Origin: Patescibacteria group bacterium
Lineage (GTDB): Bacteria > Patescibacteriota > Patescibacteriia > UBA2591 > CALHIP01
Assembly (NCBI GenBank): GCA_026417895.1
Contig: JAOACJ010000009.1
Coordinates: 2,128-66,127, forward strand
Length of the DNA stretch: 64,000 nt
Reading direction: 5' to 3'
Each line of letters starts with the position of its first letter. Position 1 is the first letter of the stretch. Positions 1-64,000 of this stretch are shown here, piece by piece. Both the position numbers and the translations under genes were made by a program. The notes beneath the pieces are model-generated. The model had not been told where the DNA came from, made no database searches, and was given only the letters and a program-made list of their open reading frames with translations.

Positions 1-755
1 GATTAAAATCTCACCTTGATTAGAGGCGGCAGCTAAAATTGCCATTGTTCCTGCTTCAATTCGATCGGGAATAATTTTGCATTCCCCACCCTTTAGTTCT
101 TTAACTCCTTTGATTTTAATAGTTGGGGTACCCGCTCCCTCAATTTTCGCTCCGGCTCTTTTTAGATATTCAGACAAAGCCACAATTTCTGGTTCCATGG
201 CACAATTTTTTAAGATGGTCGTGCCTTCGGCTAAGCAAGCGGTCATCATTAAACTTTCTGTGCCGGTTACGGTAATTTTAGGAAAGAAAATTTTTGTTCC
301 TTTTAATTTTTTTGCTTTTAGGCTATAATATTTTTCAGAAATTTTAACTTCTGCGCCCATCTTTTTAAAACCTTCTAAAAACATATCGATTGGCCGACTG
401 GCAGCGCCAATGACACAGCCACCAGGATGAGGAAAGCGAACCTTACCATAGGAAGCCAAGAGTGGACCAACAAACATAATCGAGGCACGGAATTTACTTA
501 CTAAATCAACCGGTAAATTCGTTGATGTTAGCCTCTTAAAACTAATTTCAAAAACTCCCCTTTTGAGTCTTTTTACTTCGCCACCAAGGGCTATTAACAA
601 TTCTTCAGCTCTCCGACAGTCTTCTATTTCTGGCACGTTGATCAGGCGGATTTTTCCTCGAGTAATTAAAGCAAGGGGGAAGATTTTTAAAGCAGCGTTT
701 TTTGCTCCAGAAACAGCAATTTCCCCTTCTAAAGGTCTATTGCCTTCAATAATAA
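1..755 (-). CDS. murA: UDP-N-acetylglucosamine 1-carboxyvinyltransferase MurA, 5' part; the gene runs off the window start
   Basis: Manual minus-strand translation from ATG (plus-strand 'cat' at 753-755) gives MAKFIIEGNRPLEGEIAVSGAKNAALKIFPLALITRGKIRLINVPEIEDC... It stays open to the window edge and reads as a MurA/EPSP-synthase-fold N-terminus. Not in the ORF track because no stop lies inside the window. It overlaps the weak plus-strand ORFs 77..328 and 563..787. Confidence 0.75.
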
Positions 756-791
756 ACTTAGCCATAGGAAAATATTATATCATTTAATAAA

Positions 792-2198
792 ATGAAAACA
801 AGAACGAGTAAAGTTTTGTTTTTAATCTTTTTCTTAATCTTTATTATTTTAACCCCGCTTGTTCTTCTTTATTCTCAGGGTTATCGTCTTGATTGGGCAA
901 AGAGAAAATTAGTCAAAACTGGTAACCTCTATCTTATTTCTCGGCCGGCTGGCGCCGCTGTCTTTTTAGATAAAAAACCATATCAAATAAGTTTTAGAGA
1001 AAGATTATTGTTTTATAAGAATTTATTAGGCCTGACAAAGCTACGCAGTCTAACACCAACACTTATTAACTATCTCTATCCAAAAGAGTATCTCGTGACT
1101 TTAAAAAAGGATGGCTACTCTCCTTGGCAAAAAAAAATAAAAATTGTTTCAGAAAAGACAGTAATTTTTAGAGAGATTTTACTTTTCCGAAACCAACCAG
1201 AAATTTACCTGGTCAAAAAATTATCATTGGCAAACTTTAAATTTTCTCCTAATCTAAGAAAAATTGCGACTCTTGATAGTTCAAAAAAAGAAATGTTAAT
1301 TTTTGATTTAGAAACGGCTCAAGAAAAAAAATTTAAATTAAAAGGAATGGTAAAAGATTTTTTTTGGTTGCCTGGTGAGGAAAAAATGATGGTTTGGCTT
1401 GAAAATTCAAACTATCCTTTATTTTTAAATTTATTAGATGGTTCTTTGATTAACTTAAGAGATTTTTTAGAACAAAAGATAGTGATTCAAGATATTAAAT
1501 TTTCTTCCGAAAGAACAATATCTTTTCATGATCAGTCATCTATTTATCAATTTGATTTAGCTAACAAAAGTTTAGATTTACTTTATCGTTTAGAAGAAAA
1601 AAATACTTCTCTGGTTGATTTCATTCTGGTGAATAATCTTTTATTTTATCTTAAAAAAAAGAGGAGTCATTTTTTTCTTGAAGGATTTGATTTAGAAACG
1701 AAAAGAACTTTTTATCATCTGGAAGTTCCGATTACTGAAAATTATAGATTGGTCAATGGGCAAAAATGGTTAAAAAATTTTGTTTTCCTTCAGGACAAAG
1801 AAAATCTTCTTGTTTTTGACTGGCGAGAAGAAAAGATTGAAAAATCGCTGATTTTAAAAATGAAAAGTAAAAACTTTGATTTAAAGGATAAAAAAATAGT
1901 CTCTCATGACGGTTACGAAATATCGTCTTTTGATTTTGAAACAAAAAAGAAGGAAACCATTGATCGAACCAGTGAAGAAATTTTAAAAGTTCTTTGGTTA
2001 AGTAGAGGAAATTATCTTTTTGTCTTGTTTCCAAAAAAAATAAAAATCATTGAGGTTGATTCAGGAGAGCCAAAGAATTATATTGAATATAATTTTGAAA
2101 AAGTCGTTGATCTAAAGCCGACAAAAAATTATAATTTCATTTATTTTATCGGCCAAATCAAGGAAGAAGAAGGTATTTTCAAAATTAAAATTCAATAA
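792..2198 (+). CDS. hypothetical membrane-anchored protein with a PEGA-like segment
   Basis: 468-aa ORF with an N-terminal TM helix (LFLIFFLIFIILTPLVLLY). The segment YLISRPAGAAVFLDKKPY resembles the PEGA motif. Lys-rich, no other recognisable domain. Confidence 0.5.
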   Translation: MKTRTSKVLFLIFFLIFIILTPLVLLYSQGYRLDWAKRKLVKTGNLYLISRPAGAAVFLDKKPYQISFRERLLFYKNLLGLTKLRSLTPTLINYLYPKEYLVTLKKDGYSPWQKKIKIVSEKTVIFREILLFRNQPEIYLVKKLSLANFKFSPNLRKIATLDSSKKEMLIFDLETAQEKKFKLKGMVKDFFWLPGEEKMMVWLENSNYPLFLNLLDGSLINLRDFLEQKIVIQDIKFSSERTISFHDQSSIYQFDLANKSLDLLYRLEEKNTSLVDFILVNNLLFYLKKKRSHFFLEGFDLETKRTFYHLEVPITENYRLVNGQKWLKNFVFLQDKENLLVFDWREEKIEKSLILKMKSKNFDLKDKKIVSHDGYEISSFDFETKKKETIDRTSEEILKVLWLSRGNYLFVLFPKKIKIIEVDSGEPKNYIEYNFEKVVDLKPTKNYNFIYFIGQIKEEEGIFKIKIQ

Positions 2199-2943
2199 TT
2201 TTACCTTCTTTTTTGGCCACCAAAATTGTCGCCCTAAATAGAGAGTCAAAGGTGCCAGCGTCAGTCCAAAAACCTTTCAAAATTTCATGGGTTAATGTTC
2301 CTTGCCGAAGATAAAAATTATTGACATCAGTAATTTCTAACTCGCCTCGTTCTGATGGTTTTAAGGTCTTAATTATCCTAAAAACTTGTTGATCATACAT
2401 ATAAAGACCAGTCACTGCATAATTTGATTTCGGTTTTTTTGGTTTTTCTTCGATACTAATGACTTTATTACCTTTTATTTCTGCTACCCCGAAGCGTTCC
2501 GGATCGGGTACTTTTTTTAAAAAAATTTTTGCTCCACCAACTTTTCTGCCTTGAATTTTAAACTCCTGTTTCTGATATTTTTTAACAAAACTTGAAATAT
2601 CGTCTTCAATAATGTTGTCGCCTAAAATAACGACAATTTTTTGATTGTCAGCAAAATCTTCAGCCAAACTCAAAGCGGCAGCAATACCACCCGAGCCTTC
2701 TTGATAAGCAAAATGGATTTCTTTTAAACCAAATTCTTTGCCGTTTTTTAAAAGTTTTAAAAAATCACCTGGCGATTCGCCGCCAGTAACAATCATAATT
2801 TCCGTAATACCAGCCTTAACTAAAGTCTCCAATGGATAATAAATCATTGGTTTTTTATAAACCGGCAAAAGATGTTTGTTAGTAACCCGGGTTAAAGGCG
2901 CTAATCGCGTACCTAACCCGCCAGCAAGAATAACTCCTTTCAT
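2185..2943 (-). CDS. rmlA: glucose-1-phosphate thymidylyltransferase / NDP-sugar pyrophosphorylase, short form
   Basis: Nucleotidyltransferase signature MKGVILAGGLGTRLAPLT...NKHLLPV. 252 aa, next to rmlD. Confidence 0.7.
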   Translation of the reverse strand: MKGVILAGGLGTRLAPLTRVTNKHLLPVYKKPMIYYPLETLVKAGITEIMIVTGGESPGDFLKLLKNGKEFGLKEIHFAYQEGSGGIAAALSLAEDFADNQKIVVILGDNIIEDDISSFVKKYQKQEFKIQGRKVGGAKIFLKKVPDPERFGVAEIKGNKVISIEEKPKKPKSNYAVTGLYMYDQQVFRIIKTLKPSERGELEITDVNNFYLRQGTLTHEILKGFWTDAGTFDSLFRATILVAKKEGKIIEF

Positions 2944-2980
2944 ATTTTCCTAAAGTCTTATTTGAAATTTATTACCGAGA

Positions 2981-3850
2981 TTAACAATTTTTTAGATAAT
3001 CCCTAAGTGCTAATTTCCAATTTCTTAATCTTTTAAACTTTGTATTAAGCAGTATACTATATCTGGGTCTTTTGGCAAGAGTTTTATATTCTAAAGTCTG
3101 ACAAGGTAAAATTTTTATTTTAAGTTTTTTTATTTTAATAATTTCTTTAGCCAATTTATACCAAGTAGTGATTCCTTCATTAGTTAAATGGTAAATACCG
3201 GCTGGTCTTTGGCTCGACAATAATTCCTTAGTTGCTTGGGCCAAATCAAAAGTATAGGTTGGCTTACCAAACTGATCATTGATGACCTTCAATTCTTTTT
3301 TTTCTTTAGCCAATTTTAAAATAGTCTGAACAAAATTTTTGTGTTTTTTTGGCTCAACATACGATCCAAAAAGCCAGAAAGTTCTGAGAAGATAAAATTT
3401 AAAGTTTGGATTTTGAAATTTGAGATTTAAAATTGCTTGCTCGCCGAATAATTTTGACAGACCGTATTTATTCACTGGATTCTTTGGTCTATCATTTTCT
3501 CGATATCCTTTTTTCTTTTTCCCATCAAAAACATAATCCGTTGAATAATGAATAAAAAGGGCACCAATCTCGGCACAAATTTTAGCTAAAGACTTCACTG
3601 CCGTGGCATTAATTTTTTTTGCTTTGACAAACTCTTTTTCTGCTTTTTCCACATTAGTATAAGCAGTTGCGTTAATAACAATTTTTGGTTTCAATCTCTT
3701 AATTTTTTTCTCAACTTCTTTTTGATCGGTAATATCTAAATTTTTGCGATGCCAACAAATTGGCTTGTCTTTTTTAAAAACAAAAGAAAGGTCAGAGCCT
3801 AACATACCTTTGGCGCCAAGAATTAAAATTTTATTCTTATCTTTCCACAT
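2981..3850 (-). CDS. rmlD: dTDP-4-dehydrorhamnose reductase
   Basis: 289 aa with an N-terminal Rossmann GxxGxxG (ILILGAKGMLGSDL) and RmlD-like YSTDYVFDG and YGLSK motifs. Confidence 0.8.
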   Translation of the reverse strand: MWKDKNKILILGAKGMLGSDLSFVFKKDKPICWHRKNLDITDQKEVEKKIKRLKPKIVINATAYTNVEKAEKEFVKAKKINATAVKSLAKICAEIGALFIHYSTDYVFDGKKKKGYRENDRPKNPVNKYGLSKLFGEQAILNLKFQNPNFKFYLLRTFWLFGSYVEPKKHKNFVQTILKLAKEKKELKVINDQFGKPTYTFDLAQATKELLSSQRPAGIYHLTNEGITTWYKLAKEIIKIKKLKIKILPCQTLEYKTLAKRPRYSILLNTKFKRLRNWKLALRDYLKNC

Positions 3851-4040
3851 TTTTTTAAATTAATCATCTCAAATTCTTAAAAATCTGAGCAAGATGTTCG
3901 GCGACCAGGCTTTTGTTTTATTTCACCTTAGACAGCTTGGTAAATCCTTGGGTTGAATAATTTTATCAGAAAATGACCTCTTTGACAAAAATAAAAACTA
4001 CCCAAATATGGGGAGTTTTATCAATTTATTTAAATTTAAA

Positions 4041-4655
4041 TCATTTTATTTTCTCTTTTATTTTCATTAAAGAAATGATGGCGCTTCTTTCTTGTTCGTC
4101 AAGTTTTCGAGTAATATATTTAATTGTTTCGACAATTGAGGGTAGATAAACATATTCTAAAGCATTAACCCGGCGACGAGTTTTTTCAATTTCTAAAGAA
4201 AGTAAATGAGCCGAATTTTCCAATTCGGCTAATTTTAAAATATCATTTAGTAATGCAGAAAAAATTTTCAAAAAATTATCAAGTTCAATACTAGAAAAAA
4301 CTAAAGAATAACAAAAACAATCGCCTTCCTCTTGAAACTGAAAATCAGGAATGGTCACATTCATAATATTTTTAGTCGTTAAGGTTAATTTTATTTTCTT
4401 TGATGAAGTAGCAAATGCCTCTTCTAAAACCTCCGGCCTTGTTTCAACGGAAGCAAAAACAAAACTTTTTAAAGCGAGCTGAATTTCTTTTTCTATTTTT
4501 TCTGTTAACAACCGCGTCTCTTTAATGATTTTTAAAAATTCTCTCATCAGAGAGTCTCTTTTTTCTTTTAAAAGTTTATAACCATAAGAAGCGAGCTCTT
4601 TTCTTTTTTTGAGCCTTAGAAGCTCCATGCGGGTTGGGTTGATGGTGAGTCTCAT
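4041..4655 (-). CDS. atpD: V/A-type ATP synthase subunit D
   Basis: MRLTINPTRMELLRLKKRKELASYGYKLLKEKRDSLMREF is a typical V-type D N-terminus. It is the last gene of the V-ATPase operon. Confidence 0.85.
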   Translation of the reverse strand: MRLTINPTRMELLRLKKRKELASYGYKLLKEKRDSLMREFLKIIKETRLLTEKIEKEIQLALKSFVFASVETRPEVLEEAFATSSKKIKLTLTTKNIMNVTIPDFQFQEEGDCFCYSLVFSSIELDNFLKIFSALLNDILKLAELENSAHLLSLEIEKTRRRVNALEYVYLPSIVETIKYITRKLDEQERSAIISLMKIKEKIK

Positions 4656-4757
4656 AATTTAGATTAAGCAATAAATTTCAATGTATATCACGAAATATAT
4701 TTCTATAAGTTTCAGAAACTAATAAAAATTCATAGAAACTTCTAGATACTCATTGAA

Positions 4758-6134
4758 TTAGCTGATGCGAGATAAATATTTATTGATATAAACATCTTTG
4801 ATTCTTTTCAATTCCTGTCTCGGTAAGATGGCTAAAAGTTGCCAAGCCAAATCTAATGTCTCAAAAATCGTTCGATCTTCGTATAAACCTTGCCTGATAA
4901 ACCGATTTTCAAATTCTTGAGCAAATTTTAAGTATTTTTGGTCTAATTCTGTCAAAGCTGCTTCACCTAAAATAGTTGCCAATTCTCTGGCTTGTTTTCC
5001 CTGGGCATAGGCAGAAAAAAGTTGATTAGAAATGCCTGGATGATCTTCTCTTGTTTTTCCTTCACCAATACCCTTGTCTTTCAATCTTGAAAGTGAGGGT
5101 AAAACATCAACTGGTGGATAAATACCCTTCCGATGAAGTTCGCGAGAAAGAATAATCTGACCTTCGGTAATATAACCAGTTAAGTCAGGAATAGGATGGG
5201 TCTTATCATCTTCTGGCATTGAGAGAATGGGAATCTGGGTGATAGAGCCCTTTTTATTTTTTAAACGACCAGCTCTTTCGTAAAGAGTAGCTAAATCCGA
5301 ATACATATAACCGGGGTAACCGCGTCTGGCTGGGACCTCTTTTCTGGCGGCAGAGATTTCTCGCAATGCTTCACAATAGTGAGTCATATCAATCAAAATA
5401 ACCAAAACATGCATCTCCTTTTCAAAAGCAAAATATTCAGCCGTGGTTAAAGCAATTCTCGGCAAAGTAATTCTTTCAATAACTGGGTCATCAGCCAAGT
5501 TGACAAATAAAACAGCCCTTTCTATCGCCCCGGTTTCTTTGAAATCTTTAATAAAATATTCAGCCTCTTCAAAAGTAATACCCATAGCACCAAAAACAAC
5601 AGCAAATTTCTCTCCGCCTTTAATCAGTTTAGCTTGACGAGCAATTTGTGCTGCAATTTCTAGGTGAGGTAAACCAGCTCCAGAAAAAATCGGCAATTTT
5701 TGACCACGAACCAAAGGATTCATAGCATCAATTGAAGAAATACCGGTTTGAATGAATTCATTAGGATAATCTCTTGCCTCAGGATTAATCGGTGCACCAT
5801 TAATGTCTAACCTCGCTTCAGGAATAATTTTTGGACCACCGTCAATTGGTAAACCGGAACCAGAAAAAATTCGACCCAACATTTCTTCCGCCACATCAAT
5901 TTCCATGGTTTTACCTAAAAATTTTGCTTTTGAGCCTTCGAGAGAAATACCTCTTGTTTCTTCAAACATCTGAATAATGGCTTTGTCTTCATCAACTTCC
6001 AAAACGCGACCGCGTCGAATTTCGCCGTTAGGCAATTCAACCTCAACCAGCTCCTGATAAGTAACTCTTTCTACTCCTTGGACAATTAAAAGTGGTCCGG
6101 CAATTTCTTTGATTGTTTTGTATGACCTAAGCAT
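4758..6134 (-). CDS. atpB: V/A-type ATP synthase subunit B
   Basis: 458 aa, non-catalytic B-subunit motifs (GPLLIVQGV..., PIDGGP). Sits next to the A subunit. Confidence 0.9.
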
Positions 6135-6205
6135 AGAGATAATTTAAATTTAAGAATGGGTATAGATAAATATTTGCTCAAATTTTCTTGCCTCAGTCTT
6201 CTTAA

Positions 6206-7939
6206 TTATAAATTTTCTATTTCATCAATTAAATCTTCGATTTTCTCAAGTTCTTTTTCTGAGATAAATTTTATTTTCGCTATTTTCTCGCGCAGAGGAG
6301 AAGAAGAAATTTCTAAAAATGGCTTTCCTTCAATTAATCTTTTATTGGCTACTTCATGAAAGGTAATAATTGTTTTCAGCATCAGATACTGTTTCTTTAA
6401 AGAAGTATAAGTATCAATCTCGTCAAAAGCATTTTGTTGAAGAAAATCCTCGCGAATTGATTTAGCGGTTAAAAGTGTTAACTGGTCTTTTTCAGATAAT
6501 GATTCAACACCAACCAATCTAACAATTTCTTGAAGCTTCGCTTCTTCTTGTAAAATATCCATCGCCTTTGTCCTTAAAAGAGGAAAATCAGAAGCAATTT
6601 CTTTTTTCAAAAAATCATCAAGATCTTGGGTATAGAGAGAGTAGCTGGTTAACCAATTAAGAGCTGGAAAATGTCTTTGACTAGCTAAATTATCATCAAG
6701 GGCCCAGAAAACTTTGGTGACGCGCAAGGTATTCTGGGTGACTGGTTCAGAAAAATCCCCACCAGGTGGCGAAACGGCGCCAATGATGGCTAAGGAACCA
6801 ATTCTTTCTTCCTTGCCTAAACAGATAACTTCACCGGCCCTTTCATAAAAACCAGCTGTTCTGGAACCTAAATAAGCGGGATAGCCTTCTTCACCCGGCA
6901 TTTCTTCTAAACGACCAGAAACTTCTCTTAAGGCCTCAGCCCAACGAGAAGTTGAATCAGCCATTAAAGCCACTTTATAACCCATATCGCGAAAATATTC
7001 AGCGATGGTAATACCGGTATAAATTGAAGCTTCGCGAGCTGCCACTGGCATATTTGAAGTATTGGCAATTAAAACGGTTCTTTTCATTAAAGGCTCACCC
7101 GATCTTGGATCAAGAAGATGAGGAAATTCTAACAAGACATCAGCCATTTCATTACCTCTTTCACCACAGCCAATAAAAATAATAATTTCGGCATCAGCCC
7201 ATTTGGCTAATTGATGTTGAACAACGGTTTTACCGCTGCCAAATGGTCCAGGCACACAGGCCGTTCCCCCTTTCGCCACCGGGAAAAAAGTGTCAATCAC
7301 TCGCTGGCCGGTCACCAATGGCTCCTTTGGCATTATTCTTGCTTTAACTGGTCTAGCTTGACGAATTGGCCATTCTTGCTTCATTGTTATTTCTCTTATT
7401 CCTTTTTTTGTCTCAATTAAAGCAATAACCTCTTCGACGGTAAATTTTCCTTTTTTAATTTCTTTGATTTTTCCTTTAATGTTTGGTGGAACCATAATCC
7501 GATGTTCAACTAAACTTGTCTCCTGAACGCTACCTAAAATATCTCCGGCCTCAACCTCTTCTCCCTTTTTAACTTTTGGTTGAAAATCCCATTTTTTATT
7601 TCTCTCAAGAGCTGGTAATTCAATGCCTCGACTAATATAGTCACCAAATTCTTCTCGCATTAAATTTAACGGTCTTTGAATACCGTCATAGATTGAGCTA
7701 ATTAAGCCAGGACCGAGTTCGACAGTTAAAGGCTTGCCCTCAAGATAAATTGGTTCACCTGGCCCTAAGCCAGCGGTTTCTTCGTAAACCTGAATTGCCG
7801 CTTCGTCACCTTCGATTTTAATAATTTCGCCAATTAATTTTTTCTCAGAAACTTTGGCTAAATCATACATTTTCACACCAGTCATCTTTTTACCAATGAC
7901 TAATGGACCAGAAATTTTTTTGATAAAACCTTCTTGCAT
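6206..7939 (-). CDS. atpA: V/A-type ATP synthase catalytic subunit A
   Basis: 577 aa with Walker [18 protein letters not shown] and conserved A-subunit regions. Confidence 0.92.
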
Positions 7940-7951
7940 ATTTTTATTATT

Positions 7952-8278
7952 TTATTTTTTATTTTGAAAAAGTATATCACTGCCAACGGCTTTTTCGACA
8001 ATTTTCTTTAACTCTCTTAAACCATATCCGGTGCTACCTAAATGGGTTGGTAAAGAAACGACGGCCGGAATAGTTGATGTTTTTAAAGGCAACAGTTCTT
8101 CTTCCAATTTTTCTTCCCAATCCTCAGTGATAAAAACAATGGCAAAATTATCTTGACTAATTTTTTTGATTGCTTCTTTTCCTTCTTCCAAATTAGTAAT
8201 GGGAAAAATTTCTAAATTAAAAGCTTTGAAACCAAAAATGACATCTTTATGACCAATAATACCAATTTTATATTCCAT
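7952..8278 (-). CDS. atpF: V/A-type ATP synthase subunit F
   Basis: 108 aa, MEYKIGIIGHKDVIFGFKAFNLEIFP matches V-type F. Lies between C and A. Confidence 0.8.
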   Translation of the reverse strand: MEYKIGIIGHKDVIFGFKAFNLEIFPITNLEEGKEAIKKISQDNFAIVFITEDWEEKLEEELLPLKTSTIPAVVSLPTHLGSTGYGLRELKKIVEKAVGSDILFQNKK

Positions 8279-8298
8279 ATTTCTATATTTATTTCTAA

Positions 8299-9288
8299 TT
8301 AATATATTTCTACCCTTTCTTTTAATAAATCCGCTTCGACTTTATTTAATTTACCGCTCATAATTAATCTAACATTTTTGTTGGCATTCTTTTTAGCATA
8401 AAAATAGGCAACCACTACTTCTGGACCATAGGCAATGTATTTTGCTTTTCTTAAATATTCAATCTCTGCTTCAAAAAATCTTTTTTCTAATAACCAGGGT
8501 TTTTTTTCTCTTAAATATTCTAAAAAATACTTGGCTAAAGAAGGGGGGACAATTTTACTAAAATATTCAAGGGCAATTTCTAAATCTTGGTGATAAAAAT
8601 TGATAAAGTCGTCAGTTTTAATTCGGCCGGAGCTAATTAAAGCTTCTTTTAAAAATTCAATCTCCTTTCCTAAATTTTTTAATCGTAAAAAAATTCTCAG
8701 ATTTGTTAAATCAATTTTTAAATTAACAAAGTCAATTAAAAACTGATTTTTAAGTCTTTTGGCTATTTTTTTTAAAAGAGAAAAGTATTCTCGATCAAAG
8801 AAAAATTCTATTTGATAGGGTAATGGCTGTTGATGAAAGAATTGATTAGCTTGAGTAATAAAAGTTTGAATTTCTTCATCAATTTTTATTTTTTCTTCTT
8901 GAAGAATGATTTTTTTTAAAATTGTTGGTTCAAAAAAACCAAAAGGAAGAAGTAAGTAATCTAAATCTTTGTTAAATAATTTTTCTTTGAAAATCACTTT
9001 TAAATTATGGAAGTCGTATTCTAAAAGGAGAAATTTTATCAAGTCTTTGTCAGGAACAATTTGCCATAATAATTTTTTATTCTCCAGTAAATCATCTGAG
9101 ATGACTTGTTCAAATTCTTCCGGCTTTTTTTCAAAAAGATGTTCGGCGTAGTCGGTGTCATAAAAAACCTTGAAGGCTGTTGCTAGATCTGGTGCCCCCA
9201 ACATTCTTTCCAAATCTACTCGATCAAGTAATTTTGTTTCCAGGTATCTAATTTTACCGGTAGCAAAAGTATAATTTGAAATGTTCAT
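8299..9288 (-). CDS. atpC: V/A-type ATP synthase subunit C (d-type)
   Basis: 329 aa, in the C slot between E and F. Length and helical composition fit. Confidence 0.75.
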   Translation of the reverse strand: MNISNYTFATGKIRYLETKLLDRVDLERMLGAPDLATAFKVFYDTDYAEHLFEKKPEEFEQVISDDLLENKKLLWQIVPDKDLIKFLLLEYDFHNLKVIFKEKLFNKDLDYLLLPFGFFEPTILKKIILQEEKIKIDEEIQTFITQANQFFHQQPLPYQIEFFFDREYFSLLKKIAKRLKNQFLIDFVNLKIDLTNLRIFLRLKNLGKEIEFLKEALISSGRIKTDDFINFYHQDLEIALEYFSKIVPPSLAKYFLEYLREKKPWLLEKRFFEAEIEYLRKAKYIAYGPEVVVAYFYAKKNANKNVRLIMSGKLNKVEADLLKERVEIY

Positions 9289-9396
9289 ATAGTTAATTGA
9301 GCAGACAATAAGTTTCTATTTATTTCTATTTATTTCTACAAATTACAGAAATTGATAGAAATATGCTTTGGTGAAATTTATAGAAATTTGTTGTAG

Positions 9397-9981
9397 TTAT
9401 CCAAATAGAATTTTGCTGACTTCTATCTCTGTTTTTTCTCTAATAATTTTGATTAAATTTTCAAAACTATTATCAATCTCTAAGTTTTCAGAAGAGAAGA
9501 TAAAGCCACCCTTTATCGCTAATGATTTTTTAGCAAGATGAAATTTCTTTTTACTTTCGGCAATAGCTTTTTCGGTAACCCTCTCTCTATTTTGAGCCGG
9601 TATAATCTCGCCTCTCTCTGGACATCTTTTCAGTAAATTCAAAATTAACTTCTGATAGTCAGAGTCGCTAAGATTTGATAATTCGTCTAAAACCTCTTGA
9701 TAAATGTTATCTAAAATTTCTTGCTTCTTTTGTAAAAGTAAATTTTTTGTCTCTAAATTAAGACGGATTTGGGTCTGTTGAATTCTCTTTTGCACCTCGG
9801 CTTCCGTTTCGGCCAAAATTTCGCTCTTTCTTTTCTCAATCTCGGCCCGATATTTTTCTTCAAGTTTTCTAACCTCTTCTCTGTTCCTTTCTTCAATTTC
9901 TTTGATTTTTTCTTCTGTTTCTTTTTTAATTTTTTTTAAGATGTCATCTAAAGCCATAGGAAATTTATGGAAATCATCCAA
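9397..9981 (-). CDS. atpE: V/A-type ATP synthase subunit E
   Basis: 194 aa with a charged coiled-coil N-terminus (KKIKKETEEKIKEIEE...). It is in the E position. The true start may be an internal Met because the ORF track also uses TTG/GTG starts. Confidence 0.8.
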   Translation of the reverse strand: MDDFHKFPMALDDILKKIKKETEEKIKEIEERNREEVRKLEEKYRAEIEKRKSEILAETEAEVQKRIQQTQIRLNLETKNLLLQKKQEILDNIYQEVLDELSNLSDSDYQKLILNLLKRCPERGEIIPAQNRERVTEKAIAESKKKFHLAKKSLAIKGGFIFSSENLEIDNSFENLIKIIREKTEIEVSKILFG

Positions 9982-10058
9982 ATAATTCGAGTATATCCAA
10001 ACGCTCCGAATAAAATTATTCGTCGCGTCGAAATAAATTTGTTAATCTCGGGATTATA

Positions 10059-10535
10059 TTAACTCACTTTAATACCGTTAAGCAATAAAATTGTTACTAG
10101 TAAGCCTAAAACGGCATAAGTCTCAACCATAGCCGCCATAATGACTGGCTTACCTGATTCGCCGGGTTTTTTGGCAACGACATGGACGCCAGCGGCAGCA
10201 ACCCTTCCCTGCATAATGGCAGAAATTAAACCAACCACTCCAACCGGCAAACAGGCAAAAAGAATCTGCCAACCAACCTCTAAAGAAATAGTTGGCATCT
10301 GTCCCCCTAAAAGTCCAACTTTTTGTAAAGACATAATGGCGCCCAAAAATCCGTAAATACCTTGAGTACCTGGCAAAGCCTGAAGTAAGAGAACCTTACC
10401 AAATTTTTCTGGGTCTTCTGAAACTAAACCAGCCGCTACTTCGCCAACAATTCTTACCCCTAAAGCTGATCCAATGCCAGCTAAAGCGGCGGCCAAAACT
10501 GCTCCTAAAATGGCTAAAGCTAATCCTAATTCCAT
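10059..10535 (-). CDS. atpK: V/A-type ATP synthase proteolipid subunit K (c-ring)
   Basis: 158 aa, four TM helices, Gly/Ala-rich (MELGLALAILGAVLAAALAGIGSALG), conserved Glu in MVETYAVLG. Confidence 0.88.
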   Translation of the reverse strand: MELGLALAILGAVLAAALAGIGSALGVRIVGEVAAGLVSEDPEKFGKVLLLQALPGTQGIYGFLGAIMSLQKVGLLGGQMPTISLEVGWQILFACLPVGVVGLISAIMQGRVAAAGVHVVAKKPGESGKPVIMAAMVETYAVLGLLVTILLLNGIKVS

Positions 10536-10548
10536 AAGTGTTAAATTA

Positions 10549-12528
10549 TTATTTATAATTGATTAATTGAACATATTTTCCTTCTTTTCTAAACGGCTTA
10601 AACCTGACACCACCTCCTTCCATAAATTTGGGGAAGAACTCAACAAATTGAAGACGAGCCGAATGAATAAAAGCACCCAAGGCATTTATCCCAATATTGA
10701 AAAGATGTCCGCCAATTAAGATAAAGATAGCCAAGATAAAACCAACAAAAGGAATCATTTGGCTGAAAATTTTGGCAATCAGATTGATGACCATACCAAT
10801 AATACTAGTGGCTAATCCCAAAGCTAAAAGTCGAGAGTAAGAAAGTGTATCAGAAAGATAACCAATTAAGCCGTAAAGACTTAAAACGCCAGCCGGAATT
10901 TTTAAGAAAATATTTTTTTGTTTCCGACCTTGAGTCAGGACAACTAAAATAAGACCGATCAAAACTAAATATTTGGCTAAATTGTGAGAAATAGAAAGAA
11001 ATTTACTTTGAGAACCGATAAAGATTAACAACGAACTAATCAAAAATATCCATGGGCCATTATCTAAAATGGCATTCAGGGTGTCTTTATTTTTTATTTT
11101 CCAATACAGATTAATTATTAAGCCAGCCAAAATTTGAAAGACACCTAAAACCAAAGAAATAATTAAAAGCTGTAAAGGATTCTTGATCGGATCAATGATT
11201 CTTATTTGAATCAAAAATTCTTTAACTGGTTTTAAAAATTCTGGCAAAGTTTCCAATTCCAAACCAAACCAACTACCCAAAATGGCACCAATAAAAATAG
11301 TCGTTAGTCCTAACCAAAGGAAAAGTCTAAAAAAATTTTTTGTTTTTTGGGGTAAATTTAAGAACTTAATTATAGTTATCGAGATGATGGTTAAAACTAA
11401 ACCATAGCCAGCATCAGAAAGACAAAGGGCGAAAAAAAGAACAAAAAATGGTGTTAAAAATGGAGTTGGGTCCGGCTCATGATATTTTGGCACCCCATAG
11501 ACATTGGTCACTGTTTCAAAGTCATTAACAAATTCCTTATTTTTTAGAAGAACTGGTACTTCTTCATCTGCCTTGACTGGCATTTCAATGATTTCAAACT
11601 CTGGCGTAATTCTTCTAAGCCCACTTTGAAGATCGGGCAATGAGTCCTTAACAACCCAAGCAAAAAGGAAGAGGGTAAAATTAGTTTTCTGGATTTTTTG
11701 TTTCACTTCTTCTTTTTCTTTTTGCCAAGAAAGCCAATCAAAGATAATTTTTAATTTTTCTTGTTGATTGGCTAAACGAGAAATTTTTCTTCTTACGATT
11801 TTCATTTTTGGCTCTAAAATTGCCAATTCATCTTCTAGGCGTTCAAAATATTGAGCTGGCGAAGATTTAAAAGGTGGTAATTCTATTTTTATAAATTGAT
11901 TTTCTTCTAAAAATTTCAATAAGTCTTTCTCTGTGACTCGATCAAAAATAATCAAACAATAAACATCTTTTTCTAACTGATCAACTTTGATGACCTCAGT
12001 TAATTTAATTTCATTTTTTATTTTCTCTAAAAATTTTGGCCAATTGATCAAAGAAATTTTCCCAGTCAAAAAAGAAAAATTTTTAGTCTTTTTTATCTCC
12101 GCTAAATTTAAATCTAATTTTCGCCAAGGATAAACTTTTTCTTTTTCTTCTTGAATTTTTTTAATTTTAGAAGAAAGAGTGGTAAAATCCATTTCCAATT
12201 TTTCTGTCTCTTGAATAATCATTGCCCACGGTGTTTGAGAAACCGTTTTGTTTAATTCTTGTTTGGTCAGTTTAATTTTTGGTGATAAAAAGGTTGTAAT
12301 TTTTTGCTTTAAACTGACCTTCTCTTTTTTTTGATAGGGTGCTAAAAAATCAATGGCAAATTTTACTCTAGCTAATTGATAGTTTAAATCAATCATCTCT
12401 TTTTCTTCTCTGTGGCCCTCGCCTAAATCAATGATCTCAACGGTGCCAAGTTCCTGTAAAAAACTCAAAATTTCTCGTCGAAATGATTTTGAAGCAACCA
12501 AACAAATTTTTTTTAATTGAGCGACCAT
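10549..12528 (-). CDS. atpI: V/A-type ATP synthase subunit I (a-subunit)
   Basis: 659 aa with a hydrophilic N-terminal half and a multi-TM C-terminal half, in the I slot. Confidence 0.85.
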   Translation of the reverse strand: MVAQLKKICLVASKSFRREILSFLQELGTVEIIDLGEGHREEKEMIDLNYQLARVKFAIDFLAPYQKKEKVSLKQKITTFLSPKIKLTKQELNKTVSQTPWAMIIQETEKLEMDFTTLSSKIKKIQEEKEKVYPWRKLDLNLAEIKKTKNFSFLTGKISLINWPKFLEKIKNEIKLTEVIKVDQLEKDVYCLIIFDRVTEKDLLKFLEENQFIKIELPPFKSSPAQYFERLEDELAILEPKMKIVRRKISRLANQQEKLKIIFDWLSWQKEKEEVKQKIQKTNFTLFLFAWVVKDSLPDLQSGLRRITPEFEIIEMPVKADEEVPVLLKNKEFVNDFETVTNVYGVPKYHEPDPTPFLTPFFVLFFALCLSDAGYGLVLTIISITIIKFLNLPQKTKNFFRLFLWLGLTTIFIGAILGSWFGLELETLPEFLKPVKEFLIQIRIIDPIKNPLQLLIISLVLGVFQILAGLIINLYWKIKNKDTLNAILDNGPWIFLISSLLIFIGSQSKFLSISHNLAKYLVLIGLILVVLTQGRKQKNIFLKIPAGVLSLYGLIGYLSDTLSYSRLLALGLATSIIGMVINLIAKIFSQMIPFVGFILAIFILIGGHLFNIGINALGAFIHSARLQFVEFFPKFMEGGGVRFKPFRKEGKYVQLINYK

Positions 12529-12821
12529 AATCTTTTAAAAATTAAGTTTTTAGCTTTTTCTTTTTTTGCCATTTCTAATTTTTTAATTTCGTTTTTCTGT
12601 TTCTCTTTTTCTATTTTTTCTATTTCTTTAATTTTTTCTTCCGCTGTCTTTCTAATTTTTTCTATGGTCGGAGCCATTATTTCTGGTAAATTGGCTAAAA
12701 TTTCAAGCTGTTTTTTTTCTTGAAAAATAATTCTCTCTTGCCCTTCTTTTTCCGCCTTTAAAATAGCTTCCTCTGCTTCTTCTTCTGCTCTTTTGATTTT
12801 TTGAATTATCTCTTCGCTCAT
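12513..12821 (-). CDS. V/A-type ATP synthase subunit G/H (peripheral stalk)
   Basis: 102-aa charged coiled-coil protein (MSEEIIQKIKRAEEEAEEAILKAEKE...) and the first gene of the operon, as in the Thermus-type order G-I-K-E-C-F-A-B-D. Confidence 0.65.
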   Translation of the reverse strand: MSEEIIQKIKRAEEEAEEAILKAEKEGQERIIFQEKKQLEILANLPEIMAPTIEKIRKTAEEKIKEIEKIEKEKQKNEIKKLEMAKKEKAKNLIFKRLWSLN

Positions 12822-12902
12822 AAGATTTGGATATTATAACAAAAAAAAGAAAAAAATAAAGAATAGGGTCGTGGATAAGTTTTTAATTTTTAAAATTATG
12901 GC

Positions 12903-13487
12903 TTAGGCGGTCTTCTTTTTCTGATAAAGATATTGATTACCGTCTACCCCATATTGATACTTATCGTCAACGATATCTTTTTGCTGCCAATTTTTCCGCC
13001 AATTTTCAACCTTAAATATTTTATAATGACCATCGGCTTGACTACAGATTACTCTTTTCAGGCCAGCATTGATAATCATTTTTTTACAAAGAAAACAAGG
13101 CAAAACATCCATTTTCTTGGCTGGCGATAAATATTCTCCATAAATAAACATCTCGCCATTTAAAAGAGAAACGCCAGTACGAGCGGCATTAATCAAACAA
13201 TTCATTTCGGCATGAACACTGCGACAAATTTCGTAGCGATGACCATGAGGAATGCCAAGTTGATCACGCAAACAAAAACCGTGTTCAAAACAGTCCTTTG
13301 TCTTTCTTGGCGCGCCAACATAACCAGTGGCGACAATGGCATCATCTTTAACAATAATAGCTCCAATTTTTACTCGGAAACAGGTACTCCGCTGGGAAAT
13401 CTCTCTGGCTATATGGAGATAATGATTTTCTTTACTTGGTCGATTGTTTTTTAATTTTATTTTTTTATTTTTTATCTTATCGCCCAT
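12903..13487 (-). CDS. dCMP (deoxycytidylate) deaminase family protein
   Basis: Zinc-ligand motifs HAEMNCLINAA and PCFLCKKMIINAGLKRV, as in the ComEB/dCMP deaminase family. Confidence 0.8.
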   Translation of the reverse strand: MGDKIKNKKIKLKNNRPSKENHYLHIAREISQRSTCFRVKIGAIIVKDDAIVATGYVGAPRKTKDCFEHGFCLRDQLGIPHGHRYEICRSVHAEMNCLINAARTGVSLLNGEMFIYGEYLSPAKKMDVLPCFLCKKMIINAGLKRVICSQADGHYKIFKVENWRKNWQQKDIVDDKYQYGVDGNQYLYQKKKTA

Positions 13488-14472
13488 ATTGTCTTTGATA
13501 ATATTTTAAAAATTCACCTGATTTTAATTTTCTCCACCACCACTGATTTTCTTTATACCAATTAATTGTTTCTTTAATTGCTTTCTCAAATTTATAAATT
13601 GGTCGCCAGCCAAGCTTTTTTATTTTTTGACAAGAAAGAGCATAGCGCCAATCGTGACCCGGTCGATCTTTAACATATTCAATCGATGTTTTGTCCTTTT
13701 TTAATTCTTTCAAAATAATCTTTGTCAATTCTAAATTTGTTAATTCATAACCAGAAGCGACATTATAAATTTCACCAATTTTCCCGCGGTGTAAAATTAA
13801 ATCAATGGCTCGACAATTATCCAAAACGTAAAGCCAATCTCTTCTGTTTAGTCCTCGACCATATAAAGGAACCTTCTTTCCTTCCAATAAATTAGTAATA
13901 AACAGAGGAATAATTTTCTCTGGATATTGGTAAGGACCGTAATTGTTAGTCGACCGGCTAATCAAAACTGGTAGCTGATAAGTTTTAAAATAAGCCAACG
14001 TTAAAAGATCAGCGCTGGCTTTTGAAGCGGAATAAGGAGAAGAGGGGTTAAGAGGATCGTTTTCTTTAAAATAACCTCTTTTTCGACTGCCATAAACCTC
14101 ATCGGTAGAAATCTGGATATACTTTTTGATTTTATATTTTTTGGCTGCTTCAAGGAGGGTGAAGGTACCAAAAATATCTGTCTTAATAAAAGAATCTGGT
14201 TCTAAAATTGAACGATCAACGTGCGATTCAGCGGCAAAATTTATAATCACCTCAACATTTTTGACTAATTTTTCCACCAATTTTTGGTCAGCAATATCAC
14301 CCTTAAAAAAATGATGTCTTGGATTTTTTTTAAAATCGTGCAAATTGTCTAAATTCCCGCAATAGGTCAGTTTATCCAAATTAAAAATCTGATAGTTTTT
14401 ATATTTCTTTAAAAGATAGCGGATAAAATTTGAACCAATAAAACCGGCCCCGCCGGTAATTAAAATTTTCAT
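13477..14472 (-). CDS. rmlB: dTDP-glucose 4,6-dehydratase
   Basis: MKILITGGAGFIGSNFIRYLL...NFAAESHVDRSI, a typical RmlB. Confidence 0.85.
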   Translation of the reverse strand: MKILITGGAGFIGSNFIRYLLKKYKNYQIFNLDKLTYCGNLDNLHDFKKNPRHHFFKGDIADQKLVEKLVKNVEVIINFAAESHVDRSILEPDSFIKTDIFGTFTLLEAAKKYKIKKYIQISTDEVYGSRKRGYFKENDPLNPSSPYSASKASADLLTLAYFKTYQLPVLISRSTNNYGPYQYPEKIIPLFITNLLEGKKVPLYGRGLNRRDWLYVLDNCRAIDLILHRGKIGEIYNVASGYELTNLELTKIILKELKKDKTSIEYVKDRPGHDWRYALSCQKIKKLGWRPIYKFEKAIKETINWYKENQWWWRKLKSGEFLKYYQRQYGR

Positions 14473-14726
14473 ATCATTTCATTTTTCTTTAAAAATTTAT
14501 TCGTCAAAAAAGAGTGATTATAATTTTGCCTTGACTAATCCATTTTAGATCTTCAGTCAAAGAATTTTAACCATCTTTTTGATCTCACCTTTTCTTTTAG
14601 TCTTTTTCTTTTTTTTAATTTGTCTTGCCAAAAAAGATGTCAAACTTCAGTGATAATGCCGCGGCTTGGCCAAAAACTCCTAATTTTTTCCATAATTTTG
14701 CTTGAAAAAATATTAGTTAAAGATGT

Positions 14727-15776
14727 TTATTCTTCTTGGTAATCTTCGTCATATTTTGAAATTAATGGCTGAAGAAGCATCCGATTGATTTTTACATCTT
14801 CAATCGTTCTTCTCAGTCCTTCTTCTAAAGAAACAACCGGATACCAATCAAGTTTTTCTTTGGCTAAAGTAATGTCCGGTAGACCTAAAGGAGTCATGAA
14901 AAGAAGGGGTGGCCTAAAAATAATTTCTGATTTAGAATGGGTCTCTTGAATAATTTTTTTAGCCAAATCAGCCATTTTATATTTTTCGGGATGACCAAGA
15001 TTGAAAGGTCCTGATTCATCAGAAGCCATCATTTTAATTATTCCTTCAACGATATCAGAAATATAACAAAAAGAAGAGTCAAAGGATTCATCGCCATAAA
15101 TAATTAATGGTTTGTCATTTAGGGCCTGTAAGACGAAGTCAGGAACCATATGGCCATCGAATAAAGGCATTCTTGGTCCATAGGTTCTAAAAATTCTTAA
15201 AATTTTTGTATCTAAATTATAGACTTGGCGATAGGTCATAACACAAGTTTCAGCCATTCTTTTGCCTTCGTCATAACAAGCTCGAGGGGAAAGAAAATTA
15301 ACTTGACCAAAATCATCTTCTTTAAAATAAGGATTTTCTTTTCTTCTTGGTCCATAAACGACAGCTGATGAAGTAAATAAAAATTTAGCCTTATATCTTA
15401 AGGCTAATTCTAACATATTAATCGTGCCGATAACGTTCGTCTTTAAAGTCTTGATTTTTGTTTTTTCAAAATTTTTCGGTGAGGTTGGACAGGCTAAATG
15501 ATAAATCTCTTGAAGACCTTGTACATCAATTCTAAACCTTTTCAACTCTGGAAATTTTTCTAAATCAATCGGTTCGTTAATATCGAAGTTAATAAATTCG
15601 AAATTTGGCAATTGAAGTAAATGATCGATGTTTCTTTCTGAAGAAGAAGTGAAATCATCTAAACAAATAACATTGTTCTCCTTCACTAATTCATCGCATA
15701 AATGTGAGCCAATAAAACCAGCACCACCAGTAATTAAAACATTTTTTCTGCCAGTGATGAAAACTTTATGAGCCAT
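14727..15776 (-). CDS. NAD-dependent epimerase/dehydratase, UDP-glucuronate decarboxylase (UXS)-like
   Basis: VLITGGAGFIGSHLCDEL...YHLACPTSP..., an SDR-extended fold most similar in motif pattern to UDP-xylose synthases. Confidence 0.6.
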   Translation of the reverse strand: MAHKVFITGRKNVLITGGAGFIGSHLCDELVKENNVICLDDFTSSSERNIDHLLQLPNFEFINFDINEPIDLEKFPELKRFRIDVQGLQEIYHLACPTSPKNFEKTKIKTLKTNVIGTINMLELALRYKAKFLFTSSAVVYGPRRKENPYFKEDDFGQVNFLSPRACYDEGKRMAETCVMTYRQVYNLDTKILRIFRTYGPRMPLFDGHMVPDFVLQALNDKPLIIYGDESFDSSFCYISDIVEGIIKMMASDESGPFNLGHPEKYKMADLAKKIIQETHSKSEIIFRPPLLFMTPLGLPDITLAKEKLDWYPVVSLEEGLRRTIEDVKINRMLLQPLISKYDEDYQEE

Positions 15777-15788
15777 AGATTTTAGTTA

Positions 15789-15823
15789 TTGGTTTTTGGT
15801 TATTGGTTATTGGTTATTGGTTA
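15789..15823. repeat. heptanucleotide tandem repeat TTGGTTA x5 (first unit TTGGTTT)
   Basis: Read directly from the sequence. It fills most of the 44-nt gap between the rplK stop and the UXS-like start, and the last unit overlaps the rplK stop codon. Confidence 0.9.
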
Positions 15824-16246
15824 ATCTACAATCTCTAAACCCATTTGCTTAGCTGTTCCTTCGATAATTTTCATTGCTTGTTCAAGATTATTGGTGTTTA
15901 GATCGGGCATTTTAATCTTGGCAATTTCTCTGATTTGCGACCGGCTAATCTTGCCTACTTTCTCTTGAAGAGGTTTGCCGGAACCTTTTTCAACACCAGC
16001 TGCTTTTTTTAGAAGTTCACTGGTTAAAGGGGTTTTAATGAAAAAATCAAAAGACCTGTCTTCATAAACAACTAATTTCACCGGTAGGGTCTGGCCGATT
16101 TTGTCTTTCGTCAAATCATTGAATTTTTTACAGAAATCAGCGATGTTAATACCGGCCTGTCCTAAAGCTGGTCCAACCGGCGGAGCTGGTGTTGCTTGAC
16201 CACCGGGTACAAGAAGTTTGACAATGGTTTTTATTTTCTTAGCCAT
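15821..16246 (-). CDS. rplK: 50S ribosomal protein L11
   Basis: [35 protein letters not shown]... is a canonical L11. Confidence 0.95.
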
Positions 16247-16247
16247 A

Positions 16248-16790
16248 TTAAATTTTCTTGACTTGTAAAAAGTCTAAATCAACAGGTGTTTCTCGACCAA
16301 AAACATTAATAAGTACTTTAACTCTTCCTTTCTCTTCATCAACTTCATCAACTTTTCCTTCAAAACTTTTAAATGGTCCTTCCATCACTCTCACCGGTGT
16401 ACCAGGCGAGAGTTCAATTTTATATTTTGGCTCTTCAATTTGCATTCTTTTGAGAATAATTTTAATTTCTTTTTCCGAGATAGGGGTTGGAATAGTGCCT
16501 GAACCAATAAAACCAGTAACGCCGGGCGTATTTCTCACTACATACCAAGAGTCATCGTCAACAATCATTTCAACCAAAACATAACCGGGGAACATTTTTT
16601 CTGTTACCACTCTTCTTTTTCCACCCTTAAATTTAATTCTTTTTTCTGTTGGAACTAAAACATTAAAAATTTTATGAGCCAGATCAAAAGATTCAATCCG
16701 TTGACGAAGATTGGTCGCCACGTTTTCTTCATAACCAGCATAGGTATGAATAGCATACCAACGACGGCCTTGTTCTATTTGTCTGGGCAT
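16248..16790 (-). CDS. nusG: transcription termination/antitermination factor NusG
   Basis: NGN domain ([14 protein letters not shown]) plus a C-terminal KOW domain, upstream of rplK. Confidence 0.9.
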
Positions 16791-16805
16791 ATAAATTAAT
16801 TTTAA

Positions 16806-16991
16806 TTATCGAAAAATTTTTTCTAAAAAAATAGTTAAAAGTCGATCAATCAACCCTAAAAAAATAGCTACCCCTAAGGAAATAACAATTACCAAAAAGG
16901 TCAAATTCAATGTCTCTTTTTTACTTGGCCAAACGACTTTTTTTAATTCTTCCTTTGACTCTTTAAGGTATTGAATAATTTTTTGAATCAT
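16806..16991 (-). CDS. secE: preprotein translocase subunit SecE
   Basis: Internal Met of the 106-aa ORF (plus 'cat' at 16989-16991) gives the 61-aa MIQKIIQYLKESKEELKKVVWPSKKETLNLTFLVIVISLGVAIF..., a typical SecE. This also removes the overlap with gyrB. Confidence 0.7.
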   Translation of the reverse strand: MIQKIIQYLKESKEELKKVVWPSKKETLNLTFLVIVISLGVAIFLGLIDRLLTIFLEKIFR

Positions 16992-17064
16992 CTTGACTAA
17001 ATTGACAATGACAAAATTTTTTGACTGATTGATTATATTAATTATATAGTATATTGAATCATCT

Positions 17065-19068
17065 TTAAATGTCAAGGTGACGAGCGGTTTTCGCATAGAT
17101 CTGAATAAATCTTTTACGCGGTTCAACTTCTTTGCCCATTAAAATTTCGAAAATCTCATTGGCTTTTTCTGCTTCTTCTAAGGTAATTTTTTTTAAGATT
17201 CTTCTCTTTGGGTCCATGGTTGTCTCCCAAAGTTGTTCAGGATTCATTTCTCCTAAACCTTTATATCGCTGGATTGATATTTTTTCTGGAATCTCTTCAT
17301 CTTTTGCCTCGCCAATTTTTTTAATTTTAAAATTTTTGGCAACAACTTTTTCTTTTAAATTTTTTATAATTTTTTCTTTTTCCTCTTCAGAATAAGCGTA
17401 TTTCAATTCTTTGCCAATTTCTAAACGATAAAGAGGTGGGGTAGCAATATAAAGATGGCCACGGAGGATAATTTCTGGAAAATATCGATAGAAAAGTGTT
17501 AAAAGAAGAGTTTTGATGTGAGAACCGTCAATGTCAGCATCAGTGGCAATAATGATCTTATGATAACGAAGTTTTTCAATCTGAAATTGATCGCCAATAT
17601 TGGTACCTAAGGCAACAATTAAAGACTTAACTTCTTCGTTGGCGATAATTTTTTCTAATCTGGCTTTTTCCACATTTAAAATTTTTCCTCTTAAAGGTAA
17701 AACCGCCTGCCTTTCTCTATCTCTCGCCTGCTTACAGCTGCCACCAGCGCTATCTCCTTCGACAATAAAAAGTTCACTCTGGGTTGGATCGGTTGTGTTA
17801 CAATCGGCTAGTTTGCCTGGCAATAAAAATCCTTCCAAAGTACTTTTTTTCAAAACCGCCTCCCGAGCCTGTTTTGCTGCTAGCCGGGCTCGAACCGACA
17901 GAAGACATTTTTCAATAATGGCTTTGGCATCTTTTGGATATTCTTCTAAAAAAGAAGAAAAACTTTCTGAGAAAACAGAGTCGACCAACCCCTTAACTTC
18001 CGGATTACCAAGTTTTGTTTTTGTTTGTCCTTCAAATTGTGGCTCTCTGACTTTTACACTAATAACGGCCGTCAACCCCTCTCGTAAATCTTCGCCGACA
18101 AAATTACTCTCTTTTTCTTTGAGAAATTCTTTTTTGCGGGCGTAATTATTAATCGTCCGCGTCAAAGCCGAACGAAACCCCGCCAAATGTGAGCCGCCTT
18201 CCGGTGTATAAATATTATTAGCAAAACTATAAATTACTTCTTTATAATCGTCAGTATACTGAAGAGCAATTTCAACCATAACTTTTTCAATTTCTTTACT
18301 CACATAAAAAATATGGGGATGTTTTACCGGACTATTCTTGTTTAAGTATTTAACATAGGAAACAATACCTCCTTCAAAATAAAAAGCATAAGAAAATTCT
18401 GGTTTTTTTCTTCTATCAAAGACAATAAACTTTACTCCTTTTGTCAAATAGGCTTGCTGTCTCAAATGTTCCAAGACTCGCGAAAGAGAAAATTTTGTTT
18501 CAGGAAAAATTTCTTTATCTGGTTTAAAGGTAACAATCGTCCCCGTACCTTTGGTCTTGCCTATTTTTTTGACTTTATTTAATGGCTTGCCTCTTTGGTA
18601 TTCCTGCTGATATAAAAAACCATCACGTTTAACCTGGGCTTTAAAAGCTTCTGACAAGGCATTAACAACCGAAACACCAACACCGTGAAGACCGCCCGCT
18701 ACTTTATAGACCTGATGGTCAAATTTAGCCCCGGCGTGAAGTTTGGTCATGACCACCTCTAAAGCTGACTTACCTGTTTGTTTGTGTAGGTCAACGGGGA
18801 TGCCTCGACCGTTATCCTCAACCCTGACATAATCATCGGGCAAAAGTTCAACTTTAATTTCATCAGCAAAGCCAGCCAAAGCTTCATCAATACAATTGTC
18901 TAGACATTCCCAAATTAAATGATGTAAGCCGTCAGGTCCGGTTGAACCAATATACATGGCTGGTCTTTTCCGCACGGGGGTTAAGCCATCTAAGACTGTA
19001 ATGTGTTCAGCTTTATATTCTTTAGCCGCTTCTTCGGTATTATTTTTTGGTCTTTCTTGTTGAACCAT
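17065..19068 (-). CDS. gyrB: DNA gyrase subunit B
   Basis: GHKL ATPase, TOPRIM and C-terminal domains. Start placed at the internal ATG giving MVQQERPKNNTEE... (667 aa). No gyrA is adjacent. Confidence 0.93.
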   Translation of the reverse strand: MVQQERPKNNTEEAAKEYKAEHITVLDGLTPVRKRPAMYIGSTGPDGLHHLIWECLDNCIDEALAGFADEIKVELLPDDYVRVEDNGRGIPVDLHKQTGKSALEVVMTKLHAGAKFDHQVYKVAGGLHGVGVSVVNALSEAFKAQVKRDGFLYQQEYQRGKPLNKVKKIGKTKGTGTIVTFKPDKEIFPETKFSLSRVLEHLRQQAYLTKGVKFIVFDRRKKPEFSYAFYFEGGIVSYVKYLNKNSPVKHPHIFYVSKEIEKVMVEIALQYTDDYKEVIYSFANNIYTPEGGSHLAGFRSALTRTINNYARKKEFLKEKESNFVGEDLREGLTAVISVKVREPQFEGQTKTKLGNPEVKGLVDSVFSESFSSFLEEYPKDAKAIIEKCLLSVRARLAAKQAREAVLKKSTLEGFLLPGKLADCNTTDPTQSELFIVEGDSAGGSCKQARDRERQAVLPLRGKILNVEKARLEKIIANEEVKSLIVALGTNIGDQFQIEKLRYHKIIIATDADIDGSHIKTLLLTLFYRYFPEIILRGHLYIATPPLYRLEIGKELKYAYSEEEKEKIIKNLKEKVVAKNFKIKKIGEAKDEEIPEKISIQRYKGLGEMNPEQLWETTMDPKRRILKKITLEEAEKANEIFEILMGKEVEPRKRFIQIYAKTARHLDI

Positions 19069-19160
19069 AATATAGATATTATAGCAAATTTTTAATTTTT
19101 TGACAAATAAAAAATGGCTAATTAAGGCCAATCATTGAGAAAAACTAAACGGTTTAAATC

Positions 19161-19670
19161 TTAAATGGCTGATTCTATTTTCTTTAAAATTTCAGGCAAA
19201 AGGGGTAAAAGAATCTTGGCTAAATTAATGAAATGTTGGGCTAATTTTGAATTTTCAATCAAATTAATTAACCAGGGCAAAGGAAATCTGACGATAAAAT
19301 AAAGAAAGAGACCAACAGTTAAACTCCCGGTAACGAAACCAATCAGAGCACCACCCAAACGATTAATCGCTTTTAAAAATGGTAGATGGGTAATCGGTCT
19401 CAAAATTCGGTCAAGAATAAAAAAAACAAAACCAACCAAACGATTAACGACGATATAAATAACTAAAAAAGAAATGATATTGGCTAAATTGATATTCCCG
19501 CCCAGTAGAAAAACAATTTTTATTGCTAACTCGTCATACCAACGACTAGCCACTGCCACACCAACAATTAAACCAGCTAAACCACCTAAAGCATAAATTA
19601 GACCAAACCAAAAATCAAACCAAATAAAACCAAAGACAATTAAGATAAGAATGAGGTCGAATAAGGTCAT
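19161..19670 (-). CDS. CvpA-family small membrane protein, putative
   Basis: Four TM helices and a CvpA-like hydrophobic N-terminus. The ORF track starts at a TTG (19700); ATG at 19670 is more likely. Confidence 0.45.
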   Translation of the reverse strand: MTLFDLILILIVFGFIWFDFWFGLIYALGGLAGLIVGVAVASRWYDELAIKIVFLLGGNINLANIISFLVIYIVVNRLVGFVFFILDRILRPITHLPFLKAINRLGGALIGFVTGSLTVGLFLYFIVRFPLPWLINLIENSKLAQHFINLAKILLPLLPEILKKIESAI

Positions 19671-19801
19671 AAATGGAAAACGACTAATAACAAAATCCAA
19701 ATGACAAATTAATGACTAAAATCAAAAATCAAAATTATTTTAAGTGTCTGAACTTCGGATTTAATTTGACGTTTGAATTTTGAAATTTAGATTTCAAGGT
19801 A

Positions 19802-21301
19802 TTATAACCTCGGAAATAATATTTCACCCTTTTTTATCTTATCAAATTCTACTCCTCCCCATTCTTTCGCTTCTTCAAGATTTTTCTTTTTTTCACTAGA
19901 TAAAATGCCCAGTTGATCGAAGATTTTATCAGCCGTTTCAGGCATCAAGGGTTGAATGAGCCAAGCCAGTTGACGAAGACTTTCAAGTAAATTATAGATT
20001 ACTTTTTGAAATTCAACAAGATTGGTTTTCAACAACCGCCAAGGTTCTTTCTTATTAATTTCCCGATCAACCAAGGCGATAAAATTTAAAATTTCTTTTG
20101 CTACTTCCTCAAAAGCTAATTTCTCCATCGCCCTCTGGTAGCCCCGCCAAACTCTCTCTATCTTTTTAACCCATTCTCTTTCTTTTTTTAACTTGTAATT
20201 TGTAAGTTGTAATTTGGTAGCGAGAGCCAAAACCCGAGCCACTAGATTGCCAATGCCATTGGCTAAATCAGCCTTATATTTTTCATAAAATTTTTCTAAC
20301 GAAACATCTCCATCAACACCAAAAGGAAAACTTGAAAGTAGGAGCCATCTTAAACCATCGCTGGAAAAATTTTTCGCTTGTTCAATTGGATCTAAAACAT
20401 TACCTAAAGATTTACTCATTTTCTGACCATTAACGGTAAAAAAACCGTGGGCAAAAATTTTCTTTGGTAAAGGAACTTCTAAAGCCAAAAGTAAAGCCGG
20501 CCAAATCGTTGAATGAACTCTCAAAATATCTTTAGCCATTAGTTGCAGATCGGCTGGCCAAAGTTCCGGAACTCTTTCTTCTCCATCCCAACCTAAACCG
20601 GTGAGATAATTCAAAAAGGCATCAATCCAAACATAAAGTGTCTGTGATCCATCCCACGGCAAAGGAATTCCCCATTGAACCCTTTTTCGAGAAATAGAAA
20701 CATCTTCTAATTTCTCGGTTTTTAAAAAACCAACCACCTCATTTTTCCTTTTTTCTGGCTCAATCACCAATGTCTTTTCATCAATTAATCTCAGTAATGG
20801 TTTTTGAAAGGCAGAAAGTTTGAAAAGGTAACATTCTTCCGAAACCCTTTCCGGCACTCTTTGATGGTCTGGACATCGACCATCAATTAATTCTTTTGTG
20901 GTATAGTATCTTTCACAACCAACACAATATAAACCTTCGTAAAGTCCTTTTTTAATCCAACCCTTTTGGTAAAGTCTTGTGATCGCTTTTTTTACCGCCT
21001 GTTCATGATTTTGGTCAGTCGTTCGAATAAAATTATCATAAGAGATGTTTAAAACATCCCAGGCTAATTTAAAACGAGCCGACATTTCATCACACCACTC
21101 CTGGGGTGTTTTTTTATTTTTCTCGGCTGATTCGGCAATTTTTGCTCCATGTTCATCAGTGCCCGTTAGAAAGAAAACTTGATCACCCTTCATTCGATAA
21201 TAGCGCGCCAAAACATCAGCGGCAATCGTCGTATAAGCATGACCTAAATGCGGTTGATCATTAACATAATAAATTGGCGTGGTAAGATAAAATTTAGACA
21301 T
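19802..21301 (-). CDS. metG: methionyl-tRNA synthetase
   Basis: HIGH-type motif PHLGHAYT and KMSKS. 499 aa. Confidence 0.95.
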   Translation of the reverse strand: MSKFYLTTPIYYVNDQPHLGHAYTTIAADVLARYYRMKGDQVFFLTGTDEHGAKIAESAEKNKKTPQEWCDEMSARFKLAWDVLNISYDNFIRTTDQNHEQAVKKAITRLYQKGWIKKGLYEGLYCVGCERYYTTKELIDGRCPDHQRVPERVSEECYLFKLSAFQKPLLRLIDEKTLVIEPEKRKNEVVGFLKTEKLEDVSISRKRVQWGIPLPWDGSQTLYVWIDAFLNYLTGLGWDGEERVPELWPADLQLMAKDILRVHSTIWPALLLALEVPLPKKIFAHGFFTVNGQKMSKSLGNVLDPIEQAKNFSSDGLRWLLLSSFPFGVDGDVSLEKFYEKYKADLANGIGNLVARVLALATKLQLTNYKLKKEREWVKKIERVWRGYQRAMEKLAFEEVAKEILNFIALVDREINKKEPWRLLKTNLVEFQKVIYNLLESLRQLAWLIQPLMPETADKIFDQLGILSSEKKKNLEEAKEWGGVEFDKIKKGEILFPRL

Positions 21302-21302
21302 T

Positions 21303-21983
21303 TTATGATTTTAAATTTTTAATCACGATGACGAATTCTCCTTTTATTTTATCATTTTTTATCTTTTCTGTCACCTGACTAATTGTTCCGCGATAAATCG
21401 TTTCAAATTTTTTCGTCAATTCGCGAGCAATAACAATTTCTCGTTCACCGCAATGATTTTTTAAATCAGCTAAGGTTTTGAAAAGACGATAAACTGATTC
21501 GTAAAGGACAATAGTTTCTTCATAAGTGGTCAATTTCTTAAAAAATTTTTCTCGTTTCTTTTTGCTGGGTGGAAAGCCTAGAAAAACAAATTTATCACTT
21601 GGCAAACCAGAAATACTTAAAGCAGTAACTAAAGCACAAGGGCCGGGAATGGGCACAATTTTTACTCTCTCACCCAATTTTTTCACCACTTCTTGAATCA
21701 ATAAATTTCCTGGATCAGCAATCCCTGGTGTCCCAGCCTCAGAAACTAAAGCCAGATTTTTACCTTGTTTTAATAAAGCAATAATATCATCAATTTTTTT
21801 CAATCTTGAATGTTGGTGATAAGAAATCAGAGGTTTTTTGATTTGATAACGATCAAGTAAAATTTTTGTTTTTCTTGTATCTTCACATAAAATGAAATCA
21901 ACCTCTTTTAAAACTTTAAGAGCACGCAGGGTGATATCTTCGAGATTGCCAATCGGTGTGGCGACAAGATAAAGAATTGACAT
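21303..21983 (-). CDS. rsmI: 16S rRNA (cytidine1402-2'-O)-methyltransferase RsmI
   Basis: Tetrapyrrole-methylase fold with MSILYLVATPIGNLEDITLRALKVLKEVDFILCEDTR. Confidence 0.85.
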   Translation of the reverse strand: MSILYLVATPIGNLEDITLRALKVLKEVDFILCEDTRKTKILLDRYQIKKPLISYHQHSRLKKIDDIIALLKQGKNLALVSEAGTPGIADPGNLLIQEVVKKLGERVKIVPIPGPCALVTALSISGLPSDKFVFLGFPPSKKKREKFFKKLTTYEETIVLYESVYRLFKTLADLKNHCGEREIVIARELTKKFETIYRGTISQVTEKIKNDKIKGEFVIVIKNLKS

Positions 21984-21997
21984 ATTAAAATAATTAT

Positions 21998-22036
21998 AGC
22001 AGAAAAATAAGAGAAGTCTTGAAAAAGACTTCTCTT
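21998..22036 (-). terminator. perfect 12-bp stem / GAAA-loop hairpin followed by a U-run on the minus strand; putative intrinsic terminator or attenuator
   Basis: aagagaagtctt-gaaa-aagacttctctt at 22009-22036, then a minus-strand U-tract from 21998-22008. It lies 3' of the 22060..23487 gene and 15 nt upstream of rsmI. Confidence 0.5.
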
Positions 22037-22059
22037 AAAAATATTTGAATTTCCGATCT

Positions 22060-23487
22060 TTATCTTAGAGAAATAATAACAAACTCTGAACGACCGTTGG
22101 CAAATCTAATCTCTAATTGCCAGGTACCAGTGGAAAGCGATTTTGTTCCAAGATTAAAGATATAAAGGTTATCTAAATTATCATACCGAAACAAATTACC
22201 ACTGTTAGCTGAGCCACTGGAAACTGCTTCTAAAACTGAACCGGAAATATTATTACTAATTTTCAATAAATACAATCTCGCCATTACTGTGCTCACAGAT
22301 TGGTTATTAAAGTCAGTCAAGCGGAATTTTACTGGCACCGTTGAACCTAATTTGAAAATACTACTCCCATCTGCATTGATTGGTTGAAGAATACCGCTAA
22401 AAAGATAACCAACTTCATAAGTAATCGTCTGATAACTTTCCCAGCCAGCCTGATCAACCGCTCTTACTTCAAAATTTTTTAGACCAATAGTTCCGGTTTC
22501 AATCGCTGCACCATTGGGGATTGTCGCTATTACTGAGGCTAAACCAGAAACTTCATCACTAACTGACCAATCAGCCAAAACCGGTTGATTTAACAGATAA
22601 AAACCAGCCGTTGGACTATTAATGGTAATGACTGGTGGTGTTTGATCAATTTTAATCAAAACTGTCTTGACGGTTTCGCTATTACCGGCATTGTCGATTG
22701 AATAGTAATAAAGAGTCGTCACGCCTTCGCTATTAATCATCAATGGCTGAGTATAAGAAAACCAACTGTTTTGATCGAAGCTATATTTCGTCTGAGCAAC
22801 GCCAGAGCCGCCTTCGTTATCAATGGCTGTTAAAGCAACCTCAACCGCAGAAAGATACCAGTTGTTTAAACCTTCATTACCAGTTAAAGTCGCGGTTGTT
22901 GTTGGTGGCAAATTATCAGTCGGTCCAGTCAATTCTTCCGCATCAAGATAAACCCAGGTCGGATTATAAGTATCAATCGTGCCAGCGACATTAAAGCGCA
23001 GCCTAACCATTCGACCTAAATAAGCTGATAAATCAATATTGACTAACTGCCAACCGGTTGTTTTTAAACCAAAACCTGTTCCCCAGGCTCCTTGTGAATA
23101 ATAACGAATTGTTGCCCCGGTTTCTAAATCTTGAACTAAATAACTAAAATGATTAAAACCAGCATAATCATAGGTAAAAATGTTATAAGCAAAGCTTAAG
23201 GTTGGCGCAACAACCAGAAAGTCTTGATAAATAATATTTGGACCAATCGGTTGAAGGCCGGTTGTTCGACCAAGTCGAGCCATATAGGTACCGGCATAGG
23301 GTGTGGTAAAACTATCAGCTGTAACCACGCCAGCAAAATCAACAACTGTTCCTCTTGTCCAGCCAGTGAAATCTCCGGTTTCAAAGCCTCCATTAATTAA
23401 ATTACTCGTCGTCGCTAAAAGAGGCTGTGGGAAAATCGGTATTAAAATAAAAAACGAAAAAATAAGACCAAAAATGACTTTTTTCAT
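22060..23487 (-). CDS. secreted protein with an N-terminal CBM4/9-like carbohydrate-binding module and Ig-like domains
   Basis: Signal peptide, then the NGGFETGDFTGWT start typical of CBM_4_9, then DNAGNSETVKTVLIKIDQTPPVITI Ig-like motifs. GC is higher than in neighbouring genes. Confidence 0.5.
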   Translation of the reverse strand: MKKVIFGLIFSFFILIPIFPQPLLATTSNLINGGFETGDFTGWTRGTVVDFAGVVTADSFTTPYAGTYMARLGRTTGLQPIGPNIIYQDFLVVAPTLSFAYNIFTYDYAGFNHFSYLVQDLETGATIRYYSQGAWGTGFGLKTTGWQLVNIDLSAYLGRMVRLRFNVAGTIDTYNPTWVYLDAEELTGPTDNLPPTTTATLTGNEGLNNWYLSAVEVALTAIDNEGGSGVAQTKYSFDQNSWFSYTQPLMINSEGVTTLYYYSIDNAGNSETVKTVLIKIDQTPPVITINSPTAGFYLLNQPVLADWSVSDEVSGLASVIATIPNGAAIETGTIGLKNFEVRAVDQAGWESYQTITYEVGYLFSGILQPINADGSSIFKLGSTVPVKFRLTDFNNQSVSTVMARLYLLKISNNISGSVLEAVSSGSANSGNLFRYDNLDNLYIFNLGTKSLSTGTWQLEIRFANGRSEFVIISLR

Positions 23488-23522
23488 AGGACAATAAAAA
23501 TTTAAAATTAATTAAAGATATG

Positions 23523-24932
23523 TTACTTTTCTTGCCAACGGGTAGGTGGCAAGCAAGTTGACTTGCCTGATTTCATATAGCCATAAGGTGATTCCTGATA
23601 AGGCGGACAAAGAGGTTCAAGACAGGAAAGAGCCGTCACCCAATAGTGATAATTGACGTTCGCAATAATACTTTTGTCTTCATAAGCACAAAGGCTTTCA
23701 CCACAAACATCCTCGGGTCTAATATTTTCGGCAATTCTTCGACACTGTGATAGTTCACAGTCATTTCTATTGTCTTTATTTTTGACTGCTCGATAAACAT
23801 TATAGCCAACCGCCCCTCCGACTGGTAGCCATTGAACAGTTATTTCACCGCACTTTGAAGAGAGAATTGGCTCCAGAGGCTGTGATGGCGCGCATAAAAC
23901 CGTTGTCCCAGAAGCAGCATCACTGATTATTCCGTCACCGTTTAAATTCCAGGCTTGAACTTGATAGCGATATATCTGTCCACCGCTTAAACCAACATCT
24001 TGCCATTTACATATATCACCACTACAATCAACCTCATTGACAGAAATATTGGCAATAAGGACTCCATTTGTCTGTGGATTACACCCCTCACCCCGACAAC
24101 GATAAATTTTATAACCTTGAGCACACTTAGTTGGTGGTTGCCAATTTAAAAGTAAAGACTGACAATTTTGAGAAACCGATCTGACGGTTAAATTTCTTAC
24201 CTGATCAGGTGGATTTTTTAAACAATAACTTTGATAAGCACCGAGCCAGCCTAAACCAGCACCAGTAATTTGTGGATTATAAGTTGAACTCCAGGCAAAA
24301 CCTGTTAATTCTTTATGATTAAAACCAAAATCTTCTAAAGAAAGACCATAGCTAATACCGCCAGTTGTCTGTCCTCTTAATTTAATCCAGCCATCAGTTG
24401 TTGGTGACGACCAAACTACCTTTGCCCAACCAAAAACTTTTTTGCCTTCCCCAAGACAATTAGTGCCCGAAACATTTTCTCCTTTGCAAGCCCAAGGAGT
24501 AAAATTATCAGGTGAATTAATAAATGAACAAGTCCCACAACCTTCGCAAGTAATATAATTACTACAACTTGGACAATGAGCACACTTACAGGTCTCACCA
24601 AAACAAATCCAGCCAACATTTGGTGACCAACCATAACCAGAAATTTTATTGGTGGAAGAATCTAATTTTAAGCCGTAATTGATATTAGTTGGACAATTAT
24701 TTTCCGGTTGACCATCATTGTTATAGTCGTTATAACAATTCAAAGAAATCCAGCCAATGCCACCCGGATAACTGCCATCACTTCTACTCCAAAGCCAACC
24801 ACGGATGTTATCACTCCTCCCCCCTTGAACTAAATGTGGTTTTTCTATGTGAAAAACAAAAAATAATAAAGCAGCCGCCCCTATGAGACTTAAGATTAAT
24901 ATAAAAACTTGTCGTAACCAAATATTTTTCAT
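23523..24932 (-). CDS. Cys-rich secreted protein with C-terminal fibronectin-III-like domains
   Basis: N-terminal TM/signal segment, many Cys with Trp/Gly motifs (GWICFGETCKCAHCPSCSNYITCEGCGTC), and two FN3-like modules (GYKIYRCRG...YRYQVQAWN; ITVQWLPVGGAVGYNVYRA). Confidence 0.5.
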   Translation of the reverse strand: MKNIWLRQVFILILSLIGAAALLFFVFHIEKPHLVQGGRSDNIRGWLWSRSDGSYPGGIGWISLNCYNDYNNDGQPENNCPTNINYGLKLDSSTNKISGYGWSPNVGWICFGETCKCAHCPSCSNYITCEGCGTCSFINSPDNFTPWACKGENVSGTNCLGEGKKVFGWAKVVWSSPTTDGWIKLRGQTTGGISYGLSLEDFGFNHKELTGFAWSSTYNPQITGAGLGWLGAYQSYCLKNPPDQVRNLTVRSVSQNCQSLLLNWQPPTKCAQGYKIYRCRGEGCNPQTNGVLIANISVNEVDCSGDICKWQDVGLSGGQIYRYQVQAWNLNGDGIISDAASGTTVLCAPSQPLEPILSSKCGEITVQWLPVGGAVGYNVYRAVKNKDNRNDCELSQCRRIAENIRPEDVCGESLCAYEDKSIIANVNYHYWVTALSCLEPLCPPYQESPYGYMKSGKSTCLPPTRWQEK

Positions 24933-25063
24933 TATTTTAATATTATCATTTTTTCATCAATTGTCAATCAAAATTTCAAAATTTCAACTCCTTCACGACA
25001 TTTCAATATTCTCACTAATGCGCCAACATTCTTAAGTGTAATTAATGTTTAAATTCATAATTT

Positions 25064-27946
25064 CTATTCAAAATAAACAAGAGGCATTGGTTCGACATAT
25101 TGACGTAAATAGAGATAATCAACAAAAGTCCGCCAATCCCATGGCCTTGGCCAAGGACAGGTTGCGCACCAACAAGACCACCAGTCAAGAATAAAAATTT
25201 TGCCGGCTTGATTAAAGACTGGTCTGTCTGTTTGACTGAAAGGAAGAACGTCTTTCACCTCAACAGAGTGCTTCGTTTCATAAGCTTTTACCTCCCATAA
25301 AGTCGCCCCTCCTTCCCAAAGAATACCACGACCTAATTCATACCAGGCTCTGCCTTTCATATACCCCCAGGTCGCCAAAGGTACCCCCCACGGCGTCCAA
25401 CCATAAAGCCAATTAGTCGAACCAGAATGAATCTGCCAACTATTTTCTTGATCATCTAAATAACGCCAATAAAGAAAAGTTGAACCATTGGGTCCACCTC
25501 TTGACATTTTTGATTTAAGCCAAAAATTTTTGATTTCTATTTTTGGTTTTAACCAACCAACACTGTTAACACCGATTTGAATTTTTGATTCGCTGGTGAG
25601 CCAATCAACATCATTAAAGTCATAGTCATCCATTCTCATTTGATCAAAATGGTCAAACCAAGTTAAAGTCTTCTCTAAATTTGCCACCGACCCAGCCTGT
25701 TGATTACCATAGTAAAGATAAATCTTTTTCCGAGAATTGGCAGGAATTTCTGGAATTCTGACAACCGCTTCAGCAAAAAGACCATTTTCTTTTTTCGCTA
25801 ATCCTTCATCGTTGATTTCCCAACCATAATTTAATAATGTCTGGCCATCTTCATCAGTAAATCTTAAATCAGAAAAATCCAGCTTCATTTCTGGCTGATA
25901 ATTGATCAAAAGATTAATTTCAAAATTAGTTAAAGTTTCCGAGCTATTGGTATTGTCAATGATAACTGCTTTTCTTTTTTTCCAGTTTTCTAAAAAAGGA
26001 CGAAGAAGATAAGTAATGCAAGATTGAATGGCCGGTTCTTGTTGATTGCCAAGTTTATCTTTGGCTCGAACATAAATTTTGTAATTTCCTTCTTCAATTA
26101 AATCTTTTGGCCAAGCAAATTGCCATTTTTTATTTTCCCAATCAAGAGTAGCTTCAAACCAAAATTCCTCTTTTTGCCAGGAAAATGATGATAATTGAGC
26201 TAAATATTGGCTATCTTTTTCTCTTTGAATAGCTAAAAATATCTTTTCTGTATCCTCGCCCTCAAAAATACCTTCAATTGATGAGGGTAAATTTTCTAAG
26301 CCAACAAAAGTTCCACTTGTCAGAATCGCTGAAGTCGGTGGTGTCAAGTCAATCTGCCAAAGATAAACAAAACTTGCCTGATTGCCGGCTAAATCAAAGG
26401 CTTCTAAAAAGAAACTGTGTTCACCTTCAGAAAGATCATAGTAAATTTTTGGTGATAAACAATCTTCTTTTTCTTTGTCGTCTAACTTACACTTGAAAGT
26501 AACATTTTCATTGGCCGAAAATTCAAAAATGGCATGTCGAGTGTTGGTGGGATTGTTCGGAAAAGCAGTCAGGGTAATTTCCGGCGGTGTGATGTCTGGC
26601 GGTGGTGAAGGAGATCCGCCACCTCCACCAAAATAAACAATGGGTGTAACTTTTTCTTCTTCAATTTTTTCTGTTTCTAACAAATTTTCTTGATTTGTTT
26701 TTTCTAAAAGAGGAGACAAAAGATTCAACTCGCTTAAACTGCCTGGAGCTGGTTCTAAAACAATCTTCTCTTCCGACTTTTCAAAAGCAATTTGCCAAGA
26801 AACCGTTTCTCCTCCTAACCAATGAAAACCTTGACTATCTTGATAAACCGGTCGAAAAGAAAATTGATAAATTTTTGGTTCTAAATTTTTGGCGGTAATA
26901 AAAAATTCAAAAGAACCGATTTCATTTGGTTTGATTTCTGATTCTTTTAGCTTGGCTGGCCTCTTCTTTGTTAACCAACTTGAATGATAAAAATTTTTTG
27001 CTTCTTCGGAAGCAACATTTAAAGAAACAGTTTCTTTTTGCCAAATGGTATTACCGGTATTTTTGAATTTGACGGAAAGAAAAATTTCTTGATTTTCTTT
27101 TAAAGTTAAATTTTGGTTTGGATTTCTCTCAATTAGTTTCGCGTCATAAATTAATTCCTGATTCGTTATTCCTAATTCCTGATTCACTGCTTTTTCCTGT
27201 TCTCCTGATTGACTTTCTTGATTTAAACCTAATAAGTTATTAATTAAAGAAGTAATCCCTTGCCACCAGCCGGTCAGAAGTGAACCGAGATTTTGCCAAA
27301 AATTACTTGAAGATTCGGGTTGAGATGACGGTTGCTGAGATAATTGTTCCTCTGCTAATCTCGTTTGGAAAATTTCATTATCCGAAAGATACCAATTGCC
27401 AGCGACAAAGTTGGTATAGCCCGACATTGGTTCTGGCTTATAAGCAATGAGTTTCCCGTCTGGCTGTCGCTGATACATAGCAAAATGAAGATGGGTACCA
27501 GGGTATTCTGGACAGGCAGAGCCACTAACTTCACCACTTCTACCAATCTTACCAATAATTGTTCCTTGTCTAACGTCCTGATTTTGTGCGACTCCTATGG
27601 AATAAGGAATTAGATGAGCATAACGACTAATTAAGTTATTACCATGATTGATTAATACAGTTGTTCCATATCCACCATTATAACCATCTTGGAGTACTAA
27701 TATCACCTTTCCGTCAACTACTGTTAAAACATTTTTTCCGTAAGCTTCGCATCCATTTTTAGTGAAATCTAAAGCGTATTGATCTTTACTGTTGGGTGCA
27801 TGGGTTGGTAACGTATTATATCCTCGCGTAATAATAAATCTTTCTCCTTTCTGATAAGGAAGTTTAAAAATTAAATCTGCAGCTAAAACAGAACTGACTG
27901 ATAGAATGGATAAAAATAAATAAGTGAAAATTTTTTGTTTTGACAT
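25064..27946 (-). CDS. large secreted multidomain protein: N-terminal M23 (LytM) peptidase, Ig-like repeats and a C-terminal DUF2341-like domain
   Basis: M23 motifs (GTTVLINHGNNLISRYAHL; GTHLHFAMYQ); Ig-like DLAGNQASFVYLWQIDLTPPTS; DUF2341-like DFSDLRFTDEDGQTLLNYGWEI. The likely start is MSKQKIFTYLF... at 27946, followed by a signal peptide. Confidence 0.65.
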   Translation of the reverse strand: MSKQKIFTYLFLSILSVSSVLAADLIFKLPYQKGERFIITRGYNTLPTHAPNSKDQYALDFTKNGCEAYGKNVLTVVDGKVILVLQDGYNGGYGTTVLINHGNNLISRYAHLIPYSIGVAQNQDVRQGTIIGKIGRSGEVSGSACPEYPGTHLHFAMYQRQPDGKLIAYKPEPMSGYTNFVAGNWYLSDNEIFQTRLAEEQLSQQPSSQPESSSNFWQNLGSLLTGWWQGITSLINNLLGLNQESQSGEQEKAVNQELGITNQELIYDAKLIERNPNQNLTLKENQEIFLSVKFKNTGNTIWQKETVSLNVASEEAKNFYHSSWLTKKRPAKLKESEIKPNEIGSFEFFITAKNLEPKIYQFSFRPVYQDSQGFHWLGGETVSWQIAFEKSEEKIVLEPAPGSLSELNLLSPLLEKTNQENLLETEKIEEEKVTPIVYFGGGGGSPSPPPDITPPEITLTAFPNNPTNTRHAIFEFSANENVTFKCKLDDKEKEDCLSPKIYYDLSEGEHSFFLEAFDLAGNQASFVYLWQIDLTPPTSAILTSGTFVGLENLPSSIEGIFEGEDTEKIFLAIQREKDSQYLAQLSSFSWQKEEFWFEATLDWENKKWQFAWPKDLIEEGNYKIYVRAKDKLGNQQEPAIQSCITYLLRPFLENWKKRKAVIIDNTNSSETLTNFEINLLINYQPEMKLDFSDLRFTDEDGQTLLNYGWEINDEGLAKKENGLFAEAVVRIPEIPANSRKKIYLYYGNQQAGSVANLEKTLTWFDHFDQMRMDDYDFNDVDWLTSESKIQIGVNSVGWLKPKIEIKNFWLKSKMSRGGPNGSTFLYWRYLDDQENSWQIHSGSTNWLYGWTPWGVPLATWGYMKGRAWYELGRGILWEGGATLWEVKAYETKHSVEVKDVLPFSQTDRPVFNQAGKIFILDWWSCWCATCPWPRPWDWRTFVDYLYLRQYVEPMPLVYFE

Positions 27947-27956
27947 GCTATTATTA

Positions 27957-28547
27957 TTAAAACTTAATTGATGACAGATATAAATCAAAATCCTTCAAAC
28001 ACCTCTCTTTATCCTCCCCTTTGGGATAAAGAATAAGTTCGTATATTTTCTGTCTCAAAGGAACTATAACCGCTATAGAATACCCCGTTTCATTCGTATC
28101 CAACACTCTTTTAATACCTCTTTGTCCGTCAATATTAACCTCTACGCGTTCATCCAAATTAATTGTCAAAAATGATTCATTAAGTTTTACCTCTTCACGA
28201 TTCAACCACTGCTCAGCTGTAAGTTTCTGTGGGTTATCAATTATGTATGTCTCTATTTTACAATATTCATCTTTTGGATTATCCCAATCGATATCGTTGA
28301 AGCTAAGATAGCCAGCACTTGGTCGTTCAACGTTCCACCCCTTCGACACAGTCACCTCATAACCCTCTGTCTTATTTCTTATAATTTTCCCCTCTTTTGT
28401 TTCAATAACCTCAATGCCGGCAGGTGCAGTTGTTTCAGGCGACGGTTTTTCCGTGGTATAAATAAAAAGGGCGGTACCAGCCACAAGACACGCCAAAATA
28501 ATAAAAATAATAATGCCTAAATTTTTTGGTTCTTTTTGCCAAAACAT
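27957..28547 (-). CDS. hypothetical membrane-anchored protein
   Basis: 196 aa with a single N-terminal TM helix and no recognised domain. Co-directional with, and just upstream of, the M23 gene. Confidence 0.45.
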   Translation of the reverse strand: MFWQKEPKNLGIIIFIILACLVAGTALFIYTTEKPSPETTAPAGIEVIETKEGKIIRNKTEGYEVTVSKGWNVERPSAGYLSFNDIDWDNPKDEYCKIETYIIDNPQKLTAEQWLNREEVKLNESFLTINLDERVEVNIDGQRGIKRVLDTNETGYSIAVIVPLRQKIYELILYPKGEDKERCLKDFDLYLSSIKF

Positions 28548-28649
28548 AAAGATTAAATTAAGTTGTCAAGGTCTCTTATCTATTAAATAACAAATAAAAA
28601 CACCCTCTCAATAAAATAATTCAAATTCAATCTGCTGACCGTCAGTTTT

Positions 28650-29915
28650 TTAAACATTTTTGAGTATTTCTAAAAATGACTTTTCTTCCTGAAGTGGACC
28701 AACCAAAGCTAAACTGATAAAATTTTGATTAAAAATTCTTTGCCCAAGTTTTTTAATCTGCTCTTTTGTTACCTTTTTAATTTTTCTAAATTTTTCTTCG
28801 GGTGTCTCAATTTTTCTTAAATAAAGTGCCTGATGACCATACCAACCAGCCATAGTCTGCGAATCTTCTAAATTAAGTTTTATTTTTCTGATAAGGTAAT
28901 CTTTGGTTTGTTCAACCTCTCTTTCGCTTGGTCCTTCTTTTTTTATTTTTCTAATTTCTTCAACTATTACTTCCAACGTCTCTGCCACTTTTTTTGGATC
29001 AATGCCAGCCTCAATAGTCAAAAGACCAGTTTCATAAAAAGAGATGCCGCTACAGCCAACTGAGTAAGCTAGACCTCTTTTTACCCTTACTTCTTGAAAA
29101 AGACGCGAACTCATATTGCCACCAAAAAGAGTAGAAAAAATTTCCAACACTTCAATTGCTGGTGAAAAATAAGAAAGGCCTGGAAAACCAATCATCATTT
29201 GAACTTGTTCAGTTGGTCGATGAGCAATTTTTATTTTTGGTAAATGAGGTTGAAGGGTAAATTTTTCAAATTTTCTCTTCTCTCCCCTCCCTTTCCGACC
29301 GAAATATTTTTCAACTAAACAAAAATCTTTTTTACCAACCGCTCCAGCTAAAACCAAAAGAAGGTTATTTGGTTGGTAGATTTTTTCTTTAAAATTGAGA
29401 AGTTTTTCCTGATTGACGCTCATTATTGTTTCTGGGCAGCCAGCGATATTTCGGCCCAAGGGATGATCGCCAAAAAATGTTTCATAAAAAAGATCCGAGA
29501 TATAAAAACTCGGATTATCTTGATAAAAACGAATTTCTTCTAAAATAACGGTTTTTTCTTTTTCTAATTCTTTTGGTTCAAAAAGTGAATTAAAAAAGAT
29601 ATCCGCTAGGATGTCTAAAGATTGATTCAGGTTCTCTTTTAAAATTTTTATCCAGTAACCCGTTGACTCGCGAGAAGTAAAAGCATTATAGTCAGCTCCT
29701 AAGGAGTCAAGTTCTTGAGAAATAGCTAAAGTACTCGGTCGATTTTTTGTCCCTTTAAAAAGCATGTGTTCAATAAAATGAGCCTGACCATTTTCTTCTT
29801 TTTTTTCGTAACGCGAGCCGAAGGGCAACAGTGCTAAGGCAGTGACCGCCTTAGTATTCTTCATGGGGGCTAAAATTACTTTGGCACCATTGGAAAGTCT
29901 TGACTGAATAAACAT
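28650..29915 (-). CDS. M16-family (pitrilysin/insulinase-like) zinc peptidase
   Basis: Inverted zinc motif HFIEHMLFKGT (HxxEH). 421 aa. Confidence 0.8.
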   Translation of the reverse strand: MFIQSRLSNGAKVILAPMKNTKAVTALALLPFGSRYEKKEENGQAHFIEHMLFKGTKNRPSTLAISQELDSLGADYNAFTSRESTGYWIKILKENLNQSLDILADIFFNSLFEPKELEKEKTVILEEIRFYQDNPSFYISDLFYETFFGDHPLGRNIAGCPETIMSVNQEKLLNFKEKIYQPNNLLLVLAGAVGKKDFCLVEKYFGRKGRGEKRKFEKFTLQPHLPKIKIAHRPTEQVQMMIGFPGLSYFSPAIEVLEIFSTLFGGNMSSRLFQEVRVKRGLAYSVGCSGISFYETGLLTIEAGIDPKKVAETLEVIVEEIRKIKKEGPSEREVEQTKDYLIRKIKLNLEDSQTMAGWYGHQALYLRKIETPEEKFRKIKKVTKEQIKKLGQRIFNQNFISLALVGPLQEEKSFLEILKNV

Positions 29916-29923
29916 AAAAAATT

Positions 29924-30124
29924 TTATTCAACAACAAAAGCAATTTTAAGGTTAACACGATACTCAACAATCTTACCATTTTTAATCACTACCTTTTGGC
30001 GAACAACATCAGCTCCAGTTACATTTCTAACGGTCTTTGTTGTTCTTTGGACGGCTCGTCGAATAGCGTCTTCAAAAGATTTTTTGGAAGTACTAACAAG
30101 TTCAATAATTTTGACCACGGCCAT
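29924..30124 (-). CDS. dodecin-family small flavin-binding protein
   Basis: 66 aa, VKIIELVSTSKKSFEDAIRRAVQRTTKTVRNVTGADVV...YRVNLKIAFVVE follows the dodecin pattern. Confidence 0.55.
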   Translation of the reverse strand: MAVVKIIELVSTSKKSFEDAIRRAVQRTTKTVRNVTGADVVRQKVVIKNGKIVEYRVNLKIAFVVE

Positions 30125-30143
30125 AAAATTTTAATTAAATTAA

Positions 30144-31475
30144 TTAAAAAGAATAAAATTTATCAAAAAAATATTTTCTTAAATTTTTAATCTCTACCCT
30201 CTCTTGTTTCATCGTATCACGATCGCGAACGGTTACCTTTTGATCATTTATACTTTCAAAGTCAATAGTAACGGCATAAGGTGTGCCAATTTCATCTTGG
30301 CGACGATAACGGCGACCAATCGAATCTGTTTCATCGTAATCAACGAGCCAATATTTTTTTAAATCTTGATAAATTTCTTGGGCTAATTTAATTAACGGCT
30401 CTTTTTTCACTAAAGGGAAAATAGCAATTTTTATGGGGGCTAAATTTTTATCTAATTTTAAAACCACTTCTACTTCTTTACTGGCCTTAGTTGTTGTTGT
30501 CCGTCCGCCTTTTACCTCTTGATAAGCATCAATCAAAAAAGTCAAAAGTGCCCGGTCAATGCCACCGGAAGTTTCGATAATATAGGGAATATATCTCTCT
30601 TGAGTGATTGGATCAAAGTAAGAAAGATCTTGTCCAGAATATTTGCTATGACGAGATAAATCCCAATCACCACGGTTGTGAATACCTTCAATCTCTTGCC
30701 AACCGAAGGGAAAATGATAGACAATATCGCAACCGGCCTTGGCATAATGAGCTAATTCTTCTTTCTTGTGTTCCTGAAGTTTAATATTTTCTTTTTTAAT
30801 ACCTAGATTCAAATACCAATTTAATCTCTCTTTCTTCCAATATTCATACCATTTTTCTGCTTCTGATGGTCTGACAAAAAATTGCATCTCCATTTGTTCA
30901 AATTCGCGGGTACGGAAAATAAAATTGCTTGGCGTAATTTCGTTGCGAAATGATTTGCCGATCTGAGCGATACCAAAAGGAATTTTCAGTCGACTAACAT
31001 TTAAGACATTTAAAAAATTCATATAAATTCCTTGACAAGTTTCGGCTCGTAAATAAGTCACAGCACTTTCATCTTCAATTGGTCCAACATAAGTTTTCAT
31101 CATTAAATTAAATTTACGAGCTGGCAAAAATTCACCGCCACAAACCGGACACCTATTCCCTGTCTCAGTCTCTTTAAATCTTTTATGGCAATTTTTACAT
31201 TCAACTAAACAATCAGCAAAACCAGCCGAGAGGTGGCCACTCGCCTCCCAAACTTTTGGGTTCATCAGAATAGCAGCATCAAGACCAACGATTTCTTTTC
31301 TTTCTTGAACGATATTTTTCCACCAAACTTTTTTAAGGTTATTTTTTAATTCCACGCCTAATGGTCCGTAATCATACCCACTCTCAAAACCACCATAGAT
31401 TTCTGAAGAAGGAAAGATAAAACCACGCCGTTTAGAAAGCGAAATTATTTTTTCCATTAAAGATTCATTAGTCAT
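30144..31475 (-). CDS. glyQS: glycyl-tRNA synthetase, dimeric alpha2 type
   Basis: N-terminal GFIFPSSEIYGGFESGYDYGPLG is characteristic of class II GlyRS (GlyQS). Confidence 0.9.
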   Translation of the reverse strand: MTNESLMEKIISLSKRRGFIFPSSEIYGGFESGYDYGPLGVELKNNLKKVWWKNIVQERKEIVGLDAAILMNPKVWEASGHLSAGFADCLVECKNCHKRFKETETGNRCPVCGGEFLPARKFNLMMKTYVGPIEDESAVTYLRAETCQGIYMNFLNVLNVSRLKIPFGIAQIGKSFRNEITPSNFIFRTREFEQMEMQFFVRPSEAEKWYEYWKKERLNWYLNLGIKKENIKLQEHKKEELAHYAKAGCDIVYHFPFGWQEIEGIHNRGDWDLSRHSKYSGQDLSYFDPITQERYIPYIIETSGGIDRALLTFLIDAYQEVKGGRTTTTKASKEVEVVLKLDKNLAPIKIAIFPLVKKEPLIKLAQEIYQDLKKYWLVDYDETDSIGRRYRRQDEIGTPYAVTIDFESINDQKVTVRDRDTMKQERVEIKNLRKYFFDKFYSF

Positions 31476-31529
31476 ATTTAATTATTTTAACAAAGTTAAT
31501 AAAAAAAGGAAGGATATTTTTTATCTATC

Positions 31530-32612
31530 CTAAAATTTTCCAAGCTTAATTAATGAGGCAAAGATTTTTTCTCTTGAATTTTTGAGTATTATTTCTTTCA
31601 TTCTTTCTCCTAAATTTTTTCTCTCCTCCTGATGGTCAATCATTTTTTTAATTTCGTGAAAAAGTTTTTCGTCGGTTAATTCTTTTTGATTCAAAACTAT
31701 CACTGCTTTTTTTTCAGCAAAATATTTGGCATTTGCTTCTTGGTGAGAGTTGGGAATGGGAATAACTATTGTTGGTTTGCCTAAAACTGCTAATTCAGAA
31801 AGAACATTGATCCCTGCCCGAGAAACAACTAAATCCGCTACAGCATAAGCATCAGCTATTTCATCAGTCAAAAATTCATAAGTATGATATCTAAAATTTT
31901 TAATTTTTGATGGCCAATTACCAATTTTTGCCTTTCCTGGACCGGTCAGATGAATAATTTGACAAATTTTTGTTAACCTTTCAAGGTTTCGCCAAATCAA
32001 TTCATTCAAGATCGCGGCACCGGTCCCGCCACCCAAAACCAATAAAGTTGGTAAATTTTTTTCTAAGTTAAATTTTTGTATGGCTTTTTCTTTGTCACCT
32101 TTAAAAATCATTTCTCTGATTGGCTGACCGGTTAAAATAGTTTTACCTTTCGGAAAATCATTTAAAGACTTATCAAAAGAAACGGTAATTTTTTTGGCGA
32201 AAGGAATTAAAATTTTATTAGTCAAGCTGGGAATAATATCTTGCTGATGAATCAAGGAAGGAATTTTTAAGAACCAGCCAGCAATAACCACTGGGACGGC
32301 GACGAAACCACCGGCTGAAATAATCATTTTTGGCCGAAAAGAAAGCAGTAAAAATAGCGCCTGCCAGAAACCTAAAAAAATGAGAAGGGGATCAAGAAAA
32401 TTTCTTAAGGAAAAATATCGTCGAAGTTTACCAGCAAAAATTCCTTTAAAAGAGAAATGATAATCTTGAACCATCTCTTTTTCCGGCTTTCCTTTTCGCG
32501 TGCCAATAAATAAAAATTCTGTTTCTGGTTTTCTTTTTCTAATTTCTTCGGCGATGGCTAAAAGTGGCGCCACGGAACCACCACTACCACCGCCGGTTAA
32601 AACCACCTTCAT
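31530..32612 (-). CDS. murG: undecaprenyldiphospho-muramoylpentapeptide beta-N-acetylglucosaminyltransferase
   Basis: MKVVLTGGGSGGSVAPLLAIAEE and its position in the dcw cluster. Confidence 0.9.
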   Translation of the reverse strand: MKVVLTGGGSGGSVAPLLAIAEEIRKRKPETEFLFIGTRKGKPEKEMVQDYHFSFKGIFAGKLRRYFSLRNFLDPLLIFLGFWQALFLLLSFRPKMIISAGGFVAVPVVIAGWFLKIPSLIHQQDIIPSLTNKILIPFAKKITVSFDKSLNDFPKGKTILTGQPIREMIFKGDKEKAIQKFNLEKNLPTLLVLGGGTGAAILNELIWRNLERLTKICQIIHLTGPGKAKIGNWPSKIKNFRYHTYEFLTDEIADAYAVADLVVSRAGINVLSELAVLGKPTIVIPIPNSHQEANAKYFAEKKAVIVLNQKELTDEKLFHEIKKMIDHQEERKNLGERMKEIILKNSREKIFASLIKLGKF

Positions 32613-32637
32613 ATAATTATTTTAACGATTGAGTAAT

Positions 32638-33741
32638 TTATAATTCTTGAGTTTTTTTAGAAATATTCACCAAGATACCAAAAGCGGCTAAATTGGCTAT
32701 TAAAGCGCTGCCACCATAACTAATTAAAGGTAAGGGAACACCAGTTAAAGGTAAAAGTTTGAGCATTGCCCCAATATTGATAAAAGTTTGAAAGCCAAAC
32801 CAAGAAACAATGCCAACCCCGACTAATCGAGAAAAGAGATCGGGGGCATTTTTAGCAATTTTTAAACCACGCCAGATTAAAAGAAAAAACAAGACAACCA
32901 CTAAACTAGTCAAAACAAACCCCAACTCTTCAGCCATCACGGCAAAAATAGAATCACCAAAAACTTCTGGCAGGTAGAAAAATTTCTGACCAGAACGGCC
33001 AAGTCCCCGGCCAAACAAACCACCAGAACCAATGGCAATTAGAGCTTGTTGAAGATGATAAGAGATTCCTTGTGGCTCAAGACCAGGAGAAATAAAGGTT
33101 AAAAGTCGGTTTTTGAGATAGGGAAAGAATTTAAGAAAAAGAGGTGAAAAGATAGCTAACAAGCAAAAAACGAGAAATAAATAAATCAAATTAGCACCAG
33201 CAACAAAATAGATTGAGAGAGAAATTAAGAGGACAATCATTAAACCACTAAAATTGGGTTGTTTAATAATTAAAAAAGAAATAAGGCCCAAGATAAAAAT
33301 AAATGGTAAGAAGGTAGAAGAAAAATTTTTAATTGTCGCCTCTTTTTTCTCAAAAAAGTAAGCCAAAAATAAAATGAGGCTTAATTTTAAAACTTCGATT
33401 GGCTGAAAAGAAAAGACTCTCAAATTAAGCCAACGATGAGCTTGGCCCTTAATACCTAAGCCAGGAATAAAAACAGCCAGAAGAAGCACAATGGAAAAAA
33501 TAAGTGAAAGGAGGCTCAATTTTCGCCAGAATTGATAACGAATTAAAGCAAAAATAAAGAAAAATAATAGGCCTGGCAAAAGGCCGTAAAAAATCTGGTG
33601 TTTTAAATAATAATCTGGATCTTGGAAGTTTTTATAACCCATGACCCAACTGGCTGAGGCTAAAAAAATTAGACCAATGATTAAAAGAATAAAAATTAAA
33701 ACGATTAAAAAATAATCTGGCGCATGAGGTGTTTTTTTCAT
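32638..33741 (-). CDS. ftsW: peptidoglycan glycosyltransferase FtsW (SEDS family)
   Basis: Ten-TM SEDS protein between murD and murG. Confidence 0.8.
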   Translation of the reverse strand: MKKTPHAPDYFLIVLIFILLIIGLIFLASASWVMGYKNFQDPDYYLKHQIFYGLLPGLLFFFIFALIRYQFWRKLSLLSLIFSIVLLLAVFIPGLGIKGQAHRWLNLRVFSFQPIEVLKLSLILFLAYFFEKKEATIKNFSSTFLPFIFILGLISFLIIKQPNFSGLMIVLLISLSIYFVAGANLIYLFLVFCLLAIFSPLFLKFFPYLKNRLLTFISPGLEPQGISYHLQQALIAIGSGGLFGRGLGRSGQKFFYLPEVFGDSIFAVMAEELGFVLTSLVVVLFFLLIWRGLKIAKNAPDLFSRLVGVGIVSWFGFQTFINIGAMLKLLPLTGVPLPLISYGGSALIANLAAFGILVNISKKTQEL

Positions 33742-35108
33742 ATTTTTTCTACTGCCTGAATAAATTTTTTGGCTCGGTCATAAATATTTTGAAAAAGACC
33801 AAAGCTGGCACAACCGGGCGAAAGAAGAACAACATCGCCCTTCTCAGCAATTTTTTTTGCTTTACCCACTGCTTCTTTCATAGTCTTCGCTTCAATGAAT
33901 AATTTATAGCCAACCATCAATAACTCTTTTTTTATCTTAGGGGTAGCTGTACCGGGAAGAAGAATGACTTTCTTACACCTTTTTTTAATTTCTTGAGCAA
34001 ATTTTTTGAAATTTAATTTTTTATCAGCGCCGCCAGAAATAAGAATAATCCGACCAGTCGGAAAATTATTTAAAGCATTGATAGCGGCTTCAGGAATCGT
34101 GGCTGTCGTATCATTATAATATTTTACTCCTTCCACTTTTCGAATCAGTTCTAATCGATTGGCTAAACTTTTAAAATTTTTTACCGCCATTTTAATTGCT
34201 CTCAAAGAAAGGTTAGCGACAATGCCAACAGAAACAGCCGCTAAGATATTTTCTAAATTGCAATTATTCTTTATCTCTTTTAGAGCAATAATTTTTTTCT
34301 CTCTGCCTTGAAAGCGAGTAAATATTTTTTGATTTTTGATAAAAACACTATTATTGTTCTTTAAAAATTTTTTAGAAAAATAAAAAACCTGGCTTTTTGC
34401 CTCAGTAGCAAATCTTCTCACCAAAGGGTTGTCATAATTTAAAATAACAAAGTCATTTTTCTTTTGCCATTTTAAAATTAATTTTTTTGCTCTCAGATAT
34501 TCTTGAAAATTTTTATAACGATCAAGATGATCTTGAAAAATAGTTGTCACAACCGCCACGGCTGGACTTCGTTTTAAATGAGCCAAATCTTCAAGCTGCC
34601 ATGAAGAAAGTTCTAAAACGGCTAAAGGATAATTTTGATCTAAATAAGAAAGTGGTGATTGGCCAATATTTCCGCCTAAAAAGACTTTTTGACCAGCCTT
34701 TTTAAAAAGTTGGTAAATTAAAAAAGTTGTCGTTGATTTTCCTTTTGTACCGGTGACGCCAATAATTTTACCCTTAAATAATCTAAAAAAAATAGAAATG
34801 TCTGTTTCAATTGGAATTTTATTTTTTCTGGCAATTTTTAAAAATTTTGATTCTTTGGGCACGCCGGGGTTCTTGATAATCAAATCAGCCTTCTTAAAAT
34901 CTTCTTCTCGATGTCTACCTAAAATATATTTAACCGATAAACCTTTTAAGTCATTTAACGATTTTTTTAATTGATTTTTTGTTTTTAAATCGGTCACTAA
35001 AACTCGAGCACCTTTCTTGACCAACCATTTGGCCGTTTCTACCCCCCCGCCTAATAAACCAAGACCCATAACCACCACCTTTTTATTTTTGAGATTTTGA
35101 AAATCCAT
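33738..35108 (-). CDS. murD: UDP-N-acetylmuramoylalanine--D-glutamate ligase
   Basis: VVVMGLGLLGGGVETAKWLVKKGARVLVTD plus a Mur ligase P-loop (GVTGTKGKST). Confidence 0.9.
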   Translation of the reverse strand: MDFQNLKNKKVVVMGLGLLGGGVETAKWLVKKGARVLVTDLKTKNQLKKSLNDLKGLSVKYILGRHREEDFKKADLIIKNPGVPKESKFLKIARKNKIPIETDISIFFRLFKGKIIGVTGTKGKSTTTFLIYQLFKKAGQKVFLGGNIGQSPLSYLDQNYPLAVLELSSWQLEDLAHLKRSPAVAVVTTIFQDHLDRYKNFQEYLRAKKLILKWQKKNDFVILNYDNPLVRRFATEAKSQVFYFSKKFLKNNNSVFIKNQKIFTRFQGREKKIIALKEIKNNCNLENILAAVSVGIVANLSLRAIKMAVKNFKSLANRLELIRKVEGVKYYNDTTATIPEAAINALNNFPTGRIILISGGADKKLNFKKFAQEIKKRCKKVILLPGTATPKIKKELLMVGYKLFIEAKTMKEAVGKAKKIAEKGDVVLLSPGCASFGLFQNIYDRAKKFIQAVEKI

Positions 35109-35121
35109 AGATTATATTCTA

Positions 35122-35150
35122 CCAAAAAATCGCCTTTTTGGCGACTTTTA
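35122..35150 (-). terminator. short GC hairpin (tcgcc-5 nt-ggcga) with flanking T/A runs; weak candidate terminator or attenuator between mraY and murD
   Basis: aaaaaatcgcctttttggcgactttta at 35122-35150. Read on the minus strand it is followed by UUUUUU. Confidence 0.3.
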
Positions 35151-35189
35151 ATAATACGAGACAAGATTGAGTGTAACTGCATCTAAAAA

Positions 35190-36239
35190 TCAAACCAACA
35201 ATCTCTCAATCAAAAATATCATTAGACCGAAAGCAGCGCAAATACCACCAATAAGCCAAAAGCGCATAACAATTTTTGGCTCAGGTAGTCCTCTTGCCTC
35301 TAAATGATGATGAAGAGGGGTAGAAAGAAAAACTTTACGGTGAAAAATTTTTTTAGAAATAACTTGAATAATGACGGAAAGTGATTCTAAAACAAAAGGG
35401 AAACAAATAATCGGCAGTAAAATCACGGTGTTAGTTAGCATGGCAATAACACCCAGGGTAACACCTAAACCCATTGCCCCCGTATCGCCCATAAAAAACC
35501 TGGCTGGATAAATGTTATGCCAAAGAAAAGCAATCAGGCCGCCAATAATTACCCCACAGAAAGTAGCCAAATTAGTCTTTTCTTGTAAAAAGGCAATGAG
35601 ACCATAACTTAAAAAAGCAATTAACAATAAACCACCAGCCAAGCCATCTAATCCGTCCGTTTCATTGACGGAAAATGAAGTGGCGACAATGACAAAAATA
35701 AAAAGTGGAATGTACCACCAACCGATTTCAAAATTGCCAAGAAATGGAAGGTGAATAGTTGTCCATTCTAGTTTATCAAAAAACCACCAGGCACCAATAG
35801 CGGCGATTAAGGTATAAAGAATTAAACGATGCCTCATTCTTAAACCACCCTTACCCAACTCACCCTTTCTGACATCGATTAAATCATCAATTAAGCCAAC
35901 TATAGCTGAGGCAACTAAAACACCTAAAGGTAGAAATGTTTCTTTTCGCACTAAAAAATTTAAAATTTTAAAAATTTCATGACCAGTCGTCTGCCAAAGA
36001 AAAAAAATTATCAGAATTAAAAAAAGAGTCGTTAACCAAATAATCAATCCGCCCATCGTCGGGGTACCAGCTTTTTTCTGATGAAGTTGAGTATAGATTG
36101 GCGTCTGGCCATTATTACGAATCTTTTTGCCAAGTTTGTATTTATAAAGAAAGTTAATTAAAAACGGCAGCCAGGCAATGGCTAAAAGAAAAGCAACAAT
36201 CGTTAAAAAAATAATTTTAATAATAGCCAGCAATTCCAT
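35190..36239 (-). CDS. mraY: phospho-N-acetylmuramoyl-pentapeptide transferase
   Basis: Multi-TM protein with MraY motifs (NPARFFMGDTG). Confidence 0.9.
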   Translation of the reverse strand: MELLAIIKIIFLTIVAFLLAIAWLPFLINFLYKYKLGKKIRNNGQTPIYTQLHQKKAGTPTMGGLIIWLTTLFLILIIFFLWQTTGHEIFKILNFLVRKETFLPLGVLVASAIVGLIDDLIDVRKGELGKGGLRMRHRLILYTLIAAIGAWWFFDKLEWTTIHLPFLGNFEIGWWYIPLFIFVIVATSFSVNETDGLDGLAGGLLLIAFLSYGLIAFLQEKTNLATFCGVIIGGLIAFLWHNIYPARFFMGDTGAMGLGVTLGVIAMLTNTVILLPIICFPFVLESLSVIIQVISKKIFHRKVFLSTPLHHHLEARGLPEPKIVMRFWLIGGICAAFGLMIFLIERLLV

Positions 36240-36287
36240 AGCTCAATAGGGCTAAATCTCTAATATTTGTCATTTGGATTTTGAAAT

Positions 36288-37295
36288 TTAGATTTTCTTT
36301 AACTTCTTTAAAATGTACTCTACCATTTCCACATACCGACAAGCATAACCCCATTCATTATCATACCAGGCAACAACTTTAATGAGGTTTCTGTTAACCA
36401 TCGTTAAGGAAAGATCAATAATGGCGGAATAAGGACTCCCCTTTAAGTCAACGGAAACCAAAGGTTCTTCAATGACTGATAAAATTCCTTTTAATCGACC
36501 AGTTGTTGCTTTCTTAAACAGATTGTTTAATTCATTTTGATTAGTCTCTTTCTTCACTACACAAATTAAGTCAAGAAGACTAACGGTTGGCACTGGTACT
36601 CTTAAAGCAAGACCGTCTAATTTTCCTTTCAGTTCTGGTATGACTTCATTGATGGACTTGGCAGCACCAGTTGAGGTGGGAATAATTGATAAATTTGCTG
36701 CCCTTGCCCTTCTTAAATCTTGATGAGAAAGGTCAAGCAGTCGCTGATCATTGGTGTAGGCATGAGTAGTGGTAAAAAATCCTTTCTGAATAATAAAATT
36801 CTGATGGATAATTTTGACGATTGGCGCTAAACAATTGGTCGTACAAGAAGAATTAGAAATAATTAAATCTTTTTTCGGATTAAACTTTTCTTCGTTAACG
36901 CCCAAAATATAAGTTGGAATGTCTGGAGTTTTCGGTGGGGCAGAAATAATCACTCTTTTTGCGCCGGCCTGAAGGTGTTTTTCGGCCCCTTCTCGATGGG
37001 TGAAAACTCCTGAAGATTCTAAAACAATATCAATGCCAAGCTCTCTCCAGGGTAAATTGGCTGGATCTTTTTCGGCAAAAACTTTTATCTTTTTTCCGTC
37101 AACGATAAGATTTTTTTCGTCAAAACTGACTTCTTTTTCGTAGCGACCATAGAGAGAATCGTACTTTAAAAGATGGGCTAAAACCTTTGTTTCGGTTAGA
37201 TCATTAATAGCAACAATCTTAAGACCCTTTTCTAAGGCAATTCTGAAGGCTAATCGACCAATCCGGCCAAAACCATTGATGGCAATTTTAGTCAT
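36288..37295 (-). CDS. gap: glyceraldehyde-3-phosphate dehydrogenase
   Basis: MTKIAINGFGRIGRLAFR and the active-site SNSSCTTNCLAP. Confidence 0.95.
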   Translation of the reverse strand: MTKIAINGFGRIGRLAFRIALEKGLKIVAINDLTETKVLAHLLKYDSLYGRYEKEVSFDEKNLIVDGKKIKVFAEKDPANLPWRELGIDIVLESSGVFTHREGAEKHLQAGAKRVIISAPPKTPDIPTYILGVNEEKFNPKKDLIISNSSCTTNCLAPIVKIIHQNFIIQKGFFTTTHAYTNDQRLLDLSHQDLRRARAANLSIIPTSTGAAKSINEVIPELKGKLDGLALRVPVPTVSLLDLICVVKKETNQNELNNLFKKATTGRLKGILSVIEEPLVSVDLKGSPYSAIIDLSLTMVNRNLIKVVAWYDNEWGYACRYVEMVEYILKKLKKI

Positions 37296-37306
37296 AATTT
37301 TAATTT

Positions 37307-38131
37307 TTAACTTTTAATTTTTAATTTTTCTAATGGTACTTCTATAATTTTATCTTGATCAATTTTTAGGTCAACGGTTTCTTTTAAAATATGCCAACCA
37401 ACCACCTCTCCTTCTTGATTGTCAATTTTAACTTTTGTTCCAATGAGAGGGAAGTTTTTCGCTAATTCTTTATAGACTTCTGTTTCAAATGAAAGACAAC
37501 ATTTAAGACGACCACAAAGACCAGAAAGTCTCTCTACTCCCCGATGGTCAAGATTCTGTTCTTTAATTAAACTAGTCATGACGCCACCTAAATTTTTTAA
37601 AAAGGCAACACAACAAAGTTTCTGACCACAGGGACCAAAGCCAGAAAAAAATTTCATTTCTTCCCTTGGTCCAACTTGATGCATTCTAATTGATTTATGA
37701 AACTCTTTTGATAAATCTTTGACTAAATTACGAAAATCAATTCTTTCTGCAGAAGAAAAGGCAAAAACGATTTGTCCAGCATCAAGCGAAAGATGAGCGT
37801 CAATCAATTTCATTGGTAGATGATGTTTTTTGACAATGGCACTTGCTTTGATTAAAATTTCTTTCACTCTTTTCTTTTTTTCTTCCATCTTTTTAAGATC
37901 GGCATGATTTGCTTTTCGAACCAGCAAATTTCCTTTTTCTTCTTTTACCTTTTCTTCATCTTTTGTCTTTTCTAAAATCTCGACTATTCTGCCTAAATCA
38001 GTATGTGAGTCAATTTTTACGACAAACCAGTTGCCAATTTTAAGGTCGGTAATTTTAATTTTTTTTGTCAAAGAAGAATCAGAAAATTCAAAAATTTTAT
38101 CCCAGGGAGCAAGTTTAATTTGCACGACCAT
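37307..38131 (-). CDS. PSP1 C-terminal domain protein (RicT/YaaT-like)
   Basis: Conserved Cys cluster GFGPCGQKLCC...LSGLCGRLKCCLSFE, typical of the PSP1 domain. Confidence 0.55.
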   Translation of the reverse strand: MVVQIKLAPWDKIFEFSDSSLTKKIKITDLKIGNWFVVKIDSHTDLGRIVEILEKTKDEEKVKEEKGNLLVRKANHADLKKMEEKKKRVKEILIKASAIVKKHHLPMKLIDAHLSLDAGQIVFAFSSAERIDFRNLVKDLSKEFHKSIRMHQVGPREEMKFFSGFGPCGQKLCCVAFLKNLGGVMTSLIKEQNLDHRGVERLSGLCGRLKCCLSFETEVYKELAKNFPLIGTKVKIDNQEGEVVGWHILKETVDLKIDQDKIIEVPLEKLKIKS

Positions 38132-38139
38132 AGATTAAT

Positions 38140-38730
38140 CTAAATTTCAAACCTGATAAATCTTTTAATTTGAATATTTTCTCTTAATTTGGCAATCTTA
38201 TTTTTAATCAAATCGACAATTTTTATTTTTTCATCTTTAATAAACGGTTGGTTTAAAAGGCAAACTGTTTCGTAAAATTTTTCTAATTTTCCTTCAATAA
38301 TTTTCTCTAAAATTTTAGTCGGTTTTTTTTCTCTCGCCAGCTCAGCTTGATAAATTTCTTTTTCTTTTTCTACAATCTCATGAGGAATATCTTCCGGTCT
38401 TAAGTAAAGAGGGTTCGTCGCCGCCACTTGCATGGCTAAATCATGAGCTAATTCTTTAAATTCTTTATTTCTAGCAACGAAATCTGTCTCACAAGTTAGC
38501 TCAACTAGGGCAGCGATTTTTTCATTAGAATGAAGGTAGACGCCGATGATGCCTGATTTGGTCAATCGATTGGTTTTAGAAGCAATAATTTTTTGCCCTC
38601 TTTTTCTCAAAACTTCTTCAGCCTTAACAAGATCGCCTTTTGTTTCTGCTAAGGCTCTCTGACAATCCTGAAAGCCGGCGCCGGTTTTTTCTTTTAATTG
38701 TTTAATTAAATTAAATTCCATAATTTTCAA
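38140..38730 (-). CDS. tsf: translation elongation factor Ts (short form)
   Basis: N-terminal UBA-like LIKQLKEKTGAGFQDCQRALAETKGDLVKAEEVLRKRG. Confidence 0.85.
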   Translation of the reverse strand: MKIMEFNLIKQLKEKTGAGFQDCQRALAETKGDLVKAEEVLRKRGQKIIASKTNRLTKSGIIGVYLHSNEKIAALVELTCETDFVARNKEFKELAHDLAMQVAATNPLYLRPEDIPHEIVEKEKEIYQAELAREKKPTKILEKIIEGKLEKFYETVCLLNQPFIKDEKIKIVDLIKNKIAKLRENIQIKRFIRFEI

Positions 38731-38732
38731 TT

Positions 38733-40043
38733 TTAAAAGGGTAATATTTTTTCTATCTGTCTAAATGTCTTTTGGTCAAATTCATTTCTTACTTTTACAA
38801 TTGGTTTATTTGATTGAATCAGGCGAGAAAGATCAGCTGAAGTAACGGCTAAAACAGTATCACATTGTGCTCGATTGATGGTTTTTTCTAAATCTTTCAT
38901 TTGTTTCTGGCTATAACCCATTGTTGGGACAACTTGAAGGTAAGGATATTTTTGAAATGTTTTCTTAATCTCTCCGACAACAAAATTTTGAGGCGAAATA
39001 ATTTTTTTAGCTTTAAATTTTTTAGCTAATAAGAGACCATAGCTTTCAGCCTCACCATGAGTAATTGTTGGCGCGTCCTCTACGATTAAAACATTTTTCC
39101 CTTTAATTAATTCTGGCTGAGAAAGTTTTGTTTCTGATTTAGCTTGAATAATTTTTGCCTTTTGATTTAAAAGACGAATATTCTCAATCATCTTTCTGGC
39201 TGATTTTTTTGAAGCGGTCGAAATTTTTGAAATAATAACTAAATCAGAAAGAATTAAATTTATAGCGCTTGGCCAATAATTAAGCTCATCACCAACCCGA
39301 TGTGGATCTGCCACTGTAATATAGAAATTTGGTTGAATAAAGGAAAAATCATTATTACCCCCATCCCACAAGATAATCTCAGCCTCTTTTTCTGCTGCTT
39401 TTAAAATCTTTTGATAATCAATGCCGGCATAAATTGAAGCACCGTCCTCAAGATATGGCTCGTATTCCTCTCTTTCTTCAATGGTTGCTCGATAATAATT
39501 TAAATCTTCGTAAGTAGAAAATTTTTGAACCTCCTGTCTTTTCAAATTAGGATCGTAGGGCATGGGATGACGGATAACAGCCACCCGATAATCCCTTTTT
39601 CTTAAGATTTTTAAAACGGTTCTCGAAACCATCGATTTGCCAGCTCCGGTCCTCGTTGCACAAACAGCAATAACCTTTCTTCTCGAAATAATCATCGTTT
39701 GTCTCGGTCCTAATAATCTAAAACTCGCCCCTACCGCCATAGCTGAAGAAGCAAGGTTCATAATTTTTTGGTAAGAAACATCGGAATAAGAGAAGACAAT
39801 TTCATCAACTTTAAATTTTTTCACTAATTTAACTAAATCTTTTTCTGGATAAATAGGAATGCCTCGCGGATAGAGTTTGCCAGCTAAAGAAGCTGGATAA
39901 TGTCTCTTTTCAATGCCGGGAATTTGAGCAGCGGTAAAACAGACGACTCTATATTCAGGGTTGTCTTTAAAATAAACTAAAAAATTATGAAAATCTCGTC
40001 CGGCCGCACCAATGATAATAATTTTTTTAATTTTTTGTAGCAT
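38733..40043 (-). CDS. P-loop protein, possibly cyclic 2,3-diphosphoglycerate synthetase (CpgS)-like; function uncertain
   Basis: About 436 aa from the internal ATG at 40043. N-terminal Rossmann-like IIIIGAAGRDFHNF, central P-loop VCATRTGAGKSMVS. The assignment rests on memory of the CpgS family architecture and is not verified. Confidence 0.4.
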   Translation of the reverse strand: MLQKIKKIIIIGAAGRDFHNFLVYFKDNPEYRVVCFTAAQIPGIEKRHYPASLAGKLYPRGIPIYPEKDLVKLVKKFKVDEIVFSYSDVSYQKIMNLASSAMAVGASFRLLGPRQTMIISRRKVIAVCATRTGAGKSMVSRTVLKILRKRDYRVAVIRHPMPYDPNLKRQEVQKFSTYEDLNYYRATIEEREEYEPYLEDGASIYAGIDYQKILKAAEKEAEIILWDGGNNDFSFIQPNFYITVADPHRVGDELNYWPSAINLILSDLVIISKISTASKKSARKMIENIRLLNQKAKIIQAKSETKLSQPELIKGKNVLIVEDAPTITHGEAESYGLLLAKKFKAKKIISPQNFVVGEIKKTFQKYPYLQVVPTMGYSQKQMKDLEKTINRAQCDTVLAVTSADLSRLIQSNKPIVKVRNEFDQKTFRQIEKILPF

Positions 40044-40827
40044 CGTTTTTTGATTCTTCTTTATTTTTGAGTTTCTTATTTTTTTTATCTGACACATCCA
40101 CTGACAAAAGAGAAACGGATCCATTTTTGGTAACAGTGTTGATTTCTTTTTGTCCTTCTTGAATTGCCTCAGTAATTAACCTAGTAACAATTTCAATGGA
40201 TTTGATAGCATCATCGTTGCCAGGAATAGGATAGTCAACTAAAGTTGGGTCACAATTGGTATCAACTAAACCAATACTTTTAATTTTGGCTTTTTTCGCT
40301 TCTCGAACGGCTGTCTTTTCATACCGAAGATCAATAATATAAATTGCTTCAGGAATTTTCTCTAAATTTCTTAAACCACCAACAAAATTATTTAATCGGT
40401 TGAGCTCTTTTTCTAACTTCATTCTTTCTTTTTTTGGATATTTATCCCATTCACCTGATTCTTTTTCTTCTTCCATTTTTTTTAATTTTTGAATTAACTG
40501 AGAAACCACAGAAAAATTTGTCAACAGACCAGCCAACCAACGCTCAACGATGTAGGGCATCTTGACTTCTTCAGCATATTTTTTGACAATGACTTGAGCG
40601 GCTGGTTTAGTGCCAACAAATAAAATCTGGCCATTTTGCTCAACAACCCTTTTAACAAAATCTAACACTTTAACTAGAGCTTGACGTGTTTTCTCTAAAT
40701 CGATTAAATGAACATTATTTTTTATCGTGTATAAATATGGCGCCATTTTGGGATGGCACTTCCTTGCTTGATGACCAAAATGAACCATCGCCTCAAACAA
40801 TTCTTCTTCGGTAGGAATATTAACCAT
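40027..40827 (-). CDS. rpsB: 30S ribosomal protein S2
   Basis: Canonical S2 core (HFGHQARKCHPKMAPYLY...) with a Lys-rich C-terminal extension. Confidence 0.9.
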   Translation of the reverse strand: MVNIPTEEELFEAMVHFGHQARKCHPKMAPYLYTIKNNVHLIDLEKTRQALVKVLDFVKRVVEQNGQILFVGTKPAAQVIVKKYAEEVKMPYIVERWLAGLLTNFSVVSQLIQKLKKMEEEKESGEWDKYPKKERMKLEKELNRLNNFVGGLRNLEKIPEAIYIIDLRYEKTAVREAKKAKIKSIGLVDTNCDPTLVDYPIPGNDDAIKSIEIVTRLITEAIQEGQKEINTVTKNGSVSLLSVDVSDKKNKKLKNKEESKNDATKN

Positions 40828-40886
40828 AAATTTTAAGAAAAAGTTATTTTAATTTTAAGAAAAAAAGTATAACATATTATCATTGT

Positions 40887-40914
40887 TTGTCAAAATGAAA
40901 AAATTGTGTATAAT
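40887..40914 (+). promoter_or_regulatory. sigma70-like promoter (TTGTCA-16-TATAAT) upstream of rpmE-prfA
   Basis: ttgtca at 40887-40892 and tataat at 40909-40914, about 130 nt upstream of the rpmE ATG. Confidence 0.45.
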
Positions 40915-41046
40915 TAGTTTATCAAAATAATATAATTTTCTTGTTTTCTGATACCAATATGAACGACTTTCTGTCACAAAGATTGACCCAGAGATCTAAC
41001 AATTTCAACGTTCTCATAACAAAACAAGGCTTCTTTATATAAAATT

Positions 41047-41289
41047 ATGGCAAAAAAAGAAAAAAATCAATACTATCCCTATCCAGAAGCAAAAATCATT
41101 TGTAGTTGCGGCAATGTCATGAAGGTCGGTTCAACAGTCAAAGAAATGCATGTCGAAATTTGTTCGCAATGTCATCCTTTTTATACGGGGAAACAAAAAT
41201 TTATTGACACGGCTGGTCAATTAGAAAAGTTTCAGAAACGATTAGCAAAGAAAAAATTGCTGGAGAAAAAAGAAGGAAAGAAAAAATGA
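41047..41289 (+). CDS. rpmE: 50S ribosomal protein L31
   Basis: CxxC...CxxC zinc ribbon (CSCGNVMKV...[10 protein letters not shown]). Confidence 0.85.
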
Positions 41290-42302
41290 CAATTGAAGAA
41301 CTAAAAAATAAAATAAAAAAAATGGAACAGGATTTTAATGATCCCCAAGTTTTTAATTGTCCTGAAAAATTAGCTGTCCTTCAAAAAGAATATCAAAAAA
41401 TAAAAAAGACATTAGTTGTTTTAGAAAAGATTGAAAAAATTAAAAAAGAAATTAATGAGACAGAAAAAATTTTAAACGAAGACCGTGATGAAGAATTACT
41501 AGTCTTAGCCGAAAAAGAGTTGGAAAGGTTAAAAAAAGAAAAAGAAAAGCTAGAAAAAGAACTTGCCGGAGAAGAAAAATTAGAAAACAAAAGTGTGATA
41601 GTGGAAATCCGAGCCGGTACTGGCGGCGAAGAAGCGGCTCTTTTCGCCGCTGATTTATTCCGAATGTATTCAAAATTTGCCGAAAAGCAAGGTTGGACAA
41701 CAGAATTATTTTCTACCAATCGTACCGGCATCGGTGGTTTTAAAGAAGTCATTTTTAGAGTTTCTGGCCAAAATGTCTGGCTAAACTTAAAAAATGAAGC
41801 CGGCGTTCATCGTGTCCAAAGAATTCCAGTGACCGAAAAATCAGGACGAATTCACACTTCGACTGCTTCGGTGGCCATTTTACCAGAAGCAAATGAAAGT
41901 GAAATATCTATTAGACCAGAAGATTTAAAAATTGAAACCTTTCGTGCCTCCGCCAAAGGTGGTCAAAATGTCCAGAAGGTAGAAAGTGCAGTGCGGATCA
42001 CTCATTTACCAACTGGCCTGACTGTCTCCTGTCAAGAAGAAAGATCGCAGGCAAGAAATAAAGAAAAGGCTTTAAAAATTTTACGCACCAGGCTGTTAGC
42101 TCAAGAACAAGAAAAAAAAGAAAAAGAAATCAGTCAAACTAGAAAAGAGCAAATCAAAAAGGCTGAACGGGCAGATAAAATCCGTACTTATAATTTTCCC
42201 CAAAATCGTGTCACTGACCATCGACTGAATAAATCTTGGTATAATTTAGCTGAAATTATGGACGGAAATTTAGAGGAAATTGTGGAGGAATTTAAAAAAT
42301 AA
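41286..42302 (+). CDS. prfA: peptide chain release factor 1
   Basis: GGQ motif ([22 protein letters not shown]) and an RF1-type PVT tripeptide ([14 protein letters not shown]). Confidence 0.9.
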
Positions 42303-42397
42303 TTATTGGTTTATCGTCTAAAACTAATGTGTTAACACGTTAATTATTGATTAAAAAATGTTTTAATAAATTTTTTGATTTTAATTGTGACGATGGT

Positions 42398-43435
42398 TTA
42401 ATAATTAACTCTGTTGTTTTTTGAAATAATACCTAGCCAACTTTTCCCTGGTAAAAATTTTATTTCTTTGCCATTCTCATCATAAAAGCGCGTCCGACCT
42501 GCTTCTTTGAGCCACCGACTATTGATAACGTGGCCGTTTTGAAAAACCCTCGCCTCACCTTGGCCGGTCAGTTTAATTTTGCGTCGCCCTTCAGCATCAA
42601 TGATCGTCATCTCTATGTATTGAAGAATTAAATTTTTAACTCTTAATTCTTGACCATCTTTATCTAAATAAATTTTTCCGTTTTGCCAATATTGATATTC
42701 ATTATTTTTTGAATCGTACTGCCATTTGACTTGATAAATCGGAGAAAAGGCAAGGTTGATTTTTTCTATTTTTCCCTTTGCCAATTCTTTTTCCTCAAAT
42801 AACCAGGGCGCAAATTTCGCTTCTGGATTAATTTTTTGCTCGGTTAAAAATTTTTCTATTGACTCTTTTTTTATATAAAGATTGTGCGGGGCAGGTTCAC
42901 TACTTCGATAAAAATATTTTCCCTGCCAACTAATTTCATTAAGGTCGAAGAGTTTATAAAAGCCCTGTTTTAATTTAAAAAGAACATCTGCCGAACCACC
43001 GGCATGAATAAATAATGCTTTGTACTCCTCGGCAATTTCGGCAAAATAAGACCGAGCTGATCGGATTGGTCCTAAATTTTCCGGTAAATTATCTAAATCA
43101 AAAATGGCTAAAAAACGAGTCACACCTCCTTCAACTGGTACTTCATAGATTATTGAGGCTAAAGAAAGATTTGGTTTTGGAGCACCTGATAAATTTTCCA
43201 AAATCACTGTCACGGGTAACAGACTCTCTTTATTTCGTTCAACAGTCGAACCATCGAGAAGACGGTTATTTTTTCCTTCTCCCTGCTTATCTCCCTGCTC
43301 GTTACTTAAGACTGGAGACTGATTCTCAATTTGATTAAAATAAATTTTTGGTTGATGGAAAAGATAACTATTCAACCATAAGAAAAGAATTAGGGAAAAA
43401 ACAATAATTAATAAAAAGAGGGAAATTTTCGTCAT
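42398..43435 (-). CDS. DUF3048 (YerB-like) secreted or lipo-protein
   Basis: IIYEVPVEGGVTRFLAIFD matches the DUF3048 core. N-terminal TM/signal. Confidence 0.6.
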   Translation of the reverse strand: MTKISLFLLIIVFSLILFLWLNSYLFHQPKIYFNQIENQSPVLSNEQGDKQGEGKNNRLLDGSTVERNKESLLPVTVILENLSGAPKPNLSLASIIYEVPVEGGVTRFLAIFDLDNLPENLGPIRSARSYFAEIAEEYKALFIHAGGSADVLFKLKQGFYKLFDLNEISWQGKYFYRSSEPAPHNLYIKKESIEKFLTEQKINPEAKFAPWLFEEKELAKGKIEKINLAFSPIYQVKWQYDSKNNEYQYWQNGKIYLDKDGQELRVKNLILQYIEMTIIDAEGRRKIKLTGQGEARVFQNGHVINSRWLKEAGRTRFYDENGKEIKFLPGKSWLGIISKNNRVNY

Positions 43436-44082
43436 TGACTTTCTTCTTTTTTACTCCCTGGTGTTTGGGGAATTGATGTCTCCTCTTTTCCTTCACTAAC
43501 TACCTCTTCTCCTTTGATTTCTTCTTTTTCGACTTTTGGCGCAGAAACGCTAACAACCACGTCTTCTAAATTATGAAGAACCCGAATAGTGGTTGGAGTT
43601 TTTAGGTCTTTAATTCTAATCAAATCATTTAATTCACGCAATAAGGAAAGATCAACTTCTATTTCATGAATCAAGTCTTTTGGTAAACATTCTATTTTAA
43701 TTTTCGTCAATTGATGAACAAGAATACCTCCCTTTTCTTTAACGGCTGGGGCCTCACCAAGAAATTTCAAATCAACTTCAACAGTTACTTTTTCTTTTTC
43801 TTTCACTTGATAAAAATCAATATGAGAAATTTTTTCTGTTAAAGGATCGTATTGAATGTCATGAATTAAGGCTTTAACTGGCAATTGATCGTCAATTATT
43901 AAGTCAATTAAAGTGCTCTCACCGGTCTGTTTAAAAATCTTTTCAAATGGTATCTTTTCAACTTCGATCGCTTGAGGCGTCTTCCCGTGACCATAAAGAA
44001 TGGCTGGAATCAAACCGGCTTTGCGCAATTTTTTGACTTTTTTGCCAAAAATTTTTCTTGATTTTACTTTAAGAGTTGGCAT
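43432..44082 (-). CDS. rplY: 50S ribosomal protein L25 / general stress protein Ctc
   Basis: MPTLKVKSRKIFGKKVKKLRKAGLIPAILYGHG. Confidence 0.8.
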   Translation of the reverse strand: MPTLKVKSRKIFGKKVKKLRKAGLIPAILYGHGKTPQAIEVEKIPFEKIFKQTGESTLIDLIIDDQLPVKALIHDIQYDPLTEKISHIDFYQVKEKEKVTVEVDLKFLGEAPAVKEKGGILVHQLTKIKIECLPKDLIHEIEVDLSLLRELNDLIRIKDLKTPTTIRVLHNLEDVVVSVSAPKVEKEEIKGEEVVSEGKEETSIPQTPGSKKEESQ

Positions 44083-44103
44083 AAAATTAAAAATTATTTT
44101 TTA

Positions 44104-45231
44104 TTATACCCTGCCTTCTTTTTTTGTCAATGTTTGATGAATAATTGCACTCTGAACAAGACCAAGGGAAAGACAATTCATTATTAAAGCACTCCCCCCA
44201 TAACTAATAAAGGGCAAGGGAATACCAATAATTGGTAAAAGACCCAAGTTCATGCTGACATTAATGATAGCCTGAATCAAAATATTAAACGCTAAACCAA
44301 GAATAAGAAAAAAACTAAAATCATCATAAATATTTCTTGCCACCTTAATCATTTTTAAAAAAAACGTTAAAAATAAAACAAGGAGGGAGCCTGCCCCCAA
44401 AAAACCAAACTCTTCAGCCAAGGCGGCAAAAATAAAATCTGTCTGACTGGCTGGTAAAAATCTTAATTGGGCCTGAGAACCAGCACCAATCCCTCGACCA
44501 AAAAGACCGCCAGCACCAATGGCAATTTTGGCTTGAGCAATTTGGTAGCCCCGACCTAACGGATCTGAGGTTGGAGAAAGAAAAGTTATAATTCTTGCTT
44601 TCTGATAATCTTTAAAAAGAAAATGCCAGAAAAAAAGGAAAATTAAAAAGAGAATCAGAAAAATATAGCCTAGATATTTAATTTTCTTAAGGTTCAAAAT
44701 CATCATTAATAACCAAACGGCACAGATGACCAAGGCTGAACCAAAGTCTGGTTGAAGTAAAATAGGAAAAACAAGAGAGAATAAAATCACAAAACTGAAG
44801 AATAAGTCTTTCAACCTCAGTCCTTTTTTTAATTTTTCAGATAAAATTTTCGCTAAAACAATAATTAAGACAATTTTTGCCAATTCCACTGGTTGAAAAT
44901 AAACCGGACCGAAAAAAAACCAACCCTTAACGCCGTGAAAACTTTTTCCGAAAATTAAAACTAAAATCAAGAGAAGAAGTGTTAAAAAATAAAGTAAATA
45001 GGCAGAAAAGTTGAGAAGTCGGAAATCAATCAAACTAAAAAGAAAAAAAAGAAAGAGACCGAAAAGAATAAAAATCAGATGTCTAATAAAAATACTGGCG
45101 GCGTTTTTTTCTAAACCTAAAGAAAGGCTATAATGAATAACCAAGCTGAAAATTAAAATCAGAACAAATAAAAAAAATATTGTCCAGTCAAATGATTTAA
45201 ACTTTCTGATTAGGGCGGTGAAAATTGACAT
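44104..45231 (-). CDS. rodA: SEDS-family peptidoglycan polymerase, RodA-like
   Basis: Second SEDS paralogue in the window. It lies outside the dcw cluster, so RodA is the more likely call. Confidence 0.7.
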   Translation of the reverse strand: MSIFTALIRKFKSFDWTIFFLFVLILIFSLVIHYSLSLGLEKNAASIFIRHLIFILFGLFLFFLFSLIDFRLLNFSAYLLYFLTLLLLILVLIFGKSFHGVKGWFFFGPVYFQPVELAKIVLIIVLAKILSEKLKKGLRLKDLFFSFVILFSLVFPILLQPDFGSALVICAVWLLMMILNLKKIKYLGYIFLILFLIFLFFWHFLFKDYQKARIITFLSPTSDPLGRGYQIAQAKIAIGAGGLFGRGIGAGSQAQLRFLPASQTDFIFAALAEEFGFLGAGSLLVLFLTFFLKMIKVARNIYDDFSFFLILGLAFNILIQAIINVSMNLGLLPIIGIPLPFISYGGSALIMNCLSLGLVQSAIIHQTLTKKEGRV

Positions 45232-45234
45232 ATT

Positions 45235-46092
45235 TTAATCTTTTTTTTGTTGAAAGATCGAACTCATAAAAGAGAGAGGATCGAAAACGTTAATTTCAGG
45301 TAAAACTTTTATCTCTGAAACAAAGGAAAAGGACGATGGCCAAATAATTTTTACTTCTCTTTCTTCTTGGCTAAAAATTTCTTTAAGATTTGTTCGTTCG
45401 ATAGCCACAATTTCTTGTCCTTGATAAAGTAAGACAATTAAATTAATTTGCCAAAAATTATAAATGGTCGAATTAATAAACTGAAAAGTAGTAACATCTC
45501 TTTCTTCTTCTCCTTGGGCGGGTAGATATTTAAGATTTTTAATCAAAAATTGTTTTGGAACTTCTAAAAGATATTTTTTTTCTTGACGAAGACGTTGCCA
45601 CTCAATTTCTTCAATTTGACAAGTCAAATTAAGTGGCGGTTCGTTAATTTGATGATTAAAAATGATTAAAAATTTTTCTTCGTTTGGTAAAAGAAACTTT
45701 GTCATTGAAGGTGACTCGCCCTTGGACCAAATAAAATGATATTTCAACGAACGAGCATACCAATTTTGATTGGGATTTTTAACTAAACAAATCAAATGAT
45801 ATCTACCACGACCAAGAGGAATGGCTTTACTATAAATAATTTCTGGCATTAAAGGGGTAATACTTTTATGAAGTTTTTCATAGTTGATGTTGACTAACCG
45901 CCCTAATTCTTTTTCCATTTCTTGATACTCTTTACTTTGAATAAGATAAAGAGTAAAATGATAGAAAAAATAGAACCAAATGAGAAGATCAATGATTATG
46001 AAGGTGGCAAAAAATATCTTTTTCAGCAATCTCTTTTTGGTGATTAAAAAATGAGCAATTCTCAATTTTTTAAGAGTTATCTCTTCGTCCAT
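45235..46092 (-). CDS. hypothetical membrane-anchored protein
   Basis: 285 aa, one N-terminal TM helix, no recognised domain. Co-directional with rodA. Confidence 0.45.
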   Translation of the reverse strand: MDEEITLKKLRIAHFLITKKRLLKKIFFATFIIIDLLIWFYFFYHFTLYLIQSKEYQEMEKELGRLVNINYEKLHKSITPLMPEIIYSKAIPLGRGRYHLICLVKNPNQNWYARSLKYHFIWSKGESPSMTKFLLPNEEKFLIIFNHQINEPPLNLTCQIEEIEWQRLRQEKKYLLEVPKQFLIKNLKYLPAQGEEERDVTTFQFINSTIYNFWQINLIVLLYQGQEIVAIERTNLKEIFSQEEREVKIIWPSSFSFVSEIKVLPEINVFDPLSFMSSIFQQKKD

Positions 46093-46100
46093 AGGAAGAT

Positions 46101-46129
46101 TTGATAGCTTTTAATAAAATAGTTATAAT
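46101..46129 (+). promoter_or_regulatory. canonical sigma70 promoter TTGATA-17-TATAAT
   Basis: ttgata at 46101-46106, a 17-nt spacer, tataat at 46124-46129, about 40 nt upstream of the 46171 ORF. Confidence 0.55.
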
Positions 46130-46170
46130 ATTATAACAATTATATCTTATTAATAAAATTTGTAAAACTT

Positions 46171-46482
46171 ATGATTCAAACAAGCAAAGATGTTTTATTT
46201 CTTGTTTTAGGCATTTCGATTTTAGTTGTTTCTTTTTTCCTTATCTTGTTATTGTATTATCTGATGAAATTTTTCCGAGAATGTTATAAAGTAAGTAAGT
46301 CTTTCTCAAAAATTACTGATCGAATTAATGAAACAACAAAAATAGTCAAAGAAAAGGGGCGACAATTTACTTTACTCCCTCTTTTAAGTGAAGCGATACG
46401 AACGATCATTGAATTTTTAAAAGAAATGAAAAGAAAAAAGGAAGAAAAAAGAGAAGAGGTAGAGCAAGAAAGTAAAAAATAA
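46171..46482 (+). CDS. small membrane protein (DUF948-like?)
   Basis: 103 aa with an N-terminal TM helix and a charged C-terminus. Confidence 0.4.
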   Translation: MIQTSKDVLFLVLGISILVVSFFLILLLYYLMKFFRECYKVSKSFSKITDRINETTKIVKEKGRQFTLLPLLSEAIRTIIEFLKEMKRKKEEKREEVEQESKK

Positions 46483-46591
46483 GACGAGGTAATCAATTTC
46501 TATATATAAAATGAGTTAGAAACTAATTAATTATCAATCTTTCTTTGCTTTATTGGAAGAAAAGAAATATTTTTCGTTTTAAATTTTTCCT

Positions 46592-49500
46592 ATGGCTTTT
46601 ACCCATCTCCATCTTCATTCACATTATAGTTTACTCGACGGATTAATAAAAATAGATCAGCTGATTGAAAGAGTAAAAAAAGAAAAGATGAAAGCGGTAG
46701 CCTTGACCGACCATGGTGTAATGTATGGAGCGATTGAATTTTATAAAAAAGCAAAAGAGGCTGAGGTTAAACCAATCATTGGTGTAGAGGCTTACCTAGC
46801 GCCAAACGGTCGATTCTCTAAAAGGGCCAAAATTGATGACAAGCCTTTTCATCTAACTCTACTAGCAAAAAATGAAGAGGGTTATAAGAACCTAATCAAA
46901 TTAACTAGCCTTGGCCATCTTGAGGGATTTTATTATAAACCGAGAATCGATTTTGAACTTTTAAGACTGTATTCAAAGGGGTTAATTGCTCTTTCTGGTT
47001 GCCTTCAGGGAGAAATTCCACAAATGATTTTAATGAAAAAAAGGCAAGAAATTAATTATTCGCTTTCTCGTTATAAAGAAATTTTTGGTGAAGATTTTTA
47101 CTTAGAAGTTCAGGCTCATAATTTTCCCGAACAAATCGAGGTTAATAAAGAATTATTTGCTTTAGCCAAAAAATTTAATTTAAAGGTGGTGGCCACCAAT
47201 GATACTCATTATTTAGATAAAGAAGACGCTGAAATTCAAGACATTCTTCTCTGTTTACAGACGAAAAAAAAGTTAAACGATAAAGAGAGGTTAAAAATGT
47301 CAAGTAATGATTTTTATTTCCGATCCGAAGAGGAAATGATAGATTTTTTCAAAGAAAATCCAGAGGCAATCATTCATACCCAGGAGATTGTAGAGAAATG
47401 TAATTTAGAGATTGAACTTGGCAAAATTAAGTTTCCTAAATTTCCTTTAAAAAATAACGAGTCAGCCGATGAATATTTAAAAAAATTATGTTATGAAAAA
47501 TTAAAAATAAAATACCCTAAAGGTGAAAAAGAAGTTATTCAAAGATTAGAATATGAATTAGAAATTATTAAAAAAACTGGTTTTGCTACTTATTTTTTAA
47601 TTGTCCATGACTTTGTCAGTTGGGCGAAGAAAAATAAAATTATGGTTGGTCCAGGCCGTGGCAGTGCCGCTAGTTCAATTGTTTCTTATATTCTAGATAT
47701 CACTTCAGTCGATCCTTTAAAATATGATTTAATTTTTGAAAGATTTTTAAATCCAGAAAGAATCTCGGCGCCAGATATTGATTTAGATTTTGCTGATACG
47801 AGAAGAGATGAAGTTATTCATTATATAGAAAATAAATACGGTAAAGACAATGTCGCTCAAATTATTACTTTTGGTACGATGGCTGCTCGAGTCGCTATTC
47901 GCGATGTTGGTCGGGTTCTTGGCCTGCCTTATAATTTTTGTGACCGATTGGCAAAGACGGTTCCGCCATTTTTTTCTTTAGATGAAGCTTTAAAAAAAGT
48001 AAAAGATTTAAGAGATACTTATCTAGAAAATCCTGAAGCGCGGAAGATTATTGATATAGCCAAAAAATTAGAAGGAGTTGCCAGACATGCTTCGACACAT
48101 GCCTGTGGTGTTGTTATCACTCCCGAACCATTAAATAATTTTTTACCTACTCAATACGATGTCTCTCAAGAAAAAAAAGTTCTTATTTCTCAGTATTCAA
48201 TGCATTCAATCGAAGATTTGGGTCTTTTGAAAATCGATCTTCTTGGTCTAAAAAATCTGACTATTTTAGAGACAACTATTAAATTGATTGAGAGTCGGGG
48301 AGGAAAATTAGAAATAGAAAAAATTTCTTTTAATGATAAAAAAACTTTTGAAATTTTAAAAACTGGGGCAACGGTTGGCATTTTTCAATTAGAAAGCGAG
48401 GGAATGAGAAAATATTTAGTCGAACTTCAACCCACAACTTTTGAAGATATTGTCGCTATGATTGCTCTTTATCGACCTGGGCCAATGGAACTAATTCCAA
48501 AATATATTACTGGCAAACATACAAAAAGAATTACTTATCTCCATCCAAAACTTAAACCAATTTTAGAAAAAACTTATGGCGTGGCTGTTTATCAAGAACA
48601 AATTTTAGAAATTGCCAAAGAGCTGGCTGGTTTTTCGTTAGCTGAAGCTGATATTCTGAGAAAGGCTATTGGCAAGAAAATTCCTGGCCTCCTGAAAGAG
48701 CAACGGAATAAATTTATTGAAGGTTGTCTGGCTAAAAAAATTGATCGAAAAATCGCAGAAGAGATCTTTAACTTTATTGAACCTTTCGCCGGTTATGCTT
48801 TTAATCGAGCCCATGCTGTCTGCTATGCCACCATTGCTTATCAAACTGCCTATCTTAAAGCTAATTGGCCAGTTGAGTTTATAACAGCTTTACTTATTTC
48901 TGATGCCGGTGATTTAGATCGAATGGCTATTGAAATAGAAGAAGCCCGAAGATTAAATATTGAGGTTTTGCCACCCGATATTAATGAGAGTCGAGAAAAT
49001 TTCACAATTGTTGAAAAAGAGGGTAAGAAAGCAATCAGGTTTGGTTTGATGGCTATAAAAAATGTCGGCGAAAACGTGGCAAAAGCCATTATTCAGGAAA
49101 GAGATGAAAATGGTCTTTATCAAAGTTTTACTGATTTTCTTAGTCGTGTACCGTTACAGTATCTTAATAAAAAATCTTTGGAAAGTTTAATCAAGGGTGG
49201 CGCCTTGGATCGATTTGGCCATCGAGGAAATCTTTTAGAAAATTTAAGTGAAGCCTTAGCCTTTGCCAAAAAAAGTCAAAAGGAAAAAAACTCTCCCCAA
49301 AAAACACTCTTTGGTAATTTTAACTCTCATCAATCTTGCCCTTCTTTTCCATTAAAAAATAATAAAAATCTTTCTTTTCAAGAAATACTTTGTTTAGAAA
49401 AAGAATTTTTGGGCCTTTATATTTCTGGACACCCCCTCCAGGATTTTAAAAATTTAGAAAATAAAAAAATTACTCCCTGCGCCAAGCTTAACGAATTAAA

Positions 49501-49762
49501 AGAAAATCAAATCGTCAAAGTAGTCGGCGTCATCACTAAAATTAAAAAAGTCATTGCTCAGTCTCAGGAACCAATGCTTTTTGTGAAAATTGAAGATCTC
49601 TCTGGTAACGTAGAATTATTAGTTTTCCCTGCCGTTTTAAAAGAATCATCACTCCTTTGGCAAGAGAATAAAATTATTCTTGCCGAAGGAAGAATTTCTG
49701 AAAAAGAAGGAGAGCCAAAGGTCATTGTTCAAAAGGCAAAAGAGATAGAGGTCTTGATATAA
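46592..49762 (+). CDS. dnaE: DNA polymerase III alpha subunit
   Basis: N-terminal PHP motif HLHLHSHYSLLDG, polymerase core and a C-terminal OB domain. 1056 aa. Confidence 0.95.
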   Translation: MAFTHLHLHSHYSLLDGLIKIDQLIERVKKEKMKAVALTDHGVMYGAIEFYKKAKEAEVKPIIGVEAYLAPNGRFSKRAKIDDKPFHLTLLAKNEEGYKNLIKLTSLGHLEGFYYKPRIDFELLRLYSKGLIALSGCLQGEIPQMILMKKRQEINYSLSRYKEIFGEDFYLEVQAHNFPEQIEVNKELFALAKKFNLKVVATNDTHYLDKEDAEIQDILLCLQTKKKLNDKERLKMSSNDFYFRSEEEMIDFFKENPEAIIHTQEIVEKCNLEIELGKIKFPKFPLKNNESADEYLKKLCYEKLKIKYPKGEKEVIQRLEYELEIIKKTGFATYFLIVHDFVSWAKKNKIMVGPGRGSAASSIVSYILDITSVDPLKYDLIFERFLNPERISAPDIDLDFADTRRDEVIHYIENKYGKDNVAQIITFGTMAARVAIRDVGRVLGLPYNFCDRLAKTVPPFFSLDEALKKVKDLRDTYLENPEARKIIDIAKKLEGVARHASTHACGVVITPEPLNNFLPTQYDVSQEKKVLISQYSMHSIEDLGLLKIDLLGLKNLTILETTIKLIESRGGKLEIEKISFNDKKTFEILKTGATVGIFQLESEGMRKYLVELQPTTFEDIVAMIALYRPGPMELIPKYITGKHTKRITYLHPKLKPILEKTYGVAVYQEQILEIAKELAGFSLAEADILRKAIGKKIPGLLKEQRNKFIEGCLAKKIDRKIAEEIFNFIEPFAGYAFNRAHAVCYATIAYQTAYLKANWPVEFITALLISDAGDLDRMAIEIEEARRLNIEVLPPDINESRENFTIVEKEGKKAIRFGLMAIKNVGENVAKAIIQERDENGLYQSFTDFLSRVPLQYLNKKSLESLIKGGALDRFGHRGNLLENLSEALAFAKKSQKEKNSPQKTLFGNFNSHQSCPSFPLKNNKNLSFQEILCLEKEFLGLYISGHPLQDFKNLENKKITPCAKLNELKENQIVKVVGVITKIKKVIAQSQEPMLFVKIEDLSGNVELLVFPAVLKESSLLWQENKIILAEGRISEKEGEPKVIVQKAKEIEVLI

Positions 49763-49792
49763 ATTTTCGAGACAAATTTATAGATTGAAATT

Positions 49793-50914
49793 ATGGCTTT
49801 CTACAATCCTCATAAAAAAATTGCTCTTTTCTTTCTTTTTTCGATGTGCGGTGTTTTGACTTTAACTCTTATTTTTTTCTTCATTCAAGAAGGAAGGGTT
49901 ATAATTAAAATTGTCCCAAGGCCCGAAGAGATATTTTTAGAAAAAACAATCAAAATACCAGACGATTTGCCTGGTGAAGTGTTAGAAATTAATTTAGACA
50001 AAGAAATAACCTCTACCCCAAAAGCTAGTCTGGAGGTTGAATCAATTGCTAGAGGTGAGGTAGAAATTGTTAACAATTCTCGTCAGAATCAAACTTTAGT
50101 TAGGACGACCAGACTTCTTTCGCCGGCCGGTATTCTTTTCCGTTTAGATCAACAGGTTCTTGTGCCAGCCAAAGGAAAAGTTAGAGCTAAAGTTTATGCT
50201 GATCAACCTGGTCGAGCGAGTGAAATCGGTCCAACCAGATTTACTATTCCAGGCCTCTCGCCGGCCTTACAAAAATTAATCTTTGCCGAAAGTTACGAGA
50301 AAATGACCGGTGGAATAAAAAAAATAGGCTTAGTAACGGAAAGGGATATTGAGGAGGCAAAATCGATCCTTGAAGAAAGTCTTAATCAAGAAGCAGAAGA
50401 AAAAATTCAAGAAAAAATTAAAGAAAAATTAGGAGAAATTATTGGCTGGAAAATTATTTTGGGCGATAAAGTTCTCAATGTTACCACCGAAGCAAAACCA
50501 AATCAAGAGGTGAGCGAATTTAAAACCAAAGGAAAAATAAGGGTTGGTTTAGTGGCGATAAGAGAAAAGGACTTATTAAATCTTGCCAAAAATTTTCTAG
50601 AGAAAAGCATTCCTCTTGATAAAAAATTAGAGAGTTTCGACGAGAAAAGTTTAAAATATAATCTAAAAAGTTTTAATCTAAAGGATAAAAGGGCGGAGAT
50701 AGAAATGAAAATTAAGGGCAAAACAATTCTTCAAAAAAATTCGGCTATTTTCGATGTAGAAAAAATTAAAAATTTAGAAAAGAATGCTTTAAAAAATTAT
50801 TTAGAGCAATATAAAGAAATTAATTCGGTAAAAATTTATTTTTCACCTTTTTGGAAAAAGAGAGTACCTAGTAAAAAAGAACTAATTGAAATAAAAATCG
50901 AACAATCTCTTTAA
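49793..50914 (+). CDS. hypothetical membrane-anchored protein
   Basis: 373 aa with an N-terminal TM helix and no recognised domain. Confidence 0.5.
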   Translation: MAFYNPHKKIALFFLFSMCGVLTLTLIFFFIQEGRVIIKIVPRPEEIFLEKTIKIPDDLPGEVLEINLDKEITSTPKASLEVESIARGEVEIVNNSRQNQTLVRTTRLLSPAGILFRLDQQVLVPAKGKVRAKVYADQPGRASEIGPTRFTIPGLSPALQKLIFAESYEKMTGGIKKIGLVTERDIEEAKSILEESLNQEAEEKIQEKIKEKLGEIIGWKIILGDKVLNVTTEAKPNQEVSEFKTKGKIRVGLVAIREKDLLNLAKNFLEKSIPLDKKLESFDEKSLKYNLKSFNLKDKRAEIEMKIKGKTILQKNSAIFDVEKIKNLEKNALKNYLEQYKEINSVKIYFSPFWKKRVPSKKELIEIKIEQSL

Positions 50915-50938
50915 TAAATTTATTACTGATAAAATTCT

Positions 50939-52708
50939 ATGATTAATTTAGAAATTTTACGTCATTCAACTAGTCATTTGATGGCTGCTGCTGTTTTAGC
51001 GCTTTTTCCTGAAGCAAAATTTGGCATAGGACCGGTCATTGAAAATGGTTTTTATTATGATTTCGAATTAGAAAGAACACTCAGATCAGATGATTTAGAA
51101 AAAATTGAAAAGAAAATGAAAGAGCTTATTAAAGAAGACTTAAGATTTGAAAAAAAAGAAATGCCACTTGAAGAAGCAATGGAATTATTTAAGAAATTAA
51201 ATCAACCCTATAAAATAGAACTTTTAGAAGATTTAAAAAAGTATGGCACAACCGATGAAAATCTCAAATCTCAAATCTCAAATCTCAAACCTCAGAAAAC
51301 TGTGACAATTTATCAACTGGGAAATTTTATTGATCTTTGTCGCGGACCGCATCTTAAATCGACTAAAGAAATTGGCGTTTTTAAACTTTTAAAAGTTGCT
51401 GGCGCTTATTGGCGGGGTGATGAAAAAAATAAAATGTTGCAAAGAATTTATGGGACAGCCTTTTTTACTCAAGAAGAGCTAAATGATTATCTAAAAAATC
51501 TGGAAGAGACAGAAAAAAGAGATCACCGAGAATTGGGTAAAAATTTAGATTTTTATAGCTCGCCAGAGGAACTAGGCGCTGGTTTAATTTTATGGCATCC
51601 CAAAGGCGCTTTAGTTCGGAAAATGATTGAAGACTTTTGGAAGGAGGAACATAAAAAACGAGGCTATCAATTGGTTTATTCCCCTCATCTTGGCAAATTA
51701 AATTTATGGAAAAAATCTGGTCATTGGGATTTTTATCGAGATAATCTCTATTCACCCATAAAAATTGAAAATGAGGAATATCTTTTAAAGCCAATGAATT
51801 GCCCCTTTCATATTTTGATTTATCAATCACAAGTAAGAAGTTATCGCGATTTACCACTTCGTTATGCCGAATTGGGTACTGTCTATCGCTATGAACGTTC
51901 TGGGGTTCTTCACGGTTTAACAAGGGTTCGTGGCTTTACTCAAGATGATGCTCATATCTTTTGTACAACCGAACAATTAGAAAAAGAAATTGTTAATGTC
52001 CTAAAATTAGCTATTTTTATGATGAAAACTTTCGGCTTTAGAAATTACCAAGTCTTTCTTTCAACTCGGCCAGAAAAATCAATTGGCACTGACCAGATGT
52101 GGGAAAGGGCAACAAAAGCCCTTAAGAATGCTTTAGAAAAAACAAAGATAAAATACCAAATTGATCCAGGTGAGGGTGTCTTTTATGGTCCAAAGATTGA
52201 TATTAAAACGATTGATGCCTTGGGTCGCGCCTGGCAGGGTCCAACCATTCAGGTCGACTTTAATTTCCCAGAAAGGTTTAATCTCTATTATATCGACAAA
52301 AATGGTAAGAAAATTCAGCCAGTCATGATTCACCGCACCGTCCTTGGCTCGATGGAAAGATTTTTTGGTTGCTTAATTGAACATTATGCTGGTGCTTTAC
52401 CCCTCTGGCTTTCGCCGATTCAAATTTATTTAGCGCCAGTTGGTAAGGCTCATTGGCAAGCCAGCCAAAAATTAGGTCAAGAGTTCGAAAAATTAGGCTT
52501 ACGAGTCTTGGTCGATCAGGCCCGCGAAACTATTTCTTATAAAGTCCGTAAAGCCGAACAACAGAAAATTCCTTACATTTTAGTCGTTGGCGACAAAGAG
52601 ATTAAGGGAAAAACTTTAAATATCAGAGAACGGGGAAATAAGGTCAAAAAAATGACAAAGAAAAAATTTATTGAAAAAATTTTGAAAGAAATAGAAAGTA
52701 AAAAATAA
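50939..52708 (+). CDS. thrS: threonyl-tRNA synthetase lacking the N-terminal TGS domain
   Basis: Begins within the editing domain (ILRHSTSHLMAAAVLALFPEAKFGIGPVIENGFYYDF), then a class II catalytic core and anticodon-binding domain. Confidence 0.93.
   Translation: MINLEILRHSTSHLMAAAVLALFPEAKFGIGPVIENGFYYDFELERTLRSDDLEKIEKKMKELIKEDLRFEKKEMPLEEAMELFKKLNQPYKIELLEDLKKYGTTDENLKSQISNLKPQKTVTIYQLGNFIDLCRGPHLKSTKEIGVFKLLKVAGAYWRGDEKNKMLQRIYGTAFFTQEELNDYLKNLEETEKRDHRELGKNLDFYSSPEELGAGLILWHPKGALVRKMIEDFWKEEHKKRGYQLVYSPHLGKLNLWKKSGHWDFYRDNLYSPIKIENEEYLLKPMNCPFHILIYQSQVRSYRDLPLRYAELGTVYRYERSGVLHGLTRVRGFTQDDAHIFCTTEQLEKEIVNVLKLAIFMMKTFGFRNYQVFLSTRPEKSIGTDQMWERATKALKNALEKTKIKYQIDPGEGVFYGPKIDIKTIDALGRAWQGPTIQVDFNFPERFNLYYIDKNGKKIQPVMIHRTVLGSMERFFGCLIEHYAGALPLWLSPIQIYLAPVGKAHWQASQKLGQEFEKLGLRVLVDQARETISYKVRKAEQQKIPYILVVGDKEIKGKTLNIRERGNKVKKMTKKKFIEKILKEIESKK
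51260..51294. repeat. heptanucleotide tandem repeat AATCTCA x4 plus one variant unit, inside thrS
   Basis: Read directly. It encodes LKSQISNLKPQ in an inter-domain linker. Confidence 0.85.
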
Positions 52709-52709
52709 A

Positions 52710-53186
52710 ATGAAACATTCATTCAAAACAGGATTTAGTTTTGGCTTGACCTCGGGAATTATTACCACCCTCGGTTTGATGGTTGGTTTACACTCGGGCA
52801 CACATTCAAAATTGATTGTCATTGGCGGCATTCTAACAATTGCTGTCGCCGATGCTTTTTCCGACGCTTTAGGCATCCATCTCTCTGAAGAGTCAGAAAA
52901 TAAGCATTCTAGTCAAGAAATTTGGCAGTCAACTTTCGCTACATTTTTTGCTAAATTTATTTTTGCCTCCACATTTATTATCCCTCTTTTGTTGTTTAAA
53001 CTTTCAACAGCTATTATCGTTAATATCATTTGGGGATTATCTTTACTGAGTCTTTTTAGCCTCATCATTGCTCAAAAGCAAAAGACAAAACGATGGAAGG
53101 TTGTCATCGAACACCTAATAATCGCGACGATTGTTATCAGTATCACTCATTATCTCGGTGATTTAATATCAAAAATATTTGATTAA
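52710..53186 (+). CDS. small membrane protein, possibly VIT1/CCC1-family-like
   Basis: 158 aa, about four TM helices. FGLTSGIITTLGLMVGL...AVADAFSDALGIHLSEESE resembles VIT-family helix motifs. Weak. Confidence 0.35.
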   Translation: MKHSFKTGFSFGLTSGIITTLGLMVGLHSGTHSKLIVIGGILTIAVADAFSDALGIHLSEESENKHSSQEIWQSTFATFFAKFIFASTFIIPLLLFKLSTAIIVNIIWGLSLLSLFSLIIAQKQKTKRWKVVIEHLIIATIVISITHYLGDLISKIFD

Positions 53187-53300
53187 ACAAAATTTCTTAC
53201 AAAAATCTATTTTACCACGTCTTAATGTGTTAACACGTTATGATTGATTTTTTATTATAGATTAATTAAAATAGTCAAAAAAGAATTGAAAATAAATATT

Positions 53301-54671
53301 ATGAAATATCATCTCATCACTTACGGTTGTCAAATGAATAAATCTGATGCCGAGCGCATTGCCGCTCTTTTGGAAAAAATTGGTTATTCGCCAACGTCAA
53401 ATAAAAATGAGGCAGATTTAATAGTCATTATTGTTTGTTCGGTGCGACAATCAGCTGTTGATCGTCTTTCTGGACAAATTCGAAATTTAGCTAAATTAAA
53501 AATTAAAAATTCAAAATTAAAAATTTTACTAACGGGGTGTCTTTTACCAAAAGATAAAGAAAAATTAAAGAGCCAAGTTGATCTAATTTTTGAAATTAAT
53601 CAGCTCCCAAATTTACCCCTGATTCTCTCTCGTCTCGAAGGAAATTCTAAAAATAAAAAAATTAAAAATTTAAAATTAAAAATTACAAATTATTTAGAGA
53701 TTAAACCTAAATTTTCAACCTTTCCTATTGCTTACATCCCTATTATGACTGGCTGTAATAATTTTTGTACCTACTGCGTTGTGCCTTATACGCGGGGTCG
53801 AGAAGTCTCAAGACCGGCAAAAGAAATCATTGACGAAGTGAAAGAATTAATTAAAAAAGGATATAAAATGATTATTCTCTTGGGCCAGAATGTTAATTCT
53901 TATCAATCTCCAATTCAAAACTCCAAAGCCAAAATGCCGAATACCAAAAAAATAGATTTTCCAAAGTTGCTGAAAATGGTCAATAATTTGAAAGGTAATT
54001 TTTGGCTAACTTTTATTACCAGCCATCCGAAAGATTTATCAGATGAATTAATGAAAACAATGGCAAGATGTAAAAAAGTAATGCCTTATTTACATTTACC
54101 AGTCCAGTCAGGTGATAATGAAATTTTAAAAAAAATGAATCGTCAATATACGGCGACTGATTACAAAAATTTAGTCAAAAAAATAAAAAAGACTTTTGAA
54201 AAATATCGAAGGGGGTTAGAAAGAAATTTAAGTCTTTCCACAGATATTATTGTCGGTTTCCCCGGTGAAACTAAAAAACAGTTTGAAAATACCGCCAAAT
54301 TAATGCGAGAAGTAAAATTTGATATGGCTTATATTGCTAAATACTCGCCTCGCCCCCAGACGGCAGCCTCAAAACTCAGGGACAACATCTCGATTAAAGA
54401 AAAGGAAAGGCGCTGGAAAATTTTAACTGAAATTTTACAAAAAACATCTTTAGAAAATAATAAAAAATATTTAGGAAAAGTAATACCAGTTCTTGTTGAA
54501 AATAAAAAAAATCACCTTCTTTTTGGTCAAACAAGAAGTTTTAAAAAAGTAAAAATGGAAAATCTATTAGAAAAGAAGCAAAAAATATCAATTGGTGATA
54601 TGATCAAGGTTAAAATTAAGAAAATAAAGCCTTTTGGCTTAGAGGGTGTTGCTCTCGCGAAGTTTTCTTAA
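53301..54671 (+). CDS. miaB: tRNA-i6A37 methylthiotransferase MiaB (radical SAM MTTase)
   Basis: N-terminal MTTase TYGCQMN, radical-SAM CNNFCTYCVVPYTRG and a C-terminal TRAM domain, with Lys-rich low-complexity insertions. Confidence 0.85.
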   Translation: MKYHLITYGCQMNKSDAERIAALLEKIGYSPTSNKNEADLIVIIVCSVRQSAVDRLSGQIRNLAKLKIKNSKLKILLTGCLLPKDKEKLKSQVDLIFEINQLPNLPLILSRLEGNSKNKKIKNLKLKITNYLEIKPKFSTFPIAYIPIMTGCNNFCTYCVVPYTRGREVSRPAKEIIDEVKELIKKGYKMIILLGQNVNSYQSPIQNSKAKMPNTKKIDFPKLLKMVNNLKGNFWLTFITSHPKDLSDELMKTMARCKKVMPYLHLPVQSGDNEILKKMNRQYTATDYKNLVKKIKKTFEKYRRGLERNLSLSTDIIVGFPGETKKQFENTAKLMREVKFDMAYIAKYSPRPQTAASKLRDNISIKEKERRWKILTEILQKTSLENNKKYLGKVIPVLVENKKNHLLFGQTRSFKKVKMENLLEKKQKISIGDMIKVKIKKIKPFGLEGVALAKFS

Positions 54672-55320
54672 GGCCAAACAAAATATAGATATAAACACTT
54701 AAAATCAAAAAAATCAGAGGCACGATGTTCCAGAAAAAATTAAAACGAATAATCGTGTTGTAAAGCCCATGAAAACCAACAGCCAAAAAAAGACTGCCCG
54801 CAAGAATAAATTTTTTGTTTTTAGGTTGGAAAAACTTTACTTCCCCTAAATGATAGCCTATGATACCGCTGGCTAAAACATGCATTAAGGTTGGAGTGGC
54901 AAAACGAAGGACGATTAATTGCGGCCCACTCGAAAGCAAATAGAAAAAATTTTCAAAAAAAGCAAAACCAGTGGCGACGGTTACGGCGTAAACAAAACCA
55001 TCTAATGGTTCATTAAAAACCTTACGGTCATAAACGCCCTCTTTCAGGATAAGATATTTAGCAAATTCTTCAATTAAACCATCAACGAAAAATGAGATAA
55101 TAATGATATAAAAAAAATAGTTGACAGCAATTTTATCTAAAAAAAATTTTAATCCCTGGGCCAAAACTAAGGTCGGCAAAGCAATCATAATTCCCAGTAA
55201 GAAAACTCTTAAAATTTCCTTGATTGGCTCTGGGTTTTTTTTATCAATTCTTCGAGCAATAAAAAGCCAAAAAAGACTTGGCAAAAAAGAAAGGGATAAA
55301 ATTAAAACATATTTATTCAT
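54616..55320 (-). CDS. PrsW-family intramembrane protease
   Basis: Multi-TM protein with EEFAKY, FENFFY and HxxxxxxG-type motifs. Confidence 0.6.
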   Translation of the reverse strand: MNKYVLILSLSFLPSLFWLFIARRIDKKNPEPIKEILRVFLLGIMIALPTLVLAQGLKFFLDKIAVNYFFYIIIISFFVDGLIEEFAKYLILKEGVYDRKVFNEPLDGFVYAVTVATGFAFFENFFYLLSSGPQLIVLRFATPTLMHVLASGIIGYHLGEVKFFQPKNKKFILAGSLFLAVGFHGLYNTIIRFNFFWNIVPLIFLILSVYIYILFGLKKTSREQHPLSQKALFS

Positions 55321-55762
55321 CGAGTGGTAAAATTTTAATCTTTAAAGAAACTGTGAGGGAGAGAGAAAGTCTAATTTTTATCTCATTATCGCCAATTGTT
55401 TTAATTGGTTCAAATTTTTCAATTTGTTCTTCTCGAATAAAAATATCTTTCTCTTTTAATTGAGTGACAATTCTTTCGGCGTTAATCGAACCATAAAGCT
55501 TACCTTCAGGATTAACTTTTTCTTTAAAAACTAATTCTAATTCTTTTATTTTTTGAGCAATTAGTTGAGTCTTTTTTTCTTCTCTCTTTTTTCTTTCTTC
55601 TTCTAAAGTTTTTTTTCTTTCAATTTTTTCGATCTCGTGTGGTGTGGCTAAAATCGCTAATTTCTTTGGTAGTAAAAAATTTCTGGCAAATCCATCAGCT
55701 ACCTCTTTAATTTCATCTTTTTTGCCAAGATGATTGACGTCTTGTAATAAGATGACTCGCAT
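55313..55762 (-). CDS. rplI: 50S ribosomal protein L9
   Basis: MRVILLQDVNHLGKKDEIKEVADGFARNFLLPKKLA. Confidence 0.9.
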   Translation of the reverse strand: MRVILLQDVNHLGKKDEIKEVADGFARNFLLPKKLAILATPHEIEKIERKKTLEEERKKREEKKTQLIAQKIKELELVFKEKVNPEGKLYGSINAERIVTQLKEKDIFIREEQIEKFEPIKTIGDNEIKIRLSLSLTVSLKIKILPLDE

Positions 55763-55813
55763 AAAAATAGACTTAAAAATATATTCTCCTCCTCGCGGTT
55801 AAATATCACGATC

Positions 55814-55873
55814 AGTATAAAGAGCAGCGAGATAAAGAGCAGCGTGATAAAGAGCAGCGTGATAAAGAGCAGC
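55814..55873. repeat. four tandem 15-bp direct repeats (G/A)(T/A)GATAAAGAGCAGC
   Basis: Read directly in the divergent intergenic region between rplI and the 56085 ORF. Confidence 0.9.
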
Positions 55874-55903
55874 CTTGTTATTGGTAATAAAGAGATGTCG
55901 AAA

Positions 55904-55983
55904 ATATCTATAAGTATCTATCGGTATCAATCAATATCCATGAATATCTATCGATATCTATCAATATCTAAGGTATCTTGACT
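55904..55983. repeat. eight degenerate 10-bp helical-phase repeats (A/G)TATCTATCR
   Basis: atatctataa / gtatctatcg / gtatcaatca / atatccatga / atatctatcg / atatctatca / atatctaagg / tatcttgact. Confidence 0.85.
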
Positions 55984-56005
55984 TTTTTGCAAATTTTGCT
56001 ATCTT
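55978..56005 (+). promoter_or_regulatory. candidate promoter TTGACT-16-TATCTT for the 56085 ORF
   Basis: ttgact at 55978-55983 and tatctt at 56000-56005. Two GC-rich hairpins at 56013-56070 follow in the leader. Confidence 0.35.
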
Positions 56006-56084
56006 GAAAATGTCGGGTTAGTCGCCTCTTCGGCGACTAAATCCAAGCCCGACCATCCGCTGTAAGCGGATGATGGAGGAAAAA

Positions 56085-57545
56085 ATGAGAAGTTTGACAT
56101 TGTTGATAATCTTGTTGCATTTTCTTGTTTTCTCGACTTCGGCGGCGACCGCGCAAACATGGTGGACTTACGAGGAACTCGGTAACGCCGCGCCTTGTAA
56201 GGGGATCGAAACGGAAAACGGATATGTCCATACAGGGGGCACCTTTAACGTGCCGGGTGGAGGTTGTTACTTAGCAAAAACCAATAAAGTAACTGGTGCT
56301 CTTGACTGGTATCAATATTATCCCAGTCTCTTTTTCGAGCAAAGTTGGGGATATGATTTAGTCCAGACGCCAGATGGTGGCTTCGCTATTCTTTCTACCG
56401 ATGATATGGGTTTCGGCAATGTCTTTAGACTGATTAGGACGAACCCGATGGGAGAAAGTTTGTGGAACAAATTGATTGCCCCTCAAAATCAAGCCGTTGC
56501 CGCTCCTTATTATCTCGTTCTTTTTTCGCCTGATTCTGGATTTATTATGGGCGGTCGAAACGATGGAGGAATTATTATGGCCCGGACGAACAAGTACGGG
56601 GAAACGCTATGGACGCGTCGCGGGGTGGCAAGAGAAAGTATTTACCGTTCTATGGAAGTCAGGGGCATAATAACAAAAACAAACACGATCATCTATCTCC
56701 TTGGTTTAGCAACTGTTGATTTGCCAACCGGACAAAGCATTTGGCGAAGTTTTTTGGCAACAATTAATGCTGCTGGACAAGTGATTAATAAAAGGGAATA
56801 TGTTGACGAGTGGCAAAGAATGGTGCATTTATATGGTCAAACCTTTTTTCAACTTGATAATTCCGGCTTTCTAATAGCTGGTATAAGAGGCGTCGCAAGT
56901 TCTAGTGCAAATCCTGTTGAATCAATTTTTGTTTTTCTTTTGAAAACCGACTCTTTGAAAAATGAACTCTGGAGAAAGATGTATTTTTTACCAAGCATAC
57001 ACAGTGATTTTTACAGGTGTGGCGTCGAAAAAGTTTGGCAAAATGAAAATACGATTAATATTGCGGTTTGCTTTTATAATTCGTCATTGTTCCCGAAAGG
57101 GGGAATTATTACCACGGATTTAGAGGGCAATTTTCTAAACTGTATCACCTACTCCCATCCGATTTATACCTATGTTTCTTTAAGAGACGCTATGAAAACA
57201 AGTGATGGACACGCAGTTTTAGCTGGACGCTCTCCTCCAGCCGGACCCCCAGCTTATGTGACCCTTCTTAAAACTCCTTTAAGTGGCATTAGTGAAAATT
57301 CTTTTTTCTCTTCCCAATTCTCTACTCTTAAAGTTTTTCCCAATCCAAGCACCGGCTTAGTTAATTTTCACTTGCCAACTGGGTACAACAGCAGCAAAGT
57401 AAAAATCTATGATGCCACCGGAAGAATAGTCAAGACATTCGAATTTCAAAATCAATTTCGGGTGAAACTTTCACCCGGCATCTATCTCTGTGAGACCGCC
57501 GCTGAGACCGACGCAAAATTTAAGATTATCATCCTGGGACAATAA
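56085..57545 (+). CDS. secreted repeat (beta-propeller-like) protein with a C-terminal T9SS sorting domain (Por_Secre_tail)
   Basis: RBS GGAGG five nt before the ATG at 56085, and a signal peptide. The C-terminal 70 aa (LKVFPNPSTGLVNFHLP...KVKIYDATGRIVKTFEF...SPGIYLCE...KFKIIILGQ) fit the T9SS CTD consensus. GC is well above neighbouring genes. Confidence 0.6.
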   Translation: MRSLTLLIILLHFLVFSTSAATAQTWWTYEELGNAAPCKGIETENGYVHTGGTFNVPGGGCYLAKTNKVTGALDWYQYYPSLFFEQSWGYDLVQTPDGGFAILSTDDMGFGNVFRLIRTNPMGESLWNKLIAPQNQAVAAPYYLVLFSPDSGFIMGGRNDGGIIMARTNKYGETLWTRRGVARESIYRSMEVRGIITKTNTIIYLLGLATVDLPTGQSIWRSFLATINAAGQVINKREYVDEWQRMVHLYGQTFFQLDNSGFLIAGIRGVASSSANPVESIFVFLLKTDSLKNELWRKMYFLPSIHSDFYRCGVEKVWQNENTINIAVCFYNSSLFPKGGIITTDLEGNFLNCITYSHPIYTYVSLRDAMKTSDGHAVLAGRSPPAGPPAYVTLLKTPLSGISENSFFSSQFSTLKVFPNPSTGLVNFHLPTGYNSSKVKIYDATGRIVKTFEFQNQFRVKLSPGIYLCETAAETDAKFKIIILGQ

Positions 57546-57567
57546 ATATTGTCCCAGGTTTTTTTAT
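57533..57567 (+). terminator. intrinsic terminator: 10-12 bp stem (cctgggacaa/ttgtcccagg) followed by T9
   Basis: Read directly. It sits at the stop codon of the 56085..57545 ORF, between the two convergent genes. Confidence 0.65.
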
Positions 57568-57568
57568 T

Positions 57569-59233
57569 TTATTCAGGAGTTCCTGGTCCGCAATCAAGCT
57601 GCCAATCACACATAGAACAAGTTTTTTGAACCGCTCGATAGAAAATACAAGATCGGCTATCGCCTACTTTACAACTATCACAACGAGGATGGCTATAGGC
57701 ACCGGCTATCTGGAAATCAGGTAAATAAGAAACACTACTTCGACAAGTACCCCAGAAAGTACCTCCTGTTAAACAAGGAGGTTGATCACAACTAATAGTC
57801 GAAGAACAACAAACCCCTCCGCAACATTGATACCCAGAAGGACAAGTTGGGGAGCTACAAACTTCTGTTGATAAATCTACACAATGTGGAATTGGACATT
57901 CGCTTGGATTATTTGGATCACAATTACAACACCGACCAGTACCGGTACAATAATAATAATCAGAATAAGGACAACATCTGTTTTCACAAGCGCAATGACC
58001 AGAAGAACAATTTGATACAGTACATGGAGTACCTGCTCGACAAAAACCACTAACACAAGTTTGAGTTCCGGGATAACTACATATACCAAAAGGAGGTGTA
58101 GGATCGTTGCCTTCACAGACCTCACCACAATTACGAATCCCATCACCACAAGAAGTAACCCAATTACCTGATAAGTTAGGATCACACTTTTGCCGGGCTA
58201 TGCTTGGATGGCAACTATTGGGAATTACAGAAGCATTACTATCATCACAATCACCTCTTTGAATTGGACCGGTGTAATTTGGGTAATTCAGTGTATCTGC
58301 TTCTCTATAACCCGTACCAAGTTGAAGACAATCGGTGTCTAATGGATACCGACCCGCGATTTCAAAATTACCGAGATATTTGTCTGAATCAGAGTCGCGT
58401 ACGCAAATTTTGGCAGGCATCCCATTAATACTATCTGGTCTATTCCAGCCAATCAAAATAGAAGGGTTGGTAGTATATGGACCAAAAACAATTTTTCCGG
58501 TGCCGGTCAAATCAACACCCTTGTTTGTTCCTTTGGTAGCAAAAATCAAATAAGCTGGTTTTTTCTCTTGCAAATTCAAAGGATTCACCCAGCCACTCAA
58601 GTTAACGGTGGCACTACCAATAACCAGTCGGCCAGTTTCTGTGCCAATAACTAAACCTCTCTCTGGACTCTGACTATCAGTAATTAAACTACAGGATTGA
58701 GTAAGAGTTAAATTACCAATCCATAATGGACAGGTGTTCTGAGGAGCCCAATCTAATTCCAGTTTATCTTCCCTCCCTTCTTTATTTTTTACCAAAAAAT
58801 TTGTCCAAACAATTTCTTCTATTTCTTTAGGTAAAACTATTTCCGCCTGCCAAACTGATTCTTTTTCATCATAGCTCATAAACATCTCTTTTTCAAAATC
58901 TGGACGGGCAATGATTTTAAATTTCACCTCCGCTAAACCAGCTGGGTCTTCAATTTTGATTTTCGCCCAAATTTTTTCACCGCCCTTTACTTCCCTTGGC
59001 CGTTTGGAAAAAATACCGCCTAAAAATTTTGGATAAACACCTGGTGCCGAGGAAACACGAAAAGCATATTCACTGTTTTTTGGTTTCTCGGTCGGTTCAA
59101 AATGGTTCAGTTTTTCAATCTCTTCTTCGCTCAAAACATAGTTTTTTTGTTTTTCGACTTTGGAAGTTTGCCAAAAGAATAAACCTAAAACAACGAAAAC
59201 CAAAATAATGATGAGAGGAATGATTTTTTTCAT
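57569..59233 (-). CDS. very Cys-rich secreted protein (Myxococcus-type CxDG...GExCDDGN-like repeat); last gene of the pilus operon
   Basis: N-terminal TM anchor. The C-terminal 250 aa are about 20% Cys (CGDGIRNCGEVCEGND..., CCGGVCCSS...). Confidence 0.5.
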   Translation of the reverse strand: MKKIIPLIIILVFVVLGLFFWQTSKVEKQKNYVLSEEEIEKLNHFEPTEKPKNSEYAFRVSSAPGVYPKFLGGIFSKRPREVKGGEKIWAKIKIEDPAGLAEVKFKIIARPDFEKEMFMSYDEKESVWQAEIVLPKEIEEIVWTNFLVKNKEGREDKLELDWAPQNTCPLWIGNLTLTQSCSLITDSQSPERGLVIGTETGRLVIGSATVNLSGWVNPLNLQEKKPAYLIFATKGTNKGVDLTGTGKIVFGPYTTNPSILIGWNRPDSINGMPAKICVRDSDSDKYLGNFEIAGRYPLDTDCLQLGTGYREADTLNYPNYTGPIQRGDCDDSNASVIPNSCHPSIARQKCDPNLSGNWVTSCGDGIRNCGEVCEGNDPTPPFGICSYPGTQTCVSGFCRAGTPCTVSNCSSGHCACENRCCPYSDYYYCTGTGRCCNCDPNNPSECPIPHCVDLSTEVCSSPTCPSGYQCCGGVCCSSTISCDQPPCLTGGTFWGTCRSSVSYLPDFQIAGAYSHPRCDSCKVGDSRSCIFYRAVQKTCSMCDWQLDCGPGTPE

Positions 59234-59263
59234 AGACGTAAAAGTTAATTTTTAATTTATTTT

Positions 59264-60676
59264 TTATCTCACTTTTAAGCCTGAAGTGTTTTGATCTGAA
59301 GCTAAATTGGTTGCCCGGCCCGGCCAATCAAAACGGGGAGCAATTAAACGATAGGAAACATTAATCGGGGCGGTGCCGTAAATGAGAAGTTGATTTTTTG
59401 TGGGTTGAAATTCATACCAAACTTGTGCCCGTCCCTCGGGTGTTAAATTCACCACTAAATCCTGCCAATTTTGACCAAAGGCTGTAATCTGGCGAAAAAG
59501 CCATAAATCAGAACCTTTTTCTGTTCGGTTAAAATCAATAGTCGCTAAATAAATTTGATTTTCAACTTCTGGCATTTGAAATTTGTCATTTGACATTTGT
59601 AAACGAAGTTTGCCCACCACCTCTTCTTTTAAACCAACCGTTGAATGGCCATAAGTGGCATATTTTATTCCTTCAATTTCATAAATTGGATCGATTTCAT
59701 TGACTAAGAGCTTACCGGCCGGGCTTAAGGTCATAATAGGCGTTGATCCATAACCACCATCTTTATACCAAGCAAAAGTGCCACTGTTAGTAACAAAACG
59801 GATCCATTCACCAGAGCCCTGAGAATACAATCCTAGATCAGTCCCGGAGATGGCGTTCGTACCTTTTTGAATAATACCATTTCTTACATTGATCGCGCCA
59901 TTGATATCTAATTTTTGAATCGGACTGGTTGTCCCGATGCCGACGTTGGTGCCGTTGTTAAACAAATTACTATCTGCGACCCAAGCACTTCCACTGTGTC
60001 TGAGCGTTTGACCAGTAGTTCCTGAAGGCAAAAGTCCTGAAGGTAGAGAACAAGTCAAGGTTGGTCCTACTGCCGTGACATATTGACCTGACGGACAAGC
60101 AGAAGGAAATGAAGTTAAACGTGCCCATGGAACCGAACCGCCTTGAAGAATGCCAGTCCACCTCACGTCACCACTTACATCTAATTTATATCCTGGACTG
60201 GTTGTTCCGATGCCGAGATTACCGGTCGGTAAAATTGTGAATCGATCATCGTTATTTGTTCCACTACCCCAGAAACGAAGGCTATTATTTGATTTATTCA
60301 CATAAATAGCCCAATGATCATTAGTCCCTGTTCCATATTTAAGTTGCAACTCTGGATTTTCATTGGTGTCAGTATCAGTAATTCGCAAACGACAAGTTGT
60401 GCCACTTGGAGCAGTAAGTTCCATTCTTTCGGCTGGATTGACCGTCCCGATTCCTAATTGGCCATTAAATAAGACATTACCTGATTGAAGTGTTCCCGGT
60501 AAAGAACCTTGTAACCAAACCGGTCCGGGTAATTGGCCTTGTGGTGGTGGTTGGGTTGGCTCCTGCCAAGTCTGAGCCAAAACTGCAGGAATGGCTAAAA
60601 AGAAAAGTGATAAAGCCAGTAAAAAGAGTCGACCAAATAACCGGCTTTTTTTAAAGAAGAAAGTTGCTTTTTTCAT
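59264..60676 (-). CDS. secreted tail-fibre-like repeat protein in the PilY1 position of the minor-pilin operon
   Basis: Signal peptide (…AVLAQTW). Repeated motifs GQLGIGTVNPAERMEL, GNLGIGTTSPGYKLDVSGD and GTNVGIGTTSPIQKLDINGA are typical of phage tail-fibre / beta-helical adhesin repeats. Confidence 0.5.
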   Translation of the reverse strand: MKKATFFFKKSRLFGRLFLLALSLFFLAIPAVLAQTWQEPTQPPPQGQLPGPVWLQGSLPGTLQSGNVLFNGQLGIGTVNPAERMELTAPSGTTCRLRITDTDTNENPELQLKYGTGTNDHWAIYVNKSNNSLRFWGSGTNNDDRFTILPTGNLGIGTTSPGYKLDVSGDVRWTGILQGGSVPWARLTSFPSACPSGQYVTAVGPTLTCSLPSGLLPSGTTGQTLRHSGSAWVADSNLFNNGTNVGIGTTSPIQKLDINGAINVRNGIIQKGTNAISGTDLGLYSQGSGEWIRFVTNSGTFAWYKDGGYGSTPIMTLSPAGKLLVNEIDPIYEIEGIKYATYGHSTVGLKEEVVGKLRLQMSNDKFQMPEVENQIYLATIDFNRTEKGSDLWLFRQITAFGQNWQDLVVNLTPEGRAQVWYEFQPTKNQLLIYGTAPINVSYRLIAPRFDWPGRATNLASDQNTSGLKVR

Positions 60677-60702
60677 AGGCGTAAAAGTTAATTTTTAATT
60701 TA

Positions 60703-61365
60703 TCAATAGAAAAAATATTTAGGAAAAAAACTTTTGATTTTGCGCTGAAAATTTTTAAAAAAGCCTGACACCTCCACTTCAAAACCACTCGGAATAGGAT
60801 TAGGTGCATTAATGATAAAATTAACATCAGAAGAGTTAGGATTGCAAATTTTTAATCGATGATAACGATCTGAACGAATTTCATAATTGACTAAAGGTGG
60901 GACAGTGGTGACAAAATCTAAGGGATCTATCTCTCCGCTTCTCTGCCAGGAAAAAAGAAGTACCTCTCCCCCAGGTGAAGAAGCGTTAACGCTGAGAGAG
61001 GCCGGATAGGCAAGATTTAAATCAAGATCTAATTGAAACGATTGATTGGTCGAAAGACTGACGGACCATGGCACAGTATTTGTGATCACGTTTACTAGTC
61101 CTAAAAGATAAGAAGAGTTATTGGGAAGGGTGTCAGAGTCAGTAAGGGTTAATGGATCAACTTTTTCTTGGTTAATTTTATAAAATGCTCTTTCAACACC
61201 ACTTTCGGCCGCATAATAAGCCAATTCAGAAAAAGAAGTTGCCCGAACAATCTGTCCTTGACGAACCAAGACTTCACTCATCATTAAACCAGCGGCTAAA
61301 AGACTGCCTAAAATTAAGACGACCAGAAGTAAAGAAACGCCTGATTGAGATTGACTAAAGTTCAT
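60703..61365 (-). CDS. PilX-like minor pilin / pilus assembly protein
   Basis: N-terminal hydrophobic helix (SGVSLLLVVLILGSLLAAGLMMSEV) of PilX_N type, in the position after a PilW-like gene. Confidence 0.45.
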   Translation of the reverse strand: MNFSQSQSGVSLLLVVLILGSLLAAGLMMSEVLVRQGQIVRATSFSELAYYAAESGVERAFYKINQEKVDPLTLTDSDTLPNNSSYLLGLVNVITNTVPWSVSLSTNQSFQLDLDLNLAYPASLSVNASSPGGEVLLFSWQRSGEIDPLDFVTTVPPLVNYEIRSDRYHRLKICNPNSSDVNFIINAPNPIPSGFEVEVSGFFKNFQRKIKSFFPKYFFY

Positions 61366-61429
61366 TTTTTTATTTTATCATTTTTTAACAATTTTTGCAA
61401 TGAGAGTTTGAATTTTTGTGTTCTTTTAT

Positions 61430-62002
61430 CTATTTTCTTTCCCCATATCTTTGAATGACGGTTTGTTGAAGGCTAAAAACTTGACCTTTGGCTTTTAATT
61501 CTAAAACAATTGTTACCCGTGGCTGAATTCTTGTTGTCGCATTAGAGGTAAAGGGGTCTTGGGAAGGGGAAATATAAAATTTAAGATCCGTCACTTCAAC
61601 CTCACTACTCGTTAACGGCTGGTCCCCGCTACCACCAACATTTTTCATTATCTTATTACTACTGAAGCTGTAAACCACTGTCTGATTGGTTTGATAATTA
61701 ATGAGTGCCAAAGTAGAAGTGGGTGAAGGAATTTGAGAGCCATAATGCAGATAATCGACTAAACCAGCGCGAATGTCTTTGGCGATGATAGAGAGTAAAT
61801 AATTGGCCTCTTGTTGTAAACTAGAAAGTTCGGCTGATTTTCTTTGTGAGCCAATAGAAAAAGTATAAATACCAGTTGCCGCTAAAAAGACGAAAGCGAT
61901 GATACTCACTGAAGTTAACATTTCAACTAAAGTAAAGCTAGATTTGTTGGTAAATTTTTCTTTTTTAGTTTTTGGATTATTGAATTTATTTTTCATCGCC
62001 AA
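61430..62002 (-). CDS. type IV pilin-like protein (PilW-like minor pilin)
   Basis: Prepilin cleavage/methylation motif SSFTLVEMLTSVSIIAFVFLAA. Confidence 0.55.
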   Translation of the reverse strand: MAMKNKFNNPKTKKEKFTNKSSFTLVEMLTSVSIIAFVFLAATGIYTFSIGSQRKSAELSSLQQEANYLLSIIAKDIRAGLVDYLHYGSQIPSPTSTLALINYQTNQTVVYSFSSNKIMKNVGGSGDQPLTSSEVEVTDLKFYISPSQDPFTSNATTRIQPRVTIVLELKAKGQVFSLQQTVIQRYGERK

Positions 62003-62487
62003 TTAGTCAGAATTTGTTGAAGGTTAATTGTCTGGTCGCCTGCTTTTGTTCGCCAAAGAACCTGCGAAGAAATTCTTATTTCATTGGGCGAAAGACTTGT
62101 AATCTGGAGTAACCGTTTATAAATCGTATTAGGTGAAGGACAGTGAAAATACCGGCCACTAGAAAGACAGAGACCACAATTTGTGCAATCTTTAATCGTT
62201 GAACCGCCAGAAAAAGAAGCTTGTGTTAAACTGGTTGAATCAGCATTGGCAATAAAACTTCCGGCACTTAAACCATAATTCCAATCATTGAGAGCCAACC
62301 AATTGCTGTCGCGAATTGCCCTCATTACCTCCATTCCCTCCCGTGCCAAACTGGTAGCAAGAAGTGCTTCACCACTTCTTCCGCCAATAGAATAAGAATA
62401 AGAGGCTAAAGCGATGATGCCTAATAAAGCTGTGACAATCAGAGTTGCCGCGACAATTGTCTCCACTAAAGTAAACCCCTTTTTCAT
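61993..62487 (-). CDS. type IV pilin-like protein (PilV-like minor pilin)
   Basis: MKKGFTLVETIVAATLIVTALLGII from the ATG at 62487. Confidence 0.55.
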   Translation of the reverse strand: MKKGFTLVETIVAATLIVTALLGIIALASYSYSIGGRSGEALLATSLAREGMEVMRAIRDSNWLALNDWNYGLSAGSFIANADSTSLTQASFSGGSTIKDCTNCGLCLSSGRYFHCPSPNTIYKRLLQITSLSPNEIRISSQVLWRTKAGDQTINLQQILTNWR

Positions 62488-62508
62488 AATATAAATTAAA
62501 TTTGACAT

Positions 62509-63000
62509 TTAATCACTCACCTCAATTTGTCCGGAAAGGCAATTAATTTTTACTTTCTTTTGTTCATTTGTCCGACTGTCTTGAAGGGTGATAGTTTGAT
62601 TGGTTGAACAAGCGACGTTATTGACGTAAAGACTGGCTAAAGGCAAGGCGAAAACTTGATGTTGCGAAGAAAATGGATTGAAAAAAATATTTTTGGAAAG
62701 AGAGTAATTAAAAATTGCTTCACCACTATCATATAAATAGTCATTGTTAGTAGCAAAAAAAATATAGGTGTTGTTATTGGGCAAATAAACACCATAACCA
62801 CGGGGCAAACTACTGTCCATTTGTTGAGCACTTAAAGCCAAACTTTGGGCTTGTTTTAAAATACTGGCTAAACGCCGAGCATCTAATAAAACTAATTCTT
62901 TCCTTTCTTTAATCCGATAATTAACATAACCAATCCCTAAAATTAAAACAGTAATTGTCATCACCACCATCATTTCGATAAAAGTAAAGCCTCTTCTCAT
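62509..63000 (-). CDS. type IV pilin-like protein (FimT/GspH-like minor pilin)
   Basis: MRRGFTFIEMMVVMTITVLILGIGYVNY. Confidence 0.55.
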   Translation of the reverse strand: MRRGFTFIEMMVVMTITVLILGIGYVNYRIKERKELVLLDARRLASILKQAQSLALSAQQMDSSLPRGYGVYLPNNNTYIFFATNNDYLYDSGEAIFNYSLSKNIFFNPFSSQHQVFALPLASLYVNNVACSTNQTITLQDSRTNEQKKVKINCLSGQIEVSD

Positions 63001-63002
63001 AT

Positions 63003-63812
63003 TTATATTTTTCCAAAAAAAGACAAAAAAATCAAATCACCAAAAAATAGGGTCATTACGCCGCCAACAGCTAAAAATGGGCCAAGAGGAATTTTAGAGG
63101 TCAACTTTTTTTGATGAGTGATGAGAAGAATTAAAGAGGCAAAACCACCGAGTAGATAAGAAATGACTAAAACAACTAAAATTTTTGGCCAAGCAAAGGT
63201 TAAACCCAATAGCAAACCTAAACGTAAATCACCTTCGCCAATTCCTTTTTTCGCCGTCAAAAGATATTGAAGAAGAAAAAACCCAAAACCAAAAAAACCG
63301 CCGAGCAGAAGAGTAGTTAAGTGATAAGTTGTTGAGTTAATGAGTAAAAGGTTAAGGAGAAAAATGACAATGGTTGCTGGAATAACAACAGTATCTTCGA
63401 TTAACATATATTTCAAATCATAGACAAAAATAAAAACCATCACTGTTAGAAAAAGCCAATCGCGAAGAAGGAAAATTGAAAATTGAAAATTGGAAATTGG
63501 AAATTGGGGATAGATGGATAAAAATTGATGAGATAATTTCAAAGAGGCCAATAAAAATAAAGCGCCTGTTGTCAGTTCAATTAATGGATATTGCCAGGAA
63601 ATTTTTGCTTGACAATAGCGGCACCTACCCTTTAAAAATAAAAAGGAAAAAAGCGGAATTAAATCAAAAAAAGAAAGCCGGTGTTGACAAGCCGGACAAA
63701 AGGAATAGCCAAAAAGGCTCTTTTTTTGTGACAAACGATAAATCAGGCAATTTAAAAAACTGCCAATGGCTAAACCAAACAAAAACGAGAAAAGGGCAAA
63801 TAAGAAAACCAT
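63003..63812 (-). CDS. pilD: prepilin peptidase (A24 family)
   Basis: N-terminal helix, zinc-binding CPACQH...CRYCQ box and the A24 TM core. Confidence 0.85.
   Translation of the reverse strand: MVFLFALFSFLFGLAIGSFLNCLIYRLSQKKSLFGYSFCPACQHRLSFFDLIPLFSFLFLKGRCRYCQAKISWQYPLIELTTGALFLLASLKLSHQFLSIYPQFPISNFQFSIFLLRDWLFLTVMVFIFVYDLKYMLIEDTVVIPATIVIFLLNLLLINSTTYHLTTLLLGGFFGFGFFLLQYLLTAKKGIGEGDLRLGLLLGLTFAWPKILVVLVISYLLGGFASLILLITHQKKLTSKIPLGPFLAVGGVMTLFFGDLIFLSFFGKI
63471..63505. repeat. heptanucleotide tandem repeat (GAAAATT x3, GGAAATT x2) inside pilD
   Basis: Read directly. On the coding strand it encodes QFPISNFQFSIF. Coordinates are +/-1. Confidence 0.85.
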
Positions 63813-64000
63813 GAAATCTTAAAATTATAGCAATTTTAATAAAAAAAACAATTATTTCACTTCTTTAACGGAAATAACTGGTGATAAAAATGAAAAAATT
63901 TTCTACCTTATCCCAACTGGTGTTGCGTAGCGGTTACCTGCGGGATAGCCACCGGTATCTTTCTCTAAACAAAAATAGATGTTGTAGTTATCGCCTGCGG

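What the first reader, a model, noticed from the sequence alone, without database searches (positions are those of the whole stretch)
57569..63812. Type IV pilus minor-pilin operon whose PilY1 (tip adhesin) slot holds a non-homologous tail-fibre-like protein, followed by a Cys-rich secreted protein
Seven co-directional, tightly packed minus-strand genes are pilD, then FimT/GspH-like, PilV-like, PilW-like and PilX-like minor pilins, then the 470-aa secreted protein 59264..60676, then the 554-aa protein 57569..59233. The first five follow the canonical fimU-pilV-pilW-pilX order, after which PilY1 is expected. The 470-aa protein instead carries three copies of a G(N/Q)(L/V)GIGTTSPxxKLD(V/I)xG motif, typical of phage tail-fibre / beta-helix adhesins. 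The next protein has an extremely Cys-rich C-terminal half (CGDGIRNCGEVCEGND and related), implying an extracellular, disulfide-bonded product. This looks like an undescribed pilus-tip adhesin module. It is plausibly the host-recognition device of an epibiotic or small-genome bacterium.
Basis: partly seen in the sequence, partly recalled or inferred. Interest (0 to 1): 0.78.

Follow-up and report, generated by a model that had tools for sequence, protein, structure and literature searches.

The report
Tail-fibre-like adhesin in pilus operon
A small-genome Patescibacteria bacterium ends its type IV pilus tip-protein operon with a phage-tail-fibre-like adhesin and a cysteine-rich surface protein; several relatives repeat or fuse this arrangement, so it is probably a pilus-linked device for grabbing host cells, though no physical link is shown.

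Summary
On the minus strand lie a major-pilin 3' end, pilD, four minor-pilin-like genes, a 470-aa secreted protein and a 554-aa protein with 40 cysteines. They are tightly packed and end at a hairpin.

The 470-aa protein is not PilY1. It has no Pfam hit and no propeller or vWA domain. Its repeats are the capping-loop motif of trimeric beta-helix fibres: it matches Bdellovibrio MAT fibres in the PDB and phage tail-fibre PHROGs. It ends in a conserved 155-aa beta-sandwich domain (CTD) that resembles phage tail-fibre tips only distantly.

The link to pili recurs:
- Two other Patescibacteria contigs place a CTD-bearing fibre directly after four minor pilins.
- A third places two fibres a few genes downstream.
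- A fourth has a fibre inside a complete pilus cluster.
- One Saccharibacteria protein fuses a minor-pilin N-terminus to the fibre repeats and CTD.
- Other family genes lie near pilMNO, but about half of the family stands alone.

The Cys-rich protein belongs to a tiny family that is not otherwise pilus-linked.

Best reading: a MAT-like or tail-fibre-like adhesin working with, and possibly mounted on, the pilus tip. Tip location is inferred, not shown. I rate it a new variant of a known kind, of moderately high interest.

The parts
63903..63998 (-). 3' end of a major pilin gene that runs off the window edge
   Evidence: The translation ...DNYNIYFCLEKDTGGYPAGNRYATPVGIR* matches the C-terminus of the 141-aa major pilin that precedes pilD in L001 (phmmer E 3e-7).
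63003..63812 (-). Prepilin peptidase PilD (269 aa)
   Evidence: Pfam A24_N_bact E 5.9e-32 and Peptidase_A24 E 2.2e-13. Orthologues are found in L001 (E 4e-98) and L021 (E 5e-70).
62509..63000 (-). Minor pilin 1, GspH/FimU-like (163 aa), with prepilin motif RRG|FTFIEM
   Evidence: N_methyl E 1.5e-6. GspH TIGR01708 E 1.5e-7, N-terminal part only. Orthologues in L001, L019 and L021.
61993..62508 (-). Minor pilin 2, PilV/GspI-like (171 aa), with motif KKG|FTLVET
   Evidence: PilV TIGR02523 E 1.5e-5, below its cut-off. Orthologues in L001, L019 and L021.
61430..62002 (-). Minor pilin 3, PilW/GspJ/ComGF-like (190 aa), with motif KSS|FTLVEM (Ser, not Gly, at position -1)
   Evidence: ComGF NF041002 E 3.8e-6 and N_methyl E 1.8e-4. 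Orthologues in L001, L019, L021 and L026.
60703..61365 (-). Minor pilin 4, PilX/GspK-like (220 aa), with a non-canonical hydrophobic N-terminus
   Evidence: PilX_N hits only at E 0.08. Orthologues in the same position in L001 (E 4e-75), L021, L019 and L026. Only three other close homologues exist in 5.8 billion proteins.
60668..60703 (-). Copy 1 of a 36-nt leader (ATAAATTAAAAATTAACTTTTACGCCTATGAAAAAA). It spans the mp4 stop codon to codon 3 of the fibre gene.
   Evidence: The two copies differ by one mismatch in 36 nt. The 22-mer core occurs exactly twice in the window, against 0.04 expected.
59264..60676 (-). 470-aa secreted fibre protein. It has a Sec-type signal (aa 1-35, predicted cleavage VLA|QT), a Pro-rich N-terminal motif, three beta-helix capping-loop repeats (aa 72, 152, 243), and the CTD.
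   Evidence: phmmer matches Bd2133 fibre 8OND at E 4e-8. Foldseek top hits are 8OND, 8ONC, 8ONB, 8OJN and 8ONF. Tail-fibre phrog_9942 hits at E 1e-11. There is no Pfam hit. The homologue search returned 1585 hits.
59267..59734 (-). Conserved C-terminal beta-sandwich domain (CTD, aa about 315-470) of the fibre protein
59225..59260 (-). Copy 2 of the 36-nt leader, immediately before and into the Cys-rich gene
57569..59233 (-). 554-aa protein. It has an N-terminal membrane anchor or signal, a conserved domain of about 110 aa (FRVSS..GVYPKF..G.FSKRP ... WTNF ... LDW), a beta-rich segment, and a Cys-rich C-terminal half (37 Cys in aa 300-554).
   Evidence: Sequence and Cys counts are. It is an orphan in the word-based search. 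It has 17 relatives among 1.84 billion representatives; P0122 matches at 33% identity over the full length, the rest over the N-terminal 160-280 aa only. It has no Pfam, NCBIfam, PHROG or PDB sequence hit.
57533..57558 (.). An 11-bp GC-rich hairpin between the convergent genes. It is the likely bidirectional terminator that closes the operon.
   Evidence: Terminator scan gives CCTGGGACAATAAATATTGTCCCAGG followed by a T-run. It lies 10 nt downstream of the stop of the 554-aa gene.
56070..57545 (+). Convergent neighbour: a 491-aa secreted repeat protein (beta-propeller-like) with a C-terminal Por_Secre_tail Ig-like domain. It is a possible partner, not part of the operon.
   Evidence: Por_Secre_tail E 1e-8 (Pfam) and 2.4e-9 (TIGR04183). 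Internal repeats and a homologue in L092, which lies beside cys554-like and fibre-like genes. Por_Secre_tail proteins also flank fibre-CTD genes in L003, L095 and L101-L103.

Best explanation
The locus is a Patescibacteria type IV pilus operon in the order major pilin, PilD, four core minor pilins. Its distal cargo is a tail-fibre-like adhesin plus a disulfide-rich surface protein.

Proposed mechanism, with the basis of each step:
1. PilD processes the prepilins. The four minor pilins form the priming and tip complex. This follows from established T4aP and T2SS knowledge and was not tested here.
2. The 470-aa protein is exported by Sec (sequence inspection).
3. It trimerises into an interdigitated beta-helix shaft like the Bdellovibrio MAT fibres and phage tail fibres. 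Homology is shown; the trimer is inferred.
4. It carries a C-terminal beta-sandwich tip domain that binds a host-cell surface ligand, probably a glycan. This rests on fold analogy only.
5. Its N-terminal end is held at or near the pilus tip complex, filling the role that PilY1 plays in Gram-negative T4aP. Pilus extension and retraction then brings the epibiont onto its host. This is inferred from recurrent synteny and from a pilin-fibre fusion.
6. The 554-aa Cys-rich protein is a membrane-anchored extracellular partner of unknown role.

Sub-claim confidences:
- MAT or tail-fibre-type surface adhesin: about 0.8.
- Functionally coupled to the pilus: about 0.6.
- Physically mounted on the pilus tip: about 0.3.
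For: Identity of the fibre:
- phmmer to 8OND Bd2133 gives E 4e-8.
- The Foldseek top 11 PDB hits are all Bdellovibrio MAT fibre beta-helices.
- Tail-fibre PHROGs hit at E 1e-11.
- The motif equals the MAT capping-loop consensus V-G-G/N-pi-x-x-P-x-x-x-L (PMC10769870).

The tip domain:
- The CTD model is confident.
- Its nearest folds are C-terminal domains of phage tailspikes and tail fibres, plus lectins.

Pilus coupling:
- L001 has major pilin, pilD, four minor pilins, then a fibre with the CTD.
- L019 has four minor pilins, then a 2276-aa fibre with the same CTD.
- L026 has mp3, mp4, two genes, then two fibres, the second with the CTD.
- L021 has a 1752-aa fibre between pilD and the four minor pilins, inside a complete T4P cluster.
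- L094 has a fibre with the CTD one gene upstream of pilMNO.
- L007 and L101-L103 have fibres 6-7 kb upstream of pilM.
- P0104 (locus L010) is a minor-pilin N-terminus (GFTLIE; ComGE/ComGF-like) followed by fibre repeats and the CTD. It is 38% identical to the window protein over 209 aa.

Operon structure:
- Gene gaps range from -10 to 64 nt.
- The only strong hairpin lies after the last gene.

The organism is a Patescibacterium. In this group T4P mediate host binding (PMC11623550).
Against: - There is no direct evidence of a fibre-pilus contact. No multimer model could be run.
- Roughly half of the CTD-bearing genes with readable flanks have no pilus gene within 8-10 kb: L002, L003, L016, L024, L095 and L096.
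- In L021 the fibre lies upstream of the minor pilins, not downstream, so there is no strict 'slot'.
- In the closest PilX-like relative (66% identity, L099) the next gene is an IS200 transposase, not a fibre.
- The window protein has a Sec signal and no known retention motif.
- The CTD is the most conserved part of the family, which is unusual for a receptor-binding tip.
- The shared 36-nt leader before the two distal genes might mark separate regulation.
- The full-length AF2 monomer model is poor, at pLDDT 54.
Confidence: 0.45

Rival explanations
1. The fibre is a free-standing cell-surface fibre, not mounted on the pilus. It is held on the envelope by an uncleaved signal anchor or by its conserved N-terminal motif. 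It is merely co-regulated with pili, because both act in host attachment: the pilus makes first contact and retracts, and the short fibres then lock on at close range.
For: - Most family members have the same Sec-type N-terminus plus the conserved (A)W[TQ]xP..PP..N motif, and many stand alone.
- Bdellovibrio MAT fibres are displayed on the cell surface through an N-terminal domain, independently of pili (PMC10769870).
- The TM7x model proposes pilus contact followed by close-range surface adhesins (PMC11623550).
- Fibre genes recurrently sit beside other surface proteins, such as Por_Secre_tail, HINT and Cys-rich proteins.
Against: - The pilin-fibre fusion P0104 shows that the module can be a pilus subunit.
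- A position immediately after the PilX-like gene in three independent lineages is hard to obtain by loose co-regulation alone.
- No cell-wall or membrane retention motif is recognisable after signal cleavage.
Confidence: 0.35
2. The two distal proteins are released cargo of the pilus system. This would parallel TcpF of Vibrio cholerae or CofJ of ETEC, which are soluble factors encoded in the pilus operon and exported or presented by it.
For: - Both proteins have N-terminal export signals and lie at the operon's distal end.
- The precedent for T4bP-secreted proteins comes from my own knowledge.
Against: - Patescibacteria lack an outer membrane, so a pilus-driven secretion step is not needed after Sec (general knowledge).
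- A trimeric beta-helix fibre is an adhesin architecture, not that of a soluble effector.
- The 554-aa protein has a single N-terminal hydrophobic segment with no clear cleavage site, which suggests a membrane anchor.
- The structural similarity to TcpB and CofB is at the level of a generic beta-sandwich.
Confidence: 0.08
3. The adjacency is accidental. On this reading the fibre gene is a phage-derived or horizontally acquired cassette that landed next to the pilus genes and has no functional link to them.
For: - GC is higher (0.39-0.42) across 56-62 kb than in the window overall (0.344).
- The repeats match phage tail-fibre PHROGs.
- A 36-nt direct repeat brackets the fibre ORF exactly.
- An IS200 transposase sits at this junction in a close relative.
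Against: - The same arrangement recurs in distant lineages: L019, L026, L021 and L094.
- No phage genes are nearby; the neighbours are pilus and housekeeping genes.
- The CTD was not found in IMG/VR contigs.
- The protein starts with a secretion signal, not a virion-attachment domain.
Confidence: 0.05
4. The 470-aa protein is a highly diverged true PilY1 homologue.
For: Only its position after the PilX-like gene and its Sec-type signal.
Against: - No hit to the PilY1/PilC, vWA or any propeller family at E<=1.
- The predicted and homologous folds are a beta-helix plus a beta-sandwich, not a propeller.
Confidence: 0.02

Closest known systems
Bdellovibrio bacteriovorus MAT (mosaic adhesive trimer) fibres, NS74 subgroup (Bd2133, Bd1334; PDB 8OND, 8OML; PMC10769870)
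   Same: - The same beta-helix repeat with the capping-loop motif VG(G/N)xxxPxxxL, supported by sequence and fold matches.
- The architecture is a shaft plus a non-S74 beta-sandwich C-terminal tip.
- It is used by a bacterium that attaches to other bacteria.
- Many sequence relatives of the window protein carry the alternative S74 chaperone end (PF13884), as the S74-group MATs do.
   Different: - It is much shorter, with 3 repeats and 470 aa.
- It has no large MAT N-terminal domain, only a signal peptide and a Pro-rich motif.
- It occurs in monoderm-type Patescibacteria.
- It is encoded inside a type IV pilus minor-pilin operon. The MAT authors raised a pilus connection only as a speculation.
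PilY1 / PilC tip-associated adhesin of Gram-negative type IVa pili (fimU-pilVWXY1E operon)
   Same: - Its gene position is directly after the PilX-like minor pilin.
- It has a Sec signal rather than a prepilin signal.
- It is a large non-pilin protein plausibly presented by the four core minor pilins.
   Different: - There is no sequence or fold homology: no C-terminal beta-propeller and no vWA domain.
- It is predicted to be a trimeric fibre, whereas PilY1 is monomeric.
- No PilE-like fifth minor pilin follows.
Trimeric tip minor pilins CofB/TcpB of type IVb pili and their operon-encoded partners CofJ/TcpF
   Same: - They set a precedent for a homotrimeric, beta-sandwich-tipped protein at a type IV pilus tip, and for a secreted protein encoded in the pilus operon that binds it (own knowledge).
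[quoted passage not shown]
   Different: - The window protein itself has no pilin N-terminus.
- The shaft is a beta-helix of tail-fibre type.
- There is no sequence relationship.
PilX1 / PilX2 putative tip adhesins of Nanosynbacter lyticus TM7x (PMC11623550)
   Same: - They come from the same superphylum.
- They are adhesin candidates encoded with the minor pilins.
- They lack a PilD-type signal.
- They are proposed to bind host glycans.
   Different: - There the adhesin domain (jelly-roll or 7-bladed propeller) is fused to PilX.
- Here PilX-like is small (220 aa), and a separate fibre gene follows it.
Phage tail fibres and tailspikes (for example PHROG 9942; the C-terminal domain of cyanophage Pam1 tailspike 7EEA)
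   Same: - The repeat region hits tail-fibre PHROGs.
- The CTD's nearest folds are phage tail-fibre or tailspike C-terminal domains.
   Different: - It is a cellular gene with a secretion signal.
- There is no phage context.
- The CTD was not detected in IMG/VR.

Membership tests
PilY1 / PilC (type IVa pilus tip adhesin) | C-terminal PilY1/PilC beta-propeller domain (Pfam Neisseria_PilC/PilY1 family) | tested here: not met
   No Pfam or NCBIfam family hits at E<=1. The CTD model is a beta-sandwich.
PilY1 / PilC (type IVa pilus tip adhesin) | N-terminal vWA or another adhesion domain | tested here: not met
   No vWA hit. The N-terminal and middle region matches trimeric beta-helix fibres.
PilY1 / PilC (type IVa pilus tip adhesin) | Encoded directly after pilX in the minor-pilin operon, with a Sec-type signal | tested here: met
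   There is a 26-nt gap after the PilX-like gene. The N-terminus MKK...LAIPAVLA|QT was judged by inspection.
PilY1 / PilC (type IVa pilus tip adhesin) | Physical association with the minor-pilin tip complex | not testable with these tools
   No multimer modelling or experiment was available.
MAT-type / tail-fibre-type trimeric beta-helix fibres | Beta-helix repeats with the capping-loop motif V-G-G/N-pi-x-x-P-x-x-x-L | tested here: met
   There are three copies, at aa 72, 152 and 243. phmmer to 8OND gives E 4e-8. The Foldseek top hits are MAT fibres. The motif definition comes from PMC10769870.
MAT-type / tail-fibre-type trimeric beta-helix fibres | Homotrimeric intertwined assembly | not testable with these tools
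   Only monomer prediction was available. The monomer shaft is modelled poorly (pLDDT below 50), as expected for an obligate trimer but not proof of one.
MAT-type / tail-fibre-type trimeric beta-helix fibres | C-terminal S74 intramolecular chaperone or a substituting tip domain (NS74) | tested here: met
   There is no S74 domain. A distinct beta-sandwich CTD takes its place. Sequence relatives with the same repeats carry PF13884 instead.
MAT-type / tail-fibre-type trimeric beta-helix fibres | The conserved Bdellovibrio MAT N-terminal anchoring domain | not tested
   PDB entries cover only the C-terminal parts. The window protein has only about 35 residues between its signal peptide and first repeat, so a full MAT N-domain cannot be present (inference).
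Phage tail fibre (as part of a virion or prophage) | Located among phage structural genes | tested here: not met
   The neighbours are pilD, pilins, MiaB-like and ribosomal genes, tRNA synthetases, gyrB and dnaE. The CTD is absent from the IMG/VR scan.
Modular or trimeric tip minor pilins (class III signal peptide plus a grafted C-terminal module) | Prepilin N-terminus (G|FTLIE plus a hydrophobic helix) | tested here: not met
   The window protein has a Sec-type signal. The feature is met by homologue P0104 / L010.
Type IV pilus core minor-pilin set (GspH/I/J/K-like) | Four consecutive pilin-like genes, three with prepilin motifs and a fourth with a PilX/GspK-type N-terminus, next to pilD | tested here: met
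   The individual family assignments are below the curated cut-offs.

The most novel reading that the evidence does not exclude
In many Patescibacteria the type IV pilus tip carries a phage-tail-fibre-like (MAT-like) homotrimeric beta-helix fibre with a dedicated beta-sandwich tip domain. The fibre is either docked non-covalently on the four minor pilins, as in this window, L001 and L019, or fused to a minor pilin, as in P0104. This would be a third, non-homologous solution to the 'PilY1 problem'. It would also be the long-sought host-recognition device of uncultivated epibionts. The Cys-rich protein and the Por_Secre_tail propeller protein would then be further parts of the same attachment module.
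Probability: 0.3. Interest if true: 0.8.

Novelty: new variant of a known kind. Interest (0 to 1): 0.62.

Why it matters
How ultrasmall Patescibacteria find and hold their hosts is largely unknown. Type IV pili are implicated in the few cultured Saccharibacteria, but the receptor-binding component is only guessed at.

A widespread, recognisable fibre-plus-CTD module that is genetically tied to pilus tip genes gives a concrete, testable candidate for host specificity in uncultivated lineages. It could be expressed, used for binding assays or host 'fishing', and tracked in metagenomes.

It would also link three systems that were treated separately: phage tail fibres, the prey-recognition fibres of predatory Bdellovibrio, and type IV pilus tip adhesins.

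Tried and rejected
- PilY1, vWA or propeller homology: searched with Pfam and NCBIfam at E<=1. Nothing was found, so this was rejected.
- Full-length AF2 monomer of the 470-aa protein: the model was poor (pLDDT 54). I used it only for local Foldseek hits, then modelled the CTD alone.
- Word-indexed homologue search for the 554-aa protein: it returned only the protein itself. The exhaustive phmmer search found 17 relatives.
- Metagenome locus scan with the 16-sequence alignment A3: it failed because no conserved stretch was available. I repeated it with A4 and obtained 5 loci, none with pilins.
- CTD scan of IMG/VR viral contigs: no relatives.
- PDB profile search for the 554-aa family: nothing below E 0.5.
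- Homologue search for the PilX-like gene, meant to sample 'what fills the slot' in relatives: only three homologues, two on contigs of 1.2-1.5 kb. It was uninformative beyond the IS200 neighbour.
- The afdb50 fold library was not available.
- The Shufflon_N hit of P0049 was judged spurious. The hit is weak and the N-terminus is a Sec-type signal, not a pilin.
- tRNA and Rfam scans of the window found nothing.
- The promoter scan is at background level, so it does not settle the transcription units.
- Literature searches found no description of a fibre in a Patescibacteria pilus operon. The library is incomplete, so this is weak evidence of novelty.

Full report
**1. What is there**

The ORF list reproduces the finding exactly. 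On the minus strand lie 63003-63812 (269 aa), 62509-63000 (163 aa), 61993-62508 (171 aa), 61430-62002 (190 aa), 60703-61365 (220 aa), 59264-60676 (470 aa) and 57569-59233 (554 aa). Spacers between them are 2, 0, -10, 64, 26 and 30 nt.

The first gene is a prepilin peptidase (A24_N_bact E 6e-32, Peptidase_A24 E 2e-13). The next three have class III signal motifs: RRG|FTFIEM, KKG|FTLVET and KSS|FTLVEM. They give weak, below-cut-off hits to GspH (1.5e-7), PilV (1.5e-5) and ComGF (3.8e-6). The fourth has only a marginal PilX_N hit (E 0.08).

The FimU/V/W/X labels are therefore plausible by order and by N-terminal type, but they are not proven by score.

Upstream of pilD, at the window edge, sits the last stretch of a major pilin (63903-63998). 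It matches the major pilin that precedes pilD in the closest related locus (E 3e-7).

The only strong hairpin in 57-64 kb lies directly after the 554-aa gene (57533-57558). It separates that gene from a convergent 491-aa gene.

The rest of the window is ordinary chromosomal housekeeping, including gyrB, dnaE, tRNA synthetases and an M16 peptidase. It has no tRNA or Rfam hits.

The proteins are identical to entries N2259_01510, _01515 and _01520 of an NCBI MAG called 'Patescibacteria group bacterium'.

**2. The 470-aa protein**

It has no Pfam or NCBIfam family at E<=1. The refutation criterion 'clear PilY1, vWA or propeller homology' is therefore not met.

Its three G-x-[LV]-G-I-G-T...P...[LM] motifs (aa 72, 152, 243) are not new. 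A sequence search of the PDB hits the Bdellovibrio bacteriovorus fibre Bd2133 (8OND, E 4e-8) and Bd3182 (8OJN).

Even from a poor monomer model (pLDDT 54), the eleven best Foldseek matches in the PDB are all Bdellovibrio MAT fibre beta-helices. The paper describing those fibres defines the motif V-G-G/N-pi-x-x-P-x-x-x-L as the capping loops of an intertwined trimeric beta-helix. It divides the family into members ending in an S74 chaperone and 'NS74' members ending in other tip domains (PMC10769870).

The same region hits phage tail-fibre PHROGs (phrog_9942, E 1e-11).

The repeat is very widespread. There are 1585 hits in the protein collection. Genome loci come from Patescibacteria, DPANN archaea, Bacteroidota, Bdellovibrionota, Planctomycetota and others. 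Many relatives end in Peptidase_S74 (PF13884).

**3. The C-terminal domain**

Alignment of the near-full-length relatives shows that the last 155 or so residues form a well-conserved domain. Its consensus is GKL.V.TIDP.Y.I.G.KYATY...G.KEE..G...IDF...E.GSDLWLF.Q.TDFG.NW..LVV.LTP.G...WYE...VSYRL.APRFD..W.N.

The domain sits at the extreme C-terminus of 56 of the 120 best hits, after anywhere from one to dozens of fibre repeats.

Modelled alone with 50 sequences, it is confident (pLDDT 80, core above 90). It is an all-beta sandwich with one helix.

- Against predicted viral structures, the best matches are phage tail and tail-fibre proteins (E 1e-5 to 6e-4, TM about 0.45-0.5, about 15% identity).
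- A pattern scan of IMG/VR found no sequence relative of the CTD.

So the whole protein has the build of a short tail fibre or an NS74-type MAT fibre: a signal peptide, a short Pro-rich N-terminal motif, a beta-helix shaft and a beta-sandwich tip. The tip domain has no named family.

**4. Is the pilus context more than chance?**

- L001 carries the closest homologue (P0002, 36% identical by BLASTP over 92% of the query). Its order is major pilin, pilD, four minor pilins (each E 1e-61 to 1e-75 to the window's), then the fibre.
- L019 is an unrelated Patescibacteria MAG. It has GspH-, PilV-, PilW- and PilX-like pilins followed by a 2276-aa fibre ending in the same CTD.
- L026 has mp3, mp4, two further genes, a 1270-aa fibre, and then a 759-aa fibre with the CTD, all on one strand.
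- L021 has a complete pilus cluster (an ATPase-like gene, a PilC-like gene, two pilins, pilD, and four minor pilins). A 1752-aa fibre lies between pilD and the minor pilins. This one ends in a coiled coil, not the CTD.
- L094 has a 291-aa fibre with the CTD one gene upstream of pilM-pilN-pilO.
- L007 and L101-L103 have fibres with the CTD 6-7 kb upstream of pilM.

The most telling case is P0104, from a Saccharibacteria MAG (L010). It is a single 423-aa protein with a canonical prepilin N-terminus (NRG|FTLIELL; ComGE/ComGF-like). That is followed by a pilin-sized region, two fibre repeats and the CTD. It is 38% identical to the window protein over its last 209 residues. It is a 'Rosetta-stone' fusion. 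It shows that the fibre tip can be carried by a pilus subunit, with the CTD distal to the pilin.

Against this, L002, L003, L016, L024, L095 and L096 show no pilus gene within 8-10 kb.

My rough estimate (inference) starts from the chance that a random gene lies directly after a minor-pilin cluster, which is on the order of 0.2% per genome. Three independent lineages out of about fourteen evaluable ones is therefore far beyond chance. The link is still facultative.

**5. The 554-aa protein**

- It has one N-terminal hydrophobic segment.
- It has a conserved domain of about 110 residues (FRVSS..GVYPKF..G.FSKRP ... WTNF ... LDW).
- It has a beta-rich stretch.
- Its C-terminal half holds 37 of the protein's 40 cysteines.

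The word-indexed search finds only itself. An exhaustive phmmer search of 1.84 billion representatives finds 17 relatives. One (P0122) matches along the full length at 33% identity. The others share only the N-terminal 160-280 residues and have different Cys-rich ends.

It has no Pfam, NCBIfam, PHROG or PDB sequence match.

Five metagenome loci with relatives show no pilins nearby. In one, L092, three genes sit together: a cys554-like gene, a homologue of the window's 491-aa gene (E 3e-9), and the start of a fibre gene with the family's N-terminal motif. That repeats the window's trio.

It is most simply read as a membrane-anchored, disulfide-stabilised extracellular protein. It may belong with the fibre rather than with the pilus as such.

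**6. How it probably works**

Shown:
- The gene content and order.
- Homology of the shaft to trimeric beta-helix fibres.
- A conserved beta-sandwich tip.
- Recurrent pilus linkage, including a fusion.

From established knowledge: the four core minor pilins prime assembly and end up at the pilus tip. In Gram-negative T4aP they present PilY1. In Saccharibacteria, T4P mediate host binding, and enlarged PilX proteins are the adhesin candidates (PMC11623550).

Inferred: the fibre is exported by Sec, trimerises, and is presented at or near the pilus tip through its N-terminal end. The CTD contacts a host-surface ligand, and retraction pulls the cells together.

My confidence by sub-claim:
- About 0.8 that it is a MAT or tail-fibre-type surface adhesin.
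- About 0.6 that it functions together with the pilus.
- About 0.3 that it is physically on the tip.

The main rival (0.35) is a free cell-surface fibre that is only co-regulated with pili. Minor rivals are released cargo like TcpF or CofJ (0.08), chance or HGT adjacency (0.05), and a diverged PilY1 (0.02).

**7. Caveats**

- The 'PilY1 slot' is an analogy borrowed from Gram-negative operons. In L021 the fibre sits on the other side of the minor pilins.
- In the closest PilX-like relative (66% identity) an IS200 transposase follows instead.
- A 36-nt block, identical but for one base, runs from just after each preceding stop codon into the third codon of both the fibre gene and the Cys-rich gene (60668-60703 and 59225-59260). 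It occurs nowhere else in the window. A related leader precedes the fibre gene in L001.
- That block could be a shared translation or regulatory signal, a promoter, or a recombination scar that brackets the fibre ORF. It means co-transcription with the pilin genes should not be assumed.
- GC is 0.39-0.42 across 56-62 kb, against 0.344 for the window.

**8. Novelty and score**

The repeat and the fibre architecture are known from MAT fibres and phage tail fibres, and the pilus genes are ordinary. Three things are new, as far as the searchable literature shows:
- A named-by-nobody CTD family that is common in Patescibacteria.
- Its recurrent placement in type IV pilus minor-pilin operons.
- Its fusion to a pilin.

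I classify it as a new variant of a known kind, with interest 0.62. It is a concrete, testable candidate for the host-recognition element of uncultivated epibionts, but its key mechanistic claim is still inferential.

Noticed in passing
window 60668-60703 (-) and 59225-59260 (-): A 36-nt block (ATAAATTAAAAATTAACTTTTACG[C/T]CTATGAAAAAA) is repeated immediately upstream of, and into, the start of both the fibre gene and the Cys-rich gene. It appears nowhere else in the window (0.04 matches expected). It has no Shine-Dalgarno sequence and no sigma-70 hit. As direct repeats, the two copies bracket the fibre ORF exactly. A related leader precedes the fibre gene in L001.
   Followed up: partly
window 56070-57545 (+); also L092 1198-2769, L003 13517-15205, L095 13286-14757, L101 9106-10701, L103 9093-10706: The convergent 491-aa neighbour is an internally repeated, beta-propeller-like secreted protein with a T9SS-type Por_Secre_tail domain. 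That is odd for a Patescibacterium, which has no T9SS or outer membrane. Por_Secre_tail proteins, often with Kelch propellers, flank fibre-CTD genes in at least five other loci. L092 repeats the trio of cys554-like, 491-like and fibre genes.
   Followed up: partly
window 56000-62000: GC content is 0.39-0.42 across the 491-aa, Cys-rich, fibre and distal pilin genes, against 0.344 for the whole window. This may reflect amino-acid composition or horizontal acquisition.
   Followed up: no
L099 844-1455: In the closest relative of the PilX-like gene (66% identity), the next gene is an IS200/IS605-type Y1 transposase rather than a fibre gene. The contig is only 1.5 kb, so what follows is unknown.
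   Followed up: no
window 60560-60676 (fibre aa 1-60) and homologues P0002, P0027, P0047, P0072, P0016, P0032, P0048, P0060: After the signal peptide, many family members share a mature N-terminal motif, roughly (A)W[TQ]xP[ST]xxPPxGN..P[LI]N...Q.K.G.L. The 491-aa neighbour also starts with AQTW after its signal. This may be a sorting or docking motif.
   Followed up: no
window 59687-59692 (fibre aa 329-330): An Asp-Pro pair (in TIDP) at the start of the CTD is invariant in 50 sequences. It could be structural or a self-cleavage site, analogous to the processing of S74-ended fibres.
   Followed up: no
L026 1006-11005 and L021 7169-12427: L026 has three large Cys-rich secreted proteins after its PilX-like gene. 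Two of them are fibres, and two of the three end in FACCQ or FACCK. L021 has a 1752-aa fibre with a coiled-coil end inside a complete pilus cluster. Fibres of several tip types therefore associate with Patescibacteria pilus genes.
   Followed up: partly
window 23523-24932 (-): A 469-aa fn3-domain protein is homologous (E 9e-17) to the 378-aa gene that lies between the fibre gene and pilM in L094. In the window it sits next to a 974-aa M23-peptidase / DUF2341 / Big_13 surface protein.
   Followed up: no
window 61430-62002 (-): The PilW/ComGF-like minor pilin has Ser instead of the canonical Gly at position -1 of the prepilin cleavage motif (KSS|FTLVEM), and its ORF starts at TTG. Its L001 orthologue has Gly.
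   Followed up: no
L002 101-1700: VKOR and DsbA-type disulfide-bond formation genes lie about 8 kb upstream of a stand-alone fibre-CTD gene. This may bear on how Cys-rich surface proteins are oxidised in these organisms.
   Followed up: no
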